This document shows, piece after piece, positions 1 to 64,000 of a stretch of 64,000 nucleotides of DNA. The notes under the pieces are model-generated. The model saw nothing but the letters and a program-made list of their open reading frames with translations. It made no database searches and was not told the DNA's origin. Position numbers and translations under genes: made by a program. This stretch comes from Candidatus Anderseniibacteriota bacterium. Lineage in GTDB: Bacteria > Patescibacteriota > Andersenbacteria > UBA10190. Every line of letters begins with the position of its first letter. Positions within the stretch are counted from its first letter, which is position 1. Location: NCBI GenBank assembly GCA_016197005.1, contig JACPWO010000002.1:146178-210177 (forward strand). The letters are read 5' to 3'.

Positions 1-231
1 ATTGATACGCAGCATGAAGTAAAAGAGATTATTCTCACTGGTGGCGGCTCTAACTTACCGACGCTGGAACAAGCATTCCTCCGGCATTTTGATAACGTTC
101 ATATGCAGCGCGGAAATCCATGGGTAAACGTAGTAAATGAACACGCCACTCATCGTTTACCAGTAGAACTTACAGATTCAGTACGATATAGTACAGCGCT
201 CGGACTGGCTCTTCGCCCTGTTATTCTATGA
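1..231 (+). CDS. pilM: Type IV pilus assembly protein PilM, C-terminal part (5' truncated by window)
   Basis: Frame 1 reads ...EIILTGGGSNLP...GNPW...STALGLALR*, the actin-like PilM C-terminus; its stop overlaps the next ATG. Confidence 0.85.
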   Translation: MDTQHEVKEIILTGGGSNLPTLEQAFLRHFDNVHMQRGNPWVNVVNEHATHRLPVELTDSVRYSTALGLALRPVIL

Positions 232-770
232 AAGATTTAATTAATCTTATGCCGCCCGCCGCTAAGCAACGGCGCGTGCGATATCTTTATATAAAGCGAG
301 CCAAGGCACTCTACACCACGCTTCTTTTAGTGTTGATTATTATCGGTGCTGGCTATGGTGTTGTATGTGGAGTATTTTGGCAGGCCTCTCGTGACGCGAG
401 CGCTCAGCTTTCCTTGGATTCCAGTAAAACGAGTAATGCCACTCAACAAACCGAGCAGATTAATACTCTCCTAAAAGAGGCAAAGGAGCGACTGTACGAT
501 CAGCGTCCGTGGTTACCAGATGTCGCAGCGGCACTGAAGTTGGTACCAGCTGAAGTCACAATTACCGCTGTCGAAATTGCTCCCGTGGAAATTGCAGTGG
601 AGGACAAAGTTATTGCTATAAGCGGACAATCCAATTCTCGATCAGCTACCCTCCAATTTCAAAAAAATCTTGAGGGTTTGCCCTGGGTAAAAACCGTAGA
701 AGCACCTTTGCAGAATTTTGCTAGTGGACCTGATGTTTCATTCCGATTTACTTTAACGCGCAAGCCATGA
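228..770 (+). CDS. pilN: PilN-like protein
   Basis: N-terminal INLMP motif, one TM helix, ferredoxin-like C-terminal region; follows pilM. Confidence 0.8.
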   Translation: MKDLINLMPPAAKQRRVRYLYIKRAKALYTTLLLVLIIIGAGYGVVCGVFWQASRDASAQLSLDSSKTSNATQQTEQINTLLKEAKERLYDQRPWLPDVAAALKLVPAEVTITAVEIAPVEIAVEDKVIAISGQSNSRSATLQFQKNLEGLPWVKTVEAPLQNFASGPDVSFRFTLTRKP

Positions 771-1357
771 AGTCACTTTGGATAGATTGGAGTATTCGTA
801 TTGGCATCCTCATACTGGTTTGTGCTGGACTTTATATATTACATAACCAAGCAATGGCAGCTCGCAATGCGTATACTGCGGCTATAAACGAGTTAGAACA
901 AACTCCACTGCGTCTGCTTGAATCAGCCAGTCGGGCGGCTGACTTATCTCGTCGAGAATTTGATATCAGTCGGATACAGCATCTACTCGTGCCTCGGAAT
1001 CAAATTGTTGATGTCGTGAGCGCAATTGAAGCGCAAGCCAAACGCCACCAGGTAGAAGTAAGTATTCCAGAAATTGTCGAGTCGGAAGAAGCTGGAGGTG
1101 TCATTCAAGATATTACAGTTCGAGTCTCGGTTGATGGTAATCCGGAGAATATAGTGGATTTTTCTCACAGTGTTGAACATTTGCCTTATTTGTTAAATGT
1201 AGAGAGATGGTCACTCTCGACTCGTAGCTTTGCTGTTCCACAGTCCGCTGCCCAGGCACCAACTTCTCGGACTACTGAAGTTACTGCCATCACCGGGCAC
1301 GCCGAAATTGAAATTATTGTAGTCGTAAGTAATACAAGTGATGAAAACCCCAAGTAA
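767..1357 (+). CDS. pilO: PilO-like protein
   Basis: N-terminal TM, coiled coil, VEHLPYLLNVE motif; position after pilN. Confidence 0.65.
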   Translation: MKSLWIDWSIRIGILILVCAGLYILHNQAMAARNAYTAAINELEQTPLRLLESASRAADLSRREFDISRIQHLLVPRNQIVDVVSAIEAQAKRHQVEVSIPEIVESEEAGGVIQDITVRVSVDGNPENIVDFSHSVEHLPYLLNVERWSLSTRSFAVPQSAAQAPTSRTTEVTAITGHAEIEIIVVVSNTSDENPK

Positions 1358-1655
1358 AAAATTAAAAACCAAATTACGTCACCGCCATTTTGGCGTGGCC
1401 GTTAAAGAAAGGGTGCAGACGCTTTTTCTGCACCGCTATCGCTTATTGCAATACACTGTTTTAGTAGTAGGGGCTTTAGCGAGTGCAGCTGTCGCTGCGT
1501 CGTTGCTTCTGCGAGAAGGGGAGTTGTCAGAGAGTAACAGAGAAGCGCCGGTACGACTTAATGTTGATGTTGCTGATGAGCTGGAGCTTGCAATTGAAAA
1601 TCGACAGACGGCATATGAGAATCCGCCAGGAGTATCTCCTAACATATTCGAGTAA
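1338..1655 (+). CDS. Small single-TM protein ending in NIFE (PilP-position gene)
   Basis: 105-aa ORF, one TM, overlaps pilO stop. Confidence 0.55.
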   Translation: MMKTPSKKLKTKLRHRHFGVAVKERVQTLFLHRYRLLQYTVLVVGALASAAVAASLLLREGELSESNREAPVRLNVDVADELELAIENRQTAYENPPGVSPNIFE

Positions 1656-1664
1656 TATACATAT

Positions 1665-2702
1665 ATGGTTGGCATAGATATCTCAGATCGTTCTATTAAA
1701 GTAGCGGAGGTCTCGGAGGGACAGTCGCAACATATTGTTTCTGTTTGTTGGAGTTCACTGCCACCAGGGGCACTTCAGCGTGGAATTGTACAAAATGCTC
1801 CCCTGATTATTGAGGCAATTACCCAAGCCTTTCAAAAATGTTCACCGGTGCCAGTTAAGAAACGATCAGTTATTGCCTCTATACCTGAGGTACGATCTTT
1901 TGTGCGCGTCCTTGAATTACCCGCTATGGCGGAAGAAGAGCTTGATGAAGCCATAAAGTGGGCAGTACGACAACACATTCCCTTTGATTTGGAGCGTATG
2001 TACATCGATTGGGAACCAGTTGGTGAGCCAGATTTAAGTGGGCGTCGACAGGTGCTAGTGGGAGCGGCTCAACGTGATGTAGTAAATCCACTACTGGAAG
2101 TGCTGGAAGCGGCCGGACTACGGGTCACGGCTTTAGAGTTAGAAGCACAAGCAATTGTTCGCAGCCTTTTGCCGCTTGATCGCAGAGGCGTACAAGGTGT
2201 TTTAATTGTTGATTTAGGAGCCACGACAACGAATATTATTTATGTAAATGCTGGATCACTGCGCTTTTCTACAAGTATTGAGGTGGGGGGAGACACGCTT
2301 ACGTGGCAATTAGCCGGTTCGCTTCACTTGCAGCCAGCGGTAGCGGACGAAAAGAAAGCAGAAATTGGATTGCGCCAACAACAAGATCAGGACGTAGCCA
2401 CGGCGCTTCGTATTGCGACGCTGGAACTTGCGCGAAAGGTAGAAAAGGTTGTCCGGGAAGTAGGAACGCAAGAAGGCTCACAACAAGCAGTGCGAGAAAT
2501 TTTGTTAGCAGGCGGAGCCGCTAATTTGCCTGGCATCATTGAAATCTTTGCCGAAATATTTCCAGGCATTCCAATTCAGATGGGTAACCCCTGGACAAAT
2601 CTGGTGCGAGAAGAAGAAAAGTCATTTCAAATGTCACCACAAGATGCTAGTCACTTTGCCACTGCCTTGGGACTAGCCTTACGACAAGATGTCTCGACAT
2701 GA
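1665..2702 (+). CDS. pilM: Type IV pilus assembly protein PilM (second copy)
   Basis: VGIDISDRSIK, VDLGATTT, LAGGAANLPG, GNPW, TALGLALR motifs. Confidence 0.92.
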   Translation: MVGIDISDRSIKVAEVSEGQSQHIVSVCWSSLPPGALQRGIVQNAPLIIEAITQAFQKCSPVPVKKRSVIASIPEVRSFVRVLELPAMAEEELDEAIKWAVRQHIPFDLERMYIDWEPVGEPDLSGRRQVLVGAAQRDVVNPLLEVLEAAGLRVTALELEAQAIVRSLLPLDRRGVQGVLIVDLGATTTNIIYVNAGSLRFSTSIEVGGDTLTWQLAGSLHLQPAVADEKKAEIGLRQQQDQDVATALRIATLELARKVEKVVREVGTQEGSQQAVREILLAGGAANLPGIIEIFAEIFPGIPIQMGNPWTNLVREEEKSFQMSPQDASHFATALGLALRQDVST

Positions 2703-3430
2703 AAGCAGTAAGTACACTTCGTAAATCTAACGTGAAGGTTCTTATTCTCGGTTGTTTATTCTTGGTGGCCTTAGCCGCGCTGCAACCGTATGTATGGCGG
2801 CTCGTGAGTGCGACTTCTCGCTTAGTAGAAGAGCGTCGGGCGGCGGTTTTACAGCTCAACAATATTCAGACAATTGTTGCTGACTTAGAGCAAGTTGAGC
2901 AATCGGCTGAGGCGACATCAGCGCAGCTTTCTCAAGTACTCATTAGTGAAGATGAAGTAACGCAAGCAGTAGAACGACTAGAACGAGAAGCAGACAAGCG
3001 TGGGTTACAACTGAAGGTAGAAAATATTCAGCGAGTCACGAACCAGGCGAGCGATATTAATTTAACTCAGTTGGTAGTAACCATTACGGCTTTTGGAGCG
3101 GCAGATAAGTTATTTGAATATATTGATGCCGTTGAGCATTTCCCGGAAATTATGTTTACGCGGGATTTTGTCTTGCGCCAAGCACCTGCTCGTTCGAAGG
3201 ATGGCGCAGTAGTCCATGCACTTAACATGAATGCCGTCTTTTATATGAATACTCCAGCAACGGTTGCGACTGAAGGTGATTCTACTCAAAATCGTGGTGC
3301 TCCCACTGATCTTGGTGGCGTTTCTCCGCGTGATGCGCTTTATTGGAGTAGTGTCGGAATTGTCGGCATCGGCGGTGTCTTGCTGCTAGGTGGAATAATC
3401 ATGATGATTAAGCGTAGAACACTTATTTAA
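2699..3430 (+). CDS. PilO-like protein with extra C-terminal TM helix
   Basis: N-terminal TM, coiled coil, VEHFPEIM motif similar to 767..1357, C-terminal hydrophobic helix plus KRR. Confidence 0.6.
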   Translation: MKAVSTLRKSNVKVLILGCLFLVALAALQPYVWRLVSATSRLVEERRAAVLQLNNIQTIVADLEQVEQSAEATSAQLSQVLISEDEVTQAVERLEREADKRGLQLKVENIQRVTNQASDINLTQLVVTITAFGAADKLFEYIDAVEHFPEIMFTRDFVLRQAPARSKDGAVVHALNMNAVFYMNTPATVATEGDSTQNRGAPTDLGGVSPRDALYWSSVGIVGIGGVLLLGGIIMMIKRRTLI

Positions 3431-3433
3431 TCT

Positions 3434-3808
3434 ATGGCTTCTTTCAAAAAACAAGGATTGCAGCAAGTAGGAGGTCGTGTTGGCCGGCGGGTGGCTAAAT
3501 TTATAGCTGGTCGAACAATGTTTTTGTTATTACTTTTAGCCAGCGTGACGTTAAGTGGAATTTTTGTGTGGCAGCGAGCGGTTAGCTCGCTCCTTGAAGA
3601 ACCTATCATACCAGCTGATCAGGTAGCAGCTACTGTCCAGCTTAGTACGCAAGAACTACAGTCCATCATTGAACGCCGGGCGCAGCGTATTAACTTTACT
3701 CCTCGCTCGTTTGCTCGATTTAACCGCCTGTTTCCAGGTACCGCTGCTTCACCTTCAACTTCACCGATACCCTCTCCTTCCCCAACAGTCAGTCCTGCGG
3801 CAGGATAA
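3434..3808 (+). CDS. Single-TM hypothetical protein with Pro/Ser tail
   Basis: 124-aa ORF tightly packed in pilus operon. Confidence 0.55.
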   Translation: MASFKKQGLQQVGGRVGRRVAKFIAGRTMFLLLLLASVTLSGIFVWQRAVSSLLEEPIIPADQVAATVQLSTQELQSIIERRAQRINFTPRSFARFNRLFPGTAASPSTSPIPSPSPTVSPAAG

Positions 3809-3812
3809 AGAT

Positions 3813-4226
3813 ATGTCGCAAACTCGTGTATTGGCTTTTGGCTCCTTTGATATTCTCCATGAGGGGCACAAATATTTTTTGACGGAGGCTCGTAAAACAG
3901 GAGACTACCTCACGGTTGTTGTGTCCCGGGATGGATATATTCGGGACAGTAAGAGGCGAGAGCCTTCAGTGCGTGAGGAGGAACGGGTAGAAGCAGTTAC
4001 AAAGCTGGCTATTGCTGATGAGGTAATGCTTGGAGACGAGGCATCGGGGTATGGGCTGCTCAAAGAGCTTTCGTTTGATGTTCTGGTGGTGGGCTATGAT
4101 CAAAAGCCAAGTGATACTGCTATTCGTCGTCTTTTGGATGATGCCGGCAAAAAGGAAGTGCGGCTGGTACGGCTGCCACCATATAAGCCAGAGACATATA
4201 AATCCTCACTCCTGCGGAAAGCATAG
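3813..4226 (+). CDS. Cytidylyltransferase-family protein, archaeal-type FAD synthase (RibL)-like
   Basis: FGSFDILHEGH (HxGH) motif, VGYDQ, C-terminal YKSS; start taken at ATG 3813. Confidence 0.8.
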   Translation: MSQTRVLAFGSFDILHEGHKYFLTEARKTGDYLTVVVSRDGYIRDSKRREPSVREEERVEAVTKLAIADEVMLGDEASGYGLLKELSFDVLVVGYDQKPSDTAIRRLLDDAGKKEVRLVRLPPYKPETYKSSLLRKA

Positions 4227-4244
4227 GCGTGCTAGGATAGGTAC

Positions 4245-4796
4245 ATGCGGGAAATAAATCTCCTTCCCACCCCTCGCCGCACTTTTCTGCGTCGACAGTG
4301 GATATATGACTCACTGCGGCGTTTTGTGTTTAACATAAATGTCGCTCTGATTATTATGACGGCGGTAGCGCTTGCTACGTTGGCCGGGTTACGTAGCGTT
4401 TCTTTCTTTACCTCAGCTGATGCGGAATCTACTATTCCTGAATATCTAGGAAAGTATCAAGCCACTAAACAAGCAATTGAAGAAAAGAATCGGCTCATTG
4501 CTCAGGCTAGCGCGGCCGACCAAGGTCGAATCATTTGGGGGGATTATATAACCGAGCTTTTAAATGTACTACCGCCCGGCACTCTTGTTGAACGTATTAC
4601 GGCTGATGCGGACCAGGAAGAAATAATGGTCACTGGAGATACGGTAAACCGCAGCTCCTTAACGCTACTGGATGCCCGTATTAAAAGTTTATCGTGGGCG
4701 AAAGAAGTACGTGCGCCACTTACAAACTTACTTGATCGCGAAAACCCAGAGTTTTCCTTCACCATTATTCTGAATAGGAACGCAGCAGAGCCGTAA
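4245..4796 (+). CDS. pilN: PilN-like protein (second copy)
   Basis: INLLP motif, TM, C-terminus resembles 228..770 (W..V.APL.N...F.FT). Confidence 0.8.
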   Translation: MREINLLPTPRRTFLRRQWIYDSLRRFVFNINVALIIMTAVALATLAGLRSVSFFTSADAESTIPEYLGKYQATKQAIEEKNRLIAQASAADQGRIIWGDYITELLNVLPPGTLVERITADADQEEIMVTGDTVNRSSLTLLDARIKSLSWAKEVRAPLTNLLDRENPEFSFTIILNRNAAEP

Positions 4797-4859
4797 TCTC
4801 CCTTTACACGAGAATCCTTTTCTACTACCCTTAAGTCTCTTAGGTAGTAGCTCTTTTTT

Positions 4860-4956
4860 GGGGACGTAGCTCAGTGGGAGAGCGTCAGAGTATTGCTCGT
4901 CTCGCGAGGGGCAATTACAACTCTGAAGGTCGAAGGTTCAAGTCCTTCCGTCTCCA
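4860..4956 (+). tRNA. tRNA-like gene with Ala-type acceptor stem and 25-nt expanded anticodon arm; anticodon undetermined
   Basis: Acceptor GGGGACG/CGTCTCC+A, D arm GCTC/GAGC, anticodon stem TCAGA/TCTGA, variable AGGTC, T arm GAAGG-TTCAAGT-CCTTC; 32 nt between the anticodon-stem strands. Confidence 0.8.
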
Positions 4957-4996
4957 TTTCGCACCCGCTTTGGGTGCTTTTTGTTATACTCATTCT

Positions 4997-5938
4997 ATGG
5001 CTGAACCGATTATCCTTCCTGCAGGCGCAGCAATTGCCATTATTGCCTTCTTGCTGGCTCTACTACCCGCTGGATTCTTTCTGTGGCTATGGTATTTACG
5101 TCGTCGTGACCGCAGTGTCCCGGCGAGCGTTATGGCAGCTGCTTTCGTGAGCGGTCTTTTGCTTATTCCAGCGGCCTTTTGGCTGGAAGAGGGGGGTCAA
5201 AAGATTTGGGCTTTTCTTAGTCCGGCCACCGTTCATTATTTCAGTACCGATACTCTCGCCTTATTTGAATTGCAGGATGCAATTTTACCTGCCATAGCTG
5301 CATTCCTGATTGTAGCCACCGTTGAAGAAGGGCTACGATATATTGTTTTACGGGTGTGGTTCCGCTTTAGCAAAGGCATTGATCAAATATTTGATGGTCT
5401 TATTGTTGGTGTCGGTGTAGGAGTGGGGTTTGCGACACTGGAAAACACACTTTATTTCCTGGATCTTTTCCGAGGTGGTAGTTTTGATACTCTCGTATTC
5501 GTTTTCTTTCTCCGCTTTGCCATTTCAACCTTAGCTCATGTTAGCTTCTCGGGACTGATGGGAGTTTGGTTGGCTAAGAACTCGCTTGAGTTTCTTTCAG
5601 GCAGACGCTACGCCCTGATGGCCTTTTTTATTCCGTGGTTCTTACACGGTCTCTTCGATTGGCTTCTGACAATTGGTATGAGTATGTATGCCGTACTTGT
5701 TTTACTAGCCCCGCTGCTTGTCTTAATCGGTTGGGCAGGGCAGTCCCACATGTTCGTCGTACATAGGCGTAACGGCAAAACATTAGCGGCCGGAGAGGCA
5801 GTAAGTTCTAGAGAAGTACGGGCCGTGAATAAACTTATGCAAACGCAGGATTCACCATGGAATAAATACGCTCCCTGGCTTTCTCGCACCAAAACATATC
5901 AAAAGATGCTAACATTAATACGTGAAGAAGAACTCTAA
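4997..5938 (+). CDS. prsW: PrsW-family intramembrane protease
   Basis: VEEGLRY, GFATLEN, AH and LHGLFD motifs in a multi-TM protein; the upstream ORF extension overlaps the tRNA-like gene, so start placed at 4997. Confidence 0.85.
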   Translation: MAEPIILPAGAAIAIIAFLLALLPAGFFLWLWYLRRRDRSVPASVMAAAFVSGLLLIPAAFWLEEGGQKIWAFLSPATVHYFSTDTLALFELQDAILPAIAAFLIVATVEEGLRYIVLRVWFRFSKGIDQIFDGLIVGVGVGVGFATLENTLYFLDLFRGGSFDTLVFVFFLRFAISTLAHVSFSGLMGVWLAKNSLEFLSGRRYALMAFFIPWFLHGLFDWLLTIGMSMYAVLVLLAPLLVLIGWAGQSHMFVVHRRNGKTLAAGEAVSSREVRAVNKLMQTQDSPWNKYAPWLSRTKTYQKMLTLIREEEL

Positions 5939-6329
5939 AGTCATTCTCATTGGCGGGTTAATACTGGTTATTGTGCTGCTCGGTGCACTCGTTAGTATGT
6001 TTGGGAATGTAACTATTCGGGCCCTTTCTGAGACTTCTCCCCAACTTACGTTAACGCAGCCAATCCTCCCGGGAGTGCCGTTTACGGTACAGTGGTCAGG
6101 CCTAGAAGTAGCTGATACAGGCACCCCCGCTGCTTTCTATATTCGCTCGGCTAGTAAGGAAATATGGTTATCACAAGCCCTCCTTAGTGATGGGGTGGTT
6201 ACAAGTGAAGTTCCTTGTGAAATTGAAGCTGGTGCGCACCAATTACTCATGAAGGATACGGGGAGTGGAGAAGTACTTGCGACTGCAACGGTAGAAGTAC
6301 TCGAAAGCGGACAAGATTGCGCTTTTTAG
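5922..6329 (+). CDS. Membrane-anchored protein with small beta-sandwich-like domain
   Basis: N-terminal TM, beta-rich remainder; GTG start overlapping prsW. Confidence 0.55.
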
Positions 6330-7255
6330 AGCTGCGAGAAATATTCAATTGTTTTGCGGAGTCCTTCTTCTAGAGGGATGTGCGGTTCCCAATTAAGCAC
6401 TTTCTTAGCCAGTGAAATGTCGGGACGACGTTGTCGTGGATCCGCTTCTGGTAAGGGGTGGTACTCTACTTGAGATTTAGATTCTGTCATTTCCACAATT
6501 TTAATTGCGAGCTCTTTCATTGTGAGTTCAGTTGGGTTTCCAATGTTAATAGGTCCAATATGTTTTTCGTTGTTCATAAGAGCTATGAGCCCGGCAACTA
6601 AATCGTCGACGTAGCAAAAAGAGCGAGTTTGTTTTCCTTCGCCGTACATCGTGAGTGGTTTGTCAGCAAGGGCTTGAGTTATGAAATTACTGACGACCCG
6701 TCCATCATCGGGGTGCATGCGTGGGCCGTACGTATTAAATATACGAGCAATGCGAATCTCAATACCGTGTTCACGGTGATAATCCATACATAGTGTTTCC
6801 GCAACACGCTTGCCTTCGTCGTAACACGCTCGTGGTGAAAGCGGACTAACATTCCCATTGTATGTCTCTGGCTGCGGATGAACGTCAGGATCGCCGTATA
6901 CTTCTGAGGTTGACGCTTGGAGGAGACGAGCGCCGGTGCTTTTTGCTAAACCAAGAACATTAATCATGCCAATGGTGTTGGCTTTAACGGTACGGATTGG
7001 ATTTTTCTGGTAATGAATCGGGGAAGCAGGACACGCCAGGTTATATATCTGATCTATTTTTCCCTCAACACGAAGTGGTTCGATAATGTCATGTTCGATG
7101 AGCTCAAATGTGTCTTTTTCTAGAAGATGCTGAATGTTTTTCTTTTGTCCGGTAAAGAAGTTATCGACGCAAATAACTGAGTGACCAGCTTCAACTAAGC
7201 GGTCACATAAGTGACTACCGATGAAACCAGCGCCGCCGGTTAATAAAATCCTCAT
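6326..7255 (-). CDS. UDP-glucuronic acid decarboxylase family (extended SDR)
   Basis: [32 protein letters not shown]. Confidence 0.92.
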
Positions 7256-7270
7256 ACTAAGAGGATTTTA

Positions 7271-7618
7271 TTACTTCTTGACGTGATCGACAATTTTTCC
7301 AAAAAGATCTGGTTGTTCTTTAGCCATCTGAGCCAGCATCTTGCGGTTGATTCCGACCTTCTTTTCTCGCAGGGCATTAATGAACCGAGAGTAGGAAAGA
7401 CCATAGGGACGAACAGCGGCGTTAATGGCAATATGCCAGCCGGCGCGGAAAACTGCTTTTTTCTTGCGACGATCCCGATAGGCATGCTGACCAGCTTTCA
7501 GAATAGCCTCTTTGGCAATCTTAAAGACAGTACGACGACGACCACGGAATCCTTTCGCACGCTTTAACCACTTCTTATGACGGGCTCGTTTAACAACACT
7601 GCGAGGAGCTTTAGGCAT
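7271..7618 (-). CDS. rplT: 50S ribosomal protein L20
   Basis: AKGFRGRR, AYRDRRKKK, SYSRFI, NRKMLA. Confidence 0.97.
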   Translation of the reverse strand: MPKAPRSVVKRARHKKWLKRAKGFRGRRRTVFKIAKEAILKAGQHAYRDRRKKKAVFRAGWHIAINAAVRPYGLSYSRFINALREKKVGINRKMLAQMAKEQPDLFGKIVDHVKK

Positions 7619-7623
7619 AGATA

Positions 7624-7821
7624 TTAGGCGTAAGGGAGAAGATCTTGAATTCGACGGCTGTCAGTACTTGAAACATTCTGATCAGGGTGTTTGCGACGAG
7701 TTTCATTACCAGTAGCTTTAGCATTGAAATGTGCCTGGTGGACAGCTCGGTGTTGCACTTTCCCATTAGAGGAAACGCTGAAACGCTTCATAGCTGCTCG
7801 CTTTGTTTTCTGTTTAGGCAT
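7624..7821 (-). CDS. rpmI: 50S ribosomal protein L35
   Basis: MPKQKTKRAAMKRF, C-terminal LLPY; between infC and rplT. Confidence 0.95.
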   Translation of the reverse strand: MPKQKTKRAAMKRFSVSSNGKVQHRAVHQAHFNAKATGNETRRKHPDQNVSSTDSRRIQDLLPYA

Positions 7822-7836
7822 ACGGCTATTGATACA

Positions 7837-8391
7837 TTATCTCTTGACCGCCGTCAACAGCACCGATAAGGCATTTCCGGCTCGAGAGATTTTATCTTCG
7901 GGGCGAGCGCCGCCTGGGACTTCCGTAATAAACTGCTCCATCTTTTTGTATGCTAAATCTGCTCGTTGACGCTCCCGTCCGCGTAGGCGCACTTCTATCT
8001 TGACCTTATGTCCTTCTTCTAAGAAGCGAGCCGTTTGTTGCAGTCGGAGTTGCCAGTCATTGCCGCTAGTTTTAAAACCAAGACGGATACCTTTAATGTC
8101 CTTTCCCTTCGTTTTTGCCTTCTGTTTGGCCTCTTTTTTCCGTTGCTCGTACATATGTTTTCCGAGGTCTAAAATGCGGACAACTGGCGGATCAGTCTTT
8201 TGGGCAACAATTACTAAATCTGATTCAGCCTCGGCTGCTTTAAGACGAGCTTCTTCAATCGTAACAACGCCTAACTGAGTGCCGTCAGCGCCAATGAGCC
8301 GCACGGTTTCCGAGCGGATCTCATCATTAGCCGGCGGGCGTTTTACCTGCGGCTTTGGTCGATATCTGAATCGTCTACGTCGAGCTGGCAT
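7837..8391 (-). CDS. infC: Translation initiation factor IF-3
   Basis: NDEIR..VRLI, PPVVRILDLGK, FLEEGHKVK, LRGRE; start at ATG 8391 inferred. Confidence 0.95.
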   Translation of the reverse strand: MPARRRRFRYRPKPQVKRPPANDEIRSETVRLIGADGTQLGVVTIEEARLKAAEAESDLVIVAQKTDPPVVRILDLGKHMYEQRKKEAKQKAKTKGKDIKGIRLGFKTSGNDWQLRLQQTARFLEEGHKVKIEVRLRGRERQRADLAYKKMEQFITEVPGGARPEDKISRAGNALSVLLTAVKR

Positions 8392-8466
8392 GCGGCTTAT
8401 CTTAGGGGAAATATGCTCGCAGATCAACTGCCGTTGCCATATAATGAACATAAAAGAAACACCTCT

Positions 8467-9546
8467 ATGCAAAAGCGAATTGTAGCTCACTTTGATATGG
8501 ATGCCTTCTTTGCCGCTATTGAAGAGCGGGATAATCCTCGTTTTCGCGGAATGCCCATTGTCGTGGGAGCAGATCCGCAACGTGGCAGTGGTCGTGGCGT
8601 AGTGTCTACTGCTAATTATGCTGCTCGGGCATTTGGTATTGGCTCGGCTATGCCCATAACGAGAGCTTGGAAGCTCGCTCAGCTGGCCCAGCAGCGAGGA
8701 GAGCCAGCCACTATTTTTCTGCCTGGTAGTTGGCGTCGGTACAACGAATCTTCAGATCGGATTATGGCTATCGTTAAAAAGTTAACTCCGATGATGCAAC
8801 AGCGAAGTGTGGATGAAGCCTATGCGGATATATCTCACGTAGGATCAACTGAAGCGGCAACTGCACTGGCGAGGAAGATTAAGGAAGAAATTGCTGCGAC
8901 GGAAAAATTAACGTGCTCAGTTGGTATTGGTCCGAATAAGTTAGTGGCAAAAATTGCATCAGATTTTGATAAACCGGATGGGTTTACGATCGTCGATGAA
9001 AGTGCGGTCGAGCAGTTTTTAGCACCGCTACCAGTTCGGGCAATTCCAGGAATTGGTCCTAAGACCGAAGAGCGGCTTAAAGAAATAGGCGTTGCAACAA
9101 TTAAAGATTTATACCGGCAATCGGAAAATGATCTTATCGAGAAGTTCGGGTCATGGGGAGAGGAGCTATATCGAAAAGCACGTGGACTTGATGATCGACC
9201 AGTGATGGAAGAGTACGTTCGAAAATCTATTGGGGAGCAGCAGACATTTCCTAAAGACGTATCTGATGCCGGGGTTGTTATTCAAACGATGAGTGAAGTT
9301 GTGCGCAGTGTTTTTTCTTTGCTTCAGGACAAAGGATATACAGGTGCTCGTACCGTTGTGATTACAGTTCGCTTTCATGATTTTGAAACCATTTCCTCAA
9401 TGCACACGGTAAAAGAAACAATGGTTGATTCCCTGACAGTAGAACGAGAAGCAATTCGTTTGCTGCTTCCGTTCTTAGACATGAGGCGGAATCCAAAGAA
9501 AAAGCCGCTTCGCTTGGTGGGCGTGCGGCTGGAAAAGCTGGAGTGA
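8467..9546 (+). CDS. dinB: DNA polymerase IV (Y family)
   Basis: HFDMDAFFA, STANYAAR, SVDEAY, AKIASDFDKPDG. Confidence 0.95.
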   Translation: MQKRIVAHFDMDAFFAAIEERDNPRFRGMPIVVGADPQRGSGRGVVSTANYAARAFGIGSAMPITRAWKLAQLAQQRGEPATIFLPGSWRRYNESSDRIMAIVKKLTPMMQQRSVDEAYADISHVGSTEAATALARKIKEEIAATEKLTCSVGIGPNKLVAKIASDFDKPDGFTIVDESAVEQFLAPLPVRAIPGIGPKTEERLKEIGVATIKDLYRQSENDLIEKFGSWGEELYRKARGLDDRPVMEEYVRKSIGEQQTFPKDVSDAGVVIQTMSEVVRSVFSLLQDKGYTGARTVVITVRFHDFETISSMHTVKETMVDSLTVEREAIRLLLPFLDMRRNPKKKPLRLVGVRLEKLE

Positions 9547-9762
9547 TTACTGTTGTGGAAAATGAGCATCCGTTCTGGCTCGGGGAACAGTCCAAGGAAT
9601 AGACTTCCAGCCACAGCGTCGTTTTCGTTCGTATTCACTCCATCCTTTTTGAATCTGTAGGCAAGCAGCTTGAATTTCTTTAGGGCTGGGAATATATGAT
9701 CCCCTTGAGGCCTTTAGAGCTTCTTCGTGTGTTTCGCCGTCGCTATAGATTTGACAAGGCAT
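9547..9762 (-). CDS. Small ORFan (71 aa)
   Basis: SD CAGGAG upstream of ATG 9762; stop abuts dinB stop. Confidence 0.55.
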   Translation of the reverse strand: MPCQIYSDGETHEEALKASRGSYIPSPKEIQAACLQIQKGWSEYERKRRCGWKSIPWTVPRARTDAHFPQQ

Positions 9763-9881
9763 AAGAACTCCTGCCAAAAGAGAACAATGAGACCCTTTTA
9801 GCCAGGATCACCAGGCATTCGCACCGTATGATTTTTTCTTGTACATGACAAGTGAATTCTTTCTTGAGGTATATTAATGAA

Positions 9882-11000
9882 ATGAGTAACAGAGCAAAGG
9901 AGTACATAACTGAACTTCTAAAGGGAGTAGATATTGAGGTGGGAGGCAGTAGGCCCTGGGATATACAAGTACATGATGAGCGCCTTTACACAACCATCTT
10001 GCGACGTGGATCTCTGGGTGTAGGCGAATCGTACATGGATACATGGTGGGATGTAATTGCTCTCGATGAATTTTTCTTTCGTGTTCTGCGAGCTGGTCTG
10101 GAGGAGCGAGTTACATTTAATCCTTTCCTGGCAGCTTTGTTTATTACCAGCTTCTTAGTGAACAGGCAGCGTCAATCCAAAGCATATGAAGTAGGAGAAA
10201 AACATTATGACATTGGTAATGACGTATATACCGGCATGTTGGATAAACGACTTACATATACCTGTGGATACTGGAAACAAGCACATACTTTAGAAGAAGC
10301 ACAGGAAGCAAAACTGGATCTGGTATGTCGGAAAATAGGGCTAGAGAAGGGGATGACGGTGTTAGATATTGGTTGTGGGTGGGGAAGTTTTGCTGCCTTT
10401 GCGGCAGAGAAGTACGGCGCAAAAGTAGTAGGCGTCACTGTATCTAAAGAACAGGCTGCACTTGGTCAAAAAAGAGTTGCTGGATTACCAGTGGATATTC
10501 GTCTTGAAGATTATCGGGAAACGGAAGGATCATTTGATCGCATTGTTTCCTTAGGCATGTTTGAGCACGTGGGATATAAAAACTATCGGACGTATGTGCA
10601 AAAGGCACACTCACTTTTGAAACCAGAGGGTCTCTTCTTGCTTCATTCAATTGGTAACAATAAATCAGTTACAGCGACTGATCCGTGGATAGATAAATAT
10701 ATTTTTCCGAATGGGATGCTTCCTTCTGTTAAACAAATTGGAAAAGCAATTGAGGGGCTGTTTGTTATGGAAGACTGGCACAATTTTGGAGCGGACTATG
10801 ATAAAACACTGATGGCGTGGTTTCATAATTTTAATGTTGCCTGGCCGAATCTTAAGAACGGTTATAGTGATACGTTTTACCGAATGTGGAAATATTATCT
10901 TTTGTCGACTGCGGGAGCATTTCGCGCACGGAAGGTTCAACTGTGGCAGATTGTATTGTCCCCGGAGGGAGTACGCGGAGGATATACTTCAGTGAGATAA
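9882..11000 (+). CDS. cfa: Cyclopropane fatty acyl phospholipid synthase
   Basis: HYDIGND, YTCGYW, VLDIGCGWG, SLGMFEHVG, YIFPNG. Confidence 0.95.
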   Translation: MSNRAKEYITELLKGVDIEVGGSRPWDIQVHDERLYTTILRRGSLGVGESYMDTWWDVIALDEFFFRVLRAGLEERVTFNPFLAALFITSFLVNRQRQSKAYEVGEKHYDIGNDVYTGMLDKRLTYTCGYWKQAHTLEEAQEAKLDLVCRKIGLEKGMTVLDIGCGWGSFAAFAAEKYGAKVVGVTVSKEQAALGQKRVAGLPVDIRLEDYRETEGSFDRIVSLGMFEHVGYKNYRTYVQKAHSLLKPEGLFLLHSIGNNKSVTATDPWIDKYIFPNGMLPSVKQIGKAIEGLFVMEDWHNFGADYDKTLMAWFHNFNVAWPNLKNGYSDTFYRMWKYYLLSTAGAFRARKVQLWQIVLSPEGVRGGYTSVR

Positions 11001-11041
11001 AAAAACCACTTGAGCGAAGTCGCGCAAGTGGTACGAACGTA

Positions 11042-11281
11042 TCACGTGGTGTCCGGCTTTGATGAATGATCTTCGCGGAACTCGATCGTTATTGGGAACT
11101 TCGGTTGGGCACAAAGACGGATCAAAAGTTCGCCGAGCGCTTCTGGAGCCGAATTGCCAAACCCGGTTCCTTCAAATTCAGCTATCTCGGCCGAGAAGCG
11201 ACCGTTTTCGCCGGACTTGGGGCCTGTTAGGATGATGTTCCATTTGTTCGATCGACGATCCGGTGTGGTTGCCTGAATCAT
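11042..11281 (-). CDS. Small ORFan (79 aa)
   Basis: GGAGG SD and TAATG stop/start coupling with upstream ORFan. Confidence 0.55.
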   Translation of the reverse strand: MIQATTPDRRSNKWNIILTGPKSGENGRFSAEIAEFEGTGFGNSAPEALGELLIRLCAQPKFPITIEFREDHSSKPDTT

Positions 11282-11718
11282 TATGCCTCCACTGGCTGAG
11301 GGGAGGGGATAATGCGTACGCGGTAGCGATTGATACCGAATGTTGGTACGCACAATCCCGCGCCCCATTGACTGCAAAGCAAATCGTCTCCTTTGACAAC
11401 TTGTCCGATGACAACAGGATCTTTTGGTTGCTCTGAAGCAAAAACAAACTGCGTTCCAACAAAGGATTCCTGCAGAAAATCTTCAGGCAAGTCCTCTCGC
11501 CTAGGGAAAGCGGAGAATTCAGCGGATGTTACGAGGGTGAGCGGATATCTTTTAATGATTTCCAGTCGTTTTTCTTCTTTCCTTTGTTTTTCTCTTGCCC
11601 GGTGGCTTTCAGCTCGTTCTCGATTGCGGCGCTGAATTTTGCGCACCACCTTTCTGATGTTAACAGCCATTGCCCCAACGAATATCATTGCCAACAGTGT
11701 GACTAACCATGGGTTCAT
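11281..11718 (-). CDS. ORFan with N-terminal TM and charged coil
   Basis: SD CAGGAG; TTGACA upstream (11789-11794, minus strand). Confidence 0.65.
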   Translation of the reverse strand: MNPWLVTLLAMIFVGAMAVNIRKVVRKIQRRNRERAESHRAREKQRKEEKRLEIIKRYPLTLVTSAEFSAFPRREDLPEDFLQESFVGTQFVFASEQPKDPVVIGQVVKGDDLLCSQWGAGLCVPTFGINRYRVRIIPSPQPVEA

Positions 11719-12109
11719 GGCATCTCCTGCTAGAAGTGTTAATTGGAACGAACAGACGTGAGATAGTAATAGGACAAAATCAATTGAATGTCAATGCGTG
11801 TCAAAAAAACCACCACGCTGAGAATATCTCAACAAGGTGGTTATGAACGAGCGTTCATGATGCATCAGTATTGACACGTGACCGAACGAGAAAAATATCA
11901 TGCTCGGTAAAGCTTGTACCGTGAGACAGTAAAAGGGTAGTACGCTTTTTCTCCTTGTTATCCTTCACATAGAGCTTGTTGCGAAGAAAAGGAACTAGTA
12001 GACGTTGACCCACTTCTTGTCTCATGTCTTCCCAAATGGAACCCAATACAATGAGGTCAAAGTCCCTAAGCAACTGTTTACGTTCGCTTAGTTGATATGA
12101 GGTTGTCTT

Positions 12110-13087
12110 TTACGTATCCTGAATTCCTTCCTCGTCTTTTAATGTGTTTAGCAGCTTTTTCAATGTTGTTAAGGCAGTGTCGTCGATGATGGAAACAGGT
12201 ATAACATTCGGATTTATTTTTCGTAATTCTTCCAATTTTTGTTTTACATCATCTGGTTTCGTCATATCAGCATGAGAAAGTAATATATATTCCTTCTTTT
12301 GTAGTAACGCTGGGTTAAATTTCTCCAGTTCAGCACGAATTGTATTGTAATCACGCACAACATCTTCGGACTCAACCGAGACCAAATGAAACAATGTTTT
12401 CGTTCGTTCAATATGTTTTAAAAATCGAACGCCCAATCCTTTTCCGGTAGCAGCTCCTTCAATAATTCCCGGTATATCAGCAATGATGAGTCCGTAATAC
12501 GATCCGAGGTTCGGTTCTAAGGTGGTAAACGGATAATTGCCCACTTTAGAGCGAGCGGCAGTTAATTCGTTCAATAAGCTTGATTTGCCAGCATTGGGTA
12601 ATCCCACCAGCCCGACACTCGCAATAAGACGCAACTCCAAACGAAGTGTCACTTCCTCTCCCGCCTTTCCTTCCTCAAACTGTTTCGGTGACGTATTTAC
12701 CGCCGACCGAAATTTATAGTTACCGCGGCCGCCGCGGCCTCCGGCTGCTATCAGCAGTCGCTCACCAACTTTTGTAATCTCACGAATCTCACCGGTTTCC
12801 ACCGTTATTACCCGGGTACTATTTGGCACGGGCACTATTAAGTCTTCCCCACCATGTCCGTCGGTCAGCTGTCCTAGACCATGATCACCATCAAGGGCTC
12901 GGATTGCTTTACGACTGGCAAGCGGGGTAAGAGCATTAATATCAGCTACTCCCTCGAGATAAATAGATGCACCCCGACCTCCAGAGCCTCCTCGCGGGCC
13001 GAGCGTCATCTTTGTCTTACTAAACTCGACAGCACCCCGACCCCCAGAGCCGGCTTTAAAATGCACTGTTACCTCATCTATTAACAT
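12110..13087 (-). CDS. obg: GTPase Obg/CgtA (no C-terminal OCT domain)
   Basis: Gly-rich Obg fold, GLPNAGKSS, YPFTTLEPNLG, DIPGIIEGA. Confidence 0.95.
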   Translation of the reverse strand: MLIDEVTVHFKAGSGGRGAVEFSKTKMTLGPRGGSGGRGASIYLEGVADINALTPLASRKAIRALDGDHGLGQLTDGHGGEDLIVPVPNSTRVITVETGEIREITKVGERLLIAAGGRGGRGNYKFRSAVNTSPKQFEEGKAGEEVTLRLELRLIASVGLVGLPNAGKSSLLNELTAARSKVGNYPFTTLEPNLGSYYGLIIADIPGIIEGAATGKGLGVRFLKHIERTKTLFHLVSVESEDVVRDYNTIRAELEKFNPALLQKKEYILLSHADMTKPDDVKQKLEELRKINPNVIPVSIIDDTALTTLKKLLNTLKDEEGIQDT

Positions 13088-13149
13088 GTGCCCATCCTAG
13101 CACAACTCGGGTATGAGAATGGTTGAATACGAAAACCTGTCCTAGCCAG

Positions 13150-13404
13150 TTATACTATCTCGCCCTGTATGAGTTTTTCCTTTTTTGCCCGTTTCCAACT
13201 CTTTACTTCAATTTCTGTTTTTCGCGCTACTGACTGATTTGGAAGTTCCGGAGATGTATACACCAATGTAAATGGTCCTTGATTAACGGCCATTCGAGAC
13301 CCTTTTCCAGTATTGTGATCTCGTATCCGTCTTTCTGGTTCCGTAGTTATTCCAACGTAATATCTACCAGTACGAGCTTGCGCGATGTAGAGATACCAGG
13401 GCAT
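13150..13404 (-). CDS. GIY-YIG nuclease family protein (UPF0213-like)
   Basis: YLYI...YYVGIT...RRIRDHN..G; E.EVKSW.R.KK. Confidence 0.88.
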   Translation of the reverse strand: MPWYLYIAQARTGRYYVGITTEPERRIRDHNTGKGSRMAVNQGPFTLVYTSPELPNQSVARKTEIEVKSWKRAKKEKLIQGEIV

Positions 13405-13482
13405 GGAGATAATTGTAGTCCTTCGACGAAGAAGAGTTTACCCTGCGTGGCGATGCGTTTTTTAAGAGATCGCTCTTGGCGA

Positions 13483-13809
13483 CTACTCTAATCCAAACTT
13501 CTGTCTTAATTTCAGGTCTTCTTCTTCAAGTTCTTCCTTGGTTTTTTGTATGCCATGTTCTGTTCTAAACCTCGCCATCTCATCTTTAATTTTTTGATAC
13601 TCTTGTTCACGTATTATCTGCGTGTGGTTTTCAGAGTTGTTCACACGAGAAATACGCTGGTCGGCGCTCGTATCTTTTGCTGCTTGCTTGGCTATTCTCT
13701 TTTCTATCCGCGACCAGTCAGTACTACCTGTTGATTTTTCTGGTTTTTGGCTATCAGAAGGTGTGTCGTTTTCTTCGGGAGTAATCTTTGGTTCCGATTC
13801 AATACCCAT
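13483..13809 (-). CDS. Charged hypothetical protein
   Basis: ORF with TACACT 6 nt before ATG 13809. Confidence 0.55.
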   Translation of the reverse strand: MGIESEPKITPEENDTPSDSQKPEKSTGSTDWSRIEKRIAKQAAKDTSADQRISRVNNSENHTQIIREQEYQKIKDEMARFRTEHGIQKTKEELEEEDLKLRQKFGLE

Positions 13810-13876
13810 GTAAAAAGTGTAATCCATCAAAAGGGGTGAAACTAGTCGCTTAGTTAGCACCAAGCAACTTTATAGT

Positions 13877-13891
13877 GTGGACACGGCGGGA
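13877..13891 (-). repeat. Exact 15-bp copy of tmRNA 3' end (attR-like)
   Basis: GTGGACACGGCGGGA identical to 15230-15244. Confidence 0.85.
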
Positions 13892-14050
13892 TCAAATGCA
13901 AACACCGCAAGTAGTACTTATGAGATAATAGGTGACTTGTTAGTAAGGGTAAGAGAAGCGCTGGAAATATTGCAGATGACATGGATTAGTAAAGAAAAAG
14001 AACCCTTGATGTAATCGCGGGTTCTGCTTGCACCGGCTGAGAAGAGGGAA

Positions 14051-14452
14051 TTACTCCTCCTGCTGTAGAATCCAGTGATAGTCGTTATCGAGCAACGTGT
14101 CGTGGTCACTTGTGAACTCGCCGCCGACTTCCGCGCGAATCTCTTGCAGTCGCTTCATTGCCGCCTTCGCGTCCTTCTTCGAGAATGTTGAGGTTTTCAG
14201 AATGTCACCCACACCCAATCCTGACCTTTTCCGCTTCAGCATCCCGAGGATTATCAAGCGACACCCTCGGTATTCCAACCGCAGCTCCATCAGTCGTTGC
14301 CCTTCCGAGGTTTCTTTGGCCCACTGCAGAAGAGCTTTTTGAAACGTCAGCCGGTTCCGCTCGAAGATTTTATCCAGCCAATCGTGTTCGTAGTCGGAAG
14401 AGAGTACTGCCTCAGCGTTAACCTCAACAGTGATAGTCATATCGAACTTCAT
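14051..14452 (-). CDS. ORFan within tmRNA-associated micro-island
   Basis: 133-aa ORF from MKFD; TTGACA at 14566-14571 (minus strand). Confidence 0.6.
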   Translation of the reverse strand: MKFDMTITVEVNAEAVLSSDYEHDWLDKIFERNRLTFQKALLQWAKETSEGQRLMELRLEYRGCRLIILGMLKRKRSGLGVGDILKTSTFSKKDAKAAMKRLQEIRAEVGGEFTSDHDTLLDNDYHWILQQEE

Positions 14453-14572
14453 TGGAGAACCCTTTTGTAGAGTGGTTTGCCTCTTGCCTAACACACGTTA
14501 AGCCGTAGGTTTGTTGCTGGAAAGAACCATCCTTAACGAATAATAAAACTCTTAAATTTAAATTGTGTCAAG

Positions 14573-14588
14573 TGGTGGACATGACGGG
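14573..14588 (-). repeat. Degenerate copy of tmRNA 3' end (attR-like)
   Basis: TGGTGGACATGACGGG vs TGGTGGACACGGCGGG (15228-15243), 14/16 identical. Confidence 0.7.
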
Positions 14589-14718
14589 CGTATCTTCAGA
14601 ACCATTCTTGATAAAATATTGCAATGGCATGAATTTTTGGTAAAGAAAACCCAGCTAGCCGAAGCTAAACTGGGGTAATGATGGTGGTCAGTTTCCACCG
14701 GGTTATTTAAGCAGTGAC

Positions 14719-15141
14719 CTACTCGCTTTTAGCGAGTTGCGTTTCCAAGCGGGCGATCTCGATTTCGAGTTGTTCGGGGCTCATGTCCTGAAGTCGGTCG
14801 AACATCGCGATTTCGAATGGATCATCGGGATTCACGCAGTTCTCACGGTAGTGTTCACGGCGTTTATCCTCGGCGACTTCCGCGGCGGTGAGACCAGAAG
14901 CGATCAACGTCTCGTTCTCGTCGCAGCCGACACTTTGCTCGCCAGTGAGATTCCAGTAAAGGTCCCACTGACCGAGTTTCCCTGGACGAAGTTGTCCGAA
15001 CTCGTAGCCGACGTTTTCCTTCGTCGTGTAGACGTTGAACCAATACAGCGTCTCTGCAGACAAATGACCTTCGATTGCTCGGCGTTGAGTCATCCAGAAT
15101 CTAAAGAACTGCTCCCTCTCCTCTACGGTTATTTCTTTCAT
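14719..15141 (-). CDS. ORFan within tmRNA-associated micro-island
   Basis: 140-aa ORF from MKEITV with its own promoter. Confidence 0.65.
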   Translation of the reverse strand: MKEITVEEREQFFRFWMTQRRAIEGHLSAETLYWFNVYTTKENVGYEFGQLRPGKLGQWDLYWNLTGEQSVGCDENETLIASGLTAAEVAEDKRREHYRENCVNPDDPFEIAMFDRLQDMSPEQLEIEIARLETQLAKSE

Positions 15142-15196
15142 GGCGGAGATCCTAGAACTGAAATGGGTGGAGTGTGAGAGTAAAGAACGTGCCGTT

Positions 15197-15225
15197 ATAT
15201 TAGCACGTAAATTATTATTTGTCAA
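15197..15225 (-). promoter_or_regulatory. Sigma70-type promoter immediately after tmRNA CCA
   Basis: TTGACA-17 nt-TAATAT on minus strand. Confidence 0.7.
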
Positions 15226-15227
15226 AT

Positions 15228-15627
15228 TGGTGGACACGGCGGGAATTGAACCCGCGTCTGAAACGCGATTACTCAATCTTCTACGCGCGTAGCTGTTCTA
15301 GTGATACTCACCGCAAAGCAGCAGAACAGCAAAGCCTTTGTTGTGAGTGAGATAGTGCAAGTCAACTAATACGTATCTCAGCCGTATCAGTTCAATCCGT
15401 CTAGGTTGACACCGTGATAGTGCGCGACGGATCGCACCAGACGATGGCTATAGGTTTTAAGCTACAGCGAACGCGAACGAAGGGGTGAGTGCAGATGCAA
15501 TCGCCGTCTTCGCGCGGTTAAACAAGTTTGCACGTGACTTGATGAGCTACTGGTATTTACGAGTGTATAACTCTTCACTCGGCGCGCTGATTGTGTAAAA
15601 AACATTCCATCGAAGCCTGTCATGCCC
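15228..15627 (-). ncRNA. ssrA: tmRNA; predicted tag (A)NLFNRAKTAIASALTPSFAFAVA* at 15531..15457
   Basis: 5' GGGCATGACAGGCTTCGA, 3' GCGGGTTCAATTCCCGCCGTGTCCACCA, G3:U70, resume codon GCA, adjacent to smpB. Confidence 0.95.
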
Positions 15628-15677
15628 AGTACCTATTTGAATTGCTTCCAATAGTTGTGGGGCAGCCCACACTTCTT

Positions 15678-16136
15678 TTAAAGATCTCGTCCGGCGAGAA
15701 GTCGCTGCGTTTCTCGGTCAAGATCTTTCTCTTTCTTTTGCTGCTTCTTTTCATACTTACGTTTCCCGCGAGCGAGTCCTACCGCAAGCTTTATTCGACC
15801 ACGCTTAGTATAGACACGAAGTGGTATAATTGTCAATCCTTGGGAGGATTTAGATCCAATCAAACTTTTAAGTTCTGATTTTTTAATGAGGAGGCGACGG
15901 GGACGAGAAGGGTCATACGTAGCCGGGGCATTGGCAATTTGCCATGGAGGAATAACCGCATTGGTGAGCCATGCTTGTTCATCATGAATAGTGACAAAAG
16001 CCCCTTTTAGACTGATATTCCCGCTTTTTACTGACTTTACTTCAGTGCCGAGCAATTCTAACCCAGCCTCGAGGCTTTCGAGGACTTCGTAGTCAAATCG
16101 GGCTCGTTTATTAATTGCTAAGCTCTTTTGGGGCAT
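15678..16136 (-). CDS. smpB: SsrA-binding protein SmpB
   Basis: NKRARFDY, EAGLELLGTEVKS, RGKRKYEKK. Confidence 0.96.
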   Translation of the reverse strand: MPQKSLAINKRARFDYEVLESLEAGLELLGTEVKSVKSGNISLKGAFVTIHDEQAWLTNAVIPPWQIANAPATYDPSRPRRLLIKKSELKSLIGSKSSQGLTIIPLRVYTKRGRIKLAVGLARGKRKYEKKQQKKEKDLDRETQRLLAGRDL

Positions 16137-16181
16137 ATATAGGGCTAGTATGCCTGTTTTTAGGCCTTTCTGGAATCTATG

Positions 16182-16210
16182 TTGACAAATAATCATATTA
16201 GTGATATCTT
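16182..16210 (+). promoter_or_regulatory. Sigma70-type promoter for ORFan
   Basis: TTGACA-17 nt-TATCTT. Confidence 0.6.
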
Positions 16211-16308
16211 AGGGTTTGCCAATGGTTGGCATTACCGCTGTTTCTGAATGTTCTTTTGGAAAAGCGGTCTCCATTACTGAACGTGCAAACAAGGCACAGG
16301 AGATTTCG

Positions 16309-17034
16309 ATGCGTAACATGTCTCAAGTGCGTATGGCCTGTCGGGCACTTACGGAGTTTGATGCCCGCTGCCGCAACTATGTGAATGGCTGCGGGAAATG
16401 CTCGGGGCACGAGGGAAAGCCCGATGTGGGTATCGCCCCGCTTCTGCTGCTGACGTTCTCGCTCAGTGGCAAAAAGCTCCGAGCATTCAAGGACCAGCCC
16501 GATCTCCGTGTCTGGAATCGGGACCTTGAAAAGAAACTCAGCGTCCGCCAGCGCCACATCGACGAAGCGGAACGCCTCGGAAGAAAAGCTGAGGGCGTCT
16601 ACGGCCAAGGTCGAGTCGACAGTGGGGTACTTGTCTTCAAGGACATGCAAACGGATCCCACGGTCCAAGTCGTCACCGTTGATCATCTGTGGCGCTCAGA
16701 ACTCGAGGAGGCGGGTTACCGACTCATCGATGTTCATGTCGAAGAAGACGAGAAACAACCGAAAGGCCGGTTGGTCATCCGCTATCTCGACCCGGAGCAG
16801 GTGGAGTTCTCTCCTGAGATCGGTCAGGAAATCTCCCACACAACCCGTGGGATGATTGATGACCTCCTCCAGGCTTCGTTCAAATACGCCTGGATCTACT
16901 CGAACCACCCCAACCGGTCCGGCTTGAGAAACGATACGCTGAACATGCGGGAGCGTCTGACCGACGGCGTCCCGAGTGGTCTCCCGTCTCCGGCCCGTCT
17001 CGTCGTTGATGGAGGTTGCTGGAACTTGGAATAG
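16309..17034 (+). CDS. GC-rich ORFan (241 aa) with N-terminal Cys cluster
   Basis: SD CAGGAG before ATG 16309; visibly higher GC3 than neighbours. Confidence 0.65.
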   Translation: MRNMSQVRMACRALTEFDARCRNYVNGCGKCSGHEGKPDVGIAPLLLLTFSLSGKKLRAFKDQPDLRVWNRDLEKKLSVRQRHIDEAERLGRKAEGVYGQGRVDSGVLVFKDMQTDPTVQVVTVDHLWRSELEEAGYRLIDVHVEEDEKQPKGRLVIRYLDPEQVEFSPEIGQEISHTTRGMIDDLLQASFKYAWIYSNHPNRSGLRNDTLNMRERLTDGVPSGLPSPARLVVDGGCWNLE

Positions 17035-17067
17035 GAAGTCATCGTGACCCCCCTGCCGAGTTCAACA

Positions 17068-17109
17068 CCCCGCGCTTACCTTCTTGGTGAGTGCGGGTTT
17101 TCTTTTTTT
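17068..17109 (+). terminator. Intrinsic terminator
   Basis: CCCGCGCTTACC/GGTGAGTGCGGG hairpin followed by T-tract. Confidence 0.75.
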
Positions 17110-18517
17110 ATATCTCTCCTTCCACAACTCTTCTCTGGGTCGGAGGTTCTAGTTTTTCTAACGTAGCTGTCACTGAACCAGCACCAACTTCTTTTTTGGC
17201 ATCAATGTCAGTGGCCTCTACCCACGTTGGGATTGGGTTGCCGCCATGTAATCGGAAGAGAAACATGAGAAAAGTAGTAGCGTAAACTGCTTTCGGAAGA
17301 GAAAAGTTAACTACCACAATTTTTTTGTTACTAATCGCATGTCCGTGTATTTGGGGCGTAATCCACGGTGGAATAGTACGAGAGCGTCTCCGTAAAAATG
17401 GGTATGGGCGTAGGTGTTCCTGGTAATCCTTGGTATTGTCTCGCTCGAGATAATAGTCAAACAAACGATCTGCCTCATCACTTGTCTGCGGAAGAGGAAG
17501 GGGATCGGGAGAAGTAACTTGCCCAGCCATGGCTTGAGATAGAAATTGGTTAACGAGAAAACTACCGTAGCTATAAAACCAGAATCGTACTTGATCCTGA
17601 ATAGCTAGAAGAGCCTGAGTGGGACGATCGCCAGCTATGAGTGCATCAAGCAGTAGACGTTCGTGCCGAAACTTATATGGCAAGATATCAAATGTTTTTT
17701 TCATCTTCTGCCAATCACCATATGATTCTTTCGCTTTAACTCGCATAGATTTGTAAATCGGAACATCAAATGGACTAGTGCCAACCAAAAACGCCCGAAT
17801 GGCTTCTTCTGGTTTTCCTTGCGACAACAGCAAACCAAGATGCGGGTTAATGAGTCTATGTCCAAATCGCTGAGTGCCAAAGAAATTTGGAAATCCATCT
17901 TTTCCCAGCTTTTGTAGCGACTCCGAGAATGCTTGCTCATCAATATCTTGTTCTGTTCTGACGGTGATGGTAAATCGGTTACCAACCAGTTGCCCGGGAG
18001 ATATGGCTCCTTTGCCAATTTGTTTGGGTTTAATAAAGAAGTGGCTTTTGGGAAGTGCATTGAGTTTTTCAACAGTAGTACCGCGAATACTTACTCGCTG
18101 GCTGGTGAGGGCTCTCCCATCCTTCATCCCGGCATAGCCGACTTTCTGTGGTGAGATACCTACTTGAGAAGAAAGCTGGTTAATGGCTTCAAATGTACCA
18201 ATGCCAATTTTTACTAAGTCAGCATAAATAGTTTCTCCTTCAGATATCTCTTGAGTAAAAGGTTCTGTCGATGGGTCTATCGTAGTTTGGTCACCTTCTC
18301 CTTTTAATTCCTCAACAATAAAGTCTTGGGGATAGTAGCGAAGGTAGCCGGTTAACGAAGGATTAACCCCAGTAATACCAACATATTGCAAAGCGGTAGC
18401 TGGATCATACTGCGAGGAACGCACCATTTGATCTGGGTATTTTTTTGCCAGTTTTTCGTAGTTCTCCTGCTCCAATTTGAATAGCTCGGACTCACTTACT
18501 TGTTCCTTTTTGTCCAT
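17108..18517 (-). CDS. truD: tRNA pseudouridine(13) synthase TruD
   Basis: DFIVEE, YAGMKDGRALTSQ, GNRFTI, FPNFFGTQRFG, FSLPKAVYAT. Confidence 0.92.
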   Translation of the reverse strand: MDKKEQVSESELFKLEQENYEKLAKKYPDQMVRSSQYDPATALQYVGITGVNPSLTGYLRYYPQDFIVEELKGEGDQTTIDPSTEPFTQEISEGETIYADLVKIGIGTFEAINQLSSQVGISPQKVGYAGMKDGRALTSQRVSIRGTTVEKLNALPKSHFFIKPKQIGKGAISPGQLVGNRFTITVRTEQDIDEQAFSESLQKLGKDGFPNFFGTQRFGHRLINPHLGLLLSQGKPEEAIRAFLVGTSPFDVPIYKSMRVKAKESYGDWQKMKKTFDILPYKFRHERLLLDALIAGDRPTQALLAIQDQVRFWFYSYGSFLVNQFLSQAMAGQVTSPDPLPLPQTSDEADRLFDYYLERDNTKDYQEHLRPYPFLRRRSRTIPPWITPQIHGHAISNKKIVVVNFSLPKAVYATTFLMFLFRLHGGNPIPTWVEATDIDAKKEVGAGSVTATLEKLEPPTQRRVVEGEI

Positions 18518-18550
18518 AGGTAATTCCAGTGTATCCTTTATAATCACATT

Positions 18551-20239
18551 ATGCTTAATCTCAAAAAAGCTTTAGCGGCAGACATCCGGGAAGGAGCGAT
18601 TGCGGCCGGCTATAACCTAAAACCGGACCAACCTGTGTCCGTAGCACACACCGATAAACCAGAACACGGGGATTACGCCAGCGCCATTGCTTTGTCTTTG
18701 GTCAAAGGATCAAAGCAAAAACCGCTGGACATTGTAGGCGCCATTGCTCAGCACATGCCAAAGAAGGAATATATTGGAAAGATTGAAGCGGCTCCACCCG
18801 GGTTTTTGAATATCACGATCAGTCATGACTGGCTCGCCAGTAAAGTTGACGACATTATTGAGCAAGAAAAAGTAATTGAAGAAAATATTGGTGAAGGAAA
18901 GCTCGTGAATCTTGAGTTTATCTCCGCTAACCCTACGGGCCCGCTTACGCTTGGTAACGCTCGAACTGCTTTCTCCGCAGATACACTGGCGAACGTCTTA
19001 ACCGCTGCCGGATTTAATGTCACACGCGAATACTACATCAATGACGCTGGTACCCAGATAGCGCGCCTGGGAGAGTCGGTACTGCGGCGAGCCCTTGAAC
19101 AAAAAGGTATCAAAGTTGAATTTGCTGAAGACCTCTATCAAGGAGAGTACATTATTGGACTCGCCAAAAAAATAACTGAGTTATGGAAAGAAAATGAAGG
19201 TAAGGAATTTATTGAGAGTGACTTAACGGATAAAGACCTCATAGAGAAAATTAGCACCGAGGCAATGGAACAAATGCTAGCGGCGATCAAAAAGACTATT
19301 CATGATGATCTTCGTATTCACTTTGATATCTGGACCAGTGAACGCGCTTTGAAAAAAACGCAGGCAGCCGAGCACACCCTGGCCAAGCTAAAGAAGAATA
19401 ACTTGGTATACGAAAAAGATGGCGCGGTATGGTTTAAGGCAACTGAATTTGGAGAAGCAGAAGACAAGGTATTGGTAAAAAGTAGCGGTCAGTACGCCTA
19501 CATCATGCCGGACATTGCGTATCATCAGAACAAATATGATCGGGAGTTTGATTTAATCTTTACGTTCTTAGGAGCTGATCACTTGGGACAAGTATCCAAG
19601 CTTACCGCAGCGATGAAGGCGCTCGGAAACGATATAGAAAAATTACATTTTGTCGTAGCTCAGTGGCTCAGTCTACAAAAAGACGGCAAGGAATTTACAC
19701 CGTCAAAAAGAAAGGGAAACGTGTATTCGCCTTCAGATCTCATTGCTGAAATAGGATATGACGCCGCGCGGTTCTTTATGGTGCAACGCAGTTTGCGCAC
19801 TCATTTGGTTATTGATTTAGATATCGCGAAAGAACGCAACGAACGAAATCCCGTGTATTACGTTCAGTACGCATACGTGCGGCTACAATCAATTTTACGA
19901 AAAGCTAAGCAACATGGCTTCATTGAAGAGGTGGGTGAGCAAGTTCCGAAACCAGGAAAATTGATGTTAGCCGAAGGCCCAGAGATGACGCTCCTTAAAG
20001 CATTGTATGGCTTGCCAGAAACCGTAGCAGAAATTTCTCAGACATTTGAAGTGCAAACATTGGCTTACTTTGCCCATGAATTGGCTCGTTCAGTACACTC
20101 GTTTTATCGAGATGTACGAGTACTGGCCAGTGAAGATAAGGATGTAGTGCTTAGTCGATTACAGCTGGTCGCCGCTGCTAAAAAGGTGCTTGGGCAAACA
20201 CTCGACTTGCTAGGGATATCAAAACCTGATGTGATGTAG
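18551..20239 (+). CDS. argS: Arginine--tRNA ligase
   Basis: HGDYAS, EFISANPTGPLTLGN, SKRKG, YYVQYAYVR. Confidence 0.96.
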   Translation: MLNLKKALAADIREGAIAAGYNLKPDQPVSVAHTDKPEHGDYASAIALSLVKGSKQKPLDIVGAIAQHMPKKEYIGKIEAAPPGFLNITISHDWLASKVDDIIEQEKVIEENIGEGKLVNLEFISANPTGPLTLGNARTAFSADTLANVLTAAGFNVTREYYINDAGTQIARLGESVLRRALEQKGIKVEFAEDLYQGEYIIGLAKKITELWKENEGKEFIESDLTDKDLIEKISTEAMEQMLAAIKKTIHDDLRIHFDIWTSERALKKTQAAEHTLAKLKKNNLVYEKDGAVWFKATEFGEAEDKVLVKSSGQYAYIMPDIAYHQNKYDREFDLIFTFLGADHLGQVSKLTAAMKALGNDIEKLHFVVAQWLSLQKDGKEFTPSKRKGNVYSPSDLIAEIGYDAARFFMVQRSLRTHLVIDLDIAKERNERNPVYYVQYAYVRLQSILRKAKQHGFIEEVGEQVPKPGKLMLAEGPEMTLLKALYGLPETVAEISQTFEVQTLAYFAHELARSVHSFYRDVRVLASEDKDVVLSRLQLVAAAKKVLGQTLDLLGISKPDVM

Positions 20240-20241
20240 GT

Positions 20242-20883
20242 ATGCGTATAGGTATAGATGCCCATATCGTTCTCCCGAAGCATAAGCGGTACGATCCCAA
20301 GATCGCCCGCTATACGGAGCAACTCATAAAAAACTTGCTGGAGGCAGATAAGAAGAAAGAGCACACCTGGGTACTTTTCTTTGATAGTCGTATGACCGAC
20401 ACGAAGAAATTTGAAGGAAAGAATGTTGAAATTAAGCATTTCCCCTTTGTGCAGTATCGCCAGTACTTGCCGGTGCTCTACTCCCACATGCTTATCTCTT
20501 CTTTCTTAACAGCTGCTCGTCTGGATGTTTTCCACTCACCTGAAGGTCTCATTCCTTTTATGTATCCCGGTAAAATTGTAACGACCTTTCATTACATTCC
20601 GCGAGGAGAGACAGAAAGTAATATGTTTGTCCGAACATTTATGTTGGGAGCACGAACGGCATTTGCGCAGCTGTGTAAACGAGCTCGTCGCATTATTGTG
20701 AACAAGCCTCAAGACAAAAAACTCCTGGCTGAACGTCACGGATATCCAGAAAACAGAATAGTAGTGATGGAAGTAGGGGACATGGAACGAGTAGATTGGC
20801 CAAAGCGTGTTCAAGAACTAATCCACGTCTACGAAGACGTAGCCAAAAGAAAACCTACCCAGAAAAAAGAGGCGAAGAAGTAA
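20242..20883 (+). CDS. GT4-like glycosyltransferase N-terminal domain protein lacking the C-terminal domain
   Basis: MRIGIDA, DVFHSP, VTTFH, terminal W..RVQELIHVYE helix; only 213 aa. Confidence 0.65.
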   Translation: MRIGIDAHIVLPKHKRYDPKIARYTEQLIKNLLEADKKKEHTWVLFFDSRMTDTKKFEGKNVEIKHFPFVQYRQYLPVLYSHMLISSFLTAARLDVFHSPEGLIPFMYPGKIVTTFHYIPRGETESNMFVRTFMLGARTAFAQLCKRARRIIVNKPQDKKLLAERHGYPENRIVVMEVGDMERVDWPKRVQELIHVYEDVAKRKPTQKKEAKK

Positions 20884-20935
20884 ATTCTTAAATAATGGAA
20901 ATGAAAAACTCCCCCTGGGGAGTTATTTTGCCTTT

Positions 20936-21196
20936 TCATTTTTCACCAAGCTGGCGCCCGCGTTTTTCCAGTTGCTTTGCTCGTTCTCGCAGAGACTCAA
21001 CGGTCTCGCCAACGGCATCAGCGTAGTGCTCCTTTTGCTCGGGGCTGAGTGAGCCGATATCCTTTTCAAAGTATTCCAGCTCATCAGGCGTCACCTCGCT
21101 TCCTTTTTCTGCCATGTGTTGCCTAACCTGAGCAATCGTTAGACTATGATCAATCCGAAACTGTCTTCCTGACCGACCGAACCAGGAGCGAATCAT
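20936..21196 (-). CDS. Small ORFan (86 aa)
   Basis: SD GGAGG before ATG 21196; hairpin AACTCCC/GGGAGTT near 20906-20923 beyond the stop. Confidence 0.6.
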   Translation of the reverse strand: MIRSWFGRSGRQFRIDHSLTIAQVRQHMAEKGSEVTPDELEYFEKDIGSLSPEQKEHYADAVGETVESLRERAKQLEKRGRQLGEK

Positions 21197-21255
21197 TATT
21201 TTCCTCCGAAGGTGCAAGTTTGCTTGGGAATGCTGCATTCCCTATGCTTCCTTAT

Positions 21256-24120
21256 ATGTCACCTGCGGCAAAAGGTAAATTTCGTCCAGTCGATCCGCGT
21301 CCAAACATTGATGAATTGGAGCACGGTATTTTAGATATCTGGGAGAAGGAAAAAACGTTTGAAGTATCCCTGGAGCAGAATAAAGATAAGCCACTTTTTA
21401 CATTTTATGATGGGCCGCCATATGCTACTGGCAAGCCCCACTACGGACACGTCTTACAGTCCGCTATTAAAGATACGATCTTAAGATACAAAACGATGCG
21501 CGGATATTATGTCCCGCGTCGAGTCGGCTGGGATACCCATGGTCTGCCAGTCGAGGTACTCGTTGAAAAAGAGTTAGGCCTAAGAACAAAACGAGAGGTA
21601 GAGGAATATGGCATTGAAAAGTTTAACCAGAAATGTCGCGAAGCAGTATTCCGTTACATTGATGAATTTACCGCTACCTTAAAACGTTTGGGCCGCTGGG
21701 CAGATTATGAAAATGGGTATGCCACGCTTGATCGAGATTACATGGAATCCGAGTGGTGGGTATTTCAGCGGCTTTGGGAGAAGGATTTGGTATACAAAGA
21801 TTTTCGGTCAACTCCGTACTGTATTCGCTGCGCTACACCGCTTTCCAATTTTGAAACTGGAATGGGATACAAAGATACAACAGACACTGCTGTATATGTG
21901 CTCATGCCAATTCGGGATCAGTCGCTTTTCCTGCTTGTCTGGACAACTACGCCTTGGACATTGCCTGGAAATGCAGCCGTCGCCTTTAACCCTGCAGTTT
22001 CGTATGTGTCCGTAAAAGTTGATGGTAAAGAAATTATCATTGCCAAGGACAGAGTTGTGGCCGTATTTGGTGAAGATACAGAAATTGTACGAGCGTGGTC
22101 ACAAAAAGAATTAGCCGCGATGACCTACGAAGCGCCGTATCCAGCCTCCGAAATACCAGCTGATGCTAAGAATATGTATACCGTGGTACCGGCAGATTTC
22201 GTTACCGCAGAAGACGGTACCGGCTTTGTACACATTGCGCCAGCCTTTGGCACTGATGACTTTGAGTTGTCCAAAAAAGTTGGACTGCCAGTCATTCGCA
22301 CCATAAATCCGAGTGGAATATTTGAAGAACATATTCCGCAGTGGGGCAGCCAGCACATCTGGAAAGTAAATAAGGCAATTCCCAAAGACTTACAAGCACG
22401 CGGACTACTTGTAAAAGAAGAGCAGTACAAGCATAGCTATCCCCATTGCTGGCGTTGTGATGAGCCCCTCATTTACTACGCACTCGACAGCTGGTTTGTA
22501 CGGGTCACTCAACTAAAAGAAGATATGCTAGCTCAGAATGAGAAAATTTCCTGGATTCCTGAGCATTTGAAGGAAGGTCGTTTTGCTAAGGGTATTAAGT
22601 CAGCTCCTGACTGGGCGGTATCTCGTAATCGCTACTGGAGTGTGCCAATACCGGTGTGGGAGTGTGACAGTTGTGATCACCGCGTATGTATTGGCAGTAT
22701 TGCTGAACTGCAAGAAAAATCTGGTGCTACGAATATAGAAGACATTCATCGACCGTATGTCGATAGCTTTACGTGGAAGTGTGAGCGGTGTGAGGGAACA
22801 ATGAAGCGTATTTCGGAGGTACTGGATGTGTGGTTTGATTCTGGATCAATGCCATACAGCCAGTGGCATTACCCGTTTGAAAATAAGGAGTTTGTCGAAA
22901 AGGGTTTTCCAGCAGATTTTATTGCAGAGAGTATTGAGATGACTCGTGCGTGGTTTTATGTCCTGCACGTGTTATCAACTGCCCTCAAAGAAAGCCCTGC
23001 CTACAAGAACGTCATCGGCTCTGGCATCATTTTTGGTGAAGATGGTAACAAGTTGTCTAAGAAACTGAAGAATTATCCTGACGTTGAGCCTACCCTTGAA
23101 AAGTACGGCGCCGATACCATTCGTCTCTTTTTCTTATCCAGCACGTTGGGAGAGCCGTACGTATTCTCAGAGAAAGATCTACAACAGTTGTTTAGAAACT
23201 TCACAATGCGTCTGTGGAATGTGTATAGCTTCTTTGTGCAGTATGCCAATACTGCTGACTGGGAACCGGCGAAAGAGACGGTACCTAGTTCTGAGCAGAT
23301 CCTGGACAAATGGATTTTAACTAGAATTAAACAGTTGGAGTACGTCGTCATACAAAAAACTGACTCATATCGGGTAGATGTTTCAGCTCGAGAATTTGTT
23401 ACCTTCGTTGACGACTTAAGTAATTGGTACGTCCGCCGGTCTCGGGAACGTTTTCAGCCGCGGGGTGAACAAGATAGTGCTGCCTTCGTTACTTTACATG
23501 CGGTGCTCGTACGTTTGGCAAAACTCCTAGCTCCCTTCATGCCGTTCTTATCGGAAGAGCTGTATCGAAATGTAACGGGAGCAGGTTCGGTCCATTTAGC
23601 TGACCTTTCCGATCCAAGTGAACTTTCTCAAGACGAGCAGGCGCTTCTTTCAACAATGACAGCAGCTCGCGAGATTGTCTCGCAAGGCCTTTCGGCTCGA
23701 GCCCAAGCAAACATTAAAGTGAGGCAGCCATTGGGAAAATTAACCGCGCCAGGCGTGGATGCGCTGCCGCCCGGAGTTATTGAAATGATAAAAGAGGAAG
23801 TCAACGTTGATGAGGTTGTGGTTGGTGACAAACTCGAACTTGCGACGGAAATATCAGAAGAATTACGAGATCGTGGTACTGCTCGCGAAATCATTCGGCA
23901 TGGACAGGTTCTGCGTCGTACCGCTGGGTATGCTTTGGATGATCGAATTACGCTTGTGCTATCTACTTCCGACGAAGGACTAAAACAGGTATTAGCAAAA
24001 TATCAGGAGGAGATTGTAACTGCCTTACAGGTCAACGAGATTACCGAAAACGGGGAGACTGATACCAAAAAAGAAGTTATGGTCGACGGGAAGTTGATTG
24101 TAGTAGGAGTCAGGAAATAA
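21256..24120 (+). CDS. ileS: Isoleucine--tRNA ligase (type 2)
   Basis: DGPPYATGKPHYGH, GWDTHGLPVE, WTTTPWTLP, KLSKK; type-2-like C-terminus. Confidence 0.96.
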   Translation: MSPAAKGKFRPVDPRPNIDELEHGILDIWEKEKTFEVSLEQNKDKPLFTFYDGPPYATGKPHYGHVLQSAIKDTILRYKTMRGYYVPRRVGWDTHGLPVEVLVEKELGLRTKREVEEYGIEKFNQKCREAVFRYIDEFTATLKRLGRWADYENGYATLDRDYMESEWWVFQRLWEKDLVYKDFRSTPYCIRCATPLSNFETGMGYKDTTDTAVYVLMPIRDQSLFLLVWTTTPWTLPGNAAVAFNPAVSYVSVKVDGKEIIIAKDRVVAVFGEDTEIVRAWSQKELAAMTYEAPYPASEIPADAKNMYTVVPADFVTAEDGTGFVHIAPAFGTDDFELSKKVGLPVIRTINPSGIFEEHIPQWGSQHIWKVNKAIPKDLQARGLLVKEEQYKHSYPHCWRCDEPLIYYALDSWFVRVTQLKEDMLAQNEKISWIPEHLKEGRFAKGIKSAPDWAVSRNRYWSVPIPVWECDSCDHRVCIGSIAELQEKSGATNIEDIHRPYVDSFTWKCERCEGTMKRISEVLDVWFDSGSMPYSQWHYPFENKEFVEKGFPADFIAESIEMTRAWFYVLHVLSTALKESPAYKNVIGSGIIFGEDGNKLSKKLKNYPDVEPTLEKYGADTIRLFFLSSTLGEPYVFSEKDLQQLFRNFTMRLWNVYSFFVQYANTADWEPAKETVPSSEQILDKWILTRIKQLEYVVIQKTDSYRVDVSAREFVTFVDDLSNWYVRRSRERFQPRGEQDSAAFVTLHAVLVRLAKLLAPFMPFLSEELYRNVTGAGSVHLADLSDPSELSQDEQALLSTMTAAREIVSQGLSARAQANIKVRQPLGKLTAPGVDALPPGVIEMIKEEVNVDEVVVGDKLELATEISEELRDRGTAREIIRHGQVLRRTAGYALDDRITLVLSTSDEGLKQVLAKYQEEIVTALQVNEITENGETDTKKEVMVDGKLIVVGVRK

Positions 24121-24219
24121 CCGCCTATTTTTGCTCCAGCTTGAAAACACGTCGTTCCAGACGGTGTGTTTTTGTATATAGAAATCAGTAGTCGTTCGTT
24201 AGAAAAGTCGGAACAGTAG

Positions 24220-24416
24220 AAGTGCGGCTCGGGCGAGAGAGGAGGTGGCATCAGGGTTTTTTACGAGCACTGCCTAAGGGCAATGGCTTGCTAAAATAGA
24301 ATATGCACCTCTTCTCGACAGCAATGAGTTAGTTCGAGATCCCGTCTGGGATGCTCGCCATCACGCACAAGTATCTGTGGAGGAGGTTACCATCCCCTCT
24401 CGATCGAGCCGCACTT
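24220..24416 (+). ncRNA. Candidate IS110 bridge RNA
   Basis: 12-bp closing stem AAGTGCGGCTCG/CGAGCCGCACTT enclosing two hairpins with internal loops. Confidence 0.6.
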
Positions 24417-24439
24417 TCATCATTAATGCAGTGAACACT

Positions 24440-25399
24440 ATGTCCACTTCAATTGTGGGTATTGATGTCGCATCTCGCAAGCTTGATATGTGCATTGAGC
24501 AAGACGGGAAGCAGCAATATGCCACCATCGAAAATACGGCGCAGGCAATTGCGCAGTACGCAAAGGAGCACAAGCTCTCGCGCAAGAACTGTCTCGTTGG
24601 CCTGGAGGCAACGAACGATTACCACTTCGTGGTAACCCGGTTCTTTCTCAAGAAAGGGATTCCGGTTAGGATCATGAATCCCATTGTGACTAAGCGATAC
24701 ACCCGCACGACAGTGCGGGGGAAAAAGACAGACAAGACAGATGCACAGAACATTGCTCGTCTGGCCGCGGAAGGAGAGGGAGAATTGGCTAGCTTAAGCA
24801 ATGTAGACAACCGAGAGAAGGAACTTTTGAGACTCTCCCGATCACTTGTGAAGCTGAAAGTTCAGCTGACGTTGCGCCTGCAGAGCCTGCGCCGCAAGCA
24901 ACTCAAGAACACTGGCCGCATCGAACGAAAGCTGGAAAAGATTGAGGGCATGCTTTTTGATGTAGCAGAAGAGTTAGTAGGTGAAGTTACTGAAGATCGC
25001 TCCCACGACGAAGAGCTCATCGACTCCATTCCCGGATTCTCCACTAAGCTCTCCGCAATTGTTCATCATGAATTAGGCGATGTTACGAGATTCAAGAACG
25101 CGAGAAGCCTCGCTTCTTTTGCCGGACTTGATCCGAGGGTGGTACAGAGTGGCGGCAGGCTGCATACCAGCGGACGCCTCATGAAGCGAGGTTCCCCGTA
25201 CTTACGGTCAGCATTGTTCTTGGCTGCAAACGTGGCCTACCATTACGACGAAGAGCTTGGTGAATACTATGCAAAAAAGAAAGCCGAGGGAAGATCGCAC
25301 AAGGAAGTCCTATGCATCATTTCAAGGAAACTCCTGTACCGTATCTGGGCAGTGCTTAAAGAACAGCGAGAGTATGTAGTGAAACAAAATACAAACTAA
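24440..25399 (+). CDS. IS110-family transposase/recombinase
   Basis: GIDVAS, LEAT, KTDKTDA (DEDD RuvC), AGLDP...QSGG, KRGSPYLRSAL. Confidence 0.95.
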   Translation: MSTSIVGIDVASRKLDMCIEQDGKQQYATIENTAQAIAQYAKEHKLSRKNCLVGLEATNDYHFVVTRFFLKKGIPVRIMNPIVTKRYTRTTVRGKKTDKTDAQNIARLAAEGEGELASLSNVDNREKELLRLSRSLVKLKVQLTLRLQSLRRKQLKNTGRIERKLEKIEGMLFDVAEELVGEVTEDRSHDEELIDSIPGFSTKLSAIVHHELGDVTRFKNARSLASFAGLDPRVVQSGGRLHTSGRLMKRGSPYLRSALFLAANVAYHYDEELGEYYAKKKAEGRSHKEVLCIISRKLLYRIWAVLKEQREYVVKQNTN

Positions 25400-25420
25400 A
25401 TGCTCTTGCGGAAGACATAG

Positions 25421-25783
25421 TTAGCTATTTTCTACATGTTCTAAGCGTTCAGGCATATCATCTTGATAGCGAACTCGTTTATCTAGGGCTGTAATAGCTG
25501 ATGTGTTGATTTTAACCTCAGTTTCTAGGTCATCAACCTTTGTCTTTAAAATATCAACTGTACCGGAAAGACGAGAAACACCAGTTTCGAGAGAGCTTAA
25601 TCGTTCATCGAGATTGAAGACACTCTTTTCAACAGAACCAAGCCGTTTATCGAGACCAACCATACCTTTTTCAACAGAACCAAGCCGTTTATCAACCTTT
25701 CCGCTGAACAAACCAATAGCATCTACCAGTTCTTCCCACTCCGCGTGGGTAATAGGCTGATTCTTTGAATCTTTTCGAGGCAT
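25421..25783 (-). CDS. Coiled-coil protein, probably truncated at the IS110 junction
   Basis: Heptad repeats; TACACT 6 nt before ATG 25783; plausible C-terminus at 24125-24181. Confidence 0.65.
   Translation of the reverse strand: MPRKDSKNQPITHAEWEELVDAIGLFSGKVDKRLGSVEKGMVGLDKRLGSVEKSVFNLDERLSSLETGVSRLSGTVDILKTKVDDLETEVKINTSAITALDKRVRYQDDMPERLEHVENS
25627..25693. repeat. Tandem 42-nt-period coding repeat (DKRLGSVEK x2)
   Basis: TTTTCAACAGAACCAAGCCGTTTATC occurs twice. Confidence 0.75.
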
Positions 25784-25824
25784 AAAAACAGTGTACCACC
25801 TTCTTATGATACAATCAGTACAAT

Positions 25825-26553
25825 ATGCCTCGGTCACAGAAGCTGAAGGCTTTGGTGCTTTCTCGTCGTAATATTGGCGAAGCTGATCGCCTCGTTACTT
25901 TTTTGACGCGTGAATATGGGATTATGAAAGGCGTGGCCAAGGGTGTTCGGAAAATTCCTTCGAGTCGTGGTGGTCACCTTGAGCCCTTTACCCAAGTGTT
26001 AGTGCTTGTGCGAATGAGTCGAGGAGCAACGTATATAGGAGCGACTGAAACCGAAACGTACTTTCCACAGTTGCGTGCCAATGGTAAAACTCTGACTCAT
26101 GCTCGAGCCATGGCCTATGCTGCTATTTCGTTATTGGGTGAGCAGGATCCGGTTCCTGAGCTGTATGACATGATGCAAGAAGCCTGGCACCTGTTACCTA
26201 AGCTGCCCTCAGCGAAGCAAGACGTAGTCGAGGGAGCAGCTCTTCTTTTAGTGCTGAGGCTGGCGGGCGTGTTACCAAATTGGCAGAACTGCCAAGCGTG
26301 TGGGCTCACGACTCCGACCGAATCAGTTGTGTTGGACGCTACTCAAGGTGGTTGGCATTGTCTTACGTGTCACCAATCACTCCGCGATACGAAATTTTCT
26401 ATGTCACCGAAACTTATTGCCCTGCTTAGATACCTTTCTGCTCACCCCGAGGCAACTACTCGTCTGGCAGTTGCCGAACATGATAGTTCTCAATTTTTAT
26501 CTTCGCTCCGGTACTTTATGCGAGGAATGTTAAATCAGGTAACGGCTAGTTAG
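25825..26553 (+). CDS. recO: DNA repair protein RecO
   Basis: GEADRLVTFLT..G...GVAKGVRK..S, CxxC...CxxC. Confidence 0.92.
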   Translation: MPRSQKLKALVLSRRNIGEADRLVTFLTREYGIMKGVAKGVRKIPSSRGGHLEPFTQVLVLVRMSRGATYIGATETETYFPQLRANGKTLTHARAMAYAAISLLGEQDPVPELYDMMQEAWHLLPKLPSAKQDVVEGAALLLVLRLAGVLPNWQNCQACGLTTPTESVVLDATQGGWHCLTCHQSLRDTKFSMSPKLIALLRYLSAHPEATTRLAVAEHDSSQFLSSLRYFMRGMLNQVTAS

Positions 26554-26556
26554 AGT

Positions 26557-28527
26557 ATGGAAGACAAGAAAGATATAGATAAACAAGTGCCTGAGCAGGA
26601 TGATTCTATCTCCATGTTGCGTAAGCAGCTGTATGCAAAGGATGAGTCGAGAGAATTACAGACACGAGCGAAGGAACTAGCAACCCCTCGACAACTTGCC
26701 GAAGTTCCTCTTGAGCAAAATGAGGGTTCAGGTTTAGTGGATATTATTGCTAAACAAAAGCGTCGTCGGCAGAAACTTTTGTACATTGTTTCTATTGCCG
26801 GAGTTGTGATCGCTGTCACCGCCGCCTCGGCGGCTGCTACGTTGTGGTATCGCCGAGCGCATCGAGTGTTGCCGGAAAATATTGTACTGACCATTCAAGC
26901 ACCAGCTGACGTAATGGCCAGCGATACCATTGAAGTAATACTGAAGTATAAGAACGATAGTCGAGTTCGCTGGGATAATGTTGAGCTGCGACTAGATACG
27001 CCAGCTGGATTTCGAGTGGGCGCTCAGGACGAAAGGTTGAAGCAAACTGCTCGCAACCAATACACCGCTTCTCTCGGAACAGTAGAACCCGCTGCGGAAG
27101 GGCAACTTACCTTTTCTGGCCAGCTCATTGGCGAGCAAGGTTCTACAGCCTTAGTACGCACTCAGATTTTCTTTACGCCAGAGAATTTCCCCAGCGGACG
27201 CTTTGACGCATCTCAATCTCACTCGATAACGATCGCTTCAGTACCGTTGGAAATTTCTGTGGCGGCCCCGGGCAGTGCGGCCAGTGGGGAGCGAATCCCG
27301 GTAACGATTCGTGTTCGCAATATTGGGGACGAACCCATTATTGGCGGAAAATTAAAAATGGAGCCAGCCCCAGGAGTACAGCTGGCGCCAGAGGATACGG
27401 AGTTTTCTCCAGACTTTTCAATTTCAGATAGCTCGTGGCAACTACCCACATTACAGTCACTGGAAGAAGTAACGCGTATAGCGGTGTGGTATGTGGATGG
27501 ACAAGCCGGCGAACGTAGAATTGTGACAATTAAAGGCTTGGCAAATGCCGGCGAAGAAGAGTTCCTTCTTCGCACTGTTGATCAATCAATTGCCATCTCT
27601 GCTTCTGAAGTTGCAATCTCGCAGACATTTACCGGACGAGAAAGTGATCAGCCGCTTATAGCTGGTGAAACAATTGAAGGGAAAATAGAGTATCAAAACA
27701 CGGGCACAACTGCACTTTCCAACGCTGTGGTCAGTCTGCAATTCGAAGGTAATGTTATTGATCCATCGAAAATTCAAATTGATACCGGTGCGTATGACCC
27801 GATAGCTCGCACTATTAATTGGAAGGCTGCCTCTGTACCGGAACTGGCAACACTTGCTCCCCAAGAAAAAGGAGAGCTTAAATACAAGTTTGCGCTCCTG
27901 CCGCTGGCTTCTCTCCCGGCTGATGAAAGTGTAAAAAACCAAAACCTCATTATTACCGCTTCCATTACTAGTCCAGATCTCCCGGTTCGCTCAGGACAAG
28001 AAGAACGCTCGGTTACTGATCGTCTGGTGTTACCAGTAGCGACAAGTTTGCTGTTGTCGGTAGATTCTTTCTATGACGATGGACGGTTAGGTCTAAAGTC
28101 GAGTGGGCCTCTGCCGCCAAAGGTTGGTAGCACAACCAGCTATACGGTTCGCTTTAGGCTCGGAACTTCGCTCAATGACGTGGGTGATGTAAAGCTACGG
28201 GGGGTACTGCCAGAATCTGTCCATTACACCGGAAATGTATATAAAACTGAAGGCGAAGTAACCTTTAATGATCATACAAACGAAGTACTATGGGATATTC
28301 CATTTATTGCTGGCCTGGCAGGTCGATCTGGCCCGGCCCCCGAGCTCCACGTGCAAGTGTCGGTAACTCCGGGTGAGAATGTTCGTGGTCAAGAAGTTGT
28401 TTTACTTTCGGCTGCGGCTGCACAAGCTACTGACTTATTTGCAGATATTGCGGTGAGTGCAGAAGTAAAAGTGAACGATCTTCCAGATACAGAAAAAGCT
28501 GTTCCGACTAAGGGAGAAGTTGAGTAA
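26557..28527 (+). CDS. Membrane-anchored protein with tandem Ig-like (DUF11-like) domains
   Basis: One TM followed by repeated 'Y.N.G...L..' beta-sandwich units. Confidence 0.7.
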   Translation: MEDKKDIDKQVPEQDDSISMLRKQLYAKDESRELQTRAKELATPRQLAEVPLEQNEGSGLVDIIAKQKRRRQKLLYIVSIAGVVIAVTAASAAATLWYRRAHRVLPENIVLTIQAPADVMASDTIEVILKYKNDSRVRWDNVELRLDTPAGFRVGAQDERLKQTARNQYTASLGTVEPAAEGQLTFSGQLIGEQGSTALVRTQIFFTPENFPSGRFDASQSHSITIASVPLEISVAAPGSAASGERIPVTIRVRNIGDEPIIGGKLKMEPAPGVQLAPEDTEFSPDFSISDSSWQLPTLQSLEEVTRIAVWYVDGQAGERRIVTIKGLANAGEEEFLLRTVDQSIAISASEVAISQTFTGRESDQPLIAGETIEGKIEYQNTGTTALSNAVVSLQFEGNVIDPSKIQIDTGAYDPIARTINWKAASVPELATLAPQEKGELKYKFALLPLASLPADESVKNQNLIITASITSPDLPVRSGQEERSVTDRLVLPVATSLLLSVDSFYDDGRLGLKSSGPLPPKVGSTTSYTVRFRLGTSLNDVGDVKLRGVLPESVHYTGNVYKTEGEVTFNDHTNEVLWDIPFIAGLAGRSGPAPELHVQVSVTPGENVRGQEVVLLSAAAAQATDLFADIAVSAEVKVNDLPDTEKAVPTKGEVE

Positions 28528-28577
28528 AAAAGAACGCCTGCTGGTTTAGGGCAGGCGCAATGGGCACAAGTTGTTCC

Positions 28578-28895
28578 TCACGCCGTCGTGAAGGGCTCTT
28601 CGCATTGGAGCTGGGCTTGCAGTTCCCTTGCGATGGCATTGCAGACGGTGCGCACGGTTACTTGTTGAACCGTTTGTGGCGGTGCTCCTTCAAAGTGAGG
28701 GAGCAACTTCCGAAGCGTGCCAGGGAGCAAGTGAAACTCGCTCTCGAGGTAGAAACGCAGGTCGTCGATATCCATCCCTGCGTCGGCTCCGAGATCTCGC
28801 GTGAGTGTTACGTGCGGCGTAATCTGCTCGCGATTCACTTGCAGCCGATCCATCAAGACTTTGCACACTCGATCCCGGATTTCACGCCTTGTCAT
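28578..28895 (-). CDS. Acyl-carrier-protein-like ORFan lacking the phosphopantetheine serine
   Basis: IRDRVCKVLMDRL.V....IT....L..DLGADAGMD..DL..YLESEF, TVRTV; promoter TTGACA-17-TACATT at 28951-28979 (minus strand). Confidence 0.6.
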   Translation of the reverse strand: MTRREIRDRVCKVLMDRLQVNREQITPHVTLTRDLGADAGMDIDDLRFYLESEFHLLPGTLRKLLPHFEGAPPQTVQQVTVRTVCNAIARELQAQLQCEEPFTTA

Positions 28896-28979
28896 GACTG
28901 ATCTCCATCGAGACATGTGAACAATTGCGCTTCAATGTTGGCGCAATCGCAATGTACCACTCCCTGTGTATATTGTCAA

Positions 28980-29822
28980 CTAGCGAATTGGTGATTTGAG
29001 TACTTGGTCGTAAATCTCGGGTGTAGACACATCAAACCATTGTCCTTCAAAGGGATAGCCGTGAAGGGATTGTTGCTTTACGAGCTTTGGGAAAATATCT
29101 TCTTCAAGAGAAAGGCCTTTCGAAAATCGTTTGGGATATAGCTCAAAAATCCGTTGATCCAGCACGGCGCAACCAGCAAATACGAGCGGAGAAGTTTCCC
29201 CGGCCGTATCTGGTTTTTCTACGAAATCCACGATGCGAGTACCACGTAGTCGGACGGATCCATAAGGGCCAGGATCAGTAACGGAAGTTAGCGCAAGCGT
29301 AGCGGCTGCTGAACGGGCTGCCTCGTGTGTTTGCAAAAGTTCGGTTAGATCAATATTTATAAGAACGTCACCATACAACATAAGGAATGGAGAGGTGTTT
29401 AACTTCTCCTTTGCTCGCCATAGCGACACACCCGTTCCGGCGAGAGAATCTTCGCGGACATATTGAATACGTACTCCGAACTGTGAGCCATCGCCAAAAT
29501 GTTTCTCTATTTTTTCACTAAGATGGTGAGTTGTAATAATAATATCCTTGAATCCGTGTTCGCGTAGCAGTGCGATTGTATATTCCAGTAATGGTTTGCC
29601 ATGTACAGGGATGAGGGGCTTCGGAATCTCATACGTAAACGGACGCATTTTTACGCCTTCACCACTGGCTAAAATTACCGCCTGTGTATTACCGGATCCA
29701 ACTGCGCGGGCGAGCACATATTCCAAGGCATGCGACCGATTTCGGATACGGTTGCCGTCTACCATGTTATCTATGGAGCGCAGGAGGTCTTCTCGGATTG
29801 TCACGGTGATACGGCTTCTCAT
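28980..29822 (-). CDS. Sugar-phosphate nucleotidyltransferase with N-terminal ribbon-helix-helix domain
   Basis: RITVTI...L...ID......RNRSHALE then AVILASGEGVKMRPFT..IPKPL, YGDV, FVEKP. Confidence 0.85.
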   Translation of the reverse strand: MRSRITVTIREDLLRSIDNMVDGNRIRNRSHALEYVLARAVGSGNTQAVILASGEGVKMRPFTYEIPKPLIPVHGKPLLEYTIALLREHGFKDIIITTHHLSEKIEKHFGDGSQFGVRIQYVREDSLAGTGVSLWRAKEKLNTSPFLMLYGDVLINIDLTELLQTHEAARSAAATLALTSVTDPGPYGSVRLRGTRIVDFVEKPDTAGETSPLVFAGCAVLDQRIFELYPKRFSKGLSLEEDIFPKLVKQQSLHGYPFEGQWFDVSTPEIYDQVLKSPIR

Positions 29823-29857
29823 TTGACAATTGTTACATTAGTGTCGACAGTTGATCC

Positions 29858-30985
29858 ATGTTTTCCTTTGCGGTTACAAAACAGCTTCATGCTGCCCGGC
29901 TAAGCCGGCTATCAACTCCTCATGGTGTCATAGAAGGACCCTTTTTTCAATTTGTTGCCACTCGTGCCGCCATTCGCGGCATGGTCTTCCAAGAAGATTT
30001 AGAAAAAATGAAGGTACAAATTGTTTTGGCCAATACCTATCATCTTCATCTGCAGCCCGGCGAAGATATTGTGGCTAAGGCCGGAGGTTTGCACGGATTT
30101 ATGCAGTGGTCTGGACCGATTACCACCGACTCTGGTGGATACCAAGTATTTTCTCTAGGAAATAACGTCAAGCTGGATAGTGAAGGCGTTACCTTTCGGT
30201 CACATATTGATGGCACACTGCTGCGACTGACGCCCGAGTCGGCTATGGACATTCAACATAAGCTGGGAGCGGACATTGTGATGCCACTTGATGTGTGTAC
30301 GCCCTTCGGAGCAACTCGAGAGGAAGTCGCGGCAGCGGTGGAGCAAACATATGTCTGGGCGCAGCGATGCGCAGAAGCGATGCAACGTTTTCCCGCTAAC
30401 ACACAAGCACTTTACGGCATTGTACAGGGTGGGGTGTATCCGGATTTACGCCAACAAGCAGCCGAACGGATGCGAGAACTCAATTTCTTTGGATACTCGA
30501 TTGGCGGCGAACTTCAAGAAGCCGGAGAGAAAGAATTAGAAAAAGTAGTAAAGGCAACTATACAGCATCTGCCAGCTGATAAACCTCGGTACCTCATGGG
30601 GTACGGCACGCCAGAAGATATTGTTGAAGCAGTGCGAGCGGGCGTTGATCAGTTTGATTGTGTACTGCCAATTCGTAACGCCCGGCATGGCCAGATAATG
30701 ACAGATTTAAACAAGGAGTATGTAGCGGAATGCTTACAGGATCCTGACAAACCAATTGATCCTAAAAAGTTATATACCAAATTTGATATTACGAAGGCGC
30801 CATATCGAAGTGACTATTCACTTTTCTCACCAAACCATCCGATTATTCAAAAGTCTTACACCAAAGCCTACGTGCATCACTTACTTCGAGCGGAAGGACC
30901 GTCTGGATTGCGGTTAGCAGTACTTCATAATATCCATTTCTATGAACAACTCATGCGTGAGATTCGAGATGTTATTCGAGGATAG
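29858..30985 (+). CDS. tgt: tRNA-guanine transglycosylase
   Basis: LANTYHL, TDSGGYQVFSL, GIVQGG, KPRYLMG, DQFDCVLP. Confidence 0.93.
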   Translation: MFSFAVTKQLHAARLSRLSTPHGVIEGPFFQFVATRAAIRGMVFQEDLEKMKVQIVLANTYHLHLQPGEDIVAKAGGLHGFMQWSGPITTDSGGYQVFSLGNNVKLDSEGVTFRSHIDGTLLRLTPESAMDIQHKLGADIVMPLDVCTPFGATREEVAAAVEQTYVWAQRCAEAMQRFPANTQALYGIVQGGVYPDLRQQAAERMRELNFFGYSIGGELQEAGEKELEKVVKATIQHLPADKPRYLMGYGTPEDIVEAVRAGVDQFDCVLPIRNARHGQIMTDLNKEYVAECLQDPDKPIDPKKLYTKFDITKAPYRSDYSLFSPNHPIIQKSYTKAYVHHLLRAEGPSGLRLAVLHNIHFYEQLMREIRDVIRG

Positions 30986-31003
30986 GGGCGCTATACTATA
31001 TGA

Positions 31004-31540
31004 ATGGACCCACGAGATTCAGGAAGATTTGGTATTCGCCCACCGTCAGCACCGGGCAGATCAGGTGATTCTTCCCAATCAGATCGTTTTGCTGGTGCAT
31101 CAATGGGGCGCGCTCCTAATCCGGAGTCATCTATCTTACGCAAGGAAAATCCTCTTAAATCCGCACTATTAGGAGACGAAAAGCGGAAAGATTTTCGTGA
31201 AGAAGTATGGAAGCCAGAAAGAAAAAAATTACTAAGAGACGCTCGCAAAACTCGTTTGGCATACAAAGAACAAGAGCGATCAATCGAGCGTTACTTCAAT
31301 CGTGGCAAAAAAACGAAGGAGTTTGAACGAACTCTGCGTAAGTTGGGTATGACTGAAGAGAGTCCTCAGTTTGCTCAAAAAAAGATCATCAAAGATCTCA
31401 AAAAGCAAGAGCGAGAGGCGATAAGAAAAATGCGTGATCAGCGAGATGAGCGAAAAGATCAGCTTTGGGAAAACTACTCACAATCAGCAGAGCAAGATGA
31501 TGCACGTAAAAGTGGACTGAGTCGCCTTCTTTCTCTATAG
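31004..31540 (+). CDS. Basic, charged hypothetical protein
   Basis: 178-aa ORF; TATACT 6 nt before ATG. Confidence 0.6.
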   Translation: MDPRDSGRFGIRPPSAPGRSGDSSQSDRFAGASMGRAPNPESSILRKENPLKSALLGDEKRKDFREEVWKPERKKLLRDARKTRLAYKEQERSIERYFNRGKKTKEFERTLRKLGMTEESPQFAQKKIIKDLKKQEREAIRKMRDQRDERKDQLWENYSQSAEQDDARKSGLSRLLSL

Positions 31541-31552
31541 TACTTAGTTACT

Positions 31553-32875
31553 ATGTCAGAAATGCCAACCATGGATACAATCGTAAATCTGGCCAAACGC
31601 CGTGGTTTTATCTTCCCTGGCTCCGAGATTTATGGTGGGCTAGCGAACAGTTGGGATTACGGACCCCTGGGAGTTGAACTGAAGAACAATATTAAGCGTT
31701 TGTGGTGGAAACATTTTGTCCATGCGCGTTTAGATATGGTTGGAATTGATGCCGCCTTGATGATGAACCCCAGAGTATGGGAGGCAAGCGGACACGTAGA
31801 AACTTTTCACGATCCTCTCGTTGAATGTAAAAGTTGTCACGCTCGTTTTCGTGCTGACCATGTGGATACAGCAAAGCCCTGCCAGAACTGTGGCAAAAAA
31901 GGCACCTTCACTGATCCCGCCAATTTTAATTTAATGTTTAAGACTCACCTCGGCCCAAAACAAGAAGACGCCACTACGGTATACCTACGTCCAGAAACGG
32001 CTCAAGCTATGTTTGTAGATTTTCTAAATGTAGCTCAAACCAGCCGTCGTCGTATTCCATTTGGTATTGCCCAAGTAGGGAAGGCGTTTCGCAATGAAAT
32101 TGCTCCAGGTAACTTTATTTTCCGCACCCGTGAGTTCGAGCAGATGGAAATTGAATATTTCATTCCGCCAAAAGGTTGGGAAGAGCACTTTGAAACTTGG
32201 CTGAAAGCGATGCATAACTGGATTAAACTATGCGGTATTAAAACTGAATTAATCCATGAGTTTGAGGTACCGAAAGATGAATTGGCCCATTATTCCAAAC
32301 GAACGGTAGATATTCAGTTTGATTTTCCTTTTGGTCAGGAGGAGTTATATGGTTTGGCGTATCGCACTGACTTTGATTTAAAACGTCATGCTGAGTTCTC
32401 AGGAAAAGATATGACCTATACCGATCCGATATCTAATGAAAAGTATATTCCTCATGTGGTTGAACCTACTTTTGGAGTGGATCGTACACTGCTGGCACTG
32501 CTGGTATCAGCTTATACCGAAGAAGACGCGCCCACGGCCAGTGGGGATAGCGAAAAGCGCATTGTGATGAAGTTTCCGCCATATCTAGCACCGTATCAGG
32601 TGGCAGTACTACCTTTATCCAAGAAACCAGAGTTAGAAGAAGTTGCTCGAAAGTTGGCGTTAGACTTAGCCCAAAAGTGGAGCGTGGACTATGACGTTAC
32701 GCAATCAATTGGCCGTCGCTATCGTCGGCAAGATGAAATTGGAACCCCATGGTGCGTCACGGTGGACTTTGATTCCTTAAACGACAATCAAGCTACTATT
32801 CGTGATCGTGACACGATGAAGCAAGAACGTATCGCTATTCAAGATATCCCTCAATACATCCAAGAAAAATTATGA
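31553..32875 (+). CDS. glyQS: Glycine--tRNA ligase (dimeric alpha2 type)
   Basis: KRRGF..GSEIYGG, YLRPETAQ, FRTREFEQMEIE, IGRRYRRQDEIGTP. Confidence 0.96.
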   Translation: MSEMPTMDTIVNLAKRRGFIFPGSEIYGGLANSWDYGPLGVELKNNIKRLWWKHFVHARLDMVGIDAALMMNPRVWEASGHVETFHDPLVECKSCHARFRADHVDTAKPCQNCGKKGTFTDPANFNLMFKTHLGPKQEDATTVYLRPETAQAMFVDFLNVAQTSRRRIPFGIAQVGKAFRNEIAPGNFIFRTREFEQMEIEYFIPPKGWEEHFETWLKAMHNWIKLCGIKTELIHEFEVPKDELAHYSKRTVDIQFDFPFGQEELYGLAYRTDFDLKRHAEFSGKDMTYTDPISNEKYIPHVVEPTFGVDRTLLALLVSAYTEEDAPTASGDSEKRIVMKFPPYLAPYQVAVLPLSKKPELEEVARKLALDLAQKWSVDYDVTQSIGRRYRRQDEIGTPWCVTVDFDSLNDNQATIRDRDTMKQERIAIQDIPQYIQEKL

Positions 32876-34143
32876 GTTTTCCTCTCATTCGTAAAACGCT
32901 TCCGTCAGGATTGCGACTACTTCTGCTTCCACGAGAAGAAATGCAATCAGTTACTGTTCTCACACTTGTTGGCGTGGGAAGTCGGTATGAAAGTCCACGG
33001 CAGAACGGCCTCTCACATTTCTTGGAACATATGTTTTTTAAGGGGACTGAGAACCGTCCAACAACGAAGGAGATTGCGGAAGCAATCGATAACGTCGGTG
33101 GAGAGTTTAATGCGTTTACTGGCGAAGAATACACGGGCTACTACGTGAAAGTAGCCGCCCGACACTTATCTGTCGCTGCTGATGTCGTGTCAGATATTTT
33201 GCTACGTCCTCTTTTCCCAGCGGAAGAAATCGAGCGCGAGCGCGGGGTCATCATCGAAGAAATTCGTATGTACACGGATAACCCAATGCGACATGTCCAG
33301 CATGTGTGGATGGAAGCACTCTATGGAAGTCATCCCCTCGGCCGTCGTATTGATGGTACAGAAGAAACCGTAAGTGCTCTGAAGCGAGCAGACTTTCTCG
33401 CGTATACCAAAAAACACTACCATACGAAAAATGCTGTTGTTGTTGTCGCCGGGAATTTTGATGCCAATAAAACAACGAAAATGCTGGAAACACTTTTTAA
33501 GTCCTTACCGCTTGGTGCGCAAGCGAAGCCAAAACCATGGACAAAACGCACCGCTGTTCATCGGTTCAAACATAGCTACCGTAAAACCTTAGATCAGGCA
33601 CATATTATTCTCGGTGTTCCGGGTGTACCACGAGGAGATGAGCGAGAGTACGCCGCAGCGCTGCTGGCAACCGTATTGGGTGGCGGTATGAGTTCTCGTC
33701 TGTTCCTCCAGATCCGTGAACGGCATGGTTTGGCATACATGGTGCGAACGTCTTCCGACGGATACTTGGGTACCGGTAGTTTTGCCACTCAAGCGGGAGT
33801 GCGCTTGGAGAAAACCCACGATGCGATGAGAATGATTCAAGAAGAATATGATCGGATTATGGTGGAAGAAGTACCGCTGGCAGAACTGAACAAGGCAAAA
33901 GAGATTGTGCGGGGTCAAATGGTGCTTCAACTGGAAGAAACGAATGCACTCGCGATGTTTTCTAGCGAACAGGAATTACTGGAAGGTAAGATCCTGACCC
34001 CAGGCGAGATTAACAAAAAGATTGATGCGGTTACTCCGCAGGAAGTTCAGGCACTCGCTCAGCAAATTTTGGGCAGGAAACAGCGCGCAGTGGCACTTTT
34101 AAGTCCTCATCGCTCAACAACGAAATTTGAGAAGCTTCTGTAG
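32872..34143 (+). CDS. M16-family zinc peptidase
   Basis: HFLEHMFFKGT (HxxEH), NAFT, LGGGMSSRLF. Confidence 0.93.
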   Translation: MSFPLIRKTLPSGLRLLLLPREEMQSVTVLTLVGVGSRYESPRQNGLSHFLEHMFFKGTENRPTTKEIAEAIDNVGGEFNAFTGEEYTGYYVKVAARHLSVAADVVSDILLRPLFPAEEIERERGVIIEEIRMYTDNPMRHVQHVWMEALYGSHPLGRRIDGTEETVSALKRADFLAYTKKHYHTKNAVVVVAGNFDANKTTKMLETLFKSLPLGAQAKPKPWTKRTAVHRFKHSYRKTLDQAHIILGVPGVPRGDEREYAAALLATVLGGGMSSRLFLQIRERHGLAYMVRTSSDGYLGTGSFATQAGVRLEKTHDAMRMIQEEYDRIMVEEVPLAELNKAKEIVRGQMVLQLEETNALAMFSSEQELLEGKILTPGEINKKIDAVTPQEVQALAQQILGRKQRAVALLSPHRSTTKFEKLL

Positions 34144-34175
34144 CGAGATTCTAAAAACAGGATTACGATTCATGT

Positions 34176-35216
34176 ATGATTGAGAAGCAAAAAATAGAGA
34201 TCGGATCAAATACGGTATTTCGTGTTATTTTGATTCTCCTCGGCCTTTGGTTCCTCTTTATCATCCAGGACATTCTTATGATGCTCATTGGAGCATTTGT
34301 GATAGCTGCAGCGATAGAACCAGTTGCCAGATATCTTCAGCGTTACAAGGTGCCGCGAGCATTATCGGTCGTTATTGTCTACTTCCTTGTCCTTTTAGTG
34401 CTGGGAGCCTCCTTAGTTCTTATCGCTCCAGCCCTTGCGCAGCAAACCGCACAGCTGGCTCAATCACTTCCGGATTTACTAGTCGATCTACAATCTCGCC
34501 TTGGTTTGCAAGCGTTCTTCGATGTCGATCAGGTACTGCCGAGTATCCAGAATGGTTTGCGTCAGGTTTCGGATAACCTAGCTAATATTGGCGTCAATAT
34601 ATTTCAACAGACGCGCAATGTTTTCTCTGGTATCTTCTCCTTCTTGTTTGTTCTTATTATTGCTTTCTACTTAGTTATAGAAGAAGACGGATTAAAAAAG
34701 TCTTTCCGTATTATTATTCCGGCTAACCACATGGCATATGTGGAAACAATCCTCGATCGCATTACATACAAGCTTGGCAGGTGGGTGTTGGCTCAGTTAG
34801 CTCTTGGGGTCATTATTGGTGTCGTAGTTGGTGTTGGTTTGTGGTTAATGGGGGTACCACATGCACTCCCTCTTGGTTTAATTGCCGGTGTACTGGAAAT
34901 TATTCCAGTTATCGGCCCTATTATCGCCGGTGTCTTCGGAATTTTTGTTGCACTATCTCAATCTCTCCTTTTGGGAGTTGGCGCGGTCGTTTTCTATGTG
35001 GTAGTACAGCAACTTGAGAATCACGTCTTAATCCCAAGTATTATGCGTAAAGCAACTGGCCTTAATCCCTTAGTTACATTGATTGCCGTCTTAGTTGGAG
35101 CTCGGTTGGCGGGAGTTGTTGGCGTGATACTCTCGGTACCAGTGGCTACCATGCTGAGTATTTTCCTATCAGACTTCTTGAGAAATTCGAGCGTTGAGGA
35201 CGAATTAGCGGGATAA
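34176..35216 (+). CDS. AI-2E family transporter
   Basis: Multi-TM, IPVIGP, QQLENHVLIP.IM. Confidence 0.9.
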   Translation: MIEKQKIEIGSNTVFRVILILLGLWFLFIIQDILMMLIGAFVIAAAIEPVARYLQRYKVPRALSVVIVYFLVLLVLGASLVLIAPALAQQTAQLAQSLPDLLVDLQSRLGLQAFFDVDQVLPSIQNGLRQVSDNLANIGVNIFQQTRNVFSGIFSFLFVLIIAFYLVIEEDGLKKSFRIIIPANHMAYVETILDRITYKLGRWVLAQLALGVIIGVVVGVGLWLMGVPHALPLGLIAGVLEIIPVIGPIIAGVFGIFVALSQSLLLGVGAVVFYVVVQQLENHVLIPSIMRKATGLNPLVTLIAVLVGARLAGVVGVILSVPVATMLSIFLSDFLRNSSVEDELAG

Positions 35217-35260
35217 AAAAATCGCCGGACAGATTTTGTCTGTACGGCGGTAGTGAGCAG

Positions 35261-35695
35261 TTACGCAATGGCAACCTTGTTTTTTGTGATCCGAATCCCA
35301 TTGAAAATCTTTAGCCCGAGAGCCGCTACTTCCTGTTCTTTGTCAGGTGGTGCGAGGGCATGGGCAGCTGGATGAGTTCCGACAACTTCGCGCGATTCGT
35401 CGCATTGGTAGTTAAGCAAAAGAACACGAATTTTGCTTAACTGCTCTTCTGTAAGTTGGCGAAAGGCTTGTGGTGACATGATAGTGGCAGATCTGCCGCT
35501 ATCCTCAATGAAATGTTTGAGATCAAGCGCATGCTGGATGAATTCTTCATCAGCGCGGGCCTTTTTCTCGTCTTGTACGTGCCTTTCGTCGAGGTCACTT
35601 CCTTCTTCATCGTGCACTTGCTGGGCCGGCTCTTTACCAACCTGTGCGCAATTCACCAACTTCTCGAGGTCTGCAACCAAAAGAACGAGTTCCAT
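35261..35695 (-). CDS. ORFan (144 aa)
   Basis: ORF from MELVLL; hairpin at ~35222-35250 beyond the stop. Confidence 0.55.
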   Translation of the reverse strand: MELVLLVADLEKLVNCAQVGKEPAQQVHDEEGSDLDERHVQDEKKARADEEFIQHALDLKHFIEDSGRSATIMSPQAFRQLTEEQLSKIRVLLLNYQCDESREVVGTHPAAHALAPPDKEQEVAALGLKIFNGIRITKNKVAIA

Positions 35696-35760
35696 AGTCT
35701 CTCTTATCCTCAAGAGGCCAAGATACAACCTGCTCCTTTGCAGGCATGGCAGCTAGATTA

Positions 35761-36213
35761 CTAAAGAATACGAAGAAAAACAAGAGCGGAAAAAACGAAT
35801 ATTCCTTGCCAGATGAGGCCTTTTGCAACTTTAACAGTTTCGAGTTGTAGAGAGTCGTGAAAGCGAAAAATGGGCTTACTCCAGGCCAGCAGGGAAGAAT
35901 TTTGCCATTTTGGTCCCAAAAGCTCCCATGACATGTGGAAAACATCAGGTAAGTTGCCGCCGATAATGGCAATTAGAATTGGGGTCGTGAGAAATGCTTT
36001 TCCCATGATTAAGTAAGCCAATCCTAATCCGGTGAGTACGTCTAGCGCGGCAAATGGGATAAAAAGTTTTCCCCAGCTCTTTGGGTAAAAATTCCAGTGA
36101 AGAAGGGTGTCGAGAAAGAGGTGGAAAACGAATGTTGATAGGAATATAAGCAGGGGATTTTCTACATAGACCCCGAAAGGAAGACTAATTAATGTATGAG
36201 CTAGAGATAGCAT
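35761..36213 (-). CDS. Membrane protein, metal-dependent hydrolase-like
   Basis: AH, FHLFLD..LH, PD and FH motifs in TM context; TATCTT 7 nt before ATG. Confidence 0.65.
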   Translation of the reverse strand: MLSLAHTLISLPFGVYVENPLLIFLSTFVFHLFLDTLLHWNFYPKSWGKLFIPFAALDVLTGLGLAYLIMGKAFLTTPILIAIIGGNLPDVFHMSWELLGPKWQNSSLLAWSKPIFRFHDSLQLETVKVAKGLIWQGIFVFSALVFLRIL

Positions 36214-36258
36214 GATCTGGAAGATAGGGAAGAATAAAGATACTCTACATTCTAACGT

Positions 36259-37038
36259 ATGTTTGACTCTCATGCTCATATAGCGGTTTCCCAATTCGAT
36301 AAGGATCGAGAAGTGGTTATTGAGCGGGCACGTAACGCTGGCCTTTTTGGTTGGCTCGAAGTAGGAACTGACATTGAGCAAAGTCACAAAGCAATTGCTC
36401 TTGCGGAAACGCAAGACGGTGCATACGCAACTGTCGGTGTCCATCCTAGTGATATTGGATCCCTTACGGAAAGCGGCTGGAAGAAAATAGACGAGCTGCT
36501 GTCAAATTCAAAAGTAAAAGCAGTCGGTGAAATTGGGTTGGATTTTTATCGTGGTGGAAATCTTAGTGAGCAGACGGAAGTTCTTCTGCGCTTCCTTGAA
36601 CTAGCACAAAAACATTCTTTGCCCATTGTATTTCACGTACGCAATGGCGAAATGACAGATGCGCACGAAGAATTATTAAAAATACTTAATAATCTTTCGA
36701 CTGACAGAAAACCTAGTGGAGTGATTCATACGTTTAGTGGCAACTTACTTCAGGCGCAGAAATATTTAGAATTGGGATTATATCTTTCATTTTCTGGTGT
36801 AGTGACCTTTAAAAATGCCGGCGCAATTGTTGAGGCTGCAATTAATACTCCGCTTGATCGTATTCTCATTGAAACTGACTGCCCGTTTCTGGCACCGGTG
36901 CCATATCGTGGTAAACGTAATGAGCCAGCGTATGTACAGTACGTAGCAGCGAAAATTGCCGAATTACACCATATTCCTGTGGAAAAAGTGATTGAACACA
37001 CAGATGTCAATGCTCACAAGCTTTTTAATATTCCCTAA
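36259..37038 (+). CDS. tatD: TatD family hydrolase
   Basis: FDSHAH, VGVHP, VGEIGLD, IETDCPFLAP. Confidence 0.94.
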   Translation: MFDSHAHIAVSQFDKDREVVIERARNAGLFGWLEVGTDIEQSHKAIALAETQDGAYATVGVHPSDIGSLTESGWKKIDELLSNSKVKAVGEIGLDFYRGGNLSEQTEVLLRFLELAQKHSLPIVFHVRNGEMTDAHEELLKILNNLSTDRKPSGVIHTFSGNLLQAQKYLELGLYLSFSGVVTFKNAGAIVEAAINTPLDRILIETDCPFLAPVPYRGKRNEPAYVQYVAAKIAELHHIPVEKVIEHTDVNAHKLFNIP

Positions 37039-37211
37039 ATATTCTCTATATAGGGGCGAAGAGGTTTTAATGACCATTATGTTTGTGCAGATTATTTGAC
37101 GACCTGCCAAGAAAGGAGTATCCCGAAAGAAAGGATGTTCCTTGCAATATAAGTAGAAAGCACCTCGTCCAGTTGGACGGATCTATACACTGACTCTGAA
37201 AGGAGTAAGTC

Positions 37212-37682
37212 ATGTTAATAGTAATGCTTGAGGACTATTCCCCGCTGATAATACAGCGACGGGCTGAACTTGAGGCAGCGGGACACCGGGTTGTCGTCGC
37301 GACTACAATCACCAAAGGGTATGAAGTTTATGGTTGTTATTGCGGAGAGCCGGGAATCATTACGTTTGACTTTTCTATGCCAAGACAAGCGGGCGAAATA
37401 AAGCTTGGCAACACTCTGTCTTTGATTCAACGGGCTTTCCTTGAGTTTAGTACCGGGCAAAGCCGTCTGTACCCAGTGGCAGCAAGTTCACTGGCTGAAG
37501 CTCGTCTTCAGCAAAAGAAAGCAGGCTGCCTCCTGGTAATTTCAGATGTCAGATCTTATGGAAGTGAGGTCATTGCCTGCGCTGAGCGCTTGCCACTCAT
37601 TTCCACACGGATGCACCAGCTACAAATGCTTGCAGAAGGAGTGCCTAATCTGATCTGCTCTCAGCCAACAATTCATTGTTGA
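37212..37682 (+). CDS. Degenerate response-regulator receiver-like ORFan
   Basis: IVMLED, ITFDFSMP, AASS; SD AAGGAG. Confidence 0.55.
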   Translation: MLIVMLEDYSPLIIQRRAELEAAGHRVVVATTITKGYEVYGCYCGEPGIITFDFSMPRQAGEIKLGNTLSLIQRAFLEFSTGQSRLYPVAASSLAEARLQQKKAGCLLVISDVRSYGSEVIACAERLPLISTRMHQLQMLAEGVPNLICSQPTIHC

Positions 37683-37762
37683 TTATATACCGCGTTTTCT
37701 TACTTGAGATCTCGCGGTTTTTTATACTTGCCACCTTCTCCTCAATGCTCGATTCTACATAT

Positions 37763-40153
37763 ATGCCATACAATCCCACAGAGATAGAAAAGAAGTGGCA
37801 GAAGTACTGGAAAGACCAGAGTATTTTTACGACTGAAGATAATACGGAAAAGCCAAAGAAATACATCTTGGATATGTTCCCATATCCTTCTGGTAGTGGT
37901 TTACACGTCGGTCACCCAAAAGGATATATTGCCACGGATATTTTTTCTCGATATTACCGCATGTGTGGCTATCGCGTACTTCATCCTATGGGGTGGGATG
38001 CATTTGGCTTGCCAGCTGAAAACTATGCTATTGCTAACAAGGTTCATCCGAGAGTGGCGGTAGAGAAGAACGTTCAACGTTTTAAGGAGCAGCTTGAGAT
38101 CATTGGTTTTGACTATGATTGGGACAGAGAAATAAATACGACTGACCCACAGTATTACAAATGGACACAGTGGATTTTCCTACAGCTATTGAAAGCTGGG
38201 CTGGCCTATGAGTCCCATGAGCCCATTAATTGGTGTCCGGTAGATAAAACGGGACTTGCTAATGAAGATGTTGAAAATGGTCGGTGCGAACGCTGTGGAG
38301 CGTTAGTGGAGCTGCGTCCCATGCGACAGTGGGTGCTTAAGATTCGTGATTACGCTGAAAAATTGATCGACGGATTAGAAGAGCTAGATTGGCCACACTC
38401 CATTAAAGAGTCTCAACGTAACTGGATTGGGCGATCAGAAGGTGCGCTGATTACATTTAAAGCGTCGAATATTGATCTATCAGTGTTTACTACCCGCCCA
38501 GATACAATATTTGGAGTTACGTATATGGTAATTGCTCCGGAACATGAATTAGTGGAGAGATTACTTGTATCGAAAGCAGTGAAAAATGCGGAAGAAGTAA
38601 GGGAATATGTCGAGCAGACAAAAAACAAATCCGAATTGCAGCGTAAAGAAGACGAGAAGGAAAAAACGGGAGTTGAAATTAAGGGAATACAAATAACCAA
38701 TCCAGCCACGGGTGAAAAGGTTCCAGTTTTCGTTGCCGACTACGTTCTTATGGGGTATGGCACCGGCGCGATTATGGCCGTACCGGCTCATGATGAGCGA
38801 GATTTTGCATTCGCGAAAAAATATAACCTGCCTATCAGAGAAGTGATATCTGCTGGTGAATTACCTTCTATTGCTGATGGAAAACTTGTTAACTCGGGAG
38901 AATTTAATGGACTGCCTAGCGAAGAAGCAAAAAAGAAAATTACGCAGTGGTTACAAGAAAAAGGAATCGGTGAAGCGAAAGTAGATTACAAGCTTCGTGA
39001 TTGGGTATTTTCTCGTCAGCGGTATTGGGGTGAGCCAATTCCTATAATTCATTGCGAAACATGCGGTGTCGTACCTGTGCCCGAAAAAGATTTACCGGTC
39101 GAATTACCAGCAGTTGAACACTATGAGCCAACCGGTACGGGAGAATCTCCGCTCGCTAACATTGAAGAGTGGGTAAATGTATCTTGTCCGAACTGCAAGG
39201 GGAGTGCGAAGCGAGAAACAAATACTATGCCGCAATGGGCTGGTTCTTCTTGGTACTATCTTAGATATATGGATCCGAAGAATACAGACGTATTAGTAGA
39301 TAAAGAGAAAGAAAAACAATGGATGCCGGTAGATATGTATGTGGGCGGGGCTGAACATGCTACTCGTCATCTCATTTACGCCCGCTTTTGGCACCGCTTT
39401 TTGTATGACCAGGGGTATGTAAGTACGTCGGAGCCATTTATGCGGTTGCAACATGTTGGCCTTATTTCTGGAGAAGACGGACGTAAAATGAGTAAACGTT
39501 GGGGTAATGTCATTAACCCCGATGATGTGGTACACGAGTACGGTGCCGATACACTGCGGGTATATGAAATGTTTATGGGGCCATTTAGCAGCGGCGCAAT
39601 GTGGAGTACGGCTAGTATTAGGGGGGCAAGACGGTTCTTAGAACGAATCTGGGAAATTGCCGAAAAGCCTATTAACAAAGAAGAGGTTTCTGATGAAGTA
39701 AATCTAGCGTTGCATCGAACTATAAAGCGCGTAACCGAGGGGATTGAGCAATTCAGATTTAATACTGGCATTGCCGCCATGATGGAATTAGTAAACGTGC
39801 TTGAGAAAAAAGATTTTTCACGAGAAGTTATACAAAACTTTATTCTCATTCTCTCTCCCTTCGCCCCACATATTGCTGAGGAGTTATGGCAAAAGATGGG
39901 AAATACAGAATCAATTGCATACCATCCTTGGCCGAAATATGACGGAAAATTACTGTCTGAAGCGGATGTCACTATTCCTATTCAAATAAATGGAAAGGTA
40001 CGTGGGGAACTGACGGTTGCCGCTGGTGCCGATCAAGGAACTGTGGAGAGCAAAGCCAGAGAATTACCTAATGTTCAAAAACATCTAGAGGGTAAAGAAG
40101 TTCGCAAAGTTATTTACGTTCAGGATCGATTGCTCAATATAGTAGTGAGCTAG
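37763..40153 (+). CDS. leuS: Leucine--tRNA ligase
   Basis: MFPYPSGSGLHVGH, FTTRPDT, KMSKR. Confidence 0.97.
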   Translation: MPYNPTEIEKKWQKYWKDQSIFTTEDNTEKPKKYILDMFPYPSGSGLHVGHPKGYIATDIFSRYYRMCGYRVLHPMGWDAFGLPAENYAIANKVHPRVAVEKNVQRFKEQLEIIGFDYDWDREINTTDPQYYKWTQWIFLQLLKAGLAYESHEPINWCPVDKTGLANEDVENGRCERCGALVELRPMRQWVLKIRDYAEKLIDGLEELDWPHSIKESQRNWIGRSEGALITFKASNIDLSVFTTRPDTIFGVTYMVIAPEHELVERLLVSKAVKNAEEVREYVEQTKNKSELQRKEDEKEKTGVEIKGIQITNPATGEKVPVFVADYVLMGYGTGAIMAVPAHDERDFAFAKKYNLPIREVISAGELPSIADGKLVNSGEFNGLPSEEAKKKITQWLQEKGIGEAKVDYKLRDWVFSRQRYWGEPIPIIHCETCGVVPVPEKDLPVELPAVEHYEPTGTGESPLANIEEWVNVSCPNCKGSAKRETNTMPQWAGSSWYYLRYMDPKNTDVLVDKEKEKQWMPVDMYVGGAEHATRHLIYARFWHRFLYDQGYVSTSEPFMRLQHVGLISGEDGRKMSKRWGNVINPDDVVHEYGADTLRVYEMFMGPFSSGAMWSTASIRGARRFLERIWEIAEKPINKEEVSDEVNLALHRTIKRVTEGIEQFRFNTGIAAMMELVNVLEKKDFSREVIQNFILILSPFAPHIAEELWQKMGNTESIAYHPWPKYDGKLLSEADVTIPIQINGKVRGELTVAAGADQGTVESKARELPNVQKHLEGKEVRKVIYVQDRLLNIVVS

Positions 40154-40191
40154 CGGAGCATCATCTAGTGCGAGGTGCTATTATTTCTTCT

Positions 40192-43100
40192 ATGCCTTCC
40201 GTAGGCTCTCGTTTTCGTATACGCAGGCGCAGATCTCCATTTGCCGCTGTGCTTCCAGCCGCTCGATCATTCCTTACGTTTGGTCTGGTTATGGCAATGC
40301 TGGTAAGTATTTATCAGCACTTTACTTCTCCTTGGGAAGTAGGTGCTTTGGAGTTTACGCCGCATGTGGTGGGTTCGGAGGGTGAAGCTAGTGGTATTCT
40401 CGGTATCGACTCAGCGGACATGGATGGTGATGGGGATATAGATATCGTTACGGCAGGGAATGATGGAATTAAAGTGTATGAACAAGACGGTAAAGGCCGA
40501 GAAACATATACTTCAAAAATTATTGATGACCAAGATGGCATTCACATTCAGATCATTGATTTTAACGACGATGATAACCCTGACATTTTAGTCACGCTTG
40601 CTGGTTCATCGAGTGTGAAGTGGTACAAGAACGAAGGCGGTCTCGAATTCAGCGGCGCCTTTATTGGTACTGGCAGTAACGGCCAGGCCTTTGGAATTGA
40701 TTTAGATAGCGATGGTGACAACGACATTGTTGTTGCTGCTTCGGAAAGTGAAACATATGTCATGCGGGCGTGGTTTAACGATGGCACTGGATCTTTTGCG
40801 TCTACAACTATTACCTCAAGTGGCGATCCAACAGTAACGGCGATAGGAGCAGGAGATTTTGATGGGGAAGGCTATCCTGACATTGCTGTTTCCGGAAGTG
40901 GTGGTATTAAAGTATTCGATACCGCTGATGGGTCTACCTGGACTCGCTATGACGTAGATACAGATAATACTGATCACACCTATCTTGTGGTAGCAGATGT
41001 AAATAGTGATGAGAAGCCAGATATTACACTGACCCGACAGAATGGTGATGCTATTGAATATTATCGCTACAGTGGTGTAAATGAGTTTGAGAAAAATACA
41101 GTCGATACAGATATCGATGCCACCATTGTTCGCGTATCAGATCTGGATGAAGACGGCGACGAAGATTTAATTGTTACTGCCCAAGATGATAACACTATCT
41201 TTTGGTACGAAAATAACGGCGAAGAAGAATTTACTCAAAGAACACTAGCCAGCGACGTTACAACCGTGTTCGGTGTAACCACTGACGATTTTGATGGTGA
41301 TGGCGATTTAGATTTTGCGGCTGGTAACCATGCCGAAGGCACTATTCTGTGGTATGAACAGACACTCTCAAAGCCGGTTGCTACTGTTCCTTCTAATATT
41401 CGTCAGACAACTGATGGCGCAGGGCGCGTTACGTTTGATACTATCGTCTCTGATGACGATTTTGAGCAAACGCGCCTGCGCATTCAATATTCAACCGATG
41501 GTACTACCTGGCACAAGCCATGGCTGCTGCGTGTAACACCAGCTAAGGGTTCGGTTGATCTTAAAAATAGCAATGGATACCAAGTTGGTACGAGCAACGG
41601 TATAGATACTGACGATAACGCATCCGTAAAACTAACGCTGTTATGGGATACAAAGAGTTCAGAAAATACCGGCGGACCAATAAAGGGGGACGTCAATACG
41701 GTGCAACTACGAATAATTCCCAATGATGGAAATGGCAACGGAGATACGGTAGTAAGCTCAAAGTTTAGAGTAGATAACAGCGGTCCCAGCGGTCTTTCTG
41801 GTCTTACGGTTACGGGTACTTCGGAGACTTCAGTTGCCTTGTCCTGGAACAAACCAACAGATAGCTCGACCTATGTGTATCAGATTTTTTATGGTACCGA
41901 TCACGCCGCTGTGCTCGAACAACGAGCTACGGCGTGGGATGAGGACGATGATGCTGACATGAATGACATCGAAGCTACGTCTACTACCATAACGGGCCTT
42001 ACTCAAAATACGACCTATACATTTAAGATTTTTGCTACGGACGCATTCGGTAATATTGCAGCTGCGCCTAGTGTTCGTGGTACTGCACATTCTACTATCC
42101 CAACTCCAACACCCACTGCGGCGACAATAACTCCTACCCCGACGTTAGCTCCGGGTGCTACGCCACCGCCAGCTACCCCCACTCCAACTCCGACGCCAAT
42201 TTCCAGCGAACCGTTGTTTGGCACTCCTACCCCAACCCCTACAGCTACTCCTGGTGTAGAAATCTCTTCAACCCCAACTCCGACAGCGACGCCACCATCG
42301 ACGACGTTTGAAAATGAACCACCAATTGCTGACGCGGGTCTTAATCAGGCAGTGAATCCTTCTGCTCTCGTTATTCTTGATGGTTCAGCTTCAACTGATC
42401 TTGATAACGAACCATTGTCATTTGTCTGGCGACAGTTATCGGGACCCGCGGTTGAGCTTGTCTCGGAGCGTACCGCTACTCCTTCTTTCTCGGCTGGTGA
42501 AGAAAATGAAACATATATTTTTGCACTGACCGTTCGCGACCGATCCGGGGCATCGGCAGGCGACACTGTTACAGTTGCAGTAAGGCCTTTACCACCCGTT
42601 GCCGGCGTGCCAGTTGAGACCGGCGAAGAACCGGGCGTCGTAACTCCTACTGAATCAACTTCACCTTTTATCCAGCGAATACTATCTCCGCTAGATATTG
42701 GTCTTCTTCTCTTGGCGCTCTTGCTGACGGCTGTATCCCTCCTGGAGCGCGTATTCCGCAGCGTAACGGGCCGAACACTCGGTGAGGAAAGTACTCAAGT
42801 AGAATCTTCGAAAGGAAAAGTTGTGCACTTCAGAACAGGTGAAGCAATCAGTGGAGCACTCGTATTGGTGTATAGCGAAGATGGAAAATTACGATCTCGT
42901 GAGCGAACGAATGCGAAAGGAGAATTTGCGACCCTATTTCCACCAGGGCAATACACGATTGGCGTTCAGTCGGAAAATTTTACGTTCTCACCGGCTGCTT
43001 CACCAACTATTAAACCGGAATCCGGTATTCTCTATTCTGGTGGGAAAATTACAGTACCGACTGCGGGCAAACCGCTCTCAATTGTTATCCCTATGAAGCC

Positions 43101-43623
43101 AACTGGCCGAGAAATTACTGCCCTGCGTACCCGCTTCTTGCATATTTGGCAGGGGACACAACAATGGAGCCGTCTAGCTTCATGGCCGGTATTTATCTTT
43201 GGTTCGCTTCTTAATACCGTTCTCATCTTTCTATCTCCAAGTCCCCTGTATCTTGGTATTGAGGTAGCCTATGTCATCTTGATCATTATCAAGGTTGCGC
43301 TTGAGGTGAGAATGCGACCGGCGTATGGCTTAGTGCGTGATGCCATTACTCATGTTCCCGCTGACTTATCGGTTGTCCGGTTATTTGAACAGGGAACAAA
43401 CAGGTTGGTTATGACTCGAGTGACAGACTCGCAAGGAAAATTCTTTGCACTACCACCAACTGGAACGTATACCGTTACGGTTACTAAATCTGGTTACGCT
43501 ATCTTCTCAAAAGAGAATGTAAAAATTACCTCGGAGCATGACTCTGTTTTGCAGATGACAGCTGATCTTATGCCGGTTGCTCCGCAAAGTGCGCTGGCTC
43601 AAGCACGCACGGCAATTTTGTAA
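40192..43623 (+). CDS. Large surface protein: FG-GAP/VCBS repeats, FN3, Pro-Thr linker, PKD-like domain, TMs and carboxypeptidase-regulatory-like domains
   Basis: Repeated D(M/F/L)DGDGDxDI motifs, TTYTFKIFATDAFGN, (PT)n, PIADAG..Q, TNAKGEF/TDSQGKF. Confidence 0.8.
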   Translation: MPSVGSRFRIRRRRSPFAAVLPAARSFLTFGLVMAMLVSIYQHFTSPWEVGALEFTPHVVGSEGEASGILGIDSADMDGDGDIDIVTAGNDGIKVYEQDGKGRETYTSKIIDDQDGIHIQIIDFNDDDNPDILVTLAGSSSVKWYKNEGGLEFSGAFIGTGSNGQAFGIDLDSDGDNDIVVAASESETYVMRAWFNDGTGSFASTTITSSGDPTVTAIGAGDFDGEGYPDIAVSGSGGIKVFDTADGSTWTRYDVDTDNTDHTYLVVADVNSDEKPDITLTRQNGDAIEYYRYSGVNEFEKNTVDTDIDATIVRVSDLDEDGDEDLIVTAQDDNTIFWYENNGEEEFTQRTLASDVTTVFGVTTDDFDGDGDLDFAAGNHAEGTILWYEQTLSKPVATVPSNIRQTTDGAGRVTFDTIVSDDDFEQTRLRIQYSTDGTTWHKPWLLRVTPAKGSVDLKNSNGYQVGTSNGIDTDDNASVKLTLLWDTKSSENTGGPIKGDVNTVQLRIIPNDGNGNGDTVVSSKFRVDNSGPSGLSGLTVTGTSETSVALSWNKPTDSSTYVYQIFYGTDHAAVLEQRATAWDEDDDADMNDIEATSTTITGLTQNTTYTFKIFATDAFGNIAAAPSVRGTAHSTIPTPTPTAATITPTPTLAPGATPPPATPTPTPTPISSEPLFGTPTPTPTATPGVEISSTPTPTATPPSTTFENEPPIADAGLNQAVNPSALVILDGSASTDLDNEPLSFVWRQLSGPAVELVSERTATPSFSAGEENETYIFALTVRDRSGASAGDTVTVAVRPLPPVAGVPVETGEEPGVVTPTESTSPFIQRILSPLDIGLLLLALLLTAVSLLERVFRSVTGRTLGEESTQVESSKGKVVHFRTGEAISGALVLVYSEDGKLRSRERTNAKGEFATLFPPGQYTIGVQSENFTFSPAASPTIKPESGILYSGGKITVPTAGKPLSIVIPMKPTGREITALRTRFLHIWQGTQQWSRLASWPVFIFGSLLNTVLIFLSPSPLYLGIEVAYVILIIIKVALEVRMRPAYGLVRDAITHVPADLSVVRLFEQGTNRLVMTRVTDSQGKFFALPPTGTYTVTVTKSGYAIFSKENVKITSEHDSVLQMTADLMPVAPQSALAQARTAIL

Positions 43624-43677
43624 TATAAAAATGAAGTTCAGCCTTTTTCTTTTCATACCGTTTGTTACTATCTTTTT

Positions 43678-44370
43678 ATGCAGGCAGTAATCTTAATGGC
43701 CGGTAAGGGTACTCGTTGGGCTAAGTACTACCAAGGTCCAAAACAGCTCACCCCACTTGCTGGAAAACCAGTGCTCGACCATTTGCTCGATGCGCTGCCT
43801 TCAGAGGTAACTGAGTTAGTCTTTATTGTTGGTGGACCTCACGAACCAACCCTTCGGGAATATTTCAAATCAAGGGAACATAATGGCCGGCCTATTACCT
43901 TTATTGTGCAAAAGGAACAGCTGGGATTAGCACATGCCTTTCGAGTTGCGAAGGATATTGTAAAAGGTCGCTGGTTGGGAGCGGTTGCTGATGACATCAT
44001 TGACCCAGCGGGCCTTAAAAAATTATTTGATCACGATCTTTCCATACTTGCCTTCCGAGTTCCAAACCCATCAAGCTTCGGAGTGCTAGTTACTGATGAG
44101 AACCACAACCTCGTCCGTGCAGTAGAAAAGCCAAAGGAGTATATCTCTGATCTCGTGTGGACGGGGCAAATGATTATGGATGAGCGATTTTTCAATATTG
44201 AAATTGAGCCGTCAGCGCGCGGTGAATACGAAACCCCTGATGTTTGGATGAAGTTGATGGCAGAGGGGGCAACAATAAAAGTAGTGGAAGCAGATATGTG
44301 GCTTCCTATAAACGACAAGGATCAACTAATGGCTGCTGAGAAAGTATTGGGATCAGCCACGTCCGATTGA
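43678..44370 (+). CDS. Sugar-phosphate nucleotidyltransferase
   Basis: AVILMAGKGTR, Q.EQLGLAHA, VEKP, SARGEYE. Confidence 0.9.
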   Translation: MQAVILMAGKGTRWAKYYQGPKQLTPLAGKPVLDHLLDALPSEVTELVFIVGGPHEPTLREYFKSREHNGRPITFIVQKEQLGLAHAFRVAKDIVKGRWLGAVADDIIDPAGLKKLFDHDLSILAFRVPNPSSFGVLVTDENHNLVRAVEKPKEYISDLVWTGQMIMDERFFNIEIEPSARGEYETPDVWMKLMAEGATIKVVEADMWLPINDKDQLMAAEKVLGSATSD

Positions 44371-45672
44371 GTGATATACGAATCCGAGTTTTTCCATCTC
44401 TGCTGGCTTGAACATGTTGCGACCATCAATGATTACCGGATCTTTCAGAAGTTTAGTGACTTTATCCCAATCTGGTGTTTCAAACTCTTTCCACTCAGTC
44501 ATTATTACCAAGGCATCCGCACCTTTTAGTGCATCATACATATCTTTTTCGTAAGAAACTTTATCTCCCAGTACAAATTTTGCAGTCTCCGTCGCTTCCG
44601 GATCATACGCTTGTATTTTAAATCCTTTCTTTTTAAGTGATTCAACCACTGTGATTGAAGGCGCCTCACGCATGTCGTCAGTATTTGGTTTAAAGGCAAG
44701 TCCCCACATAGCGAGTGTTTTTCCTTTTTTACCGCCCACCGCGTTAGTAATTTTCTTAATAAAAAAGTTGCGAGCTTCTTTGTTGACCGATTCTGTGTCT
44801 TTTAAGAGGTTAAAGTCATATCCATGTTTTTCCGCAATCTTTACGAAAGCCGAAACATCTTTGGGAAAACAGGAACCACCATACCCAACTCCCGCCTTTA
44901 AGAAGCTGCTACCAATGCGTTTATCCATACCAATACCCTTGGCGACGTCATCAATATTTCCACCAGTGAGTTCACAAATTTGAGCGACGGCATTAATGAA
45001 GGAGATCTTGGTGGCGAGGAACGAGTTGCTGGCATATTTAATAAGCTCAGCACTCTTTACGTCAGTAACAAATAACTGCATGGGAAGTGGAGCGTAAATT
45101 TCTCGCATTACTTTCTCGGCTCGTTTGTTTGATACGCCAATAACATGACGATCGCCAGTCATGAAGTCTTCAATGGCTGAGCCCTCACGCAAGAATTCTG
45201 GATTGCTGACAACATCAAAATCTATTTTCTTCTTGTTATGCTTTGCTAGAATCTTCGCCACAAAGTCTCCGGTTGTTGGTGGCACTGTACTTTTGTTTAC
45301 TACAATCTTGTATGCATCTGCTGCCTGAGCAATTTGCGTAGCAGCACCTTCAACATACGAAAGATCGGCGTGACCATCTTTATCTGGGGGAGTTTGGACA
45401 GCAATAAAAATAATGTCAGATTCTTGTACTGCCTTAGCTAAGTCAGTCGTAAAAGAAAGGCGTCCCGCTTTTACGTTTTTCTTAATAAGAGTATCGAGAC
45501 CGGGTTCGTAAATAGGGACGAGGCCACGACGGAGTTTATCGACTGTTTCTTGCTTGCGGTCAACCAAAATAACCTTATGGCCGATATCGGAAAGGCAGGT
45601 TCCAGATACGAGGCCGACGTAGCCAGCGCCAATGAAGGCGAGCTTGTGTCGGAAGTGCTTATGAGTTGGCAT
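44353..45672 (-). CDS. ugd: UDP-glucose 6-dehydrogenase
   Basis: GAGYVGL, KSTVP, SNPEFLREG, GYGGSCFPKD, FKPNTDD. Confidence 0.95.
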   Translation of the reverse strand: MPTHKHFRHKLAFIGAGYVGLVSGTCLSDIGHKVILVDRKQETVDKLRRGLVPIYEPGLDTLIKKNVKAGRLSFTTDLAKAVQESDIIFIAVQTPPDKDGHADLSYVEGAATQIAQAADAYKIVVNKSTVPPTTGDFVAKILAKHNKKKIDFDVVSNPEFLREGSAIEDFMTGDRHVIGVSNKRAEKVMREIYAPLPMQLFVTDVKSAELIKYASNSFLATKISFINAVAQICELTGGNIDDVAKGIGMDKRIGSSFLKAGVGYGGSCFPKDVSAFVKIAEKHGYDFNLLKDTESVNKEARNFFIKKITNAVGGKKGKTLAMWGLAFKPNTDDMREAPSITVVESLKKKGFKIQAYDPEATETAKFVLGDKVSYEKDMYDALKGADALVIMTEWKEFETPDWDKVTKLLKDPVIIDGRNMFKPAEMEKLGFVYHSIGRG

Positions 45673-45726
45673 TGGTTTCGATTGTTAACTTAAGAATAGA
45701 GGCTGTCAACTGCTATACTATAATGC

Positions 45727-46905
45727 ATGTCGGTATTCGGGTATTCAACTTTGGCTCGCTGGGGTGAGACGTTGTTTCACCTTAAAATGACGCCAGAATT
45801 AAAAGAGCTCTATCTCTTCTCGCTATTGTCTTCCTCTGCCTTTGCCTTAGTTGCTATTTTTGAGCCAGTCTTTTTTTACCAGGAAGGTTTTTCACTTTCT
45901 TTCATTGCTCTCTATTACGCTTTCCATTACACCGTGTATGTTTTTCTGCTGCCACTAGGTGGCATGTTCGCCTCACGCTTTGGAGTGGAGCGTGGTATTT
46001 CACTTTCACTACCATTTTTCGTTTTATATTTTTTGACACTGGCAGCCATCCCATCTAATCACAGTTTTATTTATCTAGCCGGTATTTTACTGACCGTGCA
46101 CAAAATATTTTACTGGCCTTCTTTCCACGCCGATCTCGCAAAGTTTGGTGACAAGGTCAACCGTGGTACCGAACTTTCTTGGATGTCACTCCTTAAAAAC
46201 GGTGTTGGTGTGGTGGGTCCGCTCCTGGGTGGTTTTATAGCGGCAATTTTTGGTTTTCCTGTTTTGTTTATAGCAGTAGCCGTCTTATTACTTCTGTCTG
46301 CATTTCCTTTACTGCGAACGAAAGAAAATTATCATGCCCGCCAAATTACTTACGCTGCGCCTTGGCAGCTAATGGGTCAGCGAAAAAATCGGCGGATGGT
46401 TTTGAGTATGATTGGATGGGGAGAGAACTTTGTTGATCTGGTCTACTGGCCAATTTTTATGTTTATTGTGTTAGGCAGCACAGAACTTTTGGGAGTTGTT
46501 GCTTCTATTACTGTGGCGATGATGACAGCGTTCGGATTTTTTATTGGCGAGATGGCTGACCGATATCCTCGTCGATCGCTTATCCGTCTCCATATCCCTT
46601 TTATGATGGTAGGGCACCTACTGCGCCCTCTATCTGGCGGAATATTTAGATTGTTCTTAACAGAAACGTTTTCTCGCTTAGCGTTTGTGGGTGTACAACT
46701 CCCAACTTTTTACCGACTGTATGAACTATCCCGTCGTAATAGCACGATTACGTACATGGTCGCGATGGAAATGGTGCTGGCCATAACGAAAGCAGTCGTT
46801 GCTTTTACTTTGGCATGGGTGTTTGCCACGCTATTACCTTACGAAGCTTTTTGGGCAGCGTTTGGACTAGCCGCTTTTCTTTCTTTGTTTTACGGGTTTT
46901 TATAG
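45727..46905 (+). CDS. MFS transporter
   Basis: ~12 hydrophobic helices, GPLLGG, GEMADR motifs. Confidence 0.85.
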   Translation: MSVFGYSTLARWGETLFHLKMTPELKELYLFSLLSSSAFALVAIFEPVFFYQEGFSLSFIALYYAFHYTVYVFLLPLGGMFASRFGVERGISLSLPFFVLYFLTLAAIPSNHSFIYLAGILLTVHKIFYWPSFHADLAKFGDKVNRGTELSWMSLLKNGVGVVGPLLGGFIAAIFGFPVLFIAVAVLLLLSAFPLLRTKENYHARQITYAAPWQLMGQRKNRRMVLSMIGWGENFVDLVYWPIFMFIVLGSTELLGVVASITVAMMTAFGFFIGEMADRYPRRSLIRLHIPFMMVGHLLRPLSGGIFRLFLTETFSRLAFVGVQLPTFYRLYELSRRNSTITYMVAMEMVLAITKAVVAFTLAWVFATLLPYEAFWAAFGLAAFLSLFYGFL

Positions 46906-47721
46906 TCGGTACTGTTGGCCGATCTTTTGGATCAACTTATCGTTAGTTAACGCCTGTAAAATTTCTTGAGCTGACCAATCTTTTTCGGATTGCCGCAATT
47001 CATCTTCCAAAAAATCCAGTAATTCTGTTTGCGGCAACATGTGTTTTGGGGAATTGAGTAATTTTTTTATTGCTTTGGCTCGGAATGAGCGAAACGAGCC
47101 GGTGAAGGTACTCTGTTTCACATAATGACGACTGCGTTTGTTGATAGCGGTATTTTTTAGAACAGTTGCACCGTAATCAAAGAGCGCCCAGTGCCATGCT
47201 CTTGGATCTTTCTTCCAAACGGCTTTCTCGGCAATAACGAGAATGTCTTTGTCGGATACATCCTGCTTATTCGGAAAAAAGAAGTGTAAATAAACCCGGC
47301 GAATGTTCGTATCTATAAATGTTTCAATGCTGCCAAACGCAAAACAGGCGACTGCGCCAGCGGTATATGGACCAATACCAGGTAGTTCGATAAGTTCGGC
47401 AGAAGTGCGCGGAAACTTCCCACTATATTTTCTTTCGATAGCTTGAGCGGTTTCTTTTAAGAATCTGGCTCGCCTCCAGTATCCTAGGCCCGACCACACC
47501 GAAAGTAATTTTCCTTCTGGCGCTTTTGCTAAATCCCTTACGGTCGGAAACGTCTGTAAAAATTCTTTGTATTTTGGCAAGACACGACTTACCTGTGTTT
47601 GCTGCAACATGATTTCGGAGACGAGGATTTTGTAAGGATCCTTCGTTTTTCGCCATGGTAGATCTCGTTTATTTTTCTGGTACCAAGAGAGAATTTTTCT
47701 TTGAAAGGCCGCGGTTGTCAT
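46900..47721 (-). CDS. mutY: A/G-specific adenine glycosylase (MutY-like; no Fe-S cysteines, no MutT-like domain)
   Basis: RDLPWR, VSEIMLQQTQV, WSGLGY.RRA, LPGIGPYTA, DTNIRR. Confidence 0.85.
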   Translation of the reverse strand: MTTAAFQRKILSWYQKNKRDLPWRKTKDPYKILVSEIMLQQTQVSRVLPKYKEFLQTFPTVRDLAKAPEGKLLSVWSGLGYWRRARFLKETAQAIERKYSGKFPRTSAELIELPGIGPYTAGAVACFAFGSIETFIDTNIRRVYLHFFFPNKQDVSDKDILVIAEKAVWKKDPRAWHWALFDYGATVLKNTAINKRSRHYVKQSTFTGSFRSFRAKAIKKLLNSPKHMLPQTELLDFLEDELRQSEKDWSAQEILQALTNDKLIQKIGQQYRL

Positions 47722-47724
47722 TTG

Positions 47725-47807
47725 TGCCGAAGGTGGGAATCGAACCCACATGATCTTGCGATCACACGATTTTGAGTCGTGCGCGTCTCCCGTTCCGCCA
47801 CTCCGGC
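47725..47807 (-). tRNA. tRNA-Leu(CAA)
   Basis: GCCGGAGTGGCGGAACGGGAGACGCGCACGACT-CAA-AATCGTG, long variable arm, GTTCGATTCC; CCA not encoded. Confidence 0.95.
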
Positions 47808-47875
47808 CTGCTGTGAAACTGTGTATATGTACTTATTGTCTATCCTTGCCTTTACACAGTACAGTATAACTACAT

Positions 47876-48640
47876 ATGGCTGAAGTGCTGGCGGTCGTCA
47901 ACCAAAAAGGCGGGGTGGGGAAAACTACCACCAGCGTCAATTTGGGATCCTTTTTAGCAAATCAGGGTAAAAAAACATTGGTTGTTGATTTAGATCCGCA
48001 AGCTAATGCTACTGCTGGAGTTGGTCTTAAAGTTCCTGAAAAACAGCCAACGGTGTACGAAGTTATTATTGGCACTGCTTCTCCGGAGCAGGCCATTTTA
48101 ACTACCCGGGTTCCGAACTTGCATATTATGCCCGCAACACCGGATTTAGCTGGAGGAGCTATTGAGCTTATGGACCAACCAAATAGAGAATATCGTTTAC
48201 GGAAGGCTCTTAAAGCTTTGGGCGAACATTACCAGTTCATTCTCATTGATTGTCCACCCAGTCTTGGCCTTCTTACTATTAATGGTTTAGTTGCAGCTGA
48301 TCGTCTCCTCATTCCAGTCCAGTGTGAGTTCTATGCTCTTGAAGGACTTCATCAACTTCTCAATACGATCAAACTTGTTCGCGCTCATCTTAATCCTAAG
48401 CTACAAGTGCTCGGGGCCGTTCTTACAATGTACGATCGACGCACCGCTTTAAATCGTAAGATTGTCAGGGAAGTGCGTAAAACATTCCCCGGTCACGTAT
48501 TTGAAAGCATTATCCCACGCAATACTGAACTGGCGGAGGCGCCGAGCGTCGGAAAGACTATTTTAGAATATGACGCTGACTCGCGGGGAGCGAAGGCCTA
48601 CGAATACTTGTCGGAAGAAGTCATCAGCCTGTATAGTTAA
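47876..48640 (+). CDS. parA: Chromosome partitioning ATPase ParA/Soj
   Basis: NQKGGVGKTT, DLDPQANAT, IDCPPSLG, LAEAPS. Confidence 0.96.
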   Translation: MAEVLAVVNQKGGVGKTTTSVNLGSFLANQGKKTLVVDLDPQANATAGVGLKVPEKQPTVYEVIIGTASPEQAILTTRVPNLHIMPATPDLAGGAIELMDQPNREYRLRKALKALGEHYQFILIDCPPSLGLLTINGLVAADRLLIPVQCEFYALEGLHQLLNTIKLVRAHLNPKLQVLGAVLTMYDRRTALNRKIVREVRKTFPGHVFESIIPRNTELAEAPSVGKTILEYDADSRGAKAYEYLSEEVISLYS

Positions 48641-48646
48641 GAGGTT

Positions 48647-49969
48647 ATGGCACTAGGACGAGGACTCGCTTCACTTATACCCCACCGCAAAGTACAAGAT
48701 GCGGACGAGGTGCTCGATGAATTGGATAATCAGATTGAAAGTGCTGATGAGGTCATTGAAACAACAGTCGAAGAGACACAAGCAGTAAGCATCCCGGTTG
48801 CGCAAGAAAGTGATGACAATGATCTGTTTGAGACTGAAGAAGGAGAGGCTGAATCAGTAGAAGTAGTAACGCCGGAAAAAACAGTAGAGCACAAACCGGA
48901 AGAAGCCATTATGGAAGACTTCCGTCAACTTGAAGGTGGACCAGAAATTGAAATGCCACCAAAACCGAATGTCACTCCACTTGAATTTGATCCAGAAACA
49001 GACAGCGATCTTTTTGAGATTGCTGGTCGAGCAGCTGCCAAGATTGAAGCTAAGGAAAAGGTAAAAATTGTCAGCAAAAAAGCAGTTAGCCTAAAGGGCG
49101 ACAAGTGGGACCAACATGAAGATAGTGTCCAGCATGTCGCTATTGGAGATATCACTATTAACCCCCTGCAGCCTCGCCGACACTTTGATCCACAAGAACT
49201 AGAGGAGCTTCAAGCCTCCATCAATCAGCATGGTATTTTGCAGCCATTGGTTGTTAGGCGAATGGAAGATGGGAAATACGAACTCATTGCCGGCGAGCGA
49301 CGTCTGCGTGCAGCTAAAGCTTTGAAGTGGACAAAAGTTCCCGCGGTTGTTCGTAAAGATGTGCAGGGAGACGAATCCCGCATGGTATATGCCTTAATTG
49401 AAAACATTCAGCGCCAGGATTTGGATCCAATTGAATTAGCGTATGCATACCAGAAACTATCCGAAGAATTTGGAATGAGCCATGAAGATATTGGTGACCG
49501 AGTCGGTAAGTCACGCGTGAGCATTACCAATGCAATGCGAGTTATGCAGTTGCCAGCCGAAATCCAGCAAGGATTGAGCGAAGGTATCATTTCTCCAGGG
49601 CATGCCCGAGCCATTCTTATGATTCCTGATGAGGGCAAGCAAGTCCGATTCTACAAACACTTAGTAGAAGAAGGCCTCACCGTTCGCAAGGCGGAAACTC
49701 GTGCTCGCCGCATTCAACGACAGCTCAAAGTCCATGATCCAATGCGTAGTAAGGATCGTAAGCGTCATCCATTAGCTAATAAGTATGGCCCGGCACTGGA
49801 AGAGCGATGGGGCACTGACGTAAATGTGAAGTTTAACGAAGACAAGAATCGTTTTGAGGTTATTCTCAAGGCCTACAGTATGGATGAGTTTGAGCAGCTG
49901 GTCGGTCGTCTCCTGGGAAGTCAACAAATGCCGGATATTTCGAAAGACGACGACGTTCTCGAGGCGTAA
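48647..49969 (+). CDS. parB: ParB/Spo0J with long acidic N-terminal insert
   Basis: LGRGLASLI, NPLQPRR.F, IAGERRLRA, ENIQRQDL. Confidence 0.93.
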   Translation: MALGRGLASLIPHRKVQDADEVLDELDNQIESADEVIETTVEETQAVSIPVAQESDDNDLFETEEGEAESVEVVTPEKTVEHKPEEAIMEDFRQLEGGPEIEMPPKPNVTPLEFDPETDSDLFEIAGRAAAKIEAKEKVKIVSKKAVSLKGDKWDQHEDSVQHVAIGDITINPLQPRRHFDPQELEELQASINQHGILQPLVVRRMEDGKYELIAGERRLRAAKALKWTKVPAVVRKDVQGDESRMVYALIENIQRQDLDPIELAYAYQKLSEEFGMSHEDIGDRVGKSRVSITNAMRVMQLPAEIQQGLSEGIISPGHARAILMIPDEGKQVRFYKHLVEEGLTVRKAETRARRIQRQLKVHDPMRSKDRKRHPLANKYGPALEERWGTDVNVKFNEDKNRFEVILKAYSMDEFEQLVGRLLGSQQMPDISKDDDVLEA

Positions 49970-50010
49970 GAAATTAGCTTTACGAAAATTTGAAACGAAC
50001 GTTTATGACG

Positions 50011-52197
50011 TTAGTCCTGTTCGTTCTCTTTCGTAAATTTACATTCCTTATTTGAGCAGCGAATGGTATTTTTTGCGCCATATACAAGCAAACTATCGCA
50101 GGTCGGACACTTTTCTCCATTCGGTTTACTCCAATAGGCGTTTTCACACTTCGGATAACGGTTGCAGGCAAAGAAAATCTTTCCGCGACGAGAGCGCTTT
50201 TCAATAATTTTCCCTTCGCCGCACTTTGGACAATTTACTCCAATTTCCTTTTCAATTTTCTTAATGTGTTTGCAATCAGGATAGCCGGAACACCCAAGAA
50301 ACGGTCCGAATCTACCTCGTTTTACAACAAGCGGCTTACCACAATCTGGGCACATCTCGCCGGTGTGCTCTTGTTGTAATTCTTTTTCTTCACCAATTGG
50401 TTCGGTGTGCTTACAGTCAGGATAATTAGAGCAAGCTTTAAACTTACCGAAGCGACCAAGCTTTATGACCAGTTCATTACCGCAATCAGGACACTTTTCT
50501 CCTGTTTTTTCTTCGGTAATATCTGATTTCTTTAATTCCTTATCCTTCGTTTTTATTTGTTTATGAAAAGGATCATAGAATTCCTTCATGAGGGGCTGCC
50601 ACTGTTTATTCCCAGATGCGACTTCATCTAAGTCTTCTTCCATCGCTGCTGTAAAGGCAATATCCACAATATTAGGGAAATGCTCAGTTAAAACACCGTT
50701 TACCAGAGTGCCAATTTCTGTAGGGGCGAGACGTTTTTCGTCATTCTTCACTACATATTCACGCCGCTGAATAGTGTCAATAATTGGAGCGTAGGTGCTG
50801 GGGCGACCAATACCATGTTCTTCCAGCGCCTTTACCAACGTTGCTTCTGAATACCGAGCCGGGGGTTGAGTAAAGTGTTGTTCATGCTGAAGTTTACGGA
50901 AAGCAAGCGAATCGTCTTTTTCGAGAGGCGGTAGGACTGTTTCCTTAAAGGCAGCTTTTTCTCCCAAGGCTCTAACGAATCCATCGAATACAACGGTCGT
51001 ACCAATAGCGCGGAACGTGTACGTGCCAGCCGAAATATCTGCGGATGTTTGTTCCAGCCGTGCCTCCGTCATTTGTGAAGCTACCATGCGCTGCCAAATG
51101 AGTCGGTATAGCTTTATGTGTGATGGCTCAACTTCACTGGCTAACGTTTCGGGAAGACGAGCGGGGTCAGTCGGACGGATAGCTTCATGTGCTTCTTGAG
51201 CTCCTTTGGATTTTGTTTTGTAGAAACGAGGAGAGGGCAGTGCATATTCTTTGCCAAATGTTTGCTCAATAGTTTCCTTTGCTTTGGCCGTGGCCTCAGC
51301 CGCCAAATTAACTGAGTCAGTACGCATATATGTAATGTGTCCATTTTCATACAATTGCTGCGCGAGCATCATAGTGCGTTTGCTCGAAAAACCAAGCTGG
51401 TTGTATGCCGCTTGTTGCAACGTACTGGTAGTAAATGGAGGCGGCGGAGTTCGTTTCCGTTCTTTCTTAGCAACATCAGTTACGACGTAGGAAGCATCTT
51501 GTAGTTCCGTTAAAACCTTCTCTGTTTGTTCTTTGGTTTCAATCTCCAGTTTTTTGAAAGCTTTTCCATCTTTCGCGTAGAGATATGCAGTAAATTCAGT
51601 GTTCTCTTTGGCGAGATGAGCATCGACCGTCCAGTATTCCTGGGGCTTAAATGCTTTTATTTCTTCTTCACGTTCGACAATGAGACGAACGGCCACCGAT
51701 TGAACCCGTCCTGCCGAAAGTCCGCGGCGAACCTTTTTCCAGAGGAGCGGAGATAGTTCGTACCCCACTAAACGATCCAGGATGCGGCGAGACTGCTGGG
51801 CATCTACGAGTGGCTGGTTTATCTCACGGGGGTTATCTATGGCTTTTTGAATGGCAGATTTCGTAATTTCCGCAAAGGTAATTCGTTTTGCTTTGGATGG
51901 CTTTACTTTCAATATCTCAGCTAAGTGCCAGGCAATGGCTTCTCCTTCTCTATCTTCATCAGTAGCGAAGTAGATAATATCTGCTTTTTTAGCGGCGGCC
52001 TGGAGCTCCTTAATATGTGGGCGTGCCTTTACTGGAATGACGTACTTTGGTTCAAAATCATTTTCAACATCGACACCCAATTTGCTTTTAGGTAAATCGC
52101 GCACGTGGCCATAACTGCTTTTTACGATAAAGCCTTTGCCCAAATATTTTTGAATTGTTTTCGCTTTAGCTGGCGACTCAACAATTACCAGATTCAT
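50011..52197 (-). CDS. topA: DNA topoisomerase I
   Basis: VESPAKAK, ATDEDREGE, SAGRVQS, ITYMRTDS, C-terminal Zn ribbons. Confidence 0.97.
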   Translation of the reverse strand: MNLVIVESPAKAKTIQKYLGKGFIVKSSYGHVRDLPKSKLGVDVENDFEPKYVIPVKARPHIKELQAAAKKADIIYFATDEDREGEAIAWHLAEILKVKPSKAKRITFAEITKSAIQKAIDNPREINQPLVDAQQSRRILDRLVGYELSPLLWKKVRRGLSAGRVQSVAVRLIVEREEEIKAFKPQEYWTVDAHLAKENTEFTAYLYAKDGKAFKKLEIETKEQTEKVLTELQDASYVVTDVAKKERKRTPPPPFTTSTLQQAAYNQLGFSSKRTMMLAQQLYENGHITYMRTDSVNLAAEATAKAKETIEQTFGKEYALPSPRFYKTKSKGAQEAHEAIRPTDPARLPETLASEVEPSHIKLYRLIWQRMVASQMTEARLEQTSADISAGTYTFRAIGTTVVFDGFVRALGEKAAFKETVLPPLEKDDSLAFRKLQHEQHFTQPPARYSEATLVKALEEHGIGRPSTYAPIIDTIQRREYVVKNDEKRLAPTEIGTLVNGVLTEHFPNIVDIAFTAAMEEDLDEVASGNKQWQPLMKEFYDPFHKQIKTKDKELKKSDITEEKTGEKCPDCGNELVIKLGRFGKFKACSNYPDCKHTEPIGEEKELQQEHTGEMCPDCGKPLVVKRGRFGPFLGCSGYPDCKHIKKIEKEIGVNCPKCGEGKIIEKRSRRGKIFFACNRYPKCENAYWSKPNGEKCPTCDSLLVYGAKNTIRCSNKECKFTKENEQD

Positions 52198-52276
52198 GGC
52201 AGTACCATACGGGAGGGCGGAAAATTTCGCAAATGAACCAAAAAGAGAAGCTATTCCTGGTATTCTTTTTCTTCTC

Positions 52277-52948
52277 TTATCCCAGCTTTAAAATATCGAG
52301 TAAGTCTTGAGAAGAAATAACAGGAGTAGCGCCCTCATGAATTAAATAATTGGTGCCCGCACTATATGGGTCAGTAACGTGTCCAGGAATAGCCAAAACT
52401 TCTCGGTTGTACTCAAGTGCCAGTCGGGCGGTTATGAGAGAGCCAGATTTAAGAGCAGCCTGTACAACGAGTGTTGCTCGACACAGTCCAGCAACAATCC
52501 GGTTACGTCGAGGAAAACTATATTTTTGTACACCAGTGCCTGCCGGATATTCGGAAACAAGTGCTCCGCCAGCTTCTAAAATTTCGATAGCTAAAGTGCG
52601 GTGAGCAGCGGGGTATATAGTGGCGTCATCAATACCCCCACCTAAGACCGCAATAGTAGGAGAATGAGCTTCAACGCACGTCTGATGAGCTAGCGCATCT
52701 ACACCATACGCCAGACCAGAGACGATCACTGCTCCAGCTTTAATAACTGGTGGCAGAAGAATATCAAGTGCTTCTTTGGAATGTACGTGCGCTTTTCTGC
52801 TTCCGACAACTGCGAGAAGGTTGGGATGGGATAAAAGGTTTACGTTGCCACGGACATATAACTGCTTTGGACAGTCTTGTATTTCCTTCAAGAGCGGAGG
52901 GAATAAGTCGCTATAAAGAGGGAGCAATAGAATCTCTTCATAAGACAT
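52277..52948 (-). CDS. dprA: DNA-processing protein DprA (core domain)
   Basis: VVGSR, VSGLAYGVD, FPRRNRIVAG, SGSLITA. Confidence 0.93.
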   Translation of the reverse strand: MSYEEILLLPLYSDLFPPLLKEIQDCPKQLYVRGNVNLLSHPNLLAVVGSRKAHVHSKEALDILLPPVIKAGAVIVSGLAYGVDALAHQTCVEAHSPTIAVLGGGIDDATIYPAAHRTLAIEILEAGGALVSEYPAGTGVQKYSFPRRNRIVAGLCRATLVVQAALKSGSLITARLALEYNREVLAIPGHVTDPYSAGTNYLIHEGATPVISSQDLLDILKLG

Positions 52949-52953
52949 AGTTG

Positions 52954-55857
52954 CTATTGTAGAACAGTAATGAGTTTCTGAACGAGAGTAGGGGTAATGG
53001 TTTCCGTATCCCAGGTAAGGGCTTGTCCTCGTACGCGCCAATTGCCCAACGAAGAAAGGCGCGCGAGAACACGAGGAGCATCAGTTGCTTCAATAATGAG
53101 GCGAACATACGGATCTTCATCCGATGGCGTAATTGCTTGCGTCGTAATTTTGGTAATACTGATTGCTCCCGCAATGCGAGACAGACGCAAAATAAGGATG
53201 AAGTTCTGTACCTCTGTAGGAAGGGGGCCGTATTGCTTACTAAGCTCAGAGCTTTTCGTAGTAACTTCTTCCGCAGTCTTTGCTCTAGATAATCGGATAT
53301 ACCATTTTGTTCGCTCTGATGAATCACTAACATATGTGACAGGAAGAAGAGCGGGCAAAGGCAGCGCAACGTCGGCCTGGACAGCTATGGCCACTTCTTC
53401 AGTAGTAGAAGCACTGCGTACCATATCTAAATAGAGTTGTACTCCGACAGCTTCCGCTGATCCAGATTGCTGTGCCCCCAATAAATTACCGGCTCCTCTA
53501 ATTTCTAAGTCGCGACGCGCTAACTCCCAGCCAGAGCCTAGTCTACTAGCTTCAGTCAGAGCGGCTAGGCGACGACGTTGAATTGAAGTGAGATTTTGTT
53601 GGGTATAAAAGAAATGGGCATAGCCTTGGCGCTCCCGTCGGCCAATTCTTCCTCGGAGCTGATATAAATCAGATAACCCAAAGTGCGGGGCGTGCATCAC
53701 GATCATGGTATTAGCTCCAGGCAGATCAAGACCATGTTCCACAATGCTAGAACTAATGAGAATATTCGTTTCTCCAGAATCAAACGAGTGAATAACACGA
53801 GCTAAGTCTTCATCGGGAAGCCGTCCATGGCCGACTGCGATTCGGGCGGTTGGAATGAGAGATTCAACTTCGTGAGCCAGCGCAGCTAGTTGTCGGATCT
53901 TTGGAGTAACAATATATACCTGACCATTTCGCTGTAGTTCTTTTTCAATTGCTTGCTGTAGTTTTTCATTAGTTAGTTTTCCGACTGACGTCTTTACTGC
54001 TTTGCGGGCGGAAGGAGCAGTGGTGATAATAGAAAGAGCGCGCAGTCCAGAAAGCGCCATTGAAAGCGTGCGGGGGATAGGGGTAGCAGAAAGTGAAAGT
54101 ACATCCACGGTCGATCGCATTTTTTTAAGATGCTCTTTCTGCTTTACACCGAAGCGTTGTTCCTCATCAATAATGAGAAGAGTAAGATTGTGCCAGGATA
54201 TTTTTGGACTAAGCGCAGCATGTGTCCCAATAACAATCGTCGCGCTGCCATCAGAAATTGCCTCTCGACTTTTGGTTTGTGCAGCTGGCGAAGTAAAACG
54301 AGACAGCAAATGAATGTTTTTTACGAGCTGTGGTAATCGCTGTCGAAATACGTCGTAATGTTGTTGTACGAGCAACGTAGTGGGAGCTAGAAGTAATACT
54401 TGTCGGCCATGTGCGGCAGCGTGTCTGGCGGCGCGGAGCGCAATTTCTGTTTTACCAAAACCAACATCCCCCACGACGAGCCGATCCATTGGAATATCTT
54501 TTTGCATATCCTCTCTTACTTCTTGCCAGGTACGTACTTGATCATCAGTAAGTCTATGAGGAAATGACTCATTTAATTCTTTTTCTATCTTTTCTTCTAG
54601 AATGTATGGCGCTCGTGTCATTGCCGAGCGTTTTCCAGCAATAGCTAGGAGTTCCTTCGCAAGCGCAATCGCATCATGCTGAGCTTTTTGTTTCGTACGT
54701 TTCCAAGCGGTGCCGTGTAGACGATGAATAGTTGGTTGAGATTGTCCAACATATGCCGTGACCTTGTGGGCATACTCTACTGGAACAGAAAGGGCATCTC
54801 CCTGTGCATATCTCAGTACCAAGTAATCTCGCGGGATACCTTCAATGTTTCGGCTTTGCAGACCTTCAAACACGCCAATGCCGTGATCGGTGTGAACAGC
54901 TGGTCGGCCAATTATGAGCTGAGCAATAAGTTCCATCGCTCGTTCGTAACTAATTGGCGATCCGGCCGCAGTTTTTACCGGCTGAAGTTGAGAAAAGAGT
55001 TGAGTTAAAGTTTCAGCGAGACCTGATGGAAAGGTAAAAGTAGCTTGCGAAGAGTTTCCAATAATCGTTTTTAATCCGCGAGCAGTTACTTCTGGAGGGC
55101 AAATGACAATACCAGTGCTTAATACTTCTTGCCAGTGAACAGTTTTCTGAGGAAATTTCATTGGTAGCAGTTCAGTGTGTCGCAATGCCTTTGAGCGCTG
55201 TCCTTGCTGGAGTGTGATGCTCTCAATTTTATCTCCACCAAACGTAATATGAATTTTCCCCGGTAGTATTGGATGCCATACTGTTACACTTTCTCCGCGC
55301 ACGACAATCGTTCCGGGCTCATTAGTTGCCGCATTTCGGTTGTAGCCAGCTGTAACTAAGCGATGAATAAGATCGGATAAAGGCAGACGCGTACCAATGT
55401 GAAGACGAATAATACTTTCGTGATACTGTCTTGGATCCGGTAAGGAAGAATCAAGTAGTGAAGCTGGAATAACAAATCCGGCGGGAACCTTTTTTGAGAA
55501 GAGAGTATGGTAAGCCGCACTTAAATCCGTTATGACATCCGCTTCTATTTCCTGCTCGGAAAGGTTACCGCTGAGCGTATGCCAAGAAAGTGGAACTGAG
55601 AGTGCTGTGGAAAGTGAGTGACTGGTGAGAGCTGTATCTCTGGCATCCGCGATGCCACCCAAAGTAATAGAAAAAAACCGTCGTGGCTCAGGCCAAAAGC
55701 TCACAGCAGCCATGATATGACTCATAGATTCACTCAACTTAAGTGTGTCTTTCTCGGAATAGACGGCTCCGGCAAGGTCAGGGCCTAATTCAGCTAAAAT
55801 AGGCCGTATTTCGGCATATATCTCTGATGGAATTTTCCGTCCAGTTAGAATTGACAT
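52954..55857 (-). CDS. mfd: Transcription-repair coupling factor Mfd (divergent N-terminus)
   Basis: VHTDHGIG, GDVGFGKTE, IDEEQRFGV, QLRGRIGR, DLEIRGAGNLLG. Confidence 0.92.
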   Translation of the reverse strand: MSILTGRKIPSEIYAEIRPILAELGPDLAGAVYSEKDTLKLSESMSHIMAAVSFWPEPRRFFSITLGGIADARDTALTSHSLSTALSVPLSWHTLSGNLSEQEIEADVITDLSAAYHTLFSKKVPAGFVIPASLLDSSLPDPRQYHESIIRLHIGTRLPLSDLIHRLVTAGYNRNAATNEPGTIVVRGESVTVWHPILPGKIHITFGGDKIESITLQQGQRSKALRHTELLPMKFPQKTVHWQEVLSTGIVICPPEVTARGLKTIIGNSSQATFTFPSGLAETLTQLFSQLQPVKTAAGSPISYERAMELIAQLIIGRPAVHTDHGIGVFEGLQSRNIEGIPRDYLVLRYAQGDALSVPVEYAHKVTAYVGQSQPTIHRLHGTAWKRTKQKAQHDAIALAKELLAIAGKRSAMTRAPYILEEKIEKELNESFPHRLTDDQVRTWQEVREDMQKDIPMDRLVVGDVGFGKTEIALRAARHAAAHGRQVLLLAPTTLLVQQHYDVFRQRLPQLVKNIHLLSRFTSPAAQTKSREAISDGSATIVIGTHAALSPKISWHNLTLLIIDEEQRFGVKQKEHLKKMRSTVDVLSLSATPIPRTLSMALSGLRALSIITTAPSARKAVKTSVGKLTNEKLQQAIEKELQRNGQVYIVTPKIRQLAALAHEVESLIPTARIAVGHGRLPDEDLARVIHSFDSGETNILISSSIVEHGLDLPGANTMIVMHAPHFGLSDLYQLRGRIGRRERQGYAHFFYTQQNLTSIQRRRLAALTEASRLGSGWELARRDLEIRGAGNLLGAQQSGSAEAVGVQLYLDMVRSASTTEEVAIAVQADVALPLPALLPVTYVSDSSERTKWYIRLSRAKTAEEVTTKSSELSKQYGPLPTEVQNFILILRLSRIAGAISITKITTQAITPSDEDPYVRLIIEATDAPRVLARLSSLGNWRVRGQALTWDTETITPTLVQKLITVLQ

Positions 55858-55913
55858 ATTTGCATTATCACTTATGGTGGAGGTACATAATACATCTTTC
55901 CACAGTATAAAGT

Positions 55914-56711
55914 ATGGAATTTACAAAGGAACTTAAGAAGTTAGGTTTGAAGGACAAAGAAGCGGCTGTGTATTTGGGTTGCTTAGAGCTAGGTTCAGCT
56001 ACCGCCCAGCAAATTAGCAGGAAAGCTCATGTAGTGCGAGCTACTACGTATGTAGAACTAGAATCTTTGATGCAAATGGGATTAGTGACAAAGTTCAAGC
56101 AAGGAAAGAAAACACTTTTTTCAGCAGAGCCACCACGACAGCTTACTCGACTTCTTGAGAAGCAAGAAGAAAGTATAAAAGAAAAGAAGGAAGGGCTAAA
56201 TCATCTGTTGCCAGAACTCCAGATACTTATGAAAACTGGAGGGGGTAAGCCATCAGTTCGTTATTTCGAAGGTAAGGAGGGATTGCATGCAATACGACAA
56301 GAAATTGTTATGCACACGCAACCGGGGCATACAGTTTATAATTTTACGCCCATTGATTACTTGAATGCAGTATTTCCAGAAAATGAAACCGTGTATTACA
56401 AACAACGATCGGCAAAAGGAATAAAGGCAAAAACCATTTTTACTACGAAGTCACCTACTGTTCGGGATAGAGTGTTTGCAGAGCTATATCAGCAACAAAC
56501 AGAAAAACGCTTCGTTAAGCCTGAAGATTTTCCGAGTACGAGCGGAATGACTATTTATGAAGATAGGATCGCGATAGGGTCGTTTACGGGTGACCTAATG
56601 GGGGTTGTCATAGAAAGTGAGCAGATGACAGATATGATGGTGCGACTCTTTGAGTTAGCGTGGATTACTGCGTTTACAGAAAAAGACTATAGAAAGAAGG
56701 TAAAAGGTTGA
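55914..56711 (+). CDS. TrmB-family transcriptional regulator
   Basis: LKKLGL.DKEA.VYL..LELG, HTH RATTY..L..L...GLV, VRYFEGKEG, C-terminal effector domain. Confidence 0.88.
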   Translation: MEFTKELKKLGLKDKEAAVYLGCLELGSATAQQISRKAHVVRATTYVELESLMQMGLVTKFKQGKKTLFSAEPPRQLTRLLEKQEESIKEKKEGLNHLLPELQILMKTGGGKPSVRYFEGKEGLHAIRQEIVMHTQPGHTVYNFTPIDYLNAVFPENETVYYKQRSAKGIKAKTIFTTKSPTVRDRVFAELYQQQTEKRFVKPEDFPSTSGMTIYEDRIAIGSFTGDLMGVVIESEQMTDMMVRLFELAWITAFTEKDYRKKVKG

Positions 56712-56735
56712 CTTTTATCTTTCTCTTTTCATAAT
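56708..56735 (+). promoter_or_regulatory. Sigma70-type promoter overlapping the TrmB stop codon
   Basis: TTGACT-16 nt-CATAAT. Confidence 0.65.
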
Positions 56736-56811
56736 AGAAGCAGCTGAGGTGCGTTGCCTTAGCAGTGTCATGGATGGTCACCGCATCCTCTTACCTCGAA
56801 GGAGGTGTTCT

Positions 56812-56835
56812 ATGGGTGGTTACCCAATGGACTAA
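56812..56835 (+). CDS. Candidate 7-aa mini-ORF MGGYPMD
   Basis: GGAGGT at 56801-56806, 5 nt before ATG. Confidence 0.35.
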   Translation: MGGYPMD

Positions 56836-57205
56836 CGAGGATGGAGCGACCAAGAGAGTAGCGCCAGAAAGGCTCTCGACATGCATAGGAAAAGGTTGAG
56901 TCTGGCGTTAGTACGGCCGGCACTTGGTTTCTGAGCTTCAATTCAGATACTAAGTTTCAAGCCCGGCTATGAAACGAAACGGTTCTTTGCAACCGAGAAT
57001 ATAAATGGAAGGTCGTGCAATGTTGACAGGCCTTGTCGATATTGCCTCCGTCCGGACCCATCCCCCGATCCCACCTGATACCAATCGCCATTAGTGCGAA
57101 TCATGGGTCGTGGTGGATGGGTCTTCGTACACTTGAGTTACTGTCAAGTTTGCAGAAGGGCGTCCACCTCTGAACATGGATTCCTTTTAGCGCAAACTTG
57201 TCAGG

Positions 57206-57246
57206 GCCCGGTTCTTCTTTCGAGAAGTCCCGGGCTTCTTTCTTTT
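57206..57246 (+). terminator. Intrinsic terminator
   Basis: GCCCGG..CTTCT-TTCG-AGAAG..CCGGGC followed by TTCTTTCTTTT. Confidence 0.75.
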
Positions 57247-57247
57247 A

Positions 57248-57276
57248 TTGACACCCAAATATACCGGCGGTACAGT
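57248..57276 (+). promoter_or_regulatory. Sigma70-type promoter
   Basis: TTGACA-17 nt-TACAGT. Confidence 0.75.
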
Positions 57277-57282
57277 TAAATG

Positions 57283-57411
57283 TTCCTTCGCCTATATCAT
57301 CCCGCTTTCGACGCACCTAGATTGAGGTTAGCCCCTCCTATACCTCAGGTGGGTGTCGTTCGAAAGGGGGGTAATGTAGACGAAACTAAACTCCGCAGTG
57401 CGGAGTTTTTT
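57283..57411 (+). ncRNA. Candidate rod-shaped small RNA
   Basis: Long interrupted hairpin 57287-57384 plus terminator AAACTCCGC/GCGGAGTTT-TTT. Confidence 0.65.
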
Positions 57412-57425
57412 GGTAGGATGATTCT

Positions 57426-57923
57426 ATGATTAAGCTTGTTGTTGGACTGGGAAATCCAGGCGCGAAATTTGAACGAACCCGACACAATATCGGAGTTCGG
57501 GTAGTAGAAGCTTGGGCGAAGGGTCCGGGCGCATCTATGCGCACACTGTATCTCCTTCCGGCAGACTTTATGAATAATTCCGGAAAGGTAGTAGCGGCGG
57601 CAATGAAAAAACATCAAGTGAAAATGGAAGAGCTTTTACTTGTGCACGATGATTTAGAAACATCATTTGGAGAAGTACGAATAAAAGAAATAGGAAGTGC
57701 TAAGGGCCACAATGGCGTGCGATCAATTCACGAAATGCTTGGCACGCAAGAAATCCGTCGTCTCATGGTAGGAGTAAGTCGCCCGCCGGCAGAAATTCCT
57801 GCCGATAGATATGTTCTATCTAAATTTAATTCTGAAGAAGAAACACTCCTTGCGGAAAAAGTTATTCCAGAAGCTGTCCAAAAAATTCAAATTATTCTTA
57901 CTCCGCGTCCGCTCCCAGAATAA
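57426..57923 (+). CDS. pth: Peptidyl-tRNA hydrolase
   Basis: VGLGNPG, TRHNIG, FMNNSG, VHDDL, GHNGVRS. Confidence 0.94.
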   Translation: MIKLVVGLGNPGAKFERTRHNIGVRVVEAWAKGPGASMRTLYLLPADFMNNSGKVVAAAMKKHQVKMEELLLVHDDLETSFGEVRIKEIGSAKGHNGVRSIHEMLGTQEIRRLMVGVSRPPAEIPADRYVLSKFNSEEETLLAEKVIPEAVQKIQIILTPRPLPE

Positions 57924-59427
57924 TAAGAACGTCGGCTTCAGATTCCGCTTCGTCTTCTGGCACATCTGTCGTTGATGAAGCCTCTAGCAGTTCCGCTATC
58001 GCTTGCACTCCATCAGCCGCGGTGTTCGCAATTTGATAAACTACCGTCTCTTTTTTATCACGTGTGGCGGCGTTTCCAATTCCCGTAACCTCATATCCTT
58101 CGGACGTGAGTTGATCGCGGGTGCGAGCGGCTAGACCGGCAACATTTGTACCGTTACGAATTTCAACTGATGGTTTGGCTTGTTCCTCTTCCTTTTCAGC
58201 CGGGGCGGGAGTAGGGGTGGTAGGAGCTTGGGTTGGTTCGATAGATTTGCTAACGTCTTCAGAGAAAATGTTTGCTGCGATTGATTGAATCTCTGAGTAG
58301 TCGCCAGTGCGAGTTCGTAAAACGGAGGCGGGCTGTCCGCCCAAAACTTCGGTTGTTCCAACCAACACTCCGTTATGTCCGGTAGTGAGAACAACAGAAT
58401 GTACCTTGGTTCTATCTATGAGGCGAGCGAGTTCAAAGAATCGCTTCATTTCCCACAGCTGCATATCAGTCCGAATATTATTTGCTAGTGATTCAAGTAT
58501 TTGGTTGACAGCGCCAAAATCAAAGGCGGTGTTTACCGAGAATACTTTCTCGCGAAGAGCTAGCAGGAGTTGTTGTTGCCGTGCTGCGCGCTTAAAGTCT
58601 CCACCTTCTGGTCCCTCAATGTAGCGAGCGCGAGCATATGCTAGTGCTCGCTCACCGTTCATGGTTTCTGTACCGGCCGGGAAAGAAATTTTGTGCCAGT
58701 AATCTGTAAAGCTATTTTCAATTGTAATATTTACGCCTCCGACTGCATCGACAATGGACTTAAAGGCAGTGAAATCAACTCGAGCGTAGTAGTGTATCGG
58801 CTGCCCGGTTATTTCTTCTACCTTTTCTCGCAGTAGTTGCGGTCCTTTGTGTTCGCCTTGGGCTTCTCCAATTGCATGGACAGAATTTATTTTAGAAAAA
58901 TAATCTTCCCCTGGGACTTGTACATACAAATCACGGGGAATGGAAAGAAGAGAAACATCTCCATTTTTTGGATGGATACTGACCACCATAATTGTGTCAG
59001 CTAAATTTTCTCCACTGTGACCTTCGCCACCGACAGCCAGTAGCATAACGTTAATGCGTCCTTCTTCCTCGCCTGCAAGAAATTCGCCGGAAGAAAACAG
59101 GAGATCTTTAATTTGTCCGAAGAGAGAGCGATCGGTCACTGTAATTTTGTTGCTGGCAGCTAAGATGCGATATCCAAATGCACCGCCACCAATAATACCG
59201 AGGACGAAAAGGAGGAGTACAATCCGCCGTAACCATGAGCCATAGCTACGACGACGGCGTGGTGACGTACTTCGTCGGCGAGGTGCGGGTGGAGCAATCG
59301 TACGAGTAGGAGCGGTCTTCTCAGTCTGGACTGTATCACTTAAGCGATAGCGCCGACGGACATCACGTAAAACCCCTCGTTGCGCCCGTGGGGGAAGTCC
59401 TGGCCCTGGGTAAGTTGATGCGGTCAT
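57898..59427 (-). CDS. LCP (LytR-CpsA-Psr) family protein with LytR C-terminal domain
   Basis: ADTIMV, LSIPRD, YARAR, DFKRAARQQ, RNGTNVAGLA. Confidence 0.92.
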   Translation of the reverse strand: MTASTYPGPGLPPRAQRGVLRDVRRRYRLSDTVQTEKTAPTRTIAPPAPRRRSTSPRRRRSYGSWLRRIVLLLFVLGIIGGGAFGYRILAASNKITVTDRSLFGQIKDLLFSSGEFLAGEEEGRINVMLLAVGGEGHSGENLADTIMVVSIHPKNGDVSLLSIPRDLYVQVPGEDYFSKINSVHAIGEAQGEHKGPQLLREKVEEITGQPIHYYARVDFTAFKSIVDAVGGVNITIENSFTDYWHKISFPAGTETMNGERALAYARARYIEGPEGGDFKRAARQQQLLLALREKVFSVNTAFDFGAVNQILESLANNIRTDMQLWEMKRFFELARLIDRTKVHSVVLTTGHNGVLVGTTEVLGGQPASVLRTRTGDYSEIQSIAANIFSEDVSKSIEPTQAPTTPTPAPAEKEEEQAKPSVEIRNGTNVAGLAARTRDQLTSEGYEVTGIGNAATRDKKETVVYQIANTAADGVQAIAELLEASSTTDVPEDEAESEADVLIILGADAE

Positions 59428-59505
59428 ATTTTTAGTAAGCTGCTTTTGAGTATATCAAGGACATTGATGTTTGCGATAGGTGTATTACATCCCTATACTA
59501 CATCT

Positions 59506-60081
59506 ATGATTTCCGGGATTGTGAAGTTTTTTTGGGAACTTATCAAGGCCTTCTTGGTGGCACTCGTTATTATCATCCCAATCCGCTATTTTCTAGTGCA
59601 GCCATTTTTCGTTCGAGGAGCTTCAATGGATCCCACGTTCCATGATGGAGAGTATCTCTTAATTGATCAGCTTTCTTACCGTTTCCGAGAGCCACGACGT
59701 GGCGAAGTCATTGTTTTTCGTTATCCACAGGAGCCTTCCCAGTTTTTCATTAAACGAATCGTGGGGCTGCCCGGCGAAACTGTGCGAATTGAAGATGGGC
59801 GAGTCGTTATTGTAAATAACCAGCTTCAGCAAGGAGCTGCTATTGATGAAAGTGGCTACTTACCTGAGGGACTACGAACAGGTGGACACGTGGAAATGAC
59901 CCTTCAGAAAGATGAATTTTTTGTATTAGGAGATAACCGTCCGGCCAGCTCAGATTCTCGTGCGTGGGGAGTATTACCTGAAGAAGATATTATTGGTCGA
60001 ACATGGATTCGGGCCTTTCCCTTTGACCGCCTTTCCCTTTTCCGAATTGATCCTCCTGGCTTCGTAAGTATTTCTGAGTAG
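59506..60081 (+). CDS. lepB: Signal peptidase I
   Basis: GASMDPT, IKRIVGLPGE, LGDNR..SSDSR. Confidence 0.95.
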   Translation: MISGIVKFFWELIKAFLVALVIIIPIRYFLVQPFFVRGASMDPTFHDGEYLLIDQLSYRFREPRRGEVIVFRYPQEPSQFFIKRIVGLPGETVRIEDGRVVIVNNQLQQGAAIDESGYLPEGLRTGGHVEMTLQKDEFFVLGDNRPASSDSRAWGVLPEEDIIGRTWIRAFPFDRLSLFRIDPPGFVSISE

Positions 60082-60128
60082 AGCAAAGTATTTGCGCATA
60101 GGCAGCAAACACTGTAATCTGCCTATCG

Positions 60129-61490
60129 ATGCCGAAAATAACGAAAAAACCGAAGCTTACAGAAGAACAAATCCAAGAGGAGTTGGATGCTGCTTTTGAT
60201 AAAGCGAATAAAAAAGATCAGATTTCCAGTCCTCGAGGCACACAAGACATTCTTCCTCACGATCATAAATACTGGGAATATATTACTGAAAGCGCTCGGT
60301 TAATTTTACGAGGTTGGTACTTCCAGGAAATCCAAACTCCTATTTTTGAAGAGAAAAAGTTGTATGAACGTGGGGTAGGACAAGAGACAGACATAGTCCA
60401 GAAAGAAATGTTTGAATTGAAATCTCGCAGTCGTGGTACTCATTACGTCTTGCGGCCAGAAGCCACTGCTGGTATTGCCCGCGCATATCTCGAACATGGT
60501 ATGCGTTCGTGGCCACGACCGGTCAAATTATTTACCGTTGGTCCTTTTTTTCGCTACGAGCGTCCCCAGGCTGGACGTTTTCGTCAGCATCACCAACTCA
60601 GTTTGGAAGTACTTGGTTCAGCCGCTCCGGTAACTGACGTTGAAGTTATGTATGTTCTCCACCTCCTCTTTAAACGCTTGGGTCTTGAAGATTATGTAGT
60701 ACAAGTCAATAGCTTAGGACTCCCAGCTGAGCGAAAGGAATATATTAAATTACTCAAAGATCATTACCGCCGAAATATTCGTAAACTTTCTCGTGAAGAT
60801 AAAGAGCGTCTGAAGCGCAATCCACTCCGAGTACTGGATTCAAAGGATGAAAAGGCTATCCGGGTGGCGAACACTGCTCCTCGGCTCATTGACCACTTAA
60901 GTGAAACTTCAAAGAAACACTTTGAGTATGTCACCAATATGTTAGGAGAGCTTGAAGTACCATTTGAAGTAAATCCACGATTGGTACGAGGACTGGATTA
61001 TTACACGCATACTGTTTTTGAATTTGTCTCTCGTACTGCTGGTGAGCAGGGTGTTTCTTTCACCTCAGGTGGAAGATATGACGGGTTAGTACGACAATTG
61101 GGAGGACGAGATACAGCTGCAGTTGGAGCTGGCATTGGTATTGAGCGAGTGGTGGATCGAATTAAGAAAGAGGGAATAGATCTGACCTTAACTGATCAGC
61201 CACTTTTGTATGTTGCCCAACTTGGAGATAGAGCTAAGGTTGTGGCACTTAAGCTTATGAGGAAGTTAAATGAAGCTGGTATTCCATTTGCTGAAGGGGT
61301 TGACCGTGACGGAATGCAGCCACAACTTAAAGCAGCTGATCGTCTTGGTGTTGGTTGGGCTGCTATTATTGGTCAAAAGGAAGTACTTGATGGCACGATC
61401 ATTCTCCGAAATATGGAAAGTGGCATGCAAGAAGTAGTCGATCAGGCCAACTTAGTCGAAGAATTACAAAAAAGACTCCACTTAGAATAG
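60129..61490 (+). CDS. hisS: Histidine--tRNA ligase
   Basis: PRGTQD, LRPEATA, FRYERPQAGR, LVRGLDYY, GGRYDGL. Confidence 0.96.
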   Translation: MPKITKKPKLTEEQIQEELDAAFDKANKKDQISSPRGTQDILPHDHKYWEYITESARLILRGWYFQEIQTPIFEEKKLYERGVGQETDIVQKEMFELKSRSRGTHYVLRPEATAGIARAYLEHGMRSWPRPVKLFTVGPFFRYERPQAGRFRQHHQLSLEVLGSAAPVTDVEVMYVLHLLFKRLGLEDYVVQVNSLGLPAERKEYIKLLKDHYRRNIRKLSREDKERLKRNPLRVLDSKDEKAIRVANTAPRLIDHLSETSKKHFEYVTNMLGELEVPFEVNPRLVRGLDYYTHTVFEFVSRTAGEQGVSFTSGGRYDGLVRQLGGRDTAAVGAGIGIERVVDRIKKEGIDLTLTDQPLLYVAQLGDRAKVVALKLMRKLNEAGIPFAEGVDRDGMQPQLKAADRLGVGWAAIIGQKEVLDGTIILRNMESGMQEVVDQANLVEELQKRLHLE

Positions 61491-61506
61491 GGTGTATACT
61501 TCTCTC

Positions 61507-61863
61507 ATGACTGAGAGTAATAACGACTGTATTTTTTGTTCAATTGTCGCTGGTACCACCCCAGCTGACGTAGTTTTTGATGGTGGTGACACTTTATTTT
61601 TCCGGGACATTAACCCCAAGGCCCCCGTTCACGCTGTTGGGATACCGAAAGTTCACATAACGTCGCTCGATGTACTAACCGGTGATGAACATGCGTTGGT
61701 GGGAAAGATTCTACATGAAGCAGCCGATGTGGCCCGAGATCTAGGAGTAAGTGAAAGTGGATACCGGGTTATTACGAATGTAGGAAAAGATGCCGGTCAA
61801 GAAATTGAACACCTCCACTTTCACGTGATTGGCGGAGAACCGCTGGGACCACTTCGCAGCTAA
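61507..61863 (+). CDS. HIT family nucleotide-binding protein
   Basis: DCIFC, AGQEIEHLHFHVIGG. Confidence 0.93.
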   Translation: MTESNNDCIFCSIVAGTTPADVVFDGGDTLFFRDINPKAPVHAVGIPKVHITSLDVLTGDEHALVGKILHEAADVARDLGVSESGYRVITNVGKDAGQEIEHLHFHVIGGEPLGPLRS

Positions 61864-61869
61864 GGAGTG

Positions 61870-62289
61870 ATGAAAAAAATTCTTACATTTATCGTTACGA
61901 GCTCCTGGCTCCTGGTAACTCCTTTTTTTGCGTATGCAGCAATCATCCCACCCTGTGATCCGGTTCCTGGTAAAGGTAATAGTTGCGGTGTGAATGATCT
62001 TTTTCAACTACTGGTAAATATTTACGACTATCTCCTTGGGTTAGCAGCTATAGTAGCAGTACTCATGATCGTATGGGCGGGATTCCGCATTCTTATCTTT
62101 TACTGGAGTGAACAACCTGAGTCAGATCTCGAGGCAGCAAAAAATACCATTCGTCGTGCTATTTTTGGTCTTATTATTATTTTGACAGCTTATCTAGTAG
62201 TGGCCACAGTTGTGTTTAGCTTATTTGGTCTTGATCCAGGCGGTCCAGTAGGAAAAGAGCTTCAAAAAAGAGGATTGGTTGCCCCGTAA
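61870..62289 (+). CDS. Pilin-like membrane protein (TrbC/VirB2-like)
   Basis: Signal peptide, Cys pair, two TM helices joined by AKNTIRRAIFGL. Confidence 0.65.
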   Translation: MKKILTFIVTSSWLLVTPFFAYAAIIPPCDPVPGKGNSCGVNDLFQLLVNIYDYLLGLAAIVAVLMIVWAGFRILIFYWSEQPESDLEAAKNTIRRAIFGLIIILTAYLVVATVVFSLFGLDPGGPVGKELQKRGLVAP

Positions 62290-62370
62290 GGTAATGTAAA
62301 AAGATCTTGACGACCACGTTAAGCCGTGGCAAGCTATTATGTGTAAGTTTTATCTGGGAGGTGTTTTTAT

Positions 62371-62622
62371 ATGGTAGAAGTTCGTAAGCGCGACAATGAA
62401 TCCACCGAAAGTCTTATCCGCCGCTTCAGCCGGAAGGTTCAGGCTAGCGGAGTTTTACTGCAGGCTAAGAAAGTCCGCTACTACCAACGTAAGAAAAGTA
62501 AGCTCAAGGCTAGAGAAGAAGCTAAAAGAAAATCAGAGCTACTTGCAGAACGAGAAAAACTCATTAAGCTCGGCTTATTAGAAGAATATACGACTCCAGG
62601 TTTTCGACGTTCGCGCCGATAA
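62371..62622 (+). CDS. rpsU: 30S ribosomal protein S21
   Basis: VEVRKRDNESTESLIRRFSRKV..SG; SD GGGAGGTG. Confidence 0.85.
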   Translation: MVEVRKRDNESTESLIRRFSRKVQASGVLLQAKKVRYYQRKKSKLKAREEAKRKSELLAEREKLIKLGLLEEYTTPGFRRSRR

Positions 62623-62642
62623 ACATAACTGAGTAATAGGAA

Positions 62643-62672
62643 AACAAGTCGCTCGCACGAGCGGCTTGTTTT
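62643..62672. terminator. Bidirectional terminator-like hairpin
   Basis: AACAAGTCGCT/AGCGGCTTGTT flanked by A- and T-tracts. Confidence 0.65.
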
Positions 62673-62705
62673 GGCTAGGGATATTTTCTGCTACACTGCT
62701 CGTGT

Positions 62706-63473
62706 ATGGCACCTCCGCCAAATCTTCCGATACCTGGTACTGACTCTGCTAGTCCAGCGAGCAGTACGCCAGGAGGAATACGTCCGGGCACTGGCTTTGA
62801 TGCACCGGATCCATTTTTGCCTCCAGGCGCTGGAGCAGGTACGCCGACTCCAAAGCCAGCTGTATATTCTGCTCCTCCTCAATCTGCTACTCCTGCGTCA
62901 CCACCTTCGCCGGTTATGAATGTGCCACCAATTGCTCCTCCGTCTTTTCAACAACCGGTGACTCCGGTACGTCGTCGTCGCTGGGGTATTCTCCTTTTTG
63001 GCAGTTTTGTCGTTTTGACGCTTCTGGCCGTAGCTGGTTTTGTGGGAGCTCGTCTTTTATTTGCTCCAGAACCTACGCCTGAGCCAACTATTCGACCGAC
63101 GGCTACTCCTCTTCCAACCACTGCTACTGCTACTGCAACGCCATTGCCAACTTCTGCTAGTGCTGAGGATCAAATAGCTGATCCTGATGGTGATGGGCTA
63201 ACAAATGCCGAAGAAGAGTTTTACAAAACCAACTCAGCTGAAGCAGATAGTGATGGTGATGGTTACGTTGATGGGGAAGAGGTACGAGCCGGCTATGATC
63301 CATTGACGAGTGGTAAACTCGACTCGGATAACGACGGGTTTGCTGATCCTGATGAGCGAGAATTTGGTTCGGATCCTTTCAATCCAGATACTGATGGTGA
63401 CGGGTATGCGGATGGAGAAGAAATTGAGAATGGATTCAATCCGCTGATCCCATCTCCTGGAGATCGGTTGTAA
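62706..63473 (+). CDS. Pro-rich membrane protein with thrombospondin-type-3-like Ca-binding repeats
   Basis: TM then DPDGDGL..EE, DSDGDGY.DG.E, DTDGDGY. Confidence 0.75.
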   Translation: MAPPPNLPIPGTDSASPASSTPGGIRPGTGFDAPDPFLPPGAGAGTPTPKPAVYSAPPQSATPASPPSPVMNVPPIAPPSFQQPVTPVRRRRWGILLFGSFVVLTLLAVAGFVGARLLFAPEPTPEPTIRPTATPLPTTATATATPLPTSASAEDQIADPDGDGLTNAEEEFYKTNSAEADSDGDGYVDGEEVRAGYDPLTSGKLDSDNDGFADPDEREFGSDPFNPDTDGDGYADGEEIENGFNPLIPSPGDRL

Positions 63474-63541
63474 TAATCGTCTTGAGAGCCTAGTAGCAAA
63501 AGGTACTTTGCTCTTTTGGTATTTATCCTTACGCTGGCTCT

Positions 63542-63967
63542 ATGCCTACGGTGCTTCAATCTGAGGAAGAGTTTGTACTAACTCCAAGTGAGGTAGAACG
63601 CTTGTGGCAAGAAGTAAGGAAAGCGTGTGAATATCCAGATGATGAGGTAGCGGTACGTTGTGTGAGCGAGGAAGAGATTAAAAAGCTTAATACCAAATAT
63701 CGCAAGAAGAATCACGCAACCAATATTCTGACATTTACATATGATGAACAACACGACATTGCCCTTTGTCTTTCTGTAGCCGAAGAAGAATCACGAGAAC
63801 AGGAAGTAGCTTTGAGAGACTATGTGGCATTGCTCCTCGTGCATGCATTTCTTCACGCTACTGGCATGGATCATGAGCGGTCAGAAGAGGAAGCGGAGAA
63901 TACAGAAGACCTGGAAACTACTATTCTTTCTAAATCAGGGTTTTCCGCAATTTCTCTCTCGGCCTAA
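63542..63967 (+). CDS. ybeY: rRNA maturation RNase YbeY
   Basis: LN.KYR.KN.ATNILTF, HAFLHATGMDH. Confidence 0.9.
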   Translation: MPTVLQSEEEFVLTPSEVERLWQEVRKACEYPDDEVAVRCVSEEEIKKLNTKYRKKNHATNILTFTYDEQHDIALCLSVAEEESREQEVALRDYVALLLVHAFLHATGMDHERSEEEAENTEDLETTILSKSGFSAISLSA

Positions 63968-64000
63968 GAGAGCTACAATAGAGGAATGCAAAAAACATGG

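Follow-up and report, generated by a model that had tools for sequence, protein, structure and literature searches.

A tRNA-shaped RNA gene with alanine identity marks and a hairpin in place of the anticodon loop in a Patescibacteria genome, and its apparently non-decoding relatives

A chromosomal family of RNAs that imitate tRNA-Ala and appear not to decode was recognized by sequence comparison, and it is real, looks selected and appears undescribed. One member lies in the window, the 64,000-nt stretch of DNA analysed here (G000:C4:146178-210177), which belongs to a tiny groundwater bacterium whose genome of 1.04 Mb (94.5% complete) indicates Patescibacteria by its size, gene content and named search neighbours. 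This element is probably a selected non-decoding RNA, and the case that it is charged with alanine is evenly balanced. The tentatively favoured account of the whole is a dispensable non-decoding RNA derived from tRNA-Ala that would receive alanine yet stay away from the ribosome, and that might supply Fem-type/DUF2156 transferases. No published description of such a Patescibacteria family was found in a search of mostly open-access main texts, and supplementary tRNA lists (e.g., that of PMC5389517) could hold members. The features of the locus are collected in Table 1, together with a group of loci from other genomes described below.

Table 1. Coordinates of the RNA gene, its arms and its neighbours in the window, and of Ro60-adjoining loci elsewhere
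Feature	Position	Strand	Remarks
tRNA-shaped RNA gene, 97 nt, Ala identity	4860..4956	+	without anticodon loop or encoded CCA
Acceptor stem, 5' strand	4860..4866	+	G1, G2, G3 (4862), G4; sequence and fold
D arm	4869..4883	+	4-bp stem; loop with G18 G19 G20; sequence
Anticodon arm	4885..4926	+	5-bp stem lengthened to a bulged hairpin of 42 nt in all; 4-nt bulge 4916-4919
T arm	4932..4948	+	G49-C65 A50-U64 A51-U63; predicted weak EF-Tu binding
Acceptor, 3' strand	4949..4957	+	U70 (4953), C71, C72, A73 (4956), U74 (4957)
Intrinsic-terminator-like hairpin and T run	4961..4982	+	directly 3' of the RNA; hairpin 4961-4977
Weak promoter-like box pair, 17-nt spacing	4803..4831	+	28 nt upstream of G1; loose pattern; putative
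8-bp hairpin and T run, probably terminating the ORF upstream	4822..4859	+	by eye; 13-nt loop
PilN-like ORF	4245..4796	+	24% identity, E 6e-9, to window 228-770
prsW-family protease gene	4997..5938	+	downstream; PF13367 E 2e-24; context only
Ro60-adjoining loci	L259:3001-3106, L290:3001-3106, L305:3001-3106, L271:2413-2515, L295:3001-3105

The 97-nt element is real and, as far as the contigs show, no assembly slip. Its letters are identical in four of four DNA runs, with no alternative letters, gaps or joints; the runs come from one study, and two of them may themselves be the source of the window DNA. The Rfam tRNA family RF00005 matches over its full model (59.1 bits, E 3e-10), which agrees with the intact acceptor, D and T arms bearing G3:U70 and A73 that the earlier note had read from the letters. 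The RNA folds as a cloverleaf of -40.8 kcal/mol (z -4.0; 0 of 200 shuffles equal) with no broken pair in any stem, an open acceptor, a 7/5 acceptor branch and a 5-nt variable loop; positions 4860-4866 pair with 4949-4955, setting G3 against U70. In the anticodon arm, TCAGA (4885-4889) and TCTGA (4922-4926) flank 32 nt (4890-4921) that replace the 7-nt loop. Folded alone, the hairpin arm has a z of -3.4, and the prediction, with pair probabilities of 0.96-1.0, consists of 7 bp, a single 4-nt bulge on the 3' side, another 7 bp and, at the tip, 2 bp capped by UCGC (4902-4905). The 32-nt structured arm of the earlier note thus stands, whereas its GCGA tetraloop gives way to the UCGC-closed tip and its several bulges to one.

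Bacterial alanine identity is marked by A73, G2-C71, G3:U70, G4-C69 and G20 (PMC9976931, Table 1), and the window copy carries all five, so that the alanine identity first assigned to it is upheld on the marks listed there. The housekeeping tRNA-Ala genes of the host have C4-G69 and lack G20. The 7-nt loop with U33 and an NGC anticodon that characterizes canonical tRNA-Ala is absent from the element. Normal tRNA-Ala genes do exist elsewhere in the genome, a point on which the earlier note had asked for a check: ARAGORN reports 47 other tRNA genes, including five for alanine and three for valine, and the element is surplus to the normal tRNA-Ala set. Among the 47 Rfam tRNA matches, it is the one long match that ARAGORN leaves uncalled. 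No uninterrupted tRNA-Asn was found by ARAGORN in the host genome; that gene may be split by an intron or unassembled.

The element sits between a PilN-like ORF and prsW, and a further weak PilN match lies at 228-770 of the window. In many relatives a cytidylyltransferase-like gene and prsW adjoin directly, whereas the PilN-like ORF and the RNA intervene here. Terminator-like sites number two in 600 nt against 0.8 expected, so the site 3' of the RNA is weak evidence when taken alone. The terminator scan did not call the hairpin with the 13-nt loop upstream, and the promoter scan found nothing at its threshold, below which the box pair falls.

BLAST of the 97-mer against 40 relatives returned short D- or T-arm pieces only. 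Strict patterns were positive in 2 of 35, 2 of 42 and 2 of 401 genomes, missing most of the members found later by model. Pattern searches recovered the same body with other arms in G045, G023, L267, G439, G493 and six metagenome loci (five distinct). The eleven pattern-found members, window copy included, form alignment A1. In A1, 96.5% of cells pair and 10 of 21 pairs change on both sides; its covariation score is reached by 0 of 500 shuffles, although kinship alone can beat such shuffles. The D stem and G18-G20 are invariant across A1, which is partly fixed by the search pattern. The anticodon stem was unconstrained by the patterns, and in the eleven members 53 of its 55 cells pair, with two-sided changes at five of five pairs. 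The covariance model R1 scores the window copy at 78.2 bits, the top match of the genome, partly by construction.

R1 was run on 79 genomes from the G418 family, 41 from the host's own order and 150 from the phylum, as well as on 30 hrcA loci, 8 of which match. From 52 matches in 37 chosen loci, 13 were dropped (two junk rows, seven canonical tRNAs, two same-body copies whose GGC loop is intact and two odd genes in which a 7-nt loop has U33), leaving 39 non-canonical members from two Patescibacteria families and five metagenome contigs. Their loops measure 2-66 nt, seven of them being shorter than 7 nt, and none of the 39 has a U33-NGC decoding loop, which bears out the non-decoding character suggested earlier. 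Carriers comprise at least 6 of 41 genomes in the own order (among the matches listed, 150 of 308) and 19 of 79 in the family of G418. In a phylum sample of 149 other genomes (best 30 candidates per genome, and so a weak negative), the 29 best loci were canonical except L457 and one gene with an 8-nt loop, and the family therefore looks clustered. R1 found no match at 29 other prsW loci, one of which has almost no upstream DNA. Relatives with a normal 7-nt loop, named in the earlier note as a sign of recent pseudogenization or misassembly, are accordingly lacking at the same locus (0 of 29), but two same-body copies with a 7-nt GGC loop occur at other loci.

With the intron option, ARAGORN, which misses the element by default, calls a tRNA-Val(tac) with a 23-nt intron, and unexplained tRNA introns are described in Lak phages (PMC6784885). 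These observations would suit a tRNA with a short archaeal-style intron or a group I remnant whose splicing would give tRNA-Val(UAC) or some other decoding tRNA, a reading that is extremely unlikely. All eight in-register 25-nt deletions inside the loop yield ACA, ATA or ATT, exactly as the earlier note had computed; 23-nt off-register deletions produce TAC on a shifted stem, which is the ARAGORN call, and no contiguous deletion within the 32-nt loop creates an Ala anticodon (NGC). The single 4-nt bulge does not make a bulge-helix-bulge. The splicing endonuclease PF01974 and RtcB were each found in none of the five genomes searched (the host being 94.5% complete), while the controls were detected. 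The loops of the relatives share neither length nor sequence, and some are below 7 nt, whereas Lak introns are typically identical across copies according to PMC6784885. A normal tRNA-Val(UAC) is present in addition, and a valine decoder with G3:U70 would misread. The archaeal-like mini-intron offered earlier as a second possibility is thus abandoned, and the exclusion of a group I intron holds, given the 32 nt and the lack of any Rfam intron match in the window.

The two same-body copies with a GGC loop share the GGGG acceptor start and the GGGA D loop. One is G000:C3:144377-144449, in an island 3' of an RNA ligase gene in the host genome; the other, with U73, is in G012. The simplest reading of these sequences is an inferred descent of the family from a foreign-type tRNA-Ala that lost its loop. 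The host island (L127:8378-9366, i.e., G000:C3:144377-145365) carries the RNA ligase gene (PF09414) followed by two extra tRNA-Ala genes. Another odd G3:U70 gene (L492, G465:C7:31015-31086) has an acceptor of the native C4-G69 type, C74 and a 9-nt loop, and is perhaps of independent origin.

Copies of this kind would also be expected if the members were spare tRNA-Ala genes from mobile DNA in slow decay, their loops freed from decoding and altered by slippage until the gene is eventually lost. The family is patchy, dispensable and placed at different loci, its scores at the hrcA loci grade down to 26 bits, low-scoring copies with damaged D or T loops occur, and 6 of 39 members have T-stem mismatches. 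Decay is nevertheless unlikely. The unconstrained anticodon stem keeps its pairing with every pair changed on both sides, although this covariation weighs less against decay because different starting tRNAs could explain part of it. Moreover, the long loops fold (mean z -1.84, n=18; 6 of 18 below -1.64; -3.4 in the window copy), and every stem of the window copy is fully paired. The sites 5' of hrcA in the family of G418 (L387-L416) form a hypervariable cassette site with promoter-like boxes and tRNA-like genes at all stages of divergence, along with other structured stretches and small helical ORFs without a Pfam family.

Among the 39 members, pair 3:70 is G-U in 26, G-C in 7, A-U in 5 and unclear or a gap in 1; 2:71 is G-C in 36 and 4:69 is G-C in 35, while 5:68 has turned over. 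A73 is found in 31 and absent in 8, and G1-C72 is changed in 10. The members outside the pattern-found set still lean to G3:U70 (15 of 28; 12 of the 16 at 60 bits or more), a lean to be read with the training of R1 on G3:U70 genes. Because of this leaning, all 128 Rfam tRNA hits of three carrier genomes were surveyed, and by reading of the flagged rows eight genes proved odd, four with G-U, three with G-C and one with A-U; each of the three genomes has its three normal tRNA-Ala. In viruses, long-armed, well-paired tRNA bodies have all acceptor types, with G-U at 3:70 in 3 of 101 (among the matches listed, which include intron tRNAs of eukaryotic viruses), and the idea that alanine enrichment is a property of all long-armed tRNA bodies was rejected for viruses on this count.

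A somewhat less likely reading is a mimic that works by shape alone, in which the acceptor helix and the D/T elbow are kept, charging is incidental and G3:U70 is ancestral. Its role might be that of a processing or stabilising module (3' of 16S rRNA, 5' of small variable ORFs) or of a decoy for proteins or toxins that read the top half of tRNA. Where G3:U70 was lost, a Watson-Crick pair took its place in 12 of 13 members, so the helix outlives the identity. Tandem arrays combine alanine and non-alanine acceptors, although certain partners in these arrays that carry other acceptors are perhaps not homologous. Members lie shortly 3' of 16S rRNA at three loci at least, others stand before small ORFs without a Pfam family, and promoter-like boxes directly precede 11 of 39 (loose pattern, without a control). 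The prevalence of U74, the viral bodies with every acceptor type and the T5 RNA2 of the same build without alanine marks point the same way. Against the shape-only reading, a terminator-like hairpin comes immediately after the window copy and several other members, which leaves nothing downstream to process; G3:U70 and G4-C69 persist where 1:72, 2:71 or 5:68 has changed; and matches to the arm are not overrepresented in its own genome. A mobile repeat or antisense cargo in the arm was likewise rejected, no 13-mer of the arm occurring elsewhere in the genome and the counts of 10-12-mers lying within the shuffled range.

In the T stem, the pair A51-U63 costs +1.1 kcal/mol in Table 2 of PMC3239215, and the Schrader table predicts a T-stem ddG of +0.7 kcal/mol for the window copy. 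Within the family, 51-63 is A-U in 18, G-C in 8 and C-G in 0 of 39 members, and the mean predicted ddG is +0.49 (33 of 39 computable, six having mismatches). Among 47 distinct canonical tRNA-Ala, the pair is G-C or C-G in 45, with a mean of -0.27 and a maximum of +0.1, and a reading of canonical tRNA-Ala by eye gave G-C or C-G in 66 of 66. By the table, then, the window copy has the weak T stem of a Fem-dedicated tRNA in place of the strong EF-Tu pair of canonical tRNA-Ala, and weak EF-Tu binding is predicted for the family. The contrast does not represent independent events, since the genes are kin, and the weak T stem may have been inherited from one ancestor.

At the 3' end, CCA is encoded in none of the 41 genes examined. 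The discriminator is followed by U74 in 32 of the 39 members, whereas 46 of the 47 ARAGORN tRNA genes of the host genome have C74; the one without it is the tRNA-Ala(GGC) on the island, which shares the body type of the family. CCA maturation is therefore not assured, a doubt softened by the U74 on the sole detected tRNA-Thr(GGU) of one genome. Across tRNA genes in these Patescibacteria, C74 is nearly always encoded and the whole CCA mostly is not (C74 in 46 of 47 genes in the host, and in 66 of 70 and 40 of 47 in relatives; A4 and A5 loci). A motif search of the host genome gave five ORFs of the HxHxDH type, which are RNase Z candidates by motif only. The contrast of U74 and C74 suggests that the 3' maturation of tRNA in Patescibacteria follows a rule as yet unstudied.

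For the favoured reading as an alanine carrier, the following pathway is proposed. The RNA would form a short transcription unit of its own; tRNA-type trimming and CCA addition by the host's nucleotidyltransferase would follow, and AlaRS, reading the acceptor end only, would then alanylate it. With its weak T stem it would bind EF-Tu poorly and be useless in the 30S decoding site, and the outcome would be a pool of Ala-tRNA outside translation. The likeliest consumers would be the cell-envelope transferases that depend on aminoacyl-tRNA. A charged non-decoding alanine carrier is the best reading because AlaRS and Weissella FemX act on the acceptor stem alone, FemX requiring C71 and C72 (PMC2175331), because a tRNA-Gly of S. 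aureus with weak EF-Tu binding (A51-U63) is diverted to wall synthesis according to PMC4052509, and because the host genome encodes the enzyme set: AlaRS, a CCA-type nucleotidyltransferase, two FemAB-family proteins and two proteins with the DUF2156 domain (PF09924). The AlaRS gene is at G000:C3:108023-109366, and the FemAB genes are at C1:54978-56006 and C3:88850-89869.

AlaRS and the CCA-type enzyme are present in five of five carriers tested, and FemAB matches in seven of eight. The alanine-carrier reading is weakened because FemAB also occurs in five of five relatives where no family member was found, PF09924 was found in none of four other carriers, no member stands beside a Fem gene among the ORFs read at member loci, a third of the members lost the identity, damaged copies occur and the family is patchy. 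A role as donor for Fem/DUF2156 in particular is accordingly rather unlikely. About as unlikely is the full proposal that these are dedicated alanine carriers without an anticodon, which AlaRS charges, EF-Tu avoids and anticodon nucleases cannot cut, which are set aside for Fem/DUF2156, and whose freed arm serves as a scaffold for arbitrary hairpins. If true, Patescibacteria would hold an undescribed family of anticodon-free alanine carriers. How bacteria reserve aminoacyl-tRNA for non-ribosomal enzymes is largely open according to PMC4052509, and a chromosomal tRNA with alanine identity but no anticodon would be an extreme solution. Even if shape alone matters, the minimal genomes of Patescibacteria preserve RNAs with a tRNA shape; annotation tools overlook these or wrongly label them intron-bearing tRNA-Val, tRNA-Phe, tRNA-Leu or tRNA-Asp.

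Other long-armed G3:U70 genes were observed outside this family. In Armatimonadota and Chloroflexia, G3:U70 bodies whose acceptor is open and whose anticodon arm is long adjoin Ro60 (TROVE) genes in five of five loci (Table 1), often with further long tRNA-like genes, and Rfam calls them only tRNA. Their arms appear to contain the two strands of the Ro-binding helix in reversed order, and by sequence these genes are possibly un-permuted Y RNAs, of which no description was found in the literature search. Chryseobacterium has a conserved long-armed G3:U70 gene (L252:3001-3098, L307:3001-3105, L254, L258, L261, L262, L270 and L293) that lies directly 3' of rtcB in the two loci scanned, and similar arms occur in the viral contigs L038 and L244. 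Long-armed G3:U70 genes stand near IrrE/M78 peptidase genes in L257, L278, L281 and L294, and in L257, L278, L266 and L302 the arm is complementary to the sequence just 3' of the gene. In Planctomycetota, L269:3001-3084 is a long-armed G3:U70 gene directly 5' of genes for an Acetyltransf_6 (GNAT) protein and a polysaccharide deacetylase, which makes it a candidate for a physically linked alanine donor.

Among known systems, the tRNA-like-domain-only tmRNA of phage DS6A (PMC4131195, PMC11915505) shares the alanine-type top half, the lack of an anticodon loop and the lack of a message. An RNA of that type, binding SmpB and tuning or inhibiting trans-translation, would fit the alanine identity of the element, and in G012 the copy closely precedes an ORF whose sequence reads as smpB. 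However, as described in those papers the DS6A RNA derives from tmRNA and lacks an anticodon stem-loop, whereas in the element the D stem is genuine, with 4 bp, and an anticodon stem stands at the site that SmpB would take. Rfam assigns it to tRNA and not to tmRNA, and the host has a separate tmRNA at 15228-15627 of the window (minus strand, 121.9 bits by Rfam, missed by ARAGORN), which makes this reading very unlikely. The Y RNA YrlA (PMC4201824; bioRxiv 10.1101/312249) likewise mimics tRNA, conserving the D and T arms and lacking an anticodon loop. Its described form is a circular permutation in which the acceptor is closed, and it neighbours Ro60, whereas the element has an open acceptor and no TROVE (Ro60) gene was found in four carriers. 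The allo-tRNAs and irregular tRNA polycistrons of PMC5389517 also occur in arrays, some with G3:U70 and some charged but unused in translation. As reported there, they have an 8/4 or 9/3 branch, a long variable arm and an anticodon, in contrast to the 7/5 branch and short variable loop of the element, which has no anticodon. Identity with YrlA, a tRNA-like-domain-only tmRNA, an allo-tRNA or an intron-bearing tRNA was thus rejected, since the element fails the defining test of each.

Two systems come closer. Phage T5 RNA1, RNA2 and RNA3 are annotated as 'tRNA-like stable RNA with unknown functions' (AY543070), and RNA2 (125 nt) is a tRNA body in which a long hairpin replaces the anticodon loop, as in the element. 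It belongs to a phage, lies within a tRNA cluster and lacks alanine identity, and with no sequence relation evident the likeness is one of build only. The non-proteinogenic tRNA-Gly of S. aureus (Giannouli et al. 2009, via PMC4052509) is also an extra tRNA with weak EF-Tu pairs that is proposed to feed Fem enzymes. As summarized in PMC4052509, it is a glycine tRNA with a normal 7-nt loop that has lost G18G19, whereas the element has alanine marks and keeps G18G19 but has lost the loop; the former is tied to Fem by proposal, and for the latter no tie to a Fem gene was found. By analogy, the element would work most like the non-proteinogenic tRNA-Gly and is built like T5 RNA2, while it belongs to neither.

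Follow-up and report, generated by a model that had tools for sequence, protein, structure and literature searches.

The 714-bp gap between a trmB-like regulator gene and pth in this genome contains two genuine RNA genes, both absent from Rfam, which belong to two systems lying side by side and not to one module. From their sequences, these RNAs, called RNA1 and RNA2 here, probably both tune the few genes that still use a ribosome-binding site (Shine-Dalgarno sequence, SD). The host belongs to a lineage of ultra-small groundwater bacteria (Andersenbacteria, Patescibacteria), and its genome is 1.04 Mb. To our knowledge, regulatory RNAs of Patescibacteria are almost undescribed. The window analysed is a stretch of 64,000 nt, and the sample of the host class comprised 42 genomes in three families: that of the host (f1), its sister family (f2), and f3.

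The gap spans 56712-57425, since trmB ends at 56711 and pth starts at 57426, and mfd lies upstream of trmB on the opposite strand. The features are:

55914..56711, + strand: trmB-like regulator gene, 265 aa
56708..56735, + strand: predicted sigma-70-type promoter of RNA1 (-35 at 56708, -10 ending at 56735), overlapping the trmB stop codon; same position in relatives
56742..57245, + strand: RNA1, about 503 nt, multi-hairpin, with ends placed from the promoter and terminator
56787..56807, + strand: predicted SD-bearing hairpin of RNA1, with the SD AAGGAGGUG at 56799-56807 in the 3' arm
56812..56835, + strand: putative RNA1 mini-ORF, an AUG after the SD, 7 codons and a stop, against 3 codons in the majority of relatives
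57206..57247, + strand: predicted intrinsic terminator of RNA1, called from sequence and fold
57248..57276, + strand: predicted sigma-70-type promoter of RNA2 (-35 at 57248, -10 ending at 57276), directly after the RNA1 terminator and T run
57283..57412, + strand: RNA2, about 130 nt, a long imperfect hairpin and then a terminator
57332..57339, + strand: anti-SD-like tip of RNA2, CCCCUCCU, with six bases predicted fully unpaired here
57388..57412, + strand: predicted RNA2 terminator, following the long hairpin
57411..57419, + strand: putative extended -10 box, 6 nt upstream of the start of pth, a pattern that relatives also show ahead of this gene
57426..57923, + strand: pth, peptidyl-tRNA hydrolase (Pfam PF01195), the constant neighbour of RNA2

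A preliminary description of this locus had read the gap as two complete promoter-RNA-terminator units, and our coordinates and folds agree with it. Compared to shuffled sequences, the fold of RNA1 (504 nt) had a z of -7.6 and that of RNA2 (131 nt) a z of -7.8. The first promoter does overlap the trmB stop codon, and the second does start right after the first terminator (57248 and 57247, respectively). Lone promoter matches in the scan were not above chance (5 found vs 3.9 expected). The promoter calls are supported instead by recurrence, because each of the 32 orthologous loci examined has a promoter-like site (loose pattern) in the corresponding position. A -35 box stood at the matching distance before the RNA2 hairpin in 27 of the 28 f1 loci examined, not counting a single locus in which the final loop match was something other than RNA2. 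These signals suggest that both RNAs are transcribed. A DNA-level (BLAST-type) search of the gap against 34 f1 genomes returned zero homologues, a scan of genome contigs with one protein gave no match, and homology of both RNAs was established through trmB synteny and models only. Contigs from one DNA sequencing run, which may be the source, span the stretch, and a low-depth contig from a relative spans RNA2; neither serves as evidence here. A trmB match was found in 33 of the 34 f1 genomes, and the order mfd, trmB, a gap of 400-1200 bp, and pth held in the 29 orthologous loci fetched.

The expectation that these RNAs are conserved and fall outside the known housekeeping families was borne out. 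No Rfam 15 family matched at its gathering score in the gap or in 10 related loci; the best weak match in the gap, Phe_leader (35 of 55 bits), reflects a hairpin-plus-terminator likeness. The hallmark of 6S RNA is a long stem with a central open bubble, and that of bacterial small SRP RNA is an apical GNRA loop with an Ffh-binding internal loop. Both candidates were rejected: RF00013 and RF00169 were not found in the genome, and RNA2 folds without a central bubble and has the tip CCCCUCC, not GNRA. A literature search that covered few subscription papers found no description of RNA1 or RNA2, which the supplementary tables of large structured-RNA surveys may nevertheless list. The portions of two 2026 preprints on non-coding surveys covered by a term look-up do not mention CPR, pth, or TrmB, and the relevant portions of another paper (PMC12641261) hold nothing informative on the novelty of either RNA.

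The RNA2 stem has a fixed shape and regular mismatches, and all alignments show one C-rich loop per RNA. The anti-SD-like loop of the preliminary description is indeed at its tip, and the CCUCC core was predicted to be unpaired in 28/28 f1 loci examined. Within f1 the loop is constant, with a CCCCUCC(U/A)A tip that contains CCCUCC, and loop variants occur across the phylum. Covariation was counted in the outer stem only, since MAFFT had put the inner stems out of register. In alignment rows excised using a model that itself holds this outer stem, 94.8% of it was paired, and 14 of its 16 pairs showed two-sided changes. None of 500 shuffles scored as high, and slid controls gave 45-56%.

Model R1, which consists of the RNA2 outer stem only, found one copy in 31 of the 34 f1 genomes, including five outside the training set (G001, G003, G009, G015, and G026), and none in the six f2 genomes (0/6). 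Model R2 gave only weak short matches in f2, in 3 genomes, and the f3 genome has a weak-scoring copy of the same fold adjoining pth. Among 144 other genomes of the phylum, R1 gave 8 matches. All 8 of these copies are tail-to-tail with pth and downstream of their own promoter-like site; on their far side lies mfd or a dprA-like gene (read by eye), and no trmB match. The pth-locus set for the phylum comprised 110 loci, from 148 phylum-sample genomes with a pth match, and a trmB match was present in only one locus of the 110. Model R2 matched 17/110 of these loci at E <=1. A descriptor of RNA2, defined as CCUCC in a hairpin loop closed by at least 26 pairs, scored 34/110; 31/110 were kept, compared to 3, 6, and 7 for three control motifs. 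The 31 copies all lie on the opposite strand to pth, beyond its 3' end; the three loci dropped were L126 and L170 (same strand, about 900 nt from pth) and L171 (weaker loop). A GGAGG control motif scored 22 loci, 16 of which hold the true RNA2 hairpin. Many copies outside f1 have an extra side hairpin and keep the loop. An over-narrow loop pattern gave matches in one genus only. A search of phages gave 120 matches to the RNA2 pattern; these are ascribed to chance, because among the 80 listed and tested none fit model R2.

RNA2 was also considered as a leader of pth, and this was rejected. In 5 of 30 f1 loci pth is inverted and faces RNA2, which stays put, and where pth is co-oriented it has a -10-like box of its own 6-7 nt ahead of its AUG. 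The putative extended -10 box in the window suggests that pth here is probably leaderless with its own promoter, which likewise argues against a leader role for RNA2.

RNA1 has a different kind of conservation. It varies in its 3' part and in length, which is about 225-650 nt among the copies with a called terminator. The first 230 nt of 32 orthologues folded with a median z of -2.9 (20/32 at <= -2), compared to a median of 0.0 for the trmB coding sequence used as control. The SD that had been described as sequestered lies in the 3' arm of its hairpin and is mostly predicted to be paired across these orthologues (mean unpaired probability 0.26). The constant core lies 40-140 nt downstream of the start and consists of a strong SD, an AUG, and a tiny ORF. 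This combination with an ORF of <=10 codons was present in 28/32 loci compared to 1.25 +/- 1.07 in shuffles, and with an ORF of <=4 codons in 23/32 loci compared to 0.65. The modal mini-ORF has 3 codons (19/32 loci, in a tally whose selection of mini-ORFs is biased to short ones, the shuffle-controlled count being the 28/32 above), and that of this genome has 7. Its length is conserved and its codons vary, and it is presumably translated. The AUG and short ORF behind the SD had been overlooked in the preliminary description. A second, out-of-frame start is often found upstream of the mini-ORF AUG, 5 nt away (U at -4 in 24/32 and G at -3 in 27/32 loci) or 7 nt away; its products would have 13-43 codons and are mutually dissimilar. 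Some orthologues also have a second SD-led ORF of 16-88 codons, and each RNA1 has 0-3 GGA loops.

The linkage of RNA1 to trmB that the preliminary description proposed extends to other genomes. A sequence model of the RNA1 core gave weak matches in f2, at two loci that have no relation to pth and where the matches directly follow trmB homologues. A promoter, SD, and mini-ORF were present behind 8 of the 9 close f2 trmB homologues, seven with 3 codons and one with 9, and the four f2 pth loci examined contained neither trmB nor RNA2. Behind the trmB of G056, a genome of another lineage, lies an 8-codon element. When 60 TrmB proteins were placed in a quick tree, the 24 RNA1 carriers all fell within one group of 32, which is weakly supported (SH-aLRT 80-85) and is made up of three well-supported subgroups plus single rows. 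Eight rows inside this group have no mini-ORF, and RNA1 was found behind trmB in none of the 28 tree rows outside it and in none of 7 further homologues. RNA1 thus tracks one TrmB group at three unlinked loci, f2 included. We conclude that the trmB-RNA1 link is real and separate from the RNA2-pth link; RNA1 also follows trmB at f2 loci unlinked to pth.

These distributions do not sustain the earlier proposal of one TrmB-run module of two RNAs. RNA2 occurs beside pth without trmB, and RNA1 occurs in f2, where RNA2 was not detected. The RNA2 loop is predicted to pair with the RNA1 start region via the SD (mean -12.2 kcal/mol), but cognate RNA1-RNA2 pairs (-12.19) were no better than non-cognate pairs (-12.41; permutation p 0.87, n=29), and no covariation was found between the two RNAs. 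We propose that the genes adjoin because a trmB-RNA1 cassette may have entered, in f1, an old interval of the order mfd/dprA, RNA2, pth. The direction of the earlier proposal also stands, as both RNAs point to SD-dependent translation. A TrmB operator, suggested at 56700-56745, was conserved neither there nor in the counterparts: 39 RNA1 promoters shared no column or palindrome beyond the -35 and -10 boxes and an A-rich tract, an absence that is compatible with TrmB binding. Because no operator is conserved and the C-terminal domain of the trmB product has no named family, it is the gene linkage that suggests control of RNA1 by TrmB.

An SD preceded 64 of 1029 called genes (~6%), compared to 2.2% for internal AUG controls, with gene calls and SD counts taken from a simple purpose-made caller. 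A -10-like hexamer lay 6-7 nt before the start in 230/1029 genes, where there is a genome-wide peak. The 3' end of 16S rRNA is canonical. SD-led stress and envelope families include YflT, GlsB-type, DUF378, and ChaB proteins, a mechanosensitive channel, and pilins, as well as a second sigma-70 factor and mobile genes. The claim that SD-led mRNAs encode mainly ORFans held for about half of them: 29/59 SD-led proteins had no Pfam match at E 1e-6. For the window proteins the figure was 26/63 at E 1e-12, a stricter cut-off that is not like-for-like with the SD-led set. A strong SD precedes rpsU (62371-62622) here and in 5/5 relatives, in contrast to the run of ribosomal genes on the neighbouring contig, which were identified by eye. 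In 2/2 relatives looked at, csrA has a GGAGG. The RNA2 loop has a C where the 16S tail has an A, which weakens its pairing with GGAGGU, and of the typical AAGGAGGUGA no more than 5-6 bases pair with the loop. A duplex ranking of the loop against SD-led genes gave no convincing target list, from an SD set that holds false positives because re-choice of starts was allowed.

The range of RNA1 matches that of CsrA, which was present in 38/41 genomes of the order vs 3/144 elsewhere in the phylum sample. This co-distribution counts as one or two events, because kin are not independent. G001 (100% complete) has neither CsrA nor RNA1, G037 has CsrA and no RNA1 behind trmB, and G056, with its 8-codon element, has no CsrA. 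According to the relevant part of PMC7652899, CsrA recognises loops with ANGGAN and forms a bridge to the SD. The motif CANGGA was present within 75 nt after the mini-ORF AUG in 22/41 RNA1 copies, compared to 4.2 +/- 1.8 expected, and in 16 of the 22 it lies in a predicted hairpin loop. These matches span nine genus-level groups in both families, with 12 of the 22 from one genus (g12). In this genome, where CsrA is a divergent fused double, RNA1 has no CANGGA after its mini-ORF, and 3 of its 10 GGA motifs are mostly unpaired.

The sequences, conservation, covariation, gene linkage, and co-distribution described above are best explained, in our tentative view, by RNA2 acting as a trans repressor of SD-led mRNAs and RNA1 acting as a start-site decoy, probably for CsrA; each binding partner named here is a predicted one. 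The long stable stem of RNA2 would present a single CCCUCC loop. The SD-led mRNAs, which are a minority, would pair with this loop through their GGAGG, and their initiation would be blocked. The genes affected would be those for stress, envelope, and small unassigned proteins, rpsU, and, in relatives, csrA, and the housekeeping genes, mostly without an SD, would be left untouched. RNA1 would imitate a translation start, with a strong SD, an AUG, about two codons, and a stop, often followed by a CANGGA hairpin. It would most likely bind CsrA through the GGA of the SD and the GGA of the loop, the two-site arrangement of CsrA targets, and ribosome loading on the mini-ORF may either compete with CsrA binding or stabilise RNA1.

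Among the rivals we rank first, because RosA and RoxS are the nearest picture of such an RNA pair, a role of RNA1 as a sponge for RNA2, with the SD of the mini-ORF as the G-rich site that catches the C-rich loop. The precedent is close, in that the part of PMC8216469 on RosA describes a 7-codon ORF, a putative SD needed for RoxS binding, and control by CcpA, and in f1 the genes are adjacent and the predicted pairing is available. We nevertheless consider this role unlikely, given the lack of cognate preference and the different ranges of the two RNAs, with RNA1 in f2 where RNA2 was not found and RNA2 widespread without RNA1. That RNA2 presents a copy of the 16S 3' tail to a protein, whether S1, a nuclease, or the bS21/bS18/bS6 pocket, instead of pairing with mRNAs, and thereby shifts the number of ribosomes with a free anti-SD, appears improbable. 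The one constant loop, the fixed-shape stem with its regular mismatches, and the C that weakens GGAGGU pairing would suit such a mimic, as would the strong SD kept by rpsU where SD use is rare, which is also the situation reported in the relevant part of PMC7797042 for Bacteroidetes. On the other side, no gene for a protein partner travels with RNA2 except pth, sRNAs that target ribosome-binding sites by pairing typically do so with C-rich hairpin loops, and anti-SD hiding was not found described for Patescibacteria in the parts of the literature that bear on it.

The varying codons and kept length of the mini-ORF (3 codons in 19/32 loci, and in 7/8 of those in f2) could also mean that RNA1 is a minigene RNA, on which repeated initiation and quick termination decoy ribosomes or initiation factors. 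Minigene drop-off is known to require Pth. RNA1 might then soak up SD-competent ribosomes or shed short peptidyl-tRNAs for Pth to recycle, and the frequent out-of-frame start 5 nt upstream fits this. We give it a low probability: the SD is mostly predicted to be paired, and RNA1 is not near pth in f2. RNA toxins of the CreT type carry a fixed rare codon, and the mini-ORF has none. Very improbable is a single module in which TrmB, bound to the promoter over the stop codon of its gene, controls both RNAs; the promoter overlaps the end of trmB in most loci, and the linkage recurs at three loci, but the 39 promoters show no conserved element beyond the common boxes and tract, and RNA2 is served by a separate promoter and also occurs where there is no trmB. 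Least of all do we expect that RNA1 simply encodes small peptides, or that it is the toxin message of a type I pair whose antitoxin is RNA2. The second SD-led ORFs of 16-88 codons and the 13-43-codon ORFs from the out-of-frame start speak for peptides, but these peptides have no visible shared sequence, are not hydrophobic by inspection, and are absent from the RNA1 of this genome. A type I toxin-antitoxin pair, which would show a conserved hydrophobic peptide and extended antisense pairing, does not fit: the ORFs of RNA1 are variable and mostly of 3 codons, and the complementarity between RNA2 and RNA1 is confined to the SD.

A trans repressor and a start-site decoy both have relatives among known systems. 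NfeR1 is reportedly an sRNA whose C-rich loop pairs with ribosome-binding sites. The B11/6C loops of mycobacteria repress by pairing to ribosome-binding sites, as far as the source describes them (PMC10470900). Like B11/6C, RoxS/RsaE (PMC8216469), and the cuckoo-type sRNAs, as portrayed in the relevant passages, RNA2 has an exposed C-rich loop complementary to the SD, and like B11/6C and RoxS/RsaE it is a predicted stand-alone promoter-to-terminator unit. Unlike these two in those passages, it has one loop on a very long stem and not at least two short hairpins, is fixed beside pth across an SD-poor phylum, and has no Rfam match. RNA1 resembles RosA of B. subtilis, from what PMC8216469 says of it, in being stand-alone, in its SD-led ORF of few codons, in the potential of its SD to bind a C-rich loop, and in its tie to a sugar-regulator-type protein (CcpA for RosA). 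It differs in having one G-rich site, no covariation with RNA2, occurrence without RNA2, and a place directly behind the regulator gene; the likeness rests on layout, and no sequence relation is expected. With the CsrB/RsmY sponges and CsrA target leaders, as they appear in the relevant part of PMC7652899, RNA1 shares a CANGGA that is often in a hairpin loop, the GGA of the SD, and a lineage with CsrA. Unlike CsrB/RsmY as described there, it has one or two sites and not many repeated GGA loops, carries a conserved, translatable mini-ORF, and has no Rfam match. The passages of PMC7797042 on Bacteroidetes describe an anti-SD hidden by bS21 and an autoregulated rpsU with a strong SD. The SD-poor genome, canonical anti-SD, and strong SD on rpsU are alike here, and the same passages describe no RNA component of the occlusion and do not mention CPR/Patescibacteria.

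The phylum-wide fixed anti-SD loop in genomes with ~6% SD genes suggests that the SD is a regulatory tag and not the default start signal. RNA1, the newer part of the finding relative to RNA2, clearly illustrates an RNA in which nothing but 'SD-AUG-two codons-stop' is conserved, and it is a candidate antagonist for the CsrA of the Andersenbacteria order. A broader scheme, which we offer as a doubtful but possible one, is that Andersenbacteria keep their few SD-led genes in a regulon of their own, with one RNA acting on each side of the SD interaction: RNA2 would be the phylum-wide copy of the anti-SD, and the TrmB-linked RNA1 would copy the initiation-termination cycle in three codons, either reporting ribosome availability to CsrA or being itself the ligand of the TrmB-like protein. 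Translation would then be sensed by a regulator of a new kind, a decoy RNA that is tied to the gene of a transcription factor and has a three-codon ORF as its conserved feature.

The trmB product, a member of the TrmB group in which the RNA1 carriers fall, has an N-terminal TrmB helix-turn-helix (Pfam PF01978, E 2.8e-14), and residues 101-265 have no Pfam match. The TrmB structure 3qph matches the N-terminal part only, and the nearest named clusters for the C-terminal domain score 0.79-0.80 and are leads only. The protein is like archaeal TrmB (PDB 3qph; PF01978) in its helix-turn-helix and unlike it in a C-terminal domain not matched by the sugar-binding family and in the RNA gene that follows. 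Within the TrmB group of the RNA1 carriers, the 8 rows that lack RNA1 include a paralogue subgroup, and there trmB has behind it, in place of RNA1, a promoter and a folded non-coding unit of 450 nt.

Additional RNA units occupy the gap between trmB and pth in related genomes. In genus g7 (loci L011, L021, and L030), a third conserved RNA, running from promoter to terminator, lies between RNA1, the folded RNA gene behind trmB, and RNA2, the long hairpin RNA gene beside pth. The middle units in the gaps of L024/L028, L033, and L035/L036 differ from this third RNA. Tandem RNA1-like units, each consisting of an SD and a mini-ORF, occur several per locus in L029/L072 (genome G003), L034/L075 (genome G002), and L016, and the G003 array is broken by a transposase-like gene (read by eye) and a duplicated piece of RNA2.

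A similar layout was found behind trmB paralogues. The second trmB paralogue of G000, the genome of the window (C1:120929-121480, L076), is followed by a promoter and then by a folded non-coding unit of ~450 nt (z -4.6) with a terminator; the paralogues of relatives G011 and G030 likewise precede a promoter and a folded non-coding unit with a terminator. At L071 of relative G001 (C16:1-3000), trmB is duplicated in tandem with RNA2 directly behind, and RNA1 is absent between the trmB duplicate and RNA2. CsrA is also absent from the G001 genome, and G000 encodes the following protein:

G000:C3:115681-116115 (L037:1210-1647), double CsrA in a single chain

Among 29 regions upstream of trmB, seven, all from genus g12 (e.g., L018, L023, and L025-L027), contain a short AGTA-N-TACT palindrome, which was not seen in those of other genera. 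This palindrome overlaps the trmB promoter and is a possible site of trmB autoregulation.

Two SD-led genes were noted in this SD-poor genome (~6% of genes with an SD):

window 62371-62622, rpsU, strong SD and its own promoter
G000:C3:167150-168283 (L299), divergent sigma-70-family factor, SD-led

The strong SD of rpsU, which recurs in five of five relatives, suggests bS21 autoregulation, as in Bacteroidetes. Across G000, roughly 22% of the called genes carry a -10-like box 6-7 nt ahead of their start, a pattern that suggests many of the mRNAs are leaderless.

Three further genes were noted, the first of which was not picked up by ARAGORN:

window 15228-15627, minus strand, tmRNA whose tag region contains an unusually long insertion
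window 4860-4956, plus strand, tRNA-Val with a 23-nt insertion within the anticodon loop
G000:C3:409770-410279 (L306), protein resembling CDP-archaeol synthase (CarS), here encoded by a bacterium

Follow-up and report, generated by a model that had tools for sequence, protein, structure and literature searches.

RNA1, a predicted structured transcript of 505 nt on the forward strand at positions 56741-57246 of the window (the whole 64,000-nt stretch of DNA analysed here), is better read as a message for a tiny peptide, extended by a long structured tail, and less well as a non-coding RNA. Sequence comparison argues for this reading, since the orthologous units vary in length and in fold and have kept a minigene together with CsrA-type sites. 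The locus is flanked by a TrmB-family gene on its 5' side and by pth on its 3' side, in the 1.04-Mb genome of an ultra-small groundwater bacterium, Ca. Andersenbacteria. The compared sequences show the minigene itself, its link with the regulator across Patescibacteria, a bias in the encoded peptides at the amino-acid level, and CsrA-type motifs confined to the CsrA-rich lineage. Regulator and minigene form a pair that recurs across the phylum, and RNA1 is a long version of it in Andersenbacteria.

RNA1 has recognisable limits at both ends. A predicted sigma-70-type promoter (56708-56735, +; TTGACT-16-CATAAT, 10/12 of the consensus) overlaps the stop codon of the regulator gene, and a similar promoter recurs before the RNA1 unit in many orthologues. 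The 3' end coincides with an intrinsic-terminator-like hairpin and U-tract (57205-57248, +), recognised from the sequence and from pair probabilities. The minimum free energy of RNA1 is -210.7 kcal/mol, as compared to -162.9 ± 6.6 kcal/mol for 100 dinucleotide shuffles (z = -7.26), and the part located 3' of the minigene reaches z = -6.98 when folded alone. The reverse strand attains only -177.6 kcal/mol, the sense strand being 33 kcal/mol better, and the locus ranks in the top four for folding stability among 157 gaps scanned on both strands. Two more gaps of the same genome (C3:560309-560898 and C3:431131-432212) are as stably folded as the RNA1 locus. Rfam gives no family at gathering score over RNA1 and no large RNA family at E-values up to 10, OLE, GOLLD, ROOL, raiA, 6S, and introns included, while the RNase P RNA and tmRNA of the same genome are located elsewhere. 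The initial annotation had described a strongly structured RNA of ~500 nt in which no hallmarks of RNase P, tmRNA, or introns were seen, and had named an Rfam scan and dinucleotide shuffles as checks; both have been run, and this description holds, the unit being strand-specific and bounded by promoter and terminator-like elements. Transcription of RNA1 is a prediction, as the sequencing runs listed include no RNA run carrying the locus. Four DNA runs, which may be the source, display no variants there, and in a fifth, coverage is limited to the terminator end and the neighbouring RNA2.

The predicted fold is composed of one three-way junction followed by a chain of long hairpins. The junction (56784-56843, +; pair probabilities 0.98-1.0) distributes the Shine-Dalgarno (SD) sequence and the start codon over its two hairpins, one in each, and the orthologous units of genomes G002, G003, and G006 also have a predicted enclosing helix, of another sequence. 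All helix arms listed in the initial annotation are in place and complementary, and 11 of the 13 helices form with probabilities of 0.81-1.0, whereas GAGAG/CTCTC and TGTC/GACA have a probability of 0.00. Neither the large enclosing multiway junction nor the 10-bp pseudoknot is supported, because the 10-bp helix concerned (56859-56910, +; arms 56859-68/56901-10; pair probability 0.98) forms in the prediction as an ordinary nested hairpin, and the stem that it should cross is the GAGAG/CTCTC stem just mentioned. In a crude energy sum, the knotted form amounts to -47.9 kcal/mol before any pseudoknot penalty, and the nested form to -43.6 kcal/mol. Such a penalty is usually 7-10 kcal/mol, and with it the knotted form would be some 3-6 kcal/mol worse than the nested one by this crude sum, and is not favoured. 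On the 5' side of the proposed knot, the two helices abut with no unpaired base in between. The pattern of the 10-bp helix was also searched in viral contigs, where its four matches are all unrelated palindromes.

Nucleotide searches do not retrieve relatives of RNA1: only one of 61 genomes was matched, with no homologue, a search of 41 genomes at E-values up to 1 returned only short chance matches, a phage search found no homologue, and the 3' 350 nt match none of the 316 loci compared. Orthologous loci were recovered by alignment-based scans, single-protein locus scans having given nothing. Synteny then reveals a promoter-to-terminator unit behind the orthologous regulator in nearly every genome. 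The set of 39 units, the ends of which are partly hand-set, comes from 39 distinct loci, after L108 was dropped (its SD and AUG being unclear), one locus was swapped for a pth-side one, and one was added. In L108, a tRNA-like sequence is found about 70-150 nt 3' of the regulator stop, before a unit with an SD whose start codon runs straight into a stop. The 39 units range from 227 to 569 nt. The sense strand folds better than the antisense in 38 of them, and z is below -2 in 25 of the 29 shorter ones. Their predicted folds differ, however, and RNA1 aligns with none of the other 38. Within six close pairs of relatives, 56 of 98 changed base pairs still pair (null 42.5 ± 2.9), with 20 double-sided changes against 6.1 in the null. 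Given these kept pairs in folds that are otherwise unlike, pairing is selected in these units, but a fixed architecture is not.

These results weigh on the proposal, made in the initial annotation, that RNA1 may represent a new large ncRNA class, the multiway junctions and pseudoknot of which would be its fixed architecture. RNA1 resembles RNase P, tmRNA, OLE, GOLLD, ROOL, raiA, and group I/II introns in size and folding strength, and the z-score, the strand-specific fold, the promoter and terminator, the lack of an Rfam match, and the top-ranked stability of the gap would all suit such a class. It differs from them in having no covariance-model match and an architecture that is not conserved even within one family: lengths vary, folds are unrelated, the crossing stem is not predicted, and no homologue was found, in the genome, phage, and locus searches above, for the lineage-specific 3' domain of long hairpins (56845-57204, +). 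What stands of the proposal is a stand-alone, strand-specific unit belonging to no Rfam family; a fixed 500-nt architecture is not supported by the comparison, and we consider a class of this kind very unlikely. Two weaker features recur in the units. BoxA-like words occur in 20 of the 39 units, against 9.4 (maximum 17) in shuffled sequences, and NusB is encoded in 5/5 genomes, a weak lead. A TGA-N15-19-TCA repeat lies over the promoter in 8/24 RNA1 against 2/35 RNA2 promoters, an equally weak lead to an operator.

The conserved core of the orthologous units is an SD, an AUG, 2-10 codons, and a stop. In RNA1, the SD AGGAGGUG (56800-56807, +) precedes the minigene Met-Gly-Gly-Tyr-Pro-Met-Asp-stop (MGGYPMD; 56812-56835, +), identified by translation and by the conservation of a short frame in orthologues. 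This ribosome-binding site and seven-codon frame were missed in the initial annotation. By a fixed rule, a frame of at most 5 codons follows the SD in 28 of the 39 units, against 36/197 for the other AUGs of the same RNAs, and a frame of at most 10 codons in 32 of the 39, against 68/197; kin are not independent in these counts, nor in those of peptides and CsrA sites below. A stricter SD rule retains a minigene in 29 of the 39 loci. Among hand-picked starts, the frame has exactly 3 codons in 26/40, all three stop codons are used, and glycine occupies position 2 in 20. The SD and AUG are predicted to be paired in the units, inside the three-way junction in the case of RNA1, and the stop is often in a loop. 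An overlapping frame (Met-x-Trp) starting at an upstream AUG was considered as the selected frame and rejected, as its lengths are near random and close pairs display synonymous changes in the short frame. A possible weak second ribosome-binding site followed by a 24-codon proline-rich frame (57010-57094, +; frame 57020-57094) is tentative and not conserved; several orthologues also have second SD-led frames, of unrelated sequence. Tandem copies of the SD-minigene unit are observed in L074 (G025), L087 (G007), L092 (G010), and L175 (G037).

The genes of this genome appear to be mostly leaderless, since 211/931 long genes have a -10-like box located 6-7 nt ahead of the start codon and just 29/931 have GGAGG at start distance, and it is for this reason that an SD-led minigene stands out. 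The tail of the 16S rRNA retains the anti-SD. Small, membrane, pilin-like, and bS21 genes are over-represented among the few SD-led genes genome-wide, and some of the SDs are immediately preceded by a boxA-like word.

The constant neighbour of the minigene RNA is the regulator, encoded at 55914-56711 (+). This 265-residue TrmBL2-like protein harbors a winged helix, a long helix, and a phospholipase-D-like (PLD-like) C-terminal domain, and its closest homologues are labelled Ca. Andersenbacteria. It belongs to the Pfam family TrmB, and a profile comparison aligns its positions 8-242 with TrmBL2 (E = 6e-8). The predicted model (pLDDT 92.9) has TrmBL2 as best Foldseek match (E = 7e-15), followed by TrmB and by proteins with a PLD fold. 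Domain order and fold are the same as in archaeal TrmBL2 and TrmB (PDB ID: 5BPD, 3QPH), at ~18% identity. The TrmBL2 of solved structure has been described as a protein of chromatin, devoid of the sugar-binding part (PMC4158304). In an out-of-sample comparison with a sister family, five of the six genomes have the minigene unit behind the regulator, where pth is not part of the locus; the unit travels with the upstream regulator and not with pth. Beyond orthologues, SD-led frames not exceeding 10 codons lie within 700 nt 3' of the gene in 48 of 102 non-orthologous TrmB-like loci of Patescibacteria (some Andersenbacteria paralogues among them), as compared to 5.2 in shuffles, 43/931 for all genes of this genome, and 9/98 on the upstream side; these minigenes are split between the same (22) and the opposite strand (27), and the rule finds no minigene behind the remaining 54 of the 102 homologues. 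A second TrmB-like gene of the same genome (C1:120115-120928) is followed by a promoter and a structured leader, with no minigene by the rule.

At the level of the peptides, the 54 phylum minigene frames contain 79 glycines among 194 residues, against 34 expected from base composition. All four glycine codons are in use, and GG occupies codon positions 1-2 79 times against four times for positions 3-1. Tryptophan is the last residue in 15 frames, and longer frames of 13-15 codons carry the same Gly-Gly..Trp ending. Where minigenes occur in tandem, the copies end in an identical residue at 8 of 11 downstream loci (two of which are nearly identical) and at 3/3 upstream loci, and they differ by synonymous and stop-codon changes. 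The upstream cases are L241, L243, and L284, where tandem minigenes precede the regulator and again share the last residue. The peptides are biased at the amino-acid level and rich in glycine. A tree of the regulators was built from 88 rows, five of which received their labels by hand; one of its clades retains an aromatic peptide end with a Trp-to-Phe exchange, and the 55 non-orthologue rows require 29 last-residue changes, against 36.9 when shuffled. This tree signal does not amount to coevolution, because kin share labels. The 33 Andersenbacteria orthologue rows give 23 changes against 22.9 when shuffled, and hence no tree signal; the last residue differs there even between regulators 81-89% alike. 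The alignment columns of the regulator that covary with the peptide end show no preference for the C-terminal domain, where mutual information averages 0.157 as compared to 0.159 for the helix. Within the Andersenbacteria clade, the peptide code therefore looks loose for a ligand. The Gly/Trp bias could also reflect harmless translation and not a ligand, because glycine and tryptophan tRNAs are the slowest to be depleted or trapped as peptidyl-tRNA upon loss of Pth in E. coli (PMC10192219).

A predicted single-stranded CsrA-type site, CAUGGAUG, is located at 56768-56776 (+; unpaired probability 0.98). The motif CAnGGA(U/A)G, which we take to be a CsrA site from the GGA rule (PMC7366521, PMC6546359) and from the consensus of such sites, occurs 23 times in 20 of the 39 units, against 1.9 ± 1.4 in shuffled sequences and 2 on the reverse strand. 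Gaps and coding DNA generally have no AnGGA excess, and 43 minigene RNAs of other lineages contain 2 motifs for 1.3 expected. Of the 41 genomes examined in the order, 38 encode CsrA, but only 17 of 201 do so in the phylum, and the motifs are confined to this CsrA-rich lineage. One genome, G017, has neither a CsrA match nor an RNA unit behind the regulator. The sole CsrA match of the present genome (C3:115789-116115) consists of two divergent CsrA domains in one frame, with the RNA-binding arginine motif in both. A GTDB-wide search for the SD-minigene-CsrA pattern gave eight matches outside Patescibacteria, read as chance.

RNA1 shares several traits with the sponge RNAs CsrB, CsrC, RsmY, and RsmZ and with CsrA-target leaders, namely its own promoter and terminator and AnGGA motifs, some of them looped; recognition by CsrA follows a GGA rule (PMC7366521, PMC6546359). 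As in sponge hosts, CsrA is encoded and FliW was not found, in this case in 5/5 genomes tested. This leaves room for a decoy, in which RNA1 itself, through its strong SD and its CsrA sites, would titrate CsrA and/or RNA2 and free the small class of SD-led genes; the frame would be short and Gly/Trp-rich just for harmless ribosome passage, and the regulator would set the RNA level. A CsrA antagonist is indeed wanted in the absence of FliW from the five genomes, the motif is enriched 12-fold in the units, with no such enrichment across gaps or coding DNA at large, SD-led genes form a minority, an RNA2 with a CCCCUCC loop adjoins RNA1, and the long structured body is under pairing selection. The count of sites is nonetheless target-like: over the 39 units, GGA totals 365 for 282 expected, RNA1 itself having 10 for 9.8 expected, and 41 of the 118 non-SD AnGGA are predicted unpaired. 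CsrB and CsrC carry 11-22 CsrA sites (PMC7366521, PMC6546359), against about one high-affinity site plus the SD in RNA1, which also differs by its conserved frame, predicted to be translated, and by matching no Csr/Rsm family of Rfam. With an excess of only ~2 GGA per RNA, RNA1 looks like a target of CsrA and not like a sponge. Furthermore, minigene units exist in lineages devoid of the motif and mostly of CsrA, and titration leaves the shared last residues of tandem frames unexplained. The decoy is therefore somewhat unlikely.

RNA2, the other candidate for titration, is a rod hairpin (57283-57412, +) with its own promoter (57248-57276) and an invariant anti-SD-like loop, CCCCUCC, at 57332-57338. 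In a 32-sequence alignment, 15 of its 17 pairs display double-sided changes. RNA2 is present in 16 of 150 phylum genomes and adjoins pth in several Patescibacteria families; its model matches none of 5 sister-family genomes, in a search that had no positive control. An assignment to 6S was rejected, as there is no Rfam match and no central bubble, and some copies have only 55-60 nt. The usual RNA2 is absent or degenerate in L087 and L089. A further small hairpin RNA, 100-200 nt from promoter to terminator and restricted to particular lineages, separates RNA1 from RNA2 in L069, L079, L082, L086, L088, L093-L095, and L100. Cognate RNA1-RNA2 duplexes are no better than mixed ones (35 pairs, p = 0.58 and 0.74), and no coevolution between the two was found; this, together with the separation of RNA1 from pth in the sister family, also speaks against titration of RNA2. 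Elsewhere in the window, a 97-nt tRNA (4860-4956, +) is called by Rfam and not by ARAGORN.

The pth gene (peptidyl-tRNA hydrolase; 57426-57923, +), 180 nt 3' of RNA1, is linked to RNA2 and not to RNA1. Its vicinity invites a comparison with the lambda bar-type and axe-txe mg2 minigenes, which likewise comprise an SD, an AUG, 2-8 codons, and a stop (PMC2490762, PMC8708949). By this account, drop-off of peptidyl-tRNA from the minigene would starve the cell of tRNA and arrest growth, and the nearby Pth would counter it, in line with a report that the shortest minigenes trap most peptidyl-tRNA and that Pth reverses this (PMC2490762). RNA1, in contrast to these toxic minigenes, is a stand-alone unit tied to a regulator, with no downstream cistron and a residue bias that does not favour drop-off, glycine and tryptophan corresponding to the slowest-trapped tRNAs of E. 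coli (PMC10192219). Moreover, pth follows RNA2 across the phylum and is missing from the sister-family locus. We regard growth arrest as the least probable of the readings, and remotely so.

The closest functional parallel is with the leaderless communication peptides (LCPs) of Firmicutes, whose SD-led 8-codon genes adjoin the gene of the regulator RopB (PMC10518010). In both systems, an ultrasmall SD-led frame adjoins a cytosolic regulator, with no signal sequence or processing site. The LCP code varies by receptor clade; for the RNA1 system, the peptide end follows the regulator tree outside the orthologue clade and not inside it. The RNA1 regulator, however, is TrmBL2-like with a PLD-like domain and does not belong to the RRNPP/TPR class; a Pfam scan of 69 regulator homologues found no TPR family. 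RNA1-type frames are mostly 3-5 codons long and Gly-rich, whereas LCPs have about 8-9 residues, aliphatic or aromatic, and the minigene lies behind its regulator (tandem or convergent), whereas the LCP gene is divergent (PMC10518010) and function in the RNA1 system is predicted.

The reading that we prefer, tentatively and at slightly less than even chances, is that RNA1 is a micropeptide message, the peptide of which is the ligand of the upstream TrmBL2-like regulator, with CsrA gating its translation. RNA1 would be transcribed from the promoter at the 3' end of the regulator gene. Its occluded SD would be opened by the ribosome, with the 30S subunit and CsrA competing there, and the minigene would be translated into a peptide made without leader. 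This peptide, likely among the shortest known to partner a regulator, may bind the PLD-like domain. The regulator would thereby tell transcription of SD-led translation, or of neighbour density, in a mostly leaderless cell, while the long hairpin tail would mainly stabilise or protect RNA1. The micropeptide message leaves the 350-nt length of the tail and the kept helices of close relatives unaccounted for. A rival reading is a translation-coupled switch, in which ribosomes on the minigene would open the enclosing helix and shield RNA1 from RNase J, so that the supply of ribosomes or tRNA would determine how a functional 3' domain or second frame folds and how long it lasts. The predicted pairing of SD and AUG, the often looped stop, and the presence of RNase J in 5/5 genomes are in keeping with it, as are the block of RNase J1 by initiating ribosomes on the B. 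subtilis hbs mRNA (PMC5737220) and the action in cis of a two-codon frame in axe-txe (PMC8708949). Nevertheless, such a switch has no conserved output, the 3' part and the second frames being unrelated between genera, and in many other lineages a hairpin directly follows the stop, which makes it unlikely.

No paper on RNA1 or on the regulator-minigene unit was found, in a search that reached few subscription papers. To our knowledge, few regulatory circuits are known in Patescibacteria, and no ligand is known for the TrmB-like regulators that abound there. What is new here is a 500-nt RNA tied to a regulator-minigene system, with its controls, its CsrA layer, and the negative result on the pseudoknot. 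Strong folding in such gaps need not indicate a fixed RNA class. The locus may account for the anti-SD tail that the 16S rRNA has kept in a mostly leaderless genome, and it offers a first handle on the role of CsrA in a lineage that yielded no FliW in the five genomes tested. A broader and more speculative proposal, which we judge possible and less probable than the micropeptide message itself, is that peptide sensing outside RRNPP extends across the phylum: TrmBL2-like regulators would read peptides of 2-10 residues, made directly from adjacent SD-led minigenes. No shorter dedicated gene products would be known, and Andersenbacteria would have wired this message to CsrA and enlarged it to a folded RNA of 500 nt. 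If true, three-codon genes under selection at the amino-acid level would lower the size limit of a gene, and such genes are invisible to annotation.
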